Shown: positions 1-33,365, counted from the stretch's first letter. The stretch: DNA of 33,365 nucleotides from Guillardia theta CCMP2712 (GCF_000315625.1 NW_005434484.1:1-33365), one strand, 5' to 3'. Notes: generated from the sequence alone by a model not told the origin. A program made the numbers and translations.

Positions 1-1232
1 GCTTCGATCTCGTTCAGCGAGAAGCGGCCTGTGCTCATGCTTGACCTTGACCTCGACTTGATCTGTACTCTGAAGCTGCTGCGCCCCGCATGATCTCTCT
101 CGCGGAGTGCCCTCCTTTGCTTAGCGATCTTTCCCCTAGGAACGAAGGTGTCGGCTGTGAGCTCGACTGCAAACGTCTCTCTGAGCTTGGCGTCGTCGCT
201 GATGAGAGTGAGATGTACCCCCTCCATCGCCTCGCTCTCTCTGAACGAGGCCAAGGTCTGCTCGCAGCTTGCCGTCGAAGGCGAGCTGAGCACCCACTCC
301 AGCTCTTTTTGCTGGAGAGTGCCAGTACTTGCCCCAACAGCAACATACGTCTTCGGGCTCGGCCCCTTGCGACCTCTCTGCCCAGGACCCTGCACGAGCA
401 TGCCCGCAAGCGGTTGTACCTCTGCGGCTGCAAGAGATTGCGAGAGCAGCTGAAATCGATAGATCTGAGCTATGTCGGCCGTCGACATTCCTCCAAGAGC
501 TAGGAGCTGTGATAGCTCGGCAAGGCTCCCTCCCTTGCCCCAAGGTCCTCGCTTGGCTCGAAGCTTGAACGACCGGTCATGTGCAATGCTCACCTCTGTG
601 GCTCTGAACGATCTGCCGTCTATGCAGTATTCTCTCCTGCCTTCCCATAGCTCCATGGCTGCTTCATTCCGAAGGAAGGAGACGGTGACTGAGATGTCGT
701 CTGCTCGTGCTATCTCAGGTCTGTAAGGTGCTTTCCACATGATGGCCTTGTCGACTCCATCGACTGAGTCTACCATGAGACCCAGTTCCATAAGCTTCGA
801 TTTCAACTTTTCTTCTTGTCGAACATACATCGAGGAGATGCCCAGGAGAGTCATGGAGATGAAGGAGGTCCCCTCGGTGCCTTCTGTGCCGATGTATGTC
901 TCGACATTCTGCTTCTTGGCCTCCTCCATCTGTTGAATAAACCATGCTCTCGACTCTGAGCTCCATTCCCTCAGAGAGTCTTCAAACAGGTCGCGTCTCG
1001 CCTGCCGACATGTTGAGCGGATGGCTTCAGCGATAGCGTCGGGGGTGCATCCCCCCTCAGCTCTGAAAGCATGAGCTGTCCTACTACCAGGATACCGCTT
1101 CGCGAAGTTCTTCACCCTCTCGACGAGGTCGGCGGCCTCTTCGACGTGGCCTCCAGAGCGCTCGCCCTGCGTGTATTGGCATGATCTCCGATACAGCAGG
1201 CTGCGAACGCTCTCATCATACTGTAGTACCAT
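1..1232 (-). CDS. ORF1-like (RRM-like) protein of unit A, 3'-partial; diverged paralog of 1887-4061
   Basis: Manual translation gives MVLQYDESVRSLLYRRSCQYTQ...TSFISMTLLGISS...KAIMWKAPYRPEIA...KRGPWGKGGSLAEL..., with no stop before base 1 (hence absent from the ORF track). Roughly two-thirds identical to the unit B ORF by eye, with many third-position changes. Confidence 0.85.
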   Translation of the reverse strand, partial: MVLQYDESVRSLLYRRSCQYTQGERSGGHVEEAADLVERVKNFAKRYPGSRTAHAFRAEGGCTPDAIAEAIRSTCRQARRDLFEDSLREWSSESRAWFIQQMEEAKKQNVETYIGTEGTEGTSFISMTLLGISSMYVRQEEKLKSKLMELGLMVDSVDGVDKAIMWKAPYRPEIARADDISVTVSFLRNEAAMELWEGRREYCIDGRSFRATEVSIAHDRSFKLRAKRGPWGKGGSLAELSQLLALGGMSTADIAQIYRFQLLSQSLAAAEVQPLAGMLVQGPGQRGRKGPSPKTYVAVGASTGTLQQKELEWVLSSPSTASCEQTLASFRESEAMEGVHLTLISDDAKLRETFAVELTADTFVPRGKIAKQRRALRERDHAGRSSFRVQIKSRSRSSMSTGRFSLNEIE

Positions 1233-1384
1233 GCTTAGAAAGCTGTTTGAACTATACGAACCTCTTGCTCGCAGCTTCCTCCGGTCCCCTTGCGCTCTCC
1301 CTACGCGCCGCAGAGCAGCATGCCTCTGTCAGGGGCCCCAGCATGCCTCTGTCAGGGGCCCCCTACATGCCTCTGTCAGGGGCC
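1..1384 (-). mobile_element. Telomere-inserted non-LTR retroelement unit A (5' portion; runs off the window)
   Basis: The 5' end abuts the (CCCTAAA)n tract at 1385. It carries 5' tandem repeats and an ORF clearly homologous to the ORF of unit B. Confidence 0.8.
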
Positions 1385-1387
1385 CCC
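1318..1387. repeat. Three tandem ~23-bp units (CATGCCTCTGTCAGGGGCCCC) at the 5' end of unit A
   Basis: Directly visible; one unit junction contains a telomere-like CCCTA. Confidence 0.9.
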
Positions 1388-1473
1388 TAAACCCTAAACC
1401 CTAAACCCTAAACCCTAAACCCTAAACCCTAAACCCTAAACCCTAAACCCTAAACCCTAAACCCTAAACCCTA
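1385..1473 (+). repeat. Interstitial telomeric tract (CCCTAAA)12 CCCTA
   Basis: Perfect TTTAGGG-type repeats between units A and B. Confidence 0.97.
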
Positions 1474-1648
1474 TTATTATTATTATGTGAGTTTATTAGA
1501 ATGCTAGAATGTTGCTCGGCCTCGTTGTGGGCTTATGCAATTTGATCCTAGTCTAAAGAGGCGCTCGAGCACTGGGAGTACACGGCCTACAATGCGAACC
1601 CTGCTTCTGAGGCGTCTTTCTACTTTCTACTTCTGCTGTCTTCTCTTG

Positions 1649-1860
1649 GCTTCCTCAGCCTCAGTCAGGAGAGTTGCCTCTCCTCACCTTGGCCTTCGGT
1701 CACCACCTACTCTACCTCCATTCAGCTTCCTCAGCCTCAGTCAGAAGAGTTGCCTCTCCTCACCTTGGCCTTCGGTCGCCACCTACTCGTCCTCCATTCA
1801 GCTTCCTCAGCCTCAGTCAGGAGAGTTGCCTCTCCTCACCTTGGCCTTCGGTCGCCTCCA
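1649..1860. repeat. Roughly three 76-bp tandem units in the 3' UTR of unit B (duplicated at 4509-4720)
   Basis: TTCCTCAGCCTCAGTCAGGAGAGTTGCCTCTCCTCACCTTGGCCTTCGGTC recurs at 1651, 1727 and 1803. Each unit contains the inverted repeat AGGAGAG-TTGC-CTCTCCT (one mismatch in the second unit). Confidence 0.92.
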
Positions 1861-1886
1861 CCTTCTCTACTTACCTTGAGCTCAGC

Positions 1887-4061
1887 TCAAGCTCGGTACG
1901 GGCTCGCCCCGTCTTCTTCCTCGCCCTCGCCTTGCTCTTCCTCCATGTCTTCCTCTTCTTCGCCATCTTCCCTCATCTCCACCCGCAGTCGGTCCTTCTT
2001 GTCCACCTTCAGCGAGCAGGCCAGCACATGCATCTCTGCGAATTTACTCAGTGCTATGAACAGGAAGCTAAGAGATCGACGCTCTATGTCGTCGCTCTCC
2101 GCCTCCTGCTCAAGCTCAGCAGCTGCCGTTGCCCGTGGCGAGAACGCGCTGCCCCTCCTTGCCTTCTTGCTCTCTCCTTGCACGCGAGTCCAGCGCTTGC
2201 TCTGCAGCCACTTCCCCAGCTTCTCCTTGAGAACGTTGCGCCCAACTCCCTGCTCCTCTGGCATCTTCGCCCACTCTCCCAGCGACATGAACTCCAGGCT
2301 CCCCGGAGAGTAGAACGTGTCGTGGAGGTTGCCAACGGCCTTGTCCAGGACCAGCTTGATCGGCTCGCTCGTCCCCGCCTCGTTCAAAGAAGCTGCATCT
2401 TCGATGACTGCTGACAGCTCGCTGACGAGCTGCATGTCCTCTTGGCTTGACGGAGATGCTGCCTCCATTGTGATCCTCTCCAGGTCTGTAAACTCCAGCC
2501 ACTCTCCCTCGCTCTCCTCCTGTCGCTGCGCTGCGTCGCTGGTGCCCCGCTGACCAGCCGCCTCAGAGTCAGGCTCCTTGTCGAAGCCGACTGCTTCGAG
2601 CTTGGTTGCTGCGCCTTCGAGATAGAAGGGCAGCTCCTTCATCATGCGTCGAGCATCCTCCGTGGAGCCGAGGAGGATGCATAGCTTGGACCCGTTCCAG
2701 GACTTGGTGTTCAAATCCTCCTCCATGTCGATGCCTTCAACGTTGATCTCGAGCCTGTTAGCGATCTCCAACAAGACTCTCTTGACTCTTGCGATGGACG
2801 TGTTGCCGCCGTTGCACAGCCCCTCCATCTCCTTCCTCGTGAAGCGACCAGATGCCGCCGTCGACTTGATGATGATCTTGATCTCCTTGCCGTCCTTGCC
2901 GCCTGCCTTCTTCTGCATCCTTGATGCCTTCTTCAACTTATTTCTGGACACAAAGCGATCAGCTGTCAACTCGACTGCGAGCGCCTCTCTGATCTTCGGG
3001 TCCTCGCTGAACAGAGTCAGGTGTACTCCCTCCATCGCTTCGCTCTCTCGGAAAGCTCGAAATGCTGTATCATTCGCCTCTGGGCAGCTCGAGGAGACGA
3101 TCCACTCCACCTCCCTCTGTCTCCAGATGACGTTGGCCCCTACAGCGATGAAGCCTTTCTGACCTAAGCCTTTGTGGACTTGCTGTCCTGGCGCCCCAGC
3201 GACCAGCATGCCTGCCAGCGGCTGGAGTTGGACCGCTGCAAGGGACTGGCGCAGCAGCTGATAGCGATAGACGGCAGCTATCTCAGCCGTTGTCATGCCG
3301 CCCAAGGTTAGCAGGTGAGTCAGCTCTGCCAAGCTGCCCCCTTTGCCCCAGGGTCCTCTCTTGGCTCGAATCTTGAAAGATCGATCGTGCACGATGCTCA
3401 CATGTACAGCTGTGAACTTGCGACCATCGATCGCGAAGTCCTCTCTTCCCTGCCAGAGCTTCTCCGCTTGTGCATTGCGGAGGAAGGAAACAGTCACCGG
3501 GATCTCCTCAGCACTCGCTATCTCGGGTCTATACGGAGCCTTCCACATGATTGCTTTACTCTCTTGCACTGAGTCTACGATCAGTCCGATCTCTTCAAAT
3601 TTCTTCTTCAGCTTTTCTTCATGGTTGACATACACCGAGGAGATGCCCAGGAGAGTCATGGAGATGAAGGAAGTCACCTCGTTGCCTGCTGAGGCGGTGT
3701 ATGTCTCGACCTTCTCCTTCTTGGCTTCTTCAATCTGCTGCATAAACCACTCTCTGGATGCGTCACTCCATCCAGCCATCGCTTCTTGCAGAAACTCACG
3801 TCGTGCCTGCTGACATGTCGAGCGGATGGCTTCTGCGATAGCGTCGGGGGTGCATCCCTCCACAGCCTTGCAAGCCTGGGCTGTCCTGCTGTTCGGATAA
3901 CGCTTCGCGAAGCTCTTCACCCTCTCGACGAGATCAGCTTCGAGGACAGAGGCATCCACAAGTCCGCTCTGCGTGTATTGGCATGATCTCCGATACAGCA
4001 GGTTGCGAACATTTTCATCATACTGAAGAACCATACTTAGAAAGCTATTTGAAGTATACAA
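1887..4061 (-). CDS. ORF1/gag-like nucleic-acid-binding protein of unit B (~715-724 aa; first ATG at 4034)
   Basis: Uninterrupted, intronless ORF in an otherwise intron-dense genome. Two segments show RRM-like patterning (ISMTLLGIS...EEKLKKKFEEIG...VTVSF...IDGRKFTA and KIIIKS...LCILLGSTEDARRMM), followed by an acidic C-terminus. The RRM call is by eye. Confidence 0.75.
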   Translation of the reverse strand: MYTSNSFLSMVLQYDENVRNLLYRRSCQYTQSGLVDASVLEADLVERVKSFAKRYPNSRTAQACKAVEGCTPDAIAEAIRSTCQQARREFLQEAMAGWSDASREWFMQQIEEAKKEKVETYTASAGNEVTSFISMTLLGISSVYVNHEEKLKKKFEEIGLIVDSVQESKAIMWKAPYRPEIASAEEIPVTVSFLRNAQAEKLWQGREDFAIDGRKFTAVHVSIVHDRSFKIRAKRGPWGKGGSLAELTHLLTLGGMTTAEIAAVYRYQLLRQSLAAVQLQPLAGMLVAGAPGQQVHKGLGQKGFIAVGANVIWRQREVEWIVSSSCPEANDTAFRAFRESEAMEGVHLTLFSEDPKIREALAVELTADRFVSRNKLKKASRMQKKAGGKDGKEIKIIIKSTAASGRFTRKEMEGLCNGGNTSIARVKRVLLEIANRLEINVEGIDMEEDLNTKSWNGSKLCILLGSTEDARRMMKELPFYLEGAATKLEAVGFDKEPDSEAAGQRGTSDAAQRQEESEGEWLEFTDLERITMEAASPSSQEDMQLVSELSAVIEDAASLNEAGTSEPIKLVLDKAVGNLHDTFYSPGSLEFMSLGEWAKMPEEQGVGRNVLKEKLGKWLQSKRWTRVQGESKKARRGSAFSPRATAAAELEQEAESDDIERRSLSFLFIALSKFAEMHVLACSLKVDKKDRLRVEMREDGEEEEDMEEEQGEGEEEDGASPYRA

Positions 4062-4126
4062 ACCTCTTGCTTGCAGCTTCCTTGGCGCCCTGGCGGCTTC
4101 CCCTACACCTGACGAGGAGCCATGCT

Positions 4127-4269
4127 GCCGAAAATAACGGCGCCTTGCCGAAAATAACGGCGCCTTGCCGAAAATAACGGCGCCTTCGCCGAAAATAACG
4201 GCGCCTTCGCCGAAAATAACGGCGCCTTCGCCGAAAATAACGGCGCCTTGCCGAAAATAACGGCGCCTT
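4127..4269. repeat. Seven tandem 20-21-bp units GCCGAAAATAACGGCGCCTT(C) at the 5' end of unit B
   Basis: Directly visible; each unit contains the inverted repeat GCCG-AAAATAA-CGGC. Confidence 0.95.
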
Positions 4270-4336
4270 CCTAAACCCTAAACCCTAAACCCTAAACCCT
4301 AAACCCTAAACCCTAAACCCTAAACCCTAAACCCTA
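4270..4336 (+). repeat. Interstitial telomeric tract, ~9 CCCTAAA units
   Basis: Perfect repeats between units B and C. Confidence 0.97.
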
Positions 4337-6363
4337 TTATTATTATGTGAGTTTATTAGAATGCTAGAATGTTGCTCGGCCTCGTTGTGGGCTTATGCAA
4401 TTTGATCCTAGTCTAAAGAGGCGCTCGAGCACTGGGAGTACACGGCCTACAATGCGAACCCTGCTTCTGAGGCGTCTTTCTACTTTCTACTTTTGCTGTC
4501 TTCTCTTGGCTTCCTCAGCCTCAGTCAGGAGAGTTGCCTCTCCTCACCTTGGCCTTCGGTCACCACCTACTCTACCTCCATTCAGCTTCCTCAGCCTCAG
4601 TCAGGAGAGTTGCCTCTCCTCACCTTGGCCTTCGGTCGCCACCTACTCGTCCTCCATTCAGCTTCCTCAGCCTCAGTCAGGAGAGTTGCCTCTCCTCACC
4701 TTGGCCTTCGGTCGCCTCCACCTTCTCTACTTACCTTGAGCTCAGCTCAAGCTCGGTACGGGCTCGCCCCGTCTTCTTCCTCGCCCTCGCCTTGCTCTTC
4801 CTCCATGTCTTCCTCTTCTTCGCCATCTTCCCTCATCTCCACCCGCAGTCGGTCCTTCTTGTCCACCTTCAGCGAGCAGGCCAGCACATGCATCTCTGCG
4901 AATTTACTCAGTGCTATGAACAGGAAGCTAAGAGATCGACGCTCTATGTCGTCGCTCTCCGCCTCCTGCTCAAGCTCAGCAGCTGCCGTTGCCCGTGGCG
5001 AGAACGCGCTGCCCCTCCTTGCCTTCTTGCTCTCTCCTTGCACGCGAGTCCAGCGCTTGCTCTGCAGCCACTGGAACAGGTAAGATACTTGTTAGGTAGT
5101 GATCGCCTACTTGGGGTAATTTTCTCCATGCCTTAGCAAAGCTCTCCCAGCCTTGCCGAGCAGGAGATGTACGCAGGGATTGTTCTTCTGGGAGCAGGGA
5201 GTTTTCTTCTGAGAGCATCTTGTCTTCAATGTCGTGTAGCATAGCTATTGTCCCCGGTCTCATCTTGCTTTCAATCATTTCCCAGCTGATAGTTGTCTGC
5301 ATTTTCTCCGCTACCCATATTGCGAGTCGTTCTGGGCCCCTTATCTCTTCGATCTCGTTGAGTCTGCCCGATCTGATTTCTCGTTGTACTTGGCTTATTG
5401 TTTGACACCCCCATTGGTTGCACCATGATGTTAGTTTGTGTATCAGACTGCTTTTGATATCATCATCCACCCTGCATTTCTTATTCGTTTCTTTCTCTAG
5501 ATACCGAATCGCCGCCCTTCCCAAGATGGGTGCTGGATGGGGGAGTTGGAGGCCTCCACTGTCCCAAGGTAGGCGAAAAATCGCATTGCTTGTGCTCTTA
5601 CTCAATCCCATAGCTCGTTTGAACGCTCTGGTCCAGAGGTTATCCAAGGTTTGTAAATCTTTCCACGTCCAGCTAACGAGTACCGCCGAGTATCGAAAGA
5701 TATTCACGATACCTACTTTATTTCTGGGCTGCAGAGTAGGCCGATGATTCAATCAGGTTTGTCAGTTCCCTGGTCTTTTCAAAGATATGCTCCTTCTCTC
5801 CCCACGTGAAGGGGCAGGTGTGCACCCTGTTGCCTCTTCCTCCTGATCGCCACAAGCTGATTCGAATCCCTAGATATTTGAACCATTTCGTCGGTGGTAG
5901 GTTCACAAACTCCTTGTCGAAGAACTTGATGTTTTGCGTCCCCGGGATCTCCCTCTTGAGCCGATAATCAAAGCTGGTGATTTCAGATTTCTTCGTGTTC
6001 AGTTCTAATCCACTCCATCTACAGAATCGCTCTACCACTTGAACTAGTGTTTTCATTTCCCTCACTGAGTTGGCTATCAGTACAAGGTCATCTGCGAATG
6101 ACAGGTTGTTGGGATGCTGAGTTGCAATCTCGTCTTGTTGTTGATCGAGTTGTCTGGACAGGATGCTGAGCAGTAGATTTGCAGGACTGCCTTGAGGTAA
6201 TCCCCTGAGAAGCGGGATGGCTGCCGTTTCGAACCTCTCTGTTTGAATCTGCAGTGCTATCCCTTTGCTGCCGCTGATTACCACGTCTACATCACGCTGA
6301 TGGAAGCCATATACTTCCATGATTTTTGCGATGGATTCGACTGCCACGTTGTTAAAAAAGTTT
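4337..6363 (-). mobile_element. Unit C: chimeric, 5'-truncated retroelement (RT fragment joined to the 3' end of unit B)
   Basis: 4335-5072 matches 1475-2212 (offset 2860; two substitutions seen) and includes the (TAA)n tail. 5073-6363 is RT sequence that ends directly at a telomeric repeat. Confidence 0.88.
5073..6363 (-). pseudogene. Non-LTR retrotransposon reverse transcriptase fragment, resembling early-branching RLE-type elements (R2/NeSL/CRE-like)
   Basis: Motifs NFFNNV, RGLPQGSP, LSFADDL, SGLELNTKKS, FKYLG and post-RT LPWDSGGLQLP. It is 5'-truncated inside the RT, apparently lacks the usual LSPxL residues after PQGSP, has a frameshift near 5718-5752, and is cut off at 5073 before any C-terminal nuclease. 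Confidence 0.9.
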
Positions 6364-6430
6364 CCCTAAACCCTAAACCCTAAAACCCAAAACCCTAAAA
6401 CCCTAAAACCCTAAAACCCAAATTCCAAAA
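6364..6430 (+). repeat. Proximal degenerate telomeric repeats (CCCTAAA, CCCTAAAA, CCCAAAA)
   Basis: Two perfect units followed by variant units, as expected at the inner telomere boundary. Confidence 0.9.
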
Positions 6431-6811
6431 CTCACTCTAGTTGGCATTTGGAGAGCGCATGATTTCGAATATTGAAATTATTTCCCACTGAACTTTTGAC
6501 ATCAACTATTGCCTGAAGAGGAACGACCTCCGGAACCCGACGTAGCCAGTGGGTCAGGACCACGACGGTAGCGTCAAAGAGGAGCAGCAGGGTCTCGCAC
6601 GCCAGTTCGTCGCTCCGGACATCCTTCCCCTCCGCCCACCTCCCGACCTGGAGTTCCAGGAGTTTATAGAAGCTTCTCAATGTCAACATGACCGGCCCTT
6701 CTCAAAACTATACACAGTTTTACTCAATTACTTTTTTTAACTGGTGCCCTGTGATGTTTTTTTTTTATTTGAGGCGGACAGAAAAGAGACTGGCATGGTA
6801 GCGACCAGGGG

Positions 6812-9800
6812 ATGACAAACCTGCAGGCGCTGGCTACTGAAGCCTTCGCTTCGCTTTCCAGCTGGACATCAGCAGAGCAACCGTCCGATCCAAACTCTCA
6901 AACTAAATGTGAGATCACAAACCTGACAGCCGAGCGAGCAGTACAAGAAATCACATCTTTGAGAAACAAATTTCGACATCATGACTCAGCAATCTCCGTT
7001 GCCGTTGGCGTGTCACTCGTTCAGAATAGCGTGCAAGTAAATCATCTGGTGTGACTCTGAGCTGAGAGCTCGCATGGTGATGTGCTCTGACAGATATGCG
7101 GTTCCTGGGGCTGGCATAAGAAACCAGGGAGCGAGCCACCTCTAAGGAAGGGAGATGTGATCAAGGTAAGAGTGAATCTGCTTCGAGACACTTTCTGATG
7201 GGTAGTTGCGGCATTCAGCATGTAGATGGTTGTCAAGTCAACGAGTGGAACATCAAAAGAAAGTTGCATGATGGTAAAGCGGGGTCTCGTGTGCTCGTCG
7301 GGTTTGTCCGCGATGGACAAGAGCTCAAGACATTCCTGACAAGACAAGATCGGTGCTTGTGTTCTCTCAACATGCGACGTGTGACCCTCAATGTATAGAG
7401 CTATCGTGGACGCTCTTGTGCATGTTGGAAACAATCTGAGCTCGTTGAGGGAAGTGTGGATGGCAATGAAAACAAACAAAAGTCCGATGCTTTATTCTCA
7501 GTTATCCCGTCTGGAGCTTGCGATTGCACAACTTGGGACCTTAGTGGCACAAAAAGAAATATCGCTAATGAACAACAACATGCAGTTGCACCAACATATT
7601 GCAGCTTTAGAGCAAGCGATTATAAACTTCAGCCGTGGAGAATTTGATGCGACCTGCAGTCTAGAGTCTACTGGAGAAACATGCGGAGCTGAACAACCAG
7701 GAGAAGGGTGAGTAGATTTTTTCGTGTTCACTCTTATACCTCTTTTGTATGAGAAAGTGACTCAGGTTACAAAGCTGCTGCTACCGTGACGAGCCACCAC
7801 AAAGTTTCGAGAGCTTAGTGACCGAGTCTGAGAATGCTGGAATAATGTGTGGCTTTCTCGATGGAGCTGAAGACCCGTTTGTTGTTTTGAAACAAAAAGC
7901 AAAGAAGGCCGATGAGCTTCAAGCTCAAATCAAAGCAAACATGATTGAAGGACAGAGGAAACAACTAAGCTTGGAGTCATCAATTCAGGAGTTCAAGTCG
8001 CAGCTTCAGCTTCTGGAGCAGGAGAATCTTGAGTTAAAACATACGATAAAAGTGATAACAAGCAAGAAGGAAACGGAAGAATCGGGTATGAAAAAAGAGA
8101 TCATTACCTTGAAGAATCAAATTAAAGAGCTTACGGCAAGAAATGCAAATCTTGAGACCAAGTCATCAACGTCAGACCGCGAGATCGATAGACTGAAGAA
8201 TCGACTTGAGAATCTGACATTGGAAATCAACGAAAAGGGAAATGAATGCGAGCTATTGAGAGTGACACTCGATCAATACAAACGGGATCTTCACCATCTG
8301 CAAGATCAACTCAAAGAGAAAGCTGAAGCTCTGCTGGTGCTGAAATCTCAATGCGACCAGCAATTGCTTGCCTTGAAATCCGAATTGCACGTCTTGCAGA
8401 GGTATGAACTTGTCAATGTTGTTGGCACGAAGAATAACTGCAGAGAGCAGGGAGCTTGTCGGCACGAAAGCGCAACTTGAGTCAGCTGTGGATCGAGAAT
8501 CCTTGTGTCAACGACAGATGACGGAGCAGAAGTTGACTCTTGAAAGAGAAGCCGCAAGACTGAAGCTGGAGCTTGAAGCTCAAAATGACAGGCGATCTTC
8601 ACTAGAAGCAGACTTGAACAGAGCAAAGAGCGATTTCGACTTGGTTTACAAGGAATCACAAATGATAAAACTTGACCAAAACGAAAAGCAGTCGCAGTTC
8701 GAGGATTGCAAGAATGCCATGCTGATAGAAAAAGAAGTCATGCAAACGTTGCTCAAGAAAACGCAAAGCAGTCTGAGAGAGCTGGATGCACAGCGCAATG
8801 AACTGCAAAGATCGAACATGGAGCTCACGAGGAAAAGAGAGGCAACGGAAGAAGCCAACCGGACCCTAGAGAGGCTGTGCGAGGACATGAATAGAGACCT
8901 GCAGGAAGAGAAGAAGCGCTCGATAGAAAAGGAGCAGAACCACAACATCCAACTGCTGCAGTGGCAGAGAAAGGCCAGCAAGAGCGAACAAGATCTGAAG
9001 TTGAGCAGCAATCGTCAAGTTTCGCTCAAAGAGGAAGTCAATTACTATCAAGCGAGGGAGCAAGAATTGGTCAATCAGCTTGCAGCTCTAGAACTGAAGC
9101 ACAGAGAGGATACGGACAAACTTCTGAGAGAAAAAGAGACCCTTACAAAGAACTTGACAGACGTACAGGTTAAGACCGAATGGAATGAGTCCGAGCTCGA
9201 AAGAGTCAAGGAATCGAACAACAAGCTTGTTTCTGATCTCAACAAAGCTATAGGTGATCTTCAGCGACAAGCTGTCGATTCAGAGGCAAAGGTAGCGTCT
9301 TTGAACAATGTAAACCAACAGTTGCTTCAAGACAATTCGGCATTGGAATTAGCAGTGCAGAAAAGCAAGGAAGAGATCCATGAGATCCTTGAGTCGACAG
9401 CACGGAGAGAGACGGAGATGAAAAACAAGATTGCAGACCTTCAAGATGAGATTCGAAAGATTCGCAAGAAAGCCAATGAATTGATCCAAGACAAAGTCAA
9501 CCAGGTTGATTTGCAGGTGAAGCAGATAGGCGAACTGAAGACTTCGCTCGCTTTCGCGGCCAGCTACGAGAGAAAATGTCGCAAGCTAGAAGAGGAACTG
9601 GCCGCGCTCAAGATGACAGAGTCTGGACTGAAGAAGCAGAATTCGACGCTCTCCTCTGAGATTGCTTGTTTGATCAAAGAAAAGTCACGACTTCATTCAA
9701 AGTCGGCAGCACTACTAAGGCAGTTGAAAGATTTTCTTGCAGAGTTTCCATGGATCGAAAGATTGTCAAAGGAGGTCAGGGCAGGACTTGACGCGTGGGC

Positions 9801-11228
9801 GAGAGCAGACAGGGCTCTCGCAGATGAACTCTCCTCACTCAGACACCAACTGGCTGTCTCGACATCACAATGCAAGGAGCTGGATGCTGAGATTCTCAAG
9901 GAAGGAAAAGAATGCGAAGAAATGACGACAGAAACCAAACTGTGGAAGGAAAAGAGCCAAAGGCTCAAGGGTGAGATGGAGGAGTTGACGCTGGTGGTTG
10001 AGACTATGAATGAGCAGATCAGATCGAAGGAGATTCAGCTTGATCGAAGCGAGAGGGAGAAAGAAACTCTCAAGGAGGAGTATGTCAATGAAGTGCATCG
10101 ACATGCCGAGACCAAGATGTTTCTTGAGAAGGCCCTCGATGACGTCGAGATGTTGGAAGAGGCCGTGCGAGATTCTGAGATGCAGAAGCAGAGGACAGAG
10201 CTGCTGTTCGCCAAGTCTGAACAATCGTACAAGCAGCTCAACTCTATGCTGGAGTCTGAGCTCAAAGTCCTTAGCTCACGAGCTGAGAACGTTTTCGACA
10301 TGAACAATCAGTATGGAGAGGATTTTGCCCTCCTTGTCAAGCGGTTTCGTGACCTAGAGCAGACCAACGAGAGTCTGAGGAGGGAGAAGAGCAAGATACA
10401 GGAAAGCCACTCGTCCCTCCTCCACACCTTCCATCACTCCATGTCTCTCTCCGCTAGGGAGACCGGCGACATGCTCCAGCAGATCGACAGAGACTTGGAC
10501 GAGAGCGCTGCGTGTATGCTGGAGAAGCTGCTGGAGGCTGAGAATCAGCTCCAAGCTATGCGAACAGCCCATCAAGATGAGCTTGAGGCACTCAATACGT
10601 CGTGGAAAGAGAAGCTTGACAAGGCGAATGTTGAGATTGAAAGCATGAAAGATGCCATCCAGAAAAATCACGTTGATACTGCTAGTGCTGCATGTGTAGC
10701 TTCAGCTCAAGCATCTGCTCCTGTGGCTCCTGGGAGATCAGATGTTTCTGAATCAAAGGTGTGAATCAGAGACGTTGCTTGGCTGCTTACGACAGTGTAG
10801 GACGATACTTGCCTGGCCGGAACGATGGTGGAAGAGCCGATGAGCGAGGGTATGCATGAACAGAATGAAAGGAGCGAGGAGAAGATCGAAGTGAGGAATG
10901 AAGAGATCAATGAAGGTCATCGGAGCATCCAGGTAGACTTCTTGAGAAGGTTTTGAACGCGTGAGAGCCGCGTCAGGCATCTGAGGAGGGGGGACAGCTG
11001 CCTGCTGTCTGCCAGCATTCGCTGCAACAACACGAGGAGCAAGTTGAGGCCACAGGGCTCAGGGAGAGAGGATCTCCTCCTCCTCCTCAGCCCCACGAAG
11101 TCAAGAAAGGTGGGTGGATCTCTCGACAAGCTAGAATGATGCTATCACAGAGCTCCAGCAGCTTCTGGATCTTGGCGCCTGGTTCAAAGGGGAGAGTTGA
11201 AGGAGAGGACAAGGGGCAGTTACGATAG
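6812..11228 (+). CDS. Large coiled-coil protein with an N-terminal PDZ-like domain (multi-exon; ends approximate)
   Basis: Spliced exons give ...PLRKGDVIK|HVDGCQV...GSRVLVGFVRDGQ (PDZ pattern). Long E/K/L/Q-rich heptad exons follow at ~7770-8402 and ~8443-10759, joined by short GT-AG introns. Confidence 0.7.
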
Positions 11229-11238
11229 AGGATGCTTG

Positions 11239-12821
11239 CTAACAAGCCGCCTTCCTATGAGCAAACAGCAAGTAGTTGACGCTGAGATCAGGAACAGGAT
11301 GCCATCGATTGATGAGAGGGTTGTAAGCTGCCCCAAGTCTGACATGGTGTGAGAAGATTCAGAGGAACCAAACTGACTGACATTCGTTTCACGGCAAACC
11401 CAGAGCAGGATAGCTGCTCCGTGAGGACTTCAGGCTTGACAAACTTGTTCCAATCATGCCTGAAATGGTGAAGTCATCAACAGAAGGATCCTTCGTCATG
11501 ATCTTCTGCATCTGCATCTTCGTTGCATCATCATCATGGTCGTCGTCGTCATCGTCATCATCATCATCATCATCATCGTCATCATCACATCATCGTCATC
11601 GTCATCACATCATCGTCATCATTACAACGATGCATTCTCAGTCTCAGGACTCACGTGCCATCCGGAACAAGTTTCAGCAGTCGCTCTGCCGCTACGATGC
11701 CTGCCCGATTGTCACACATTCCTCCAGCACTGAAAGAGTCGAAGAGACCGAGACCGTAGGACAAGGTCGTCTTGTTCATTGTGGTGATGTACAGGGCTCC
11801 CCGCGGAGCCACGAGCTGCATCAATTGATTCACCTGTCAGGTTTGTCATCATACATGGTATGCCGATGGAAAAGTACCATCAGGTGTAAGTCCGACACGT
11901 GCTCCAGCACCTGATCTCAGTCATGCGACTCCTGTACAGAAAGCAGAGTAGAAATTACCTCACTGCAGACAACAACGTCAAAAGTTTTCTTCTCTTGTAT
12001 CAGATCGTCTGCCGTCACGTGCCGATACTTCAAGCTTCCTCCTCCAACCCCACTCAGCTTGGCATGTTCTTCTGCTACCGCTATCTGTTCTCAACATCAG
12101 AAAAGGAGAGTTATGCATGTCAGAACGATAGATCAGCATGTTTCTCACATTTTGTTTGGCGGCGTCGATGCCAAGAACATGAGCGCCAGAACGAGCAAGC
12201 TCCTCTGCTAAGATGCCTCCTCCGCACCTTCGCAGGTAATAAGAGCCAAACATTGCATGAAAGCATCATACCCAACATCCACGATCGAAAGTTCATGCAA
12301 AACCTCTCTCTCAGATTGCTGCTCGGCTTGGGCACGCGGCATGGTTTGTTTCAACATGGATTTTCTGTGATGAAGGAGTAAGCTATTGTAGGGGTTCACA
12401 AAGCAATACAAGAAGGGAACACGCATGCCGTTGAAGGAATGAAGCGCCTTCTGAGGTCCATGCACATCCCACCATGCGTGTCCGATCGCGCCGAATTTAT
12501 TGACCTCGTCTGCATCAACGGTCGAGTGCTTCCTTCTATCGAATGTCGCAGTTCCTCCTCCCCCCCCGGCCAACCATGGCTTGCATCTGAAAAACAGACA
12601 ACATTGAGCACACCAGGGCCATCCCTGAAGCCCTCCCTCCTCCCTCCTCCCTCCTCCCTCCTCCCTCCTCCCTCCTCCCTCCTCCCTCCTCCCTCCTCCC
12701 TCCTCCCTCCTTCCCATCGCTACCTTGCGCCTCCTCCGAGCATCCTTGCGCCTTCTCCAAGCACCCCACTGCATCGCCGTGCCCACATGTGTAGTTGCGT
12801 GCGAAAGTTCGTAGCCCTCAT
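11239..12821 (-). CDS. COQ3: Ubiquinone biosynthesis O-methyltransferase (COQ3/UbiG), multi-exon, probably mitochondrial
   Basis: STVDADEVNKF...WWDVHGP..ALHSFNGMR, DVG|CGGGILAEELARSGAHVLGIDA, LEHV, AERLLKLVPDGT|HDWNKFVKPE and YNPL...VNY; Arg-rich N-terminus. Confidence 0.92.
11526..11625. repeat. (TCA/TCG)n microsatellite within a COQ3 intron
   Basis: Directly visible; gives rise to spurious poly-S/H/I ORFs. Confidence 0.85.
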
Positions 12822-13035
12822 CCCCCGTTTCCTCCAAATGAGTTGTAGGGCAGAAACAAAAATTAGGAACTTAATTGATCATGAAGGAAGGCAGCTCATG
12901 TCTGGTGCGGGCCTGAGTGAGTGCTGTGCGGGGATGAGGGTTGAAAACGGGGGGAAAGTTGAGACTGAACAAGAGGAGGCCGCGATGGTTCGGAGAGCAG
13001 GAGGAGAAGGGAGGACGGCAAGGCCAAGGGCCTCA

Positions 13036-16000
13036 ATGATGCCGCTCCCTCGCGCTTCTTCCATGCTTCTATCAGTCGTGTTGGCAATGCCAATCTCAGT
13101 TTCTTGCTTTGGATTCGGTTCAGGTGAATTTCATGCTCACAACAGACTCCCGATTGAATCCCTGTTGACAACAGCTCGAGCTCCGGGACCTCAAACTGTC
13201 ATGGCGAGGAGCAGCAGAACTGCCGTCACCCCCTTGGGGTTGAGCATGCAGCTCTCCAGCGTCAAGTCAGTTCAATATCCTTTGTGCCTCGAGCAATGAC
13301 ATGCGCTGACTCCTGAGTAGTCGCAACAAAGGTGGCAAGAAGAAGGGAGGAAAGGGCGCAGCGAAGAGCAACGCTGCTGACAAGCCTGCAAGGCAAACAA
13401 GCCAGGTGATGATGTAGTTTCATGCAAGAAGACGCCAACATGCTGCAAGGTCCTTGACACCGACAAGCGGGAGTATATCTACCAGATGTACAAGCTTGGA
13501 AAGAGACTGCCAAGTGGCAAGCAGGTGAGGATGATCTGCTTTGAGAGCCTCCCTCGACAATATTTCAGGTCCTTCAAGACATCAACCTTGCTTTCTATCC
13601 TGGAGCGAAGATCGGTCGATTGTCTGCATAGACCTTTCCGTTCCTGATGGCTGTACAGGAGTGCTGGGGAACAACGGAGCAGGAAAGTCGACATTGATGA
13701 GAATTATGTCTGGACAGGTGAGGCAGAAGCTGTAAAGGTTCCTGACCTGATTCGTTCTTGTTGTCTCAGGATGAAAACTACGAGGGAGACGCTGCGCCAG
13801 CGAGGTTTGAGAGCCTTGACCTATGAGCCGTGTGACCACGTGCTTGTCTGGTGACAGATGGGCTAAGATCGGCTACCTGGAGCAAGAACCGAAGCTGAGC
13901 GAAGACAAGGTGCTGCAACAAGGCCCATAAGCTGACACCTGACACGAGGGGCCGCAGACTGTGATCGAGAACATCGAAGAGTCGGTCAAGGAGATCCGAG
14001 GTTAGCTTAGCTGTGCTGGTGCCGCCCTGGTGACTGGTGTACAGAGCTCGTCGCGCGCTACGGAAAGATATCCAAGGAGCTGACGGATGAGGGAATCTCT
14101 GACGACGCCAAGGAGAAGCTGATGAACGAGATGGTATGGCTGGCCCGCCCCTCGATCCTCTTGACTTTCATCCAAGGAAAGAGTTCAAAACGGAATCGAA
14201 GCCTCCAACGGATGGGAGCTCGACCGCATGCTCGAGCGTGCCATGGACGCACTGAGATGTCCTGACCCAAACAGCAGCGGTGAGTGAGCTTGTGAACGGT
14301 AAAGTTTCAGAACTGAGACCGTTTCCAGTGAGCGTCCTCTCTGGAGGCGAGAGGAGGCGAGTTGCTCTTTGCAAGCTGCTTCTACAGAGGCCAGGTGATG
14401 GAGTTGATGGCTAGAAGGAACAGCCGCTAACGCACGGTGTCAGACCTTCTCCTCCTCGACGAGCCCACCAACCACCTTGACGCAGAGGCAAAACCTCACG
14501 TCCTTGAAGCTTGTGGCAGCTGATACCGCCTGCAGTCTGTCGCTTGGCTGGAACAGTTTCTTGGATCCTACCAGGTGAGGACGGACAAGAGTTTTTGAAA
14601 GAGACTGACCATGTGACATGAAAGGGAACATGTGTGGCCATCACTCACGACCGCTACTTCTTGGACAATGTTGCTCAGTGGATTCTCGAGCTCGACCAGG
14701 GCAAGGTGATTGCAGGATGACAGCAGGATTGAAGGCTGAAGGGATGAAACAGGGCATCCCTTACGAAGGAAACTATCAGACATTCTTGGACAAGAAGGTG
14801 ACAATTCGAATCAATTCCTCCCGCAGATCTTAGTGCTTGTTTCTCACTTGAACAGACTGAGAGGATGCGTCAAGAGAAGAAACAGGCTTCCGCTCTTCAA
14901 AAGGAGCTTGAGAAGGAGCTCGAATGGTTGGTTCTTTCTTCCTGCTCTTCTCTGTCCTTCACTTACCTCTGTTGCCAACTTTCTGCTGACGCCTCCTCCT
15001 TTGCTCACCAGGATCCGCTCGTCCCCGAAGGCCCGCCAAGCCAAGAGCAAGTCTCGCATCCAGGTGAACACAAGAAGCAGCGAGAGGGATTGAAGGAAGG
15101 AGGGGGAGCGAAGAGAGATGGATGAGAAGAGAGGTAGGGAACAGCAAACACCTCTTGACTGGACTGCAGGCGTACGATGAACTCTTGGAGCGATCGCAGG
15201 AGATGGAAAAAAGAACAGGAGCTGCGCAACTATGTGATCTTTTCAAATCTTCTCTTCTTTTGTGATGTCAGTCCTCAGATGTTCCTGCTGGACCCAAGCT
15301 CGGAACTCAGGTGGTCGAGATCGAAGGAGTCACAAAGGCCTTTGGCGACAGGTGGACAAGTTGTAGTTTGACAAGTTGGTTGGCAAGATGACACAAGTGT
15401 GCAGGCTGCTGTACGAGGACCTGACTCTTTCTCTGCCGCGAGGAGGAATCGTCGGAGTGATCGGACCCAACGGATGCGGCAAGGTGCTTTCAGTCCAGGC
15501 TCCAGCCCCTCTCCTCAGCGTTTATACAGTCTACTCTCTTCCGCATGATCGCTGGAGAACAGCAGCCGGACAAGTGAGCATGTGACGTGTGGCTCGCATC
15601 GAGTGATGCTTTGAGCAGGGGAACCATCAAAGTTGGCGAGACCGTCAAACTCATGTAGCAGGGAAGGAGGAGGAGGAGAAAACTTGTGATGGTGGAGGGA
15701 TCAGGTACGTCACGCAAGATAGGCTGGGGCTTGACGGCGACAAGTCTGTCTTCGAGAGCATCAACGGTAACAGACATGCTCTCGGTGCTGGCCTGACTGA
15801 GCATGCAGACGGTTATGAACTGATGAATCTGGGACAGCGCGAGATCAACGTGCGGCAGTACCTGGGCTGGTTCAACTTCAAGGTCTCCTTCTTTCCTCCT
15901 TCAATCTCGTCTCATCCCCTCCTAGGGCGCCGACCAGCAGAAGAAAGTCGCAAACCTGTCAGGAGGCGAGAGGAACAGGCAAGGCTGAGCTTGACAAGCT

Positions 16001-16782
16001 TGCTCCTCTTGCCTCCCCTCTTTCATTCCCTCATCCTCTTACCTGGCGGCAGGTTGCAATTGGCAATGACCCTCAAGGAGAACGGGAATCTTCTGCTTCT
16101 GGTACCAAATTTTGACCTTGAGATTTGACCTTGTACGTGCTGCTCACTTGCTCCTAGGATGAGCCTACCAACGACCTTGACGTCGACACGCTGGTGAGAA
16201 GGAGGAGAGCAGAGGGGAGAAGGAGGAGGGAGGAGCAGAGTAGAGGGGAGGAGGAGGATCAAGAGGAGGAGGTGGAGGCTCAGGTGACTTTTTTCGGCAG
16301 AGAGCCCTCGAAGACGCTCTCATCGACTTCCCAGGATGTGCTGTGGTCATCAGCCACGACAGGTACGTGGGGTCGGAGCTAAGTGAATTAGCAGAGAGCA
16401 AAAGAGGGGATCTGAGGGAGGATCAAGGGTGCAGGGGATGAGAAGGGAGGAGGAGGAGGAGGAGGTAGATTGGAGCCTGAGATTGTTTGACAGATACTTC
16501 CTTGATCGCGTGGCGACTCATATCCTCGCGTTTGAGGGTGAGGAATGCAAGGTGAGCCAGGGGTTGACAACTCCAGCTGGCTGACTGCGATGGCCTCCTG
16601 CAGCCCTTCTTCTGGGAGGGGAACTTTCAGTCCTATGAAGAGAACAGGATCAACCGGTGAGTCTCCTCCTCCTCCTCCTCCTCCTCCTCCTCCTCCTCCT
16701 CCTCCACGGCGTCTGACGTCAGAGCAGCATGGGCAACACAGAGCCAACGCGCATCAAGTACAGGCCCTTGCCCGCCATGTGA
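13036..16782 (+). CDS. ettA: ABC-F translation factor, EttA/ChvD family, with a bipartite (signal + transit) presequence; many introns
   Basis: [109 protein letters not shown] and C-terminal PTRIKYRPL. Confidence 0.93.
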
Positions 16783-17407
16783 TCCCGACGACCGTAGGCT
16801 GCTGAATGACTCACGGTTGAAGGCTTTTAAGCCTCAGTAGTAAGTCACGAGTAAAGTCCGAGTCCCCCGGTCACCCGGTCACTGTGAAAAGTACCACTGT
16901 AACTACAGGACCACTGTAACCGTGCGCCTGGCCGGGCCCACCGGCGGCCATGGGGGGGGGGTGGGGGGGGGCCGCCGGGCTGCGCGACCGGCAAGTCGCC
17001 CGGATGCACTGCCGCACGGTGACCGGCCCGGGCCGCCGGGCACTGAAAGGCTGTGTCGGAGAACTAATGATATTATTAATTTGTTTTTGTTAGTTTTGCA
17101 GGATTTTGGAGCAAGATGCCACTAAGGGCTCAAGAGGCAGAGCCTTGCTAGAAATGATGGAGGGAAGAGGAGAGAGAAGTAGCGAGAAGTAGAGGGTAGC
17201 GAGTGCAAGACTCTTGAAACATGGTTGATATGAGAGAAGAAACAAGAAGAATAACAGAAGAAGTTGTTATGTTGTTGAGTGAACTTCGCCTCGATGATGA
17301 GACTCAACCATGATGTTTGCTCCAATGACGCGAGAAAATGAGGGAGAAACGATAATTTTGCGGTGGGATGAACAATCTAAGCTGAAGAGGTCGCACATTC
17401 ATTCAGC

Positions 17408-19866
17408 ATGGAAGATTGTATGAAGAGAAATGGCTCGGGTGCAAGATGATCAAGCCATTTAGTAGCGGCATTGTTGATAGAGGGAGAAATCTGTGACGGA
17501 ATTGACAGTGAAGGAAATGCATTGAAAATTTATTGAGTTGTCGTTGACCAGTTCATGTGATGTTGGATGATCCAGGTGTGAACTGAAGGGCCGAGAGACT
17601 TCCAGTTCTGCGAGGAGAGCGTGGGGCAGCTCCATCCCAAGAGCATGACCGGCTTTGACAACATGCTCAGCACACAGGATGTTTTGAGGGAGATCATGAG
17701 CAGTGGGTATGATGTGAAGCTTGAAAATTGGAATACAGGCAGCCACGAGGCACGAGAAACAAAGGCTCCGGGCACTCCGGCGCGAGAAGACGCCGAACTT
17801 TTGACACAGGCGGTGAAGAGCGTTACGGCAGCTTACATGCCATCTCAGGATGTTTCTGACCTGTACCATCAACACTACCATACTCCGAATCAAGCGCCAA
17901 GATTTCTCGAACAGATCAGTATCAGTGAAGGAGCAGTTGATTCTGAAGCTCACAGTTTGCTGTCTCCTCAAGGAACTTCCGAAGAAAACTCCAAGGTTGA
18001 GCAGGGAGCTTTGGATTCGAGCACAGCGTTCTTTCCAACAGCACCTCAGCCCTGCCTGCTGGATGCTGAGAAGCAACTTGTCGCGGATGTGGCAGCTTTA
18101 AGGCACGAGGACCCTCGAGCTCGCGTGGTCAGTGGACCTTCAGCGTTGAGCCTGCAACCGAGGAGAGACGAAGCGATTTACTTGTTTGCCTGGGGTTGCT
18201 CGCACAATTATCAACTGGGAACGGGACAGTACCAAGCTCAGCCATTTCCAAAGCTGGTTTCGACTCTAACAAGGTAGTCGCCGTGATCCTGCTTGCATGA
18301 AACCTGAGACCAATGCAGACTAGGCAACGGAATCATTGACGTGTCGTACGGTGCTGACCACGGCGCAGCGATTGACAGTACAGGAAAATTGTTTACATGG
18401 GGGTAAAATGCTATCATTTTTGCTGGTGGTGGATTGATTGTACTTATCATTCCCTTGCAGATTGTGTGATCATGGCAGATTAGGCTTGAAATCGGGAAAA
18501 GACGTTCCGTATCCAACTCGAGTTGATTTCTTGAAGGATGAAGTCATTGTGGATGTAACCTGTGGGATGTACTCAAGCGCGTGTATCAGTCACGACATGA
18601 AAGTATTCACTTGGGGTTCGGGATCCAAAGGACAGCTGGGTCATGTAGAGAAGAGCGATGAGTGGCTACCGAGATCAGTCGCAGCTCTACATCACATTCC
18701 CATAGTACAGGTAAGGAATGATGGCAGGGTCATGCTGTCTGAAAGTGTGGCCTTGACAGGTCGCACTTGGATACGAGCACATGGCGGCGTTATCCCTGGA
18801 CGGTGACGTGTACACGTGGGGTGAAGGGGAACACGGGCAGTTAGGACACGGAGACTTGAATTCATGCTCTACACCGAAAAAGCTGCTCCTTGAGCTGGAA
18901 AATACTACCGGGGAGGTTGCTGACGTGGGGAGCCCTGTGCTGCTAGCATGCGGCGCGAGTGTGACGCTAATCCTCACTGACTACGGGAGACTGATCAGCT
19001 TCGGAATGTCTGAGTTTGGGGCCCTCGGGTTGGGGGAGAAGAGGCTGGCTGCACGCCCACACTTGATCACTTCGCGCATCATGGACAAGAGAAGGTGAGC
19101 AGTGAAGGTGGAGGGCAGTGCTGTCTATGTGACCTGCCTTTCTAGGTTCGTTCACTTGTCCGCCGGCGACGAGCATTGCGCGGCCGTGACGAGTAAAGGA
19201 AACGTGTACACGTGGGGTCAAGGTTGCTTCGGCGCTGTCGGGAAACCAGCTCGACGAGCCTACTCGAACCCCCCGGACTGCAGGAAACCTTATAAGCTCG
19301 AGCTGCCTCTCGACAAACGGTTTAGCTGCTTTAGCCCTGAAGTTGATGGCTGAAACATTCTGCAGAGCGTGCGCGACAAGTTGTGGAGGGAACTATACTG
19401 TCATTCTGAGCAAAGATGGCTGTGTCTTGGTGCTTGGAGATGACTCGACTGAGATTCGACCGATGCTGTACGACGAGAGTAACCCCGCCAGCGTGATGAA
19501 AGCTTCGTCTGTGTTGTGCGGTCGTTATCACTCGGTAAGAAAGCGGTCGGTAGTTGTTTGTGCTGACTGATGGTACAGGGCGCGATTTTGAACACGTTGC
19601 AGTATGAGGAAGCTCGTCGAGCTGGAGCGCATGTGGGCTGGTAAACCTTCTTGTGCCAGTCGCGTGGTGTGAGTTGCTGTACAGGCTCTCGGTTTGGCAG
19701 CGGAGGATGTCAGACTTTCTGTCATTGCCATCGAGATGGCTCAGAGACTTGGGGTAAGCCATGAACTCACTGCTTGACCTCGAGAGAGCTCACTGGTTGA
19801 CATGTGCAGGTCTGCCTTGCGGACTTCCAACGGTTCTTACGGGCTGATTTCGAACTGTCAGGCTGA
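17408..19866 (+). CDS. RCC1-repeat protein (multi-exon; both ends approximate)
   Basis: Repeated RCC1 motifs: LFAWGCSHNYQLGTG, LFTWG..DHGRLG, VFTWGSGSKGQLGH, VYTWGEGEHGQLGHG, LSAGDEHCAAVTSKGNVYTWG. Confidence 0.85.
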
Positions 19867-19982
19867 ACGAGGCGCATGATGCAGGTGACAGAAAGACAGT
19901 GTAAGAAAGACTAGGAACATGTAAATAAACTCGATTGACTTGAAGATGATAATCAGACATGTGGAGGGTGCGGGTATTAGGT

Positions 19983-20258
19983 GTTGGGATATCGTTGGAT
20001 GTTCGTACATCGTTGAGATGTTCGTACATCGTTGGGATGTTTGTATATCGTTGGGATGTTCGTATATCGTTGGGATGTTTGTACATCGTTGGGATGTTTG
20101 TACATCGTTGGGATGTTTGTACATCGTTGGGATGTTTGTATATCGTTGAAATGTTTGTATATCGTTGGGATGTTTGTACATCGTTGGGATGTTTGTATAT
20201 CGTTGGGATGTTCGTATATCGTTGGGATGTTCGTACATCGTTGGGATGTTTGTACATC
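19983..20258. repeat. 20-bp minisatellite GTTGGGATGTT(T/C)GTA(C/T)ATC, ~13 copies
   Basis: Head-to-tail units with no spacers; internal inverted repeat GATGT-xxxx-ACATC. Confidence 0.93.
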
Positions 20259-20458
20259 ACACTCTTTTGACAACTTCATCCAACATATAAACATGTGAAC
20301 AAGGGTAGACCGCCAGTAGAGCCGCAAGAAGGGAGATGAGTTGGGCTGCATCATCCGCAACGCTTCACATTAAAATAATTTATGATATAAAAGTTATTTA
20401 AAAACTGTAGGAGTAAAAAGATCAGTAACGGTTTTTTTTTGAGACTGTTGCTTAAATA

Positions 20459-20872
20459 TTGACTATAGAGGCTGGTGGATAAAACTTACATCCCCATTTT
20501 AAACAACAAACTTTGACTATATCACTGGCACGTTGGCTAATAATATTTAGAGCTTTTATTTTTACTACAGCTTTTCCCTCCAGTCCAACCTCTTCGCGAT
20601 ATTTGACTATGAGTACCTATAGTGAAGCTAATATAGTCAATGATATCTCGGGACCATAGTCAATAAGGCGTACATAAGGTTTCAGTTAACATGTATCCTG
20701 GTAGTCAAGTTGGTACCTCGTCTGTATCTCCAACGCCCCGTTCGTTGTTATAGTCAATGTTGAGTGGTTATTGTCAAAAAAGATCCCTCATAGTCAATAA
20801 ATGACTGTTATAGTCAATCGAAAGTTTTCACTACGGCTGCAGAGAGAGAGAGAGAGCAGACGGTTATAGTCA
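20459..20872. promoter_or_regulatory. Cluster of ~10 TTGACTA/TAGTCAA motifs immediately upstream of the TPR-PH gene
   Basis: TTGACTAT at ~20459, 20513 and 20603; TAGTCAA-containing copies at ~20632, 20655, 20701, 20748, 20789, 20808 and 20864. A regulatory role is inferred only from position. Confidence 0.5.
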
Positions 20873-20878
20873 AGCGCC

Positions 20879-23178
20879 ATGGCGGCGGAAGGCCTTGATG
20901 GAGCCATAGCGGTGCTGGGAGGAGGAGGAGGGAGGGAGGAGGGGGAAGGAAAAAGAAAAGAAGGAGGGCCTGCTGAGGAACTGAAGGAGATGAAGAGAGA
21001 TGCGACACCTGAGCTCATGCTGGACCCTCCGAGTACCCCGAAGATGAAGTGTGTGGTTTCTGGGCTGGAGAAGTTCCTCAAGGAATGGAAGGAAGGAAAG
21101 AAGATGTCGCTTGACGAGTGGGAGAGTGCTTATGGTAAGGTAGACGGGGGGACAGAAAGCGATGCCCTCGCCTTCATGTGTGAAGAAGCTGAAGCTCTCG
21201 CAATGGACGACATGGACGACGATGCTCTTTCGAAGTATTACGACATCTTCATGATCAACCGCAACCATGCTCGAACGCTTCACAGCTTCGCCGTCTTCCA
21301 CCATCGCAAGGCTCAGGTAGGGGTCGCGCGCATCCTATATGAACACTGCTTGAAGATCAGCCCTCGCCGCTGGAAGACGAGCTTCAACCTAGCCCGGTAA
21401 CTCATCGATGCTTGTGTTGCAGTAGTAACGGGAGATGCAGGCTTGAGCAGGACAACAAGATGCAGGAGGAAGCATGTGCTCGCTATGAGGAAATCATCAA
21501 GGCCGCAGAGTGCGACGACAAGACTCGATGCGACTCTCTCGCATACCTCGCTCTGCTTCACCAGGAGCACCACCAGGACTACTGCAAGGCTTGCGATCTC
21601 TACAAGCAGTCGCTAAGGATCACTCCGAACCACATCTACAGTCTTGACCACTTGTGTGCTCTCCTCCAGTCTTGTGGGATCAGCGATGATTCGAAACAGC
21701 TTCATGAGTACGTGTGTGAACTTGACGGGGAGCACGGGTAGAGTCAGGACAGCCCTTTGCCTGCCCATGACGTGCTGGATCAGGTTGCGGTGGTGCCCCT
21801 ACGGTAACAGTCTCTTCAGTGGCGAGAGGCTAGTGAAAAATAAGACGGAAGTGATCAAAAGCCTTCCTGAGGACCTTCGAACTCAGATCGTCGACTTGGT
21901 ACACTAAACCAATTTATTTGATTTTTCAGTGAAATGTTGTACAGCTCAAGGAAATATCAGAGCATGTGCCCAATACACCGACAAAAACGTCGTTACCTCT
22001 CTGTCTTCATTCTTCTTCTGACTCTCTTGTCAATGAACAGCTCGCGGAACGAGAGGCTGTCGTCCATCAAATCCTTCTCCAGCATTATCACCAGCAAGAA
22101 CTTGCGACGCAACACGGATTTGAAGAGCAGCATGCTGCTGCCGGAAGAGTGAGATCTTTGCTTGTGGTGCAGGGTGAAGTCCAGGTGGTGACGAGGATGG
22201 CAGGGGGCTGTTGACGTCCGGGTGGATGAAGAAGCGAGGATGGTACGTGACTTCCTGGAGAGATCGCTTCTTCGTTATCAAAGGCCGAGCGCTGGAGTAC
22301 TACGTGACCGACAAGAACCACCATAACGAGCAGCCAAGAGGAACTATCTGGCTGGCCGGTTGTGAGGTGGAGGACAGGGGCAAGGTTGACAACCTGTTCC
22401 TCTTTGCTGTGCTGGACAAGGTGGCCAAGAGAACGTACGAATGCGCCTGCGAGTCCGACGAGAGCCGTCAAAGTTGGATGTCAAGCATTCGAGAGGTTGC
22501 CTGGGGTGACAGGTGATGAGGAGGGAGAATGACTTCCCGTGCTGATGCTGAGGGATATGCTTGTTGCAGGCGTCATGCCCTCGAGCGTGCGGGGTCCTTC
22601 TTTGAGTCTTTGTATGCCTTTCCTGCCTGCCTGCTCCTCTCTTGACACGTCTGCAGCGTCTCTACAGCGCATGAGCATCCCGATGCACACGGAGGATCGT
22701 TTGCGCTCGGAGGGATCGTGAAGAAGCGAGGATGGTACAACACGTCATGGCAGGACCGCTACTTCCTGCTCAAGGAGAACGTGCTGGAGTACTACGCGAG
22801 CGTTCAGGCCTTCGAGTCAAGGTCGCAACCGCGAGGCAGCATCAATATCTTCGATTGTGTGGTGGAGGAAAAAGGTTCCAACGGGAAGATTTGGGAATTC
22901 ACTATCCGAGACAAGGTGAGTTGAGGGAAGCGAGGGAGGGAGAGGATGGAGAGATGAGGGAAGAAACGAGACATCTAGAGGGAGTATTGCGGGGAAGGGG
23001 GAGGAATCGTAACGAGCCTTTCAAGGGCAGCAAGAGCAGGGAGATCAGAGGGAAGGTCAAGGAAGGTTTGCATGTGACATGAGAGCAGGTCAAGAAGAGA
23101 ACTTATGAATGTGCGTGTGCGACGGAGAAGGAGAGGTCGGAATGGGTGTCTACCATCCGACAGGCGTCAAGAGTTTGA
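20879..23178 (+). CDS. Protein with TPR repeats and two C-terminal PH domains (multi-exon)
   Basis: TPR-like segments ARILYEHCLKISPRRWKTSFNLA and ACDLYKQSLRITPNH. PH domains SGWMKKRGWYVTSWRDRFFVI...SRQSWMSSIR and KKRGWYNTSWQDRYFLL...ERSEWVSTIR. Confidence 0.85.
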
Positions 23179-23416
23179 TGGCTCCGTATGCCCTTCTCTG
23201 GACTTGTAGTCTTAATCCTTGTCAATTTGATTTAAAAGAGTGAAACTCTACTTGTTTTGTTGTCCTGCTCGCGCTCCCGCGCCTCCCTGCTTCCTTCCCC
23301 TCGTTCCTTCTCTGGCCTCTCACTTCCGTATCGTCCTTCTGTTTCATTATGTTCGCAATACTTTACAGCAACTTTGCTCCATCAAAAAGTCAACCAAGAA
23401 AAAACTTTGCGCGCAC

Positions 23417-25850
23417 TCATCCATTCTTCTCATCCGCCGATGGCCCCATGTCAGCCAGCATCTCCCGCAGGTCCACCACCAGCGCGGTGATGTTGTCCAT
23501 GCTCCCCAGCTGCCTCCTCGTCAGCTTCTGCCTCACCAACGAGCACCAAGAGAGGGGGAGGAGCCGAGCGACTCACAGAGGGAGTGAGGAAGTGAGTGGG
23601 AGCGAATAGCAGCGGAGGGGAATACAAGTCTGAGAGGATAACGGGCAGCAATGTCATAGGCGAGTACAAGTGTGACAAGGGGGGTGGGAGGGGGGGGAAC
23701 CTTGAGAGCCTCCGCCGTCAATTTCTTTGCAGCTGCTTGCGCATTCTTCTCGCCTGAGATGATCGTTGCAACCTGGACGACAACCATGACACTCATTGCA
23801 CGCCCAGCCGCTTCCCTCAAGCAAGTCTCCAGACCTCTTCCTTGGCTCCCACTACTATCTCCTCTCCTTTCACACTCCCACCACACAATTTGCTTATTGC
23901 ATTCCCCTGCTTGTCTCAACTCCTCTGCTTCCATTGCAGCCACTTTTACCTGCACGTTGGTCATCACGTCCCAGAGGCCATCCGTAGCCATGACAAGAAA
24001 ATCATCGCCCTGCAAGCGCTTGAGCCTTGAGAAGCGGAGGAGGAGAGTGGTGAGGAACAGGGAGGACAAGCGATGGTACCGGCTCAAGCTTCTTGTAGCG
24101 GATCTCGGGCTCCGCAATGACCCAATTCTTCAGCTCCCTAACAGCAGCGCGTGAGAGGAGGAGGATCCAGGAGCTCTTCATGCCTGTCACCAATGCCGCG
24201 AGAAGTAGCAAGGATGCCGTTCACTCTTGCACACCCGAAATAGACCACGGTTCCTCCCGCCTTGCGTTCCATCAGCACAAGTGAGGACGCGCCTGCTCTT
24301 CAGACCTGCTCGATCCTCTCTCGCTCGCTCGGACGGTCTGGTTTGTGATCTACACTCATGGGAATGGCAGACTGACCACAGCAAAGGATAGCCCGACTGG
24401 CACACAAAGTGAGCAAAGATCACCTACAAGCAGCTGACAACTCGCCTGTCCCCCGCGTTGGCAACATAAAGCTCACGTCCCACCAGGAGCGCCGTAGCTG
24501 CTGTGCTGCCATCGCTGTGCTCCCGTCAAGACCGACAGTGAAGGCCAGCACAACAATCACTTGAGGTTCTCCTTCTCCGCCCGCTGCAGGAATGAGGCGT
24601 CTGTCTTCATGAACGCTGATTGGAGTGCCTGCGGGAAATCTTATTCGAGCTTCTTAATACCCTCGCTCACCTCTCGCGGCCCGAGTTGCTGTAGGTCGAC
24701 CTCCAGGTACTTGGCTGGCAACGCATCAGCACAGGAAAGAAACGTCTCATGGTTCTTCTCACCCAGTTGGTCCCTCGCAAACTGCGAAGCTCTCTTGCCG
24801 CTGTGTCCGTCAAATACTCCGAAGAAGCAGGACTTGCCGGAAGCTGCGGGGCAGGATAGATCAGACGGCCACATAGCCCAGCCGTGACTCACTTCCAAAG
24901 TTCAACGAGGTGAAGTGCATGTCCTCCATGTACGGTCGGCGACCCTGCACGAGGCTTGATCGCATCGTCAGGCTTTGGTAGCAGCAGGAGGAGCAGGAGG
25001 AGCAGGAGGAGCAGGAAGAGGATCAAGACCTGTAGCCCACGCTTGGCTTTGACTTCGATCCAGGCTCAAACCCGTCTTCGTCCTTGAACCTCTCAACCCC
25101 AATGCCGGTGAGACGTTGAAGCAAAAACATCCCGACGAGAAAAAGGGAGATGACACTCGAAAGCTGAACACAGCCTGTAACAGGAATGAGGAGAAGACAA
25201 CCTGATCAGTTTCCACATAGAAATCGTGACACAAAATCGACATTGCAACAGCAACATTGCAAACAGACAGACGTGTTCACTTACCCAAAAGAGAGCAAAC
25301 AAACGCGAAAAACACTCCCTTCTCCAACAAGCTCATAGCAGCATCCTCATCCCCCTCCTGCTTTTCTAGCTGGACTCGCCCTCCCAGGAAATCTTCGCCC
25401 ACCAACGTCCAGGTTGCAAACCCAATGAAGATCCTGAAATGTCGAGACACGCATCAGTCCCATCGCGTTCCACAGCACCTTTTTCAAAAGAGTTGGCCAC
25501 GGGTTCCACAAGATTACAATAGAATGTTTCTTGATATCAGCTCACATAATTTGTTCCATCAAACACCCAACTGCATGCTCTCGTCCTCTCAAACTTTCTT
25601 AACCCAACCCATCGACCACACCTACATTCTCCCTGACTATCATGATTCAAAGGCTTGTCTAACAAGCTCAGATAGCTCCTTTTCCTCACATAATGATAGG
25701 TGCATTTCAACAACTACTCCTCAGCTTATTCTCTTCTCTTTCCCAGGCGTCAATCTTCTATGTTTCATTACGATCGGCTTCGGAAAATTGCTCACGAGAG
25801 GGCTCCACCCTCCTTCTCTTCTTGCTCCTCTGCTCTTGCTGCTCATGACT
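23417..25850 (-). CDS. PP2C/PPM-family protein phosphatase (multi-exon; start uncertain)
   Basis: QGRRPYMED, FFGVFDGHSG, DGSTAATALL...YVANAGD, VMATDGLWDV and GSMDNIT. Confidence 0.9.
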
Positions 25851-26278
25851 GTAGCAGCTTTCCTCGTTCTCTCCACCTCCCTCTCCCTCTCCCTCTCCCC
25901 CTCCCCCCCCCCCTCCGTTTTCTCCTCTCAAACTCGCACGGTTCCCTGCATGGCCTCGTGACCTACCCCACCTACCCATCCCGCTATATCACCCCCTTCC
26001 GGCCCACCATAGTTGAAAGTACCCCCCAAATTCCTATGAATACAAGGGGTAAATGCCCATAAACTTTTCGAAAATTCCCTTTCCACCCCTTCAAACGATG
26101 CCATTGGCCACACCACCCCCGGTCGACCTATTCCCCAAACTTTCGACTTGCAAGGGGAAGGGCAAAGTCCAGTTCAGGTGGGTGGTAGGTAGTAGAATAG
26201 ATTTTACCAGGGGTGTTTAGCAAGAGATTTTAGAGGGTCCACGGGTCATAAATGGGTATGAATAGGGGTAGTCGGAAG

Positions 26279-26960
26279 ATGCAAGGAGCTAAAAGGGTAG
26301 GGTGGAAGACCAAGGAGGGTACTTCCGCAAATACCAGAGGCGGCGGGCAATGTGGTCGTGGTGCTGCTGGGAGGTCAATGGCGGGAAGTATGAGTGGGGA
26401 AGCGCCGACGACGAGGAGCTGAGATCGTTCTCGGAGGTAGAGAAGGACGCTTTGAGGAGGAGGACGCTGGCCAGGCGCAAAGAGCACTTGTTCAACCCGG
26501 CTGAGCCAGAGAAACAACCTGAGCCCAGAAGGCCTTCGCAGAGTCCGAGGAGGAAGATGCAGAGTATTCAGATGTCAGAGATTTACTGCGATCAGTATCT
26601 AGACATCTGAAAAGAAGAGAGTTAGAGCTTATTGTCAGTGATGCCTGACATGCTGGGATTCCTCCTGTCCTACTGTGGATGCCCGAGAGCGCGAGGATCG
26701 AATGATGCTTCGCAGCAAGAGCTGGACTCCGAGAGGGCTCGCTACGAGAGCATGCTCGACCTAGCAAGAGATAATCCCACAGTGTCAGGTACTGATGTTG
26801 AAAAGGCCTTTGTTGCAGCTAAGAGCGATGATCCAAACGCAAACACCAACGTGAAAAAGTCTTCCAAAGCCAACAGTATTGGTCGATACAGGAAATGAGT
26901 ACAGCAGGAATATTCATTCGAACTTCTTTCTCCTCATCCTTCTATGCTTTAAGTCTGGAG
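26279..26960 (+). CDS. Small hypothetical protein (structure uncertain)
   Basis: Two coding-like ORFs (26302-26610 and 26632-26898) divergent from PP2C; no recognisable domain. Confidence 0.35.
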
Positions 26961-28855
26961 TGTGAGGAAAACCTTCGTGCGTGGAGGCTCTCTGATTTGG
27001 ACCATCCCCTGGATATTCATTGTTGTGTTGAAAGCGTCTTGAACCGTTTGAAAAGTTGAGGATTTTTAAGTAGGACTGAGTTCAGATCCAAAAAGCAAAA
27101 TGTTACAAGCTTGAATTGGTTGTCACTCTATCCAACACTCGGCATGTACTACAAGTTTGCTCAGTCCGATGCTGACAGATGCGGCGGCATACTAATCCGA
27201 TTGGCCGCGCCGCCGCCATTATGCGTTCAACGACTCGCTGCAGCTACCAGCCACGGCTTCTCGGCTAGTCCTACTCGACCGTACGGCCACACTCCGAGCA
27301 CACAGACGGTACGGTAGCCTGCCACTGAGTCACGAGTAGCACAGTGAAAGCGGCCGCTGAGTGGCTGATCATATGATCCGACCGCCGGGATCATAGTGCT
27401 TTCCTGGCAGTTTGACTGATCATCATAGTATAACTTCGAGTAAAGCCACTCATGCCCCGCCGGGCCGCGCCATCCGATCCGAGCCACGGCACCGAACCGA
27501 TCGTACTGGAGTCACGCCGACAGTCGGACGCTCCAAGCTCGGACCGGGGCCCGGGACGGCGGCCCGGGCCCGGGGCTCCGCCGCGGCGGCCGGGCTGCGC
27601 CGGTGAAAAGTACTAAGTTTTACAACCCGTGTTGCGGCCCTGAAAACGTTACATGGCCGTTAGATGATCATGACATAAAATGGATTTATTAGTTTTAAAA
27701 CTATAAAAGCTCAAATAAACCCGCTCACTACGCAGGGGTTGATGAGATACTACAGGGGATAGGGAGGTAGGGGTTGTCCTGTTTCTAGCACTGCTACGAC
27801 AGCTACGGTAGGGGTGGTCAAAGTTGTGGTCCTGCAGTATGGATATATGGGGGTAGGACTACGCCCTCGACCATGGGAAGTAGAAGATGTGGGGAGAAAC
27901 GGTGGGTTCGATAAGGATATAATGAGGTGGAATATGGGGTAGGGGTAGTAAGGAGTAGGGGTATATCCTAGGAAATGACCCTAAAATATTAGTAATGGTT
28001 TGTACCCACATGAAAAACAGTTTTAAAAAGAAACATTCTTTTTTAACTAGACCGTTCGGGAATGGTGGTCGAGGCTCGAGGTGGAGAGGGGAGGGGAGGG
28101 ACAAGAAGTTGGGCGAGCTAGACATCTGACAAAGAAGGAGATCGATGGACTTCAAGACAGAGAGACAGATGGACACACAGGCTAAATAATGCGGAAGATG
28201 CAGGATAGTGTGGAGTTAGGAGCAGCTGAACAGTTTAAAAAAAATGGGCTGAGAGTAGGATCGAATGATAAGGGGAGATTCTGAGAGTCAAACAGAAGAA
28301 CCTGATCAATCTGTCCAGGGCAGAAATTCAGATGTAGGAATGAGGGATTCGAATTGCTGCAGACCTCAAAGGTCAAATTAAGATAGAATGAGCGCAGTTT
28401 TATTCGAAATTAAAGTGTTGTCGAATGAGGACCTTTTGTAAAGTAGAAAAAAGTGCTTTGCTCATGTTTACTTCTATCATCATCTTTGGCTATAGATGGT
28501 TGTATGCAAGCAGATATCCTCCTCTTTTTGTTCAAAATGCTTCTGTTGTATTGGGTCTGTGGCTTGAGAACTTCTCTACGCATTCTACTGCCATGAATGA
28601 TAGCACTCCGATGGCTCCTCTATCCTCCTCAGTCATACCTCTTGCTGTTCTCCCTTCCTTTTCTTCTGGAGCTCATTCGAAGCAACTGCTCTCGCTTACG
28701 ATGTGCCGAAGCATGGCGTGAAGCTTCAAGCCACAGCCGGGACCGGATTGACGATTGTGGAATTCATGGGCAGGCATGGCAAGTTAGGTATTAGCAAACA
28801 TTGCCGATCGGTTCGACTGAAGTTTTAACAGGATGTGTTAGCTTCTGAAGAACAA

Positions 28856-31800
28856 ATGGAGATGACGGAATTGCAACCGACAGCGAGCAACCCGCTGGAA
28901 GACGTAAAGAGCTCCCGGTTGGCACAGCATCGCATTGACGTTGCTCACAGATCAAGTTCTTTTGGGAAATCTTTCAGCAAGATGCGAATGCAAATATCGT
29001 TCTTTTCTTCCAGAAGCTGTTTGCCACGGAACCTGGATCAGTGCGTCTTTTCCGGAATACCGGTAATGATTTGCTGCACGTGCGTGGAGCAATCTGATTG
29101 TATTGATTCAGCAAACTCGACTCCTCCGTTGTCGAAGCGAGCAAACATCGTTGAGAAGCATCTCGATCACTGCATTCAAAGAGCAACGAGGTGACGCAAC
29201 CATTCTTCTCTGCACTCACTGAGTGGATCACCAACCAGCATCGAAGATCTCGTCCCTGGATGTCAATCGCTGTGTGCCTGTCTGTGCCAGCAGGGCTTTG
29301 AGTGGAAAGCTTTCTTGGACGTTAGACCTCTCTCCCTCCTTCCCTCCCTCCATCTCTCCTTCCCTCCCTCACTCCATCCATCAATCCATCCATCTAAATT
29401 ACTGATTTGCTTCCAGATCCTTGGAAAGACACTCTCGTCCCTGTTCGAGACCCTCTGCCGCAATGAATGGACGCCAACCATCAAGTTGAAGTGGCACAAC
29501 TTGTGGAGGGTGCTGCAGCATCGGATGCTCTTCTCTGGGGAGAACGTCTCCATGGAGGTTGGGGAAAGCTACAACATACCCAAGTATCTCTACCAAGGTT
29601 CCGCTATCCTCACTCGCCTCGGACGAGATGCTCAGAATCATTCAGATGGTTTACGCCCTGGGCCTCTCACTTGTTTGACACGTGTTCCTTGCCAGGTATC
29701 GTCGACACCAATTCTCGTGTGCGCCTCAGCATCTTCTCGGGCCAGCACGGAGTTGTTGTCTTGCGTGCTGTGGACGCATTGGACGTTACTGTCTTCGAGC
29801 AGGACATAGGGCCGACGTCGCCCGACGTCAATGTTGAAGAAAACTTCTCCGTGCTGTTGAGGGATCCTGATAACGGTGTGTGGGGCATCCAGTTTGAGTC
29901 TGCCAAGGCCTTGTCGGGGTTTCTGTCGGGCATCTCGATAGCTCAAGACATCGTCTTCTCCAACAAGTCTGAGCGACAAACCAAGTCTAATGGCTGCCTG
30001 CAAGGCTCGTCGAGTGCGATAAACTTCTGGTTAAGAACGCTTCACTTCTCTCCATCACCCTGAAACTTGACCTAGGGCGAGAGCCATAGCCGAGATTGGT
30101 GATTGCCACCCAAGGCAGGGCCTGGGCCAGGGGAAGGTACATGTGCTCCAGCGTATGTACGACCAGTGCTGATGGCTACATGACAGACCCACGTGTTGGA
30201 GGATCACGAAGCTTGCCTGTCGCCGAGAGCAGAGAGCAGCATGCTGTTGCGGGTGCTCGAAGACATGTTCACAGCAAAGAGATCAGAGTCCGAGGAGATG
30301 GCCCTCCTGCGATCGCAGATCGATCGACTGGAGAAGAGCCTGTCGTCGCTGTCGGTCGTGCGGCAAGATGTGAGTGTGTGAGCTGCCTGTGCTGTCAGTG
30401 ACGTTGCCGACAGTCCCGATCCTCGGAGAGTAACGCTCCTACCCCTCCCAAGCATCAGGTGGTCCGCCATCTTTCGCTAGAGGACATCGACGTTGAGAAG
30501 TTGAACAAGCCGCTCGGCCTCGAGCGGATGTCATCGGCTGACAACATAGGGTCCCTCGTCTCCTTTAACCTCGACTCGTCCCAGGAGAACTCACCGATGC
30601 TGTCCCCCATGAAGTCGGCCATGTCGGATGTCGATCTCAACCGCCCCTTCCCTTACACCAACGCTGTCTACATCCAGCAGCAGGACATCTACGAGGACGG
30701 CATCCCTCCCATCCCCCGAGCGATCGCAGCTCAGCGGCACATGGAGGTGATGGTTCTCGTGCGAGAGGCGACCAACCTGCCGGTGTCCAAGGCAGAGACG
30801 GAGAAGTCCTACTACTGCGTGGAGATCACCTGCGACCAGGAGACCTTCAAGACCGACGTCCGAATCGCCAACTCCTCCCATGGCTGCCAGTGGTTCGAAC
30901 GCTCGAGCATCAATGTGCCTGCACACCTCCTGCAGGAGGCTCGGCGAGCTATGAGCGAGAGCTCAGCTGCTCCTTCCTTGCTCCTCACCCTCTACGACTG
31001 CGGGAGATACTCGGGACGAGAGGTCGTAGGGTCCAGCACGTTCACGCTCGACAAGATCTTCGACATTCCCGATGACGGCATCCTCTGCAACTTCGAGCTG
31101 GACAAGGAGGGCAGCCCTGGTGAGAGAGGATGATAAACCCTTGCTATTCCTGCCTCGCTGATGGTTGTGCAGTTTTCGGGGAGAACGGGAAGGAGTCCAT
31201 GGTCTCTGTGGCCTTTAGGACTCACTTGTCCAAATATCTCAACGAGGTAGGAAACTTCTCTCTGATGATGTTGTTGATGATGATGAGGAGGAGGAGGTGG
31301 AGGAGGAGGAGGATTGTAGCGGTAGTGGTGATGGTGGTCATGACGATGATAGTTGTGGTAGTGGTGGTCTTGATAAGTGTAATGGTGATAGTGGCCTGTT
31401 ATCCTTCCCCTCCTGCTCTCCGTCCTTCCCTTCCTTTCCTTCCTTTCCTTCCTCCCCGCCTGCCCACCCTTTTCGACATTTTGACGCTCTTGCCAGTGGC
31501 AACCGCCGAGCCTGGAAGACACGCTGAGGTCGAGCGAGAGCAAGGTGGTGCTCGCTCCGGCTCGAGTCTCGTGGTACTCGCGGATAGAGCGAGAGGTCAG
31601 CCCGTCGTCTCCCTCCAACAAGACGGCGATCCGAGGTTACATGTCTCAGTTCGGCCGCACCATGTCGCTCACCGGCATGCACGACAACCGGAGCAGACAG
31701 GAGGACAGCATGGAGGAGAGGCCCCTGCTGACGCTGGAGTGGGATCAGGTGTCGGATATGGAGGAGGACGAGTGGGAGAAGATCGACTACTACTGGCGCG

Positions 31801-33365
31801 AGAGGCTGGAGAAGATCATGGACTCGTTGTTGGTCAACATCCTCATCATATGCCTGGTCTGCGTTGACATCTGCAACATCATCGTCTACACCTTTGTAAT
31901 CATCCCTCCCCCCGGCTCCCCCGAGCCAGTCACCCAGGTGATCCTATCGAGCGTCGTCGTCTTCAGCCTCCTCATTGAGCTCACGCTGCGGCAAATCGCC
32001 ATGGGGGTGAGGTTTTGGAAGGTCAAGATCAACATCTTTGACTTCAGTGTCGTCTGGCTGTCCGCCATCGTCATCATTATGCGCAAGGTGGCGGATGTGG
32101 TGGACGGGAATCACTTCCAGGGGGTCCAGGCAGTTGTCTTCCTCCGCATCTTCTCCAGAATCGCCGTGATCCTCCGAGTCGCGCGCGTGCTGATCAACCT
32201 GCGACGGGCAAGGCAGCTGAGCGGGCACGTGGCGAAGAAGCTGAGAAGCACGGTATCGCAGAACAAGAGGAGGTACAAGAAGCACGGGTTCGACCTGGAC
32301 CTCACCTACATTACCTCCCGCGTCATCGCCATGGGAACCCCCGCGTTCGGCAAGCACAGCTCCTACCGCAACGACATCCACGTTGTCTCCCGCTTCATGT
32401 CCCTGCGGCACTACGGCTGCTTCTTCATCTTCAACCTCTGCGACACCTTCGTGTCCTCGGACGGGGTGACGGGCAACTACAACCCCAACATGCTCTTCAA
32501 CCAGGTCCAGCGAATCCCGTTCGAGGACCACGGGCCCCCGCTCATGTCGGAGATGCTCCAGTTCTGCGAGGAGGCTCAGGTGTGGCTGCAGAAGGACCCG
32601 AGGAACGTGATCGCAATCCACTGTAAGGGAGGGAAGGGCCGCTCGGGCGTCATGTCTTCCGCCATCATCCTATGGAGCGGTCACAGGAAGTGCGCCGTCG
32701 ATGCGCTGGAGCTGTTCACCTTCAGGCGAACTGAAAATTACAACCCTGAGGTATCCAAACCCTTGACCTCCACCTCCCCATCGCTTCCTCCACCTCCACC
32801 TTACATCCCAGTGGGCCCCCCCCCCCACTCCCTCCCAAAACCCTATACCTCCACTCCTCCCACCTCAATTCCCGTCTCCATCTCGATTTCCCTTCCTCTA
32901 CCGCAATCCCTCCCTTCCTCTACCTTCATCTCCATCTCTCCTCCTAGCCTCAACTCCCGTACTCCCCTCCCCTCCATCTCCTCCCCCTTTCTACCTTCAC
33001 CTCCCCTTCTGCTCCCTTACTTCACAGAAAATGCCTCCTGTCCCTCCTGCTCTCCTTCTCCTGCTTCCCATTGCTCCCACCTGCTGACCCTCACCGGCAG
33101 CTCGGCTTGGACGGCACGTACAACAACTTCTACACTCGACGTCCGTGCAATCAGACGGTTGAGGGGCCCAGTCAGATCCGCTACGTCCACTACCTCGAAG
33201 CCGTGCTGTACAGCGGCATCGACCCCCTCGAGTACTACAAGATGCTCCTGATGGATCTTGAGATCTCTGTCTCCATGCACCAGCAGAAAACGCTGTACGC
33301 TCCTCCAAAATCTTTTGCTTATTGCTCTCCTCGCCGTTCTCCCTCGCTCCCTCCCTCTCCCCTCC
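28856..33365 (+). CDS. Voltage-sensing phosphatase (VSP/TPTE-like) with extra N-terminal globin-like, EVH1/PH-like and C2 domains; 3'-partial and may start further upstream
   Basis: S1-S4 helices, linker TVSQNKRRYKKHGFDLDLTYIT, PFEDH, catalytic HCKGGKGRSG and VEGPSQIRYV. Upstream exons join in frame via GT-AG introns 28904-28950, 29063-29111, 29191-29238, 29321-29416, 29598-29695, 30030-30075, 30137-30186, 30370-30458, 31120-31172 and 31247-31496. Confidence 0.85.

Follow-up and report, generated by a model that had tools for sequence, protein, structure and literature searches.

Gene structure and transcripts of the locus

The 33,365-nucleotide stretch of the Guillardia theta CCMP2712 genome analysed here (the window; GCF_000315625.1, NW_005434484.1:1-33365) carries twelve in-frame coding exons of a predicted voltage-sensing phosphatase (VSP) gene, on the + strand from 28856 to 33294 (Table 1). 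Between the ATG at 28856 and position 33294 there are eleven complete GT-AG introns, and the twelve-exon chain is open, with the phase intact and no stop within the window. The coding length inside the window is at least 1,119 codons and the remainder lies beyond it; a twelfth coding intron begins with a donor at 33295 and extends past the window's edge. Since an in-frame TAG at 28785-28787 in the 5'UTR exon closes the upstream frame, the start is placed at the ATG at 28856.

Every junction was seen in transcript contigs of runs X1, X2 and X6 (three runs, three studies). Ten of the coding junctions are listed from the contigs as GT..AG joints, as is the 5'UTR intron, and the eleventh coding junction (29320/29417, in a skipped repeat) is deduced from neighbouring pieces of one contig. 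Given that the same junctions appear in contigs of three studies, a chance origin is impossible. Moreover, one contig of 4,957 nt (X2 record 3) runs from the 5'UTR to exon 12 and the phosphatase and then continues for another 1,485 nt. The donor used by the transcripts after exon 5 is 29648/29649, an alternative in-frame GT donor being found 51 nt earlier at 29597/29598, and the acceptor used before exon 9 is 30413/30414, with an alternative 45 nt later at 30459. The GenBank entry for the gene covers a 165-aa phosphatase fragment only, and a look-up of contigs encoding this fragment gave none on record.

A previous sequence-only reading of this DNA had described one fusion protein assembled across ten canonical introns. 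The in-frame GT-AG joining was borne out, and the count is corrected to eleven by the transcript contigs of the three studies. The strings which it quoted (LLRDPDNGVWGIQFESAKALSGF, VLVREATNLP, LLLTLYD, VVGSSTF and HCKGGKGR) are all found in predicted exons, and the single gene is confirmed by transcripts spanning both the globin-side and the sensor-phosphatase exons as well as by an orthologous single ORF, P0155.

Table 1. Positions of the exons, domains and motifs of the G. theta VSP gene, counted from the first letter of the window.
Feature	Position	Strand	Evidence or remark
5'UTR exon	28400-28787	+	at least 32 nt further left in X1; joint 28785/28830, cut +2; X1 record 1
5'UTR intron, 44 nt, GT-AG	28788-28831	+	transcript joint
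Exon 1	28832-28903	+	coding from ATG 28856, 16 codons; transcripts
Exon 2, globin-like helices A-C (W...KLFATEP...LF)	28951-29062	+	transcript joints, homologue matches
Exon 3, globin-like E-helix region	29112-29190	+	transcript joints, alignment A5
Exon 4, F helix and FG corner of the globin-like domain	29239-29320	+	transcripts, alignment to neuroglobin
Exon 5, helices G-H of the globin-like domain (29417-29530) followed by linker and start of beta-rich module	29417-29648	+	joint 29647/29695, cut +1
Exon 6, conserved beta-rich module with a possible PH/EVH1-like fold	29696-30029	+	feature-search lead; Teleaulax-like exon
Exon 7, 20-codon linker	30076-30136	+	transcript joints
Exon 8, helical coiled-coil-like stretch	30187-30369	+	transcripts; RH1 matched weakly at E 0.036
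Exon 9, linker of low complexity followed by C2 from ~30747, Ca-ligand-poor	30414-31119	+	PF00168, family profile
Exon 10, final C2 strands	31173-31246	+	transcript joints; P0153 alignment reaches 31238
Exon 11, voltage sensor, linker and phosphatase core	31497-32750	+	Ion_trans, PDB matches
Voltage sensor S1-S4	~31794-32231	+	exon 11
S4, seven Arg	32133-32216	+	exon 11
NKRRY linker	32262-32276	+	exon 11
HCKGGKGR phosphatase site	32619-32642	+	exon 11
Exon 12, end of phosphatase domain	33101-33294	+	joint 32748/33099; loose end 33298 = L010:211-240
Intron after exon 12	33295 to C190:36076	+	holds a 2,505-N gap

Voltage sensor, phosphatase and the two C2 domains

Pfam and PDB searches were run exon by exon. 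Exon 11 matched Ion_trans at 37.7 bits (cut-off 25) and, in the PDB, the TPTE2 structure 9c49 aligned over both sensor and enzyme (E 3.2e-45), Ci-VSP 3awf (E 9e-42) and the Ci-VSP sensor 4g7v (E 1.7e-5), and PTEN 1d5r was matched at E 1e-33. The S1-S4 sensor and the HCKGGKGR site with its Gly are shared with Ci-VSP and TPTE2, the site being identical to that of Ci-VSP in the PDB alignment, and so is the PTEN-type C2; the phosphatase differs from theirs by an 8-residue insert. The phosphatase fold and the C2 are likewise shared with PTEN, which differs in being soluble and a 3-phosphatase only, and whose site reads HCKAGKGR, with Ala. Directly after S4 comes NKRRY, within a linker to the enzyme (SQNKRRYKKHGFDLDLTYIT at 32256-32315) that is near-identical over some 20 residues to the one of Ci-VSP (SQNKRRYRKDGFDLDLTYVT). 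As far as sequence can tell, the identity of the voltage sensor and of the VSP-type phosphatase is solid, and both of these earlier calls stand.

The seven S4 arginines are residues 217, 221, 227, 230, 236, 237 and 239 of exon 11. The counter-charges expected for a VSP are an Asp in S1, a pair of one acidic and one basic residue in S2 and an Asp in S3, with D164 and D186 in Ci-VSP (PMC3440755), and in the family alignment they are present as VDI in S1, IELTLR in S2 and NIFD in S3. The S2 motif is [F/Y/W]xx[E/D]xxx[R/K], its aromatic residue being F161 of Ci-VSP (PMC4878010, PMC3440755). This aromatic is absent from the G. theta VSP in the family alignment, where a Leu is found at -3 from the Glu (LLIELTLR), in contrast to the Phe at this charge-transfer position in Ci-VSP and TPTE2. 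Among the more distant cryptophyte relatives several retain the Phe (P0003, P0162, P0164), and mutations of F161 in Ci-VSP are reported to have little effect (PMC3440755).

In front of the sensor, exon 9 alone gave 21.6/21.3 bits against PF00168 (cut-off 22), and a C2 family profile with exon 9 as its first row matched synaptotagmin-1 at E 1.5e-8. In alignment A7 the PKxD...CDP and DxD...D residues are missing in the G. theta VSP gene and its five nearest relatives and retained in other cryptophyte VSPs and in the paralogue on C21. The front C2 is judged real at the family level from these alignments, with its Ca-binding aspartates lost; of the C2 proposed earlier the domain itself therefore holds, and it is one without these residues.

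Beyond the window, exon 13 is joined to exon 12 by transcripts and holds, from position 36077 of scaffold C190, a PTEN-type C2 (PF10409, 35.7 bits, cut-off 27.1). Two partial matches to the cNMP-binding family PF00027, also outside the window, reach 23.3 and 24.4 bits (cut-off 27.5), and the homologues P0215, P0179 and P0186 score 39-52 bits against it. The full protein is provisionally estimated from exon lengths at ~1,800 residues. This continuation of the gene lay outside the view of the sequence-only reading.

About 1 kb into exon 13 the homologues carry on in a different frame, leaving no space for an intron. In L010 they pass from frame 0 into frame 2 near 1213-1239, and frame 0 meets a stop at L010:1342-1344. 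This corresponds either to an assembly error or to a real frameshift cutting off the C-terminal part. A real break would mean a decaying gene with a truncated or non-functional product, which we regard as unlikely: three studies show all twelve exons of the window intact and with correct splicing, the frame-2 stretch stays similar to the homologues and ends with a canonical GTGAGA donor, and the region adjoins a 2.5-kb gap in the draft assembly, so that a base-calling error is plausible.

Globin-like and beta-rich modules at the N-terminus

The homology of the N-terminal exons to P0155, from a metagenome contig, and to a Teleaulax-like genomic contig was noticed by reading the sequences and then confirmed pairwise. 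P0155 shows the same N-terminal order of parts in one uninterrupted ORF of 1,966 aa, and the upstream exons of the Teleaulax-like contig are colinear with those of G. theta. Exon 2 matched P0155 62-93 (BLASTP E 7e-6) and a Teleaulax-like exon (E 9e-8), exon 5 matched P0155 171-206 (BLASTP E 4e-5), and exon 6 matched a Teleaulax-like exon (E 8.7e-4). With 225 relatives as tblastn queries, the N-terminal exons gave no match at E up to 1. A word-index search with the P0155 N-terminus returned P0155 itself only, and the globin-side exons, searched one at a time, were blank in Pfam and the PDB. MAFFT alignments A2-A4, in which exon fragments were scattered, were left out of the profiles. The sole metagenome match to P0155:50-350 (L018) was rejected as a chance match on a bacterial contig.

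When the three-species profile A5 was compared by hmmsearch with 177,635 PDB sequences, neuroglobin (E 3.6e-6) and 3wfw (E 6.7e-6) were found, 25 globins were below 0.05, and the 25 best matches were all globins, colinear from helix A to helix H, as seen with neuroglobin and globins joined to signalling modules (PDB 5eu2, 3wfw). Exon-wise hhalign matches to globins were weak and colinear (exon 2 against the B/C helices of globins from G. theta, P 0.058; exon 5 against the G/H helices, P 0.02), and the hhalign probabilities were low, none above 12.5%. Against Pfam Globin (PF00042) neither the exons nor P0155:50-220 matched at E up to 10, and a six-frame search of the G. theta genome with it found 16 other globin domains, the VSP locus not being among them. 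A search with a G. theta globin for a broad globin profile gathered only eight close relatives.

It could be argued that residues 1-190 form a helical bundle unrelated to globins, which it would resemble by composition. The Pfam blank even for the contiguous homologue and the low hhalign probabilities would agree with this; the single-sequence AlphaFold2 model of P0155:50-350, made without an alignment, was unusable (mean pLDDT 41.5). We nevertheless find such a bundle improbable in view of the uniformly globin, colinear best A5 matches, and the best single-sequence PDB match of P0155 is itself a hemoglobin (E 0.38, below significance). A globin-type N-terminal domain is thus predicted at the family-profile level only, and the globin fold named in the sequence-only reading has the neuroglobin match in its favour and the Pfam blank and a missing proximal His against it.

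Indeed, at the proximal-His (F8) position, aligned with His96 of neuroglobin, all three members (G. theta, P0155 and the Teleaulax-like gene) have Leu; the hhalign alignment to G. theta globins puts a Ser there, and neither alignment has a His. As F8 is Leu in all three and there is no conserved heme ligand, heme sensing is unlikely, and the ligand, redox or light input imagined earlier, if taken to act through heme, is unlikely as well. The domain could still bind heme or another cofactor, for example through a Cys-rich F helix, and let the phosphatase sense O2, NO or redox besides voltage, a version of the earlier sensor idea that we consider improbable. In addition to the globin-type profile match, three Cys flank F8 in exon 4 of G. 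theta, known globin-coupled sensors work in such a manner, and 3wfw, one of the two best PDB matches, combines a heme globin with a signalling domain. However, neuroglobin and the fused globins bind heme via His F8, the Cys are absent in P0155 and the Teleaulax-like gene, the residue equivalent to E7 differs among the three (alignment by eye; G. theta Arg, P0155 His, Teleaulax-like gene Gln), and the other G. theta globins retain the His and are detected by Pfam, unlike the VSP domain, which stays below the Pfam threshold. The globin-like domain is probably heme-free and would then act as a regulatory or interaction module rather than as a gas sensor.

For the beta-rich module, an atlas feature search with exon 6 gave a top score of 0.90 to EVH1_PP4R3/WH1 clusters, and its ten best family-bearing matches all share family or clan (EVH1/WH1) with the best one. 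PF00568 and PF22972 had no Pfam match in exon 6, the control PP4R3 EVH1 of G. theta being found at 63 bits; profile A6 gave an hhalign P of 0.16 against this control, A6 against the PDB and a metagenome scan with exon 6 found nothing, and the AlphaFold2 model of exon 6 without an alignment had a pLDDT of 34. The EVH1/PH-like identity is accordingly kept as a language-model lead, the EVH1/WH1 segment proposed earlier having found no support from Pfam, the PDB or profiles. The proposed short coiled coil fares better, exon 8 being helical and coiled-coil-like, and a short helix like it is visible by eye in P0155 and P0156.

Relatives, predicted function and significance

There are five VSP loci in the G. 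theta genome, and each of the four paralogues has a same-strand C2 match ahead of its sensor-phosphatase match, one of them having both in a single ATG ORF of 722 aa. Cryptophyte C2-VSP-cNMP proteins, for example the Hanusia phi UniRef entry 'phosphatidylinositol-3,4,5-trisphosphate 3-phosphatase' (P0164) and the G. theta paralogues on C21, C14 and C150, share the sensor, the phosphatase and the PTEN-C2, with 47-61% identity in exon 11; a C2 before the sensor is found in the G. theta paralogues and in most of the relatives listed, and several proteins of the group have cNMP-binding matches. Most of them differ in having a Ca-type C2 (DxD kept) and no globin-like or beta-rich module, these two modules being found among the relatives only in P0155 and the Teleaulax-like gene. 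Another example of the group is EukProt Tamp_00480 of Teleaulax amphioxeia (P0156 cluster), in whose called product the C2 match is weak and a cNMP match is absent.

In the literature searched, work on VSPs concerns animals, a predicted sequence from a choanoflagellate being added, and the proteins are described as sensor, enzyme and C2. The sequence-only reading knew of no described protein with this architecture and indeed no paper was found, but the uncharacterised Hanusia phi entry already shows C2 - voltage sensor - phosphatase - C2 - cNMP-binding in public databases, and at least two further organisms carry the globin form.

That the transcript is an assembly chimera of a neighbouring globin/C2 gene and a VSP gene, as the short GenBank annotation and the two X1 contigs overlapping by 30 nt at 30871-30900 might suggest, is most improbable, given that the X1 break falls inside exon 9 rather than between genes, X2 has one continuous contig, the frame is open over all joints, and P0155 and the paralogue ORF show fusions in uninterrupted DNA. 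In light of these results, we consider it likely that one expressed G. theta gene encodes a large voltage-sensing phosphoinositide phosphatase, of predicted activity, with accessory domains.

The novel part would be the decoration: a globin-like domain, a beta-rich module, a helix and a Ca-ligand-less C2 in front, and two cNMP-binding-like domains behind. Compared with Ci-VSP and TPTE2, the front modules represent ~640 extra N-terminal residues, and the domains behind the enzyme and the algal origin are further differences. A voltage sensor and a cyclic-nucleotide-binding domain also occur in one protein in SLC9C1, the sperm Na+/H+ exchanger, and in HCN channels (PMC13095418); this logic is shared with the G. 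theta VSP, whereas their effector is a transporter or a pore and there is no homology outside those two domains.

Since the sensor has four helices, both protein ends are expected in the cytoplasm. By analogy with Ci-VSP, depolarisation would move S4, the linker would engage the membrane, and the enzyme would remove phosphate from PI(4,5)P2 and PI(3,4,5)P3; the most likely role of the accessory domains would be to set the gain or the location of this voltage-to-lipid transducer. A more speculative proposal, to which we attach little probability, is that the cryptophyte VSP works as a coincidence detector, in which voltage set by channelrhodopsins, cyclic nucleotides and a third input (thiol redox or a non-heme ligand via the Cys-rich globin module) would together set phosphoinositide levels, for instance in phototaxis or flagellar control.

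The public annotation, a 165-residue fragment, is corrected to a protein of an estimated ~1,800 residues. Furthermore, a whole VSP family is found in an alga, with a C2 before and nucleotide-binding-like domains after, and one lineage adds a histidine-less globin, which presents the sensor-enzyme pair as old and modular and offers natural constructs for testing how cytoplasmic domains tune a voltage sensor. G. theta is the source of widely used channelrhodopsins, and a native voltage-reading enzyme, as predicted here, may attract interest both as a tool and for the photobehaviour of the alga.

A single gene and its 3' continuation

Twelve coding exons were traced from the ATG at 28856 to 33294 (see table), with eleven introns between them instead of the ten counted in the sequence-only reading, all 11 being GT-AG. 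The coding frame of this voltage-sensing phosphatase (VSP) keeps its phase in the window without any stop over 3,359 nt, or 1,119 codons. None of the listed sequencing runs is labelled as RNA. Contigs of runs X1, X2 and X6, from three studies, contain some two thirds of the words sampled, approximately the exonic share, and have the introns spliced out; hence they are cDNA-derived. GT..AG joints were observed in these transcript contigs for ten coding junctions and for a 44-nt 5'UTR intron (28788-28831), and the junction 29320/29417, which lies in a skipped repeat, was deduced from neighbouring pieces of one transcript record. Nine introns measure 44-53 nt, the remaining ones 96, 250 and 350 nt. 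The transcripts use donor 29648 and acceptor 30414, and an in-frame TAG (28785-28787) at the end of the 5'UTR exon sets the start at 28856. X2 record 3 is a single contig of 4,957 nt extending from the 5'UTR to exon 12 and 1,485 nt beyond. In X1 the locus is found in two contigs with a 30-nt overlap and, because this overlap falls inside exon 9, the split is an assembly break and no gene boundary. The raw-read RNA run X19 gave two reads from the locus in the 6% of the run that was read. Taken together, the junctions in contigs of three studies, the continuous X2 contig and the open phase bear out the proposal that globin-side and VSP exons form one gene. GenBank models this locus solely as a partial phosphatase of 165 aa, on an 87,487-bp scaffold. 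The window corresponds to C190:1-33365, and the genome containing contig C190 comprises 87 Mb in 669 contigs. The upstream genes are separate genes, and no long ORF is present between 26.8 and 28.4 kb of the window.

Coding exons of the VSP gene and upstream ORFs, in window coordinates
Feature	Position	Strand	Remark
VSP exon 1, coding part	28856-28903	+	traced from ATG 28856
VSP exon 2	28951-29062	+	
VSP exon 3	29112-29190	+	
VSP exon 4	29239-29320	+	
VSP exon 5	29417-29648	+	
VSP exon 6	29696-30029	+	
VSP exon 7	30076-30136	+	
VSP exon 8	30187-30369	+	
VSP exon 9	30414-31119	+	
VSP exon 10	31173-31246	+	
VSP exon 11	31497-32750	+	
VSP exon 12	33101-33294	+	
RCC1-like ORF	near 18.8 kb		
PH-domain ORF	22211-22516	+	matches PH domains of PTEN-family proteins P0208, P0099, E 6e-10
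PP2C-like phosphatase ORF	23533-24117	-	

The window edge is the start of 2,505 N (C190:33366-35870) inside the intron between exons 12 and 13. All three transcript contigs continue past 33298 with a sequence identical to L010:211-240, in the stretch downstream of the window, so that exon 12 is joined to an exon that begins at C190:36077, preceded by a CAG acceptor. This exon encodes a PTEN-type C2 (PF10409, 35.7 bits, above cut-off) and also matches, under cut-off, the first half of a cyclic-nucleotide-binding domain, and a later downstream exon matches the second half of another one, likewise under cut-off. In close homologues such domains score 39-52 bits. About 1 kb into exon 13 (L010:1200-1345, C190:37070-37215) the similarity to the homologues P0215, P0152 and P0179 shifts from frame 0 to frame 2, near L010:1213-1239, where an intron would not fit. 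Frame 0 reaches a stop at L010:1342-1344, and a GTGAGA donor closes frame 2; the cause of the break is an assembly error of 1-2 bases or else a genuine frameshift. Two long trinucleotide repeat runs occupy L010:1345-1551 (C190:37215-37421), in an intron downstream of the first cNMP-like exon; in the different frames they would translate to poly-Ile, poly-Ser or poly-His.

Voltage sensor, phosphatase and preceding C2 domain

Pfam and PDB searches of the spliced model were made one exon at a time. Exon 11 alone matches Pfam Ion_trans (37.7 bits), sensor and enzyme of the full-length TPTE2 structure 9c49 (E 3.2e-45), the Ci-VSP catalytic region (E 9e-42) and sensor (E 1.7e-5), and PTEN (E 1e-33), in agreement with the S1-S4 voltage sensor and HCKGGKGR phosphatase previously proposed. 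The HCKGGKGR active site is identical in Ci-VSP, whose linker is nearly the same as SQNKRRYKKHGFDLDLTYIT of the G. theta protein. In the family alignment S1 and S3 of the sensor each contain Asp, S2 carries a Glu/Arg pair and S4 has seven Arg. VSPs and channels have an aromatic residue in the S2 motif (PMC4878010, PMC3440755), whereas the G. theta VSP has Leu at this position, its single departure in that alignment. Judged by the sequence features of sensor, linker and active site, the exon 11 product is a VSP. The active-site Gly of Ci-VSP is associated with 5-phosphatase activity on PI(4,5)P2 and PI(3,4,5)P3, and by analogy the G. theta enzyme would act as a 5-phosphatase on these two lipids.

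Exon 9 barely missed Pfam C2 (21.6 bits; cut-off 22), and as a profile with eleven relatives it matches synaptotagmin-1 at E 1.5e-8, confirming the C2 assigned in front of the sensor. In the alignment the acidic Ca ligands of this C2 are gone from the VSP gene of the window and the five relatives closest to it, and retained in the other cryptophyte VSP members. The G. theta genome has four paralogues (two on contig C21, one each on C14 and C150), every one with a C2 match upstream of the sensor-phosphatase match on the same strand. In a C21 paralogue, C2, sensor and enzyme lie within one ATG-started 722-aa ORF (L002:105-2273), which proves the C2-VSP fusion without any splicing argument. The C21 pair (G000:C21:458310-460159, minus strand, and 461949-463792, plus strand) is an inverted duplicate arranged head to head, ~1.8 kb apart, each copy with a Ca-type C2, sensor and phosphatase.

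Globin-like N-terminus and exon 6 module

Exon-by-exon searches of the globin-side exons gave no Pfam or PDB match, and a six-frame genome search with Pfam Globin found 16 true globin domains elsewhere, the VSP locus not being among the matches. These domains, on C78, C178, C192, C189 and C29, are paired inside 700-900 aa open frames and thus represent a G. theta multi-globin protein family, with the proximal His kept; GenBank has only partial fragments of 107-126 aa. One globin locus of the genome shows 100% identity to GenBank proteins of Guillardia theta CCMP2712, which identifies the organism.

P0155, a metagenome homologue among the nearest VSPs, is a 1,966-aa protein encoded by one uninterrupted ORF on a JGI contig, and its N-terminus shows colinear similarity to exon 2 (E 7e-6) and exon 5 (E 4e-5). 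P0156, a Teleaulax-like relative whose 90% cluster contains Teleaulax amphioxeia Tamp_00480, lies on genomic contig L019, where exons upstream of its annotated start match exon 2 (E 9e-8), exon 4 and exon 5, as well as P0155 (E 2.5e-19). An alignment of this region from the three species (A5) was built from P0155:50-215, the Teleaulax-like exons and the window exons, each exon set as separate rows. Against all PDB sequences the A5 profile matches neuroglobin at E 3.6e-6 and a globin-Roadblock domain fusion at E 6.7e-6; altogether 25 globins score below 0.05, with alignments that span helices A to H. Weaker signs came from hhalign of the G. theta globins to P0155 (P 0.0023), exon 2 (B/C helices, P 0.058) and exon 5 (G/H helices, P 0.02); P0155 as a single sequence had hemoglobin as its best PDB match, non-significant at E 0.38. 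Since the profile matches and the weaker independent signs concur, the N-terminus is likely a globin-type domain, so that the initial globin-fold assignment stands at the level of the family profile and not in exon-wise searches.

In the neuroglobin alignment Leu occupies the proximal His position in all three species; the distal position, aligned by eye, is Arg, His and Gln, and three Cys around F8 are found only in G. theta. Because no heme ligand is conserved among the three species, heme-based sensing is unlikely, and with it a heme-mediated form of the suggested ligand, redox or light input.

P0155 and the Teleaulax-like gene share a conserved module with the G. theta gene, where exon 6 together with the tail of exon 5 encodes it (E 8.7e-4, and by eye). 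The EVH1/WH1-like label of this module was not sustained: Pfam, PDB sequences and the family profile against PDB gave blanks, WH1 and EVH1_PP4R3 models run on the G. theta genome did not match the locus, hhalign showed no supporting similarity to the PP4R3 EVH1 domain present in G. theta, and the AlphaFold2 model of exon 6 was unusable. In an atlas feature search exon 6 adjoins EVH1_PP4R3, WH1, RanBP1 and VID27 PH-like clusters (top score 0.90), leaving EVH1/PH-like identity as a lead.

Relatives and proposed working

An exhaustive search with exon 11 yielded 4,926 relatives. The closest are long proteins of 700-2,000 aa; named near relatives are cryptophytes (Hanusia phi, Teleaulax amphioxeia and MMETSP cryptophyte transcriptomes). 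Their precomputed Pfam lists hold C2, Ion_trans, phosphatase, PTEN_C2 and cNMP_binding together, and the core layout is therefore already in public databases, unstudied. In the literature searched, with subscription journals mostly outside, VSPs are those of animals plus a predicted Monosiga sequence, and no account was found of an algal VSP or of any VSP carrying the additional domains seen in this gene. The claim that no such architecture had been described thus holds for that literature and not for the databases. Further same-strand ORFs, one with a weak cNMP_binding match, follow the annotated products on the Teleaulax-like and P0155 contigs (L019:10653-12501 and L017:8270-8776); hence both public protein models are probably truncated 3', that of P0156 probably also at its 5' end.

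The analysis establishes the parts of the G. theta VSP and their order. Four membrane helices would leave both ends cytoplasmic, so that all accessory domains and the enzyme would face one and the same membrane leaflet. By analogy with Ci-VSP, depolarisation would activate the phosphatase, and the C-terminal nucleotide-binding-like domains together with the N-terminal C2, helix and globin module may tune its activity, oligomer state or location.
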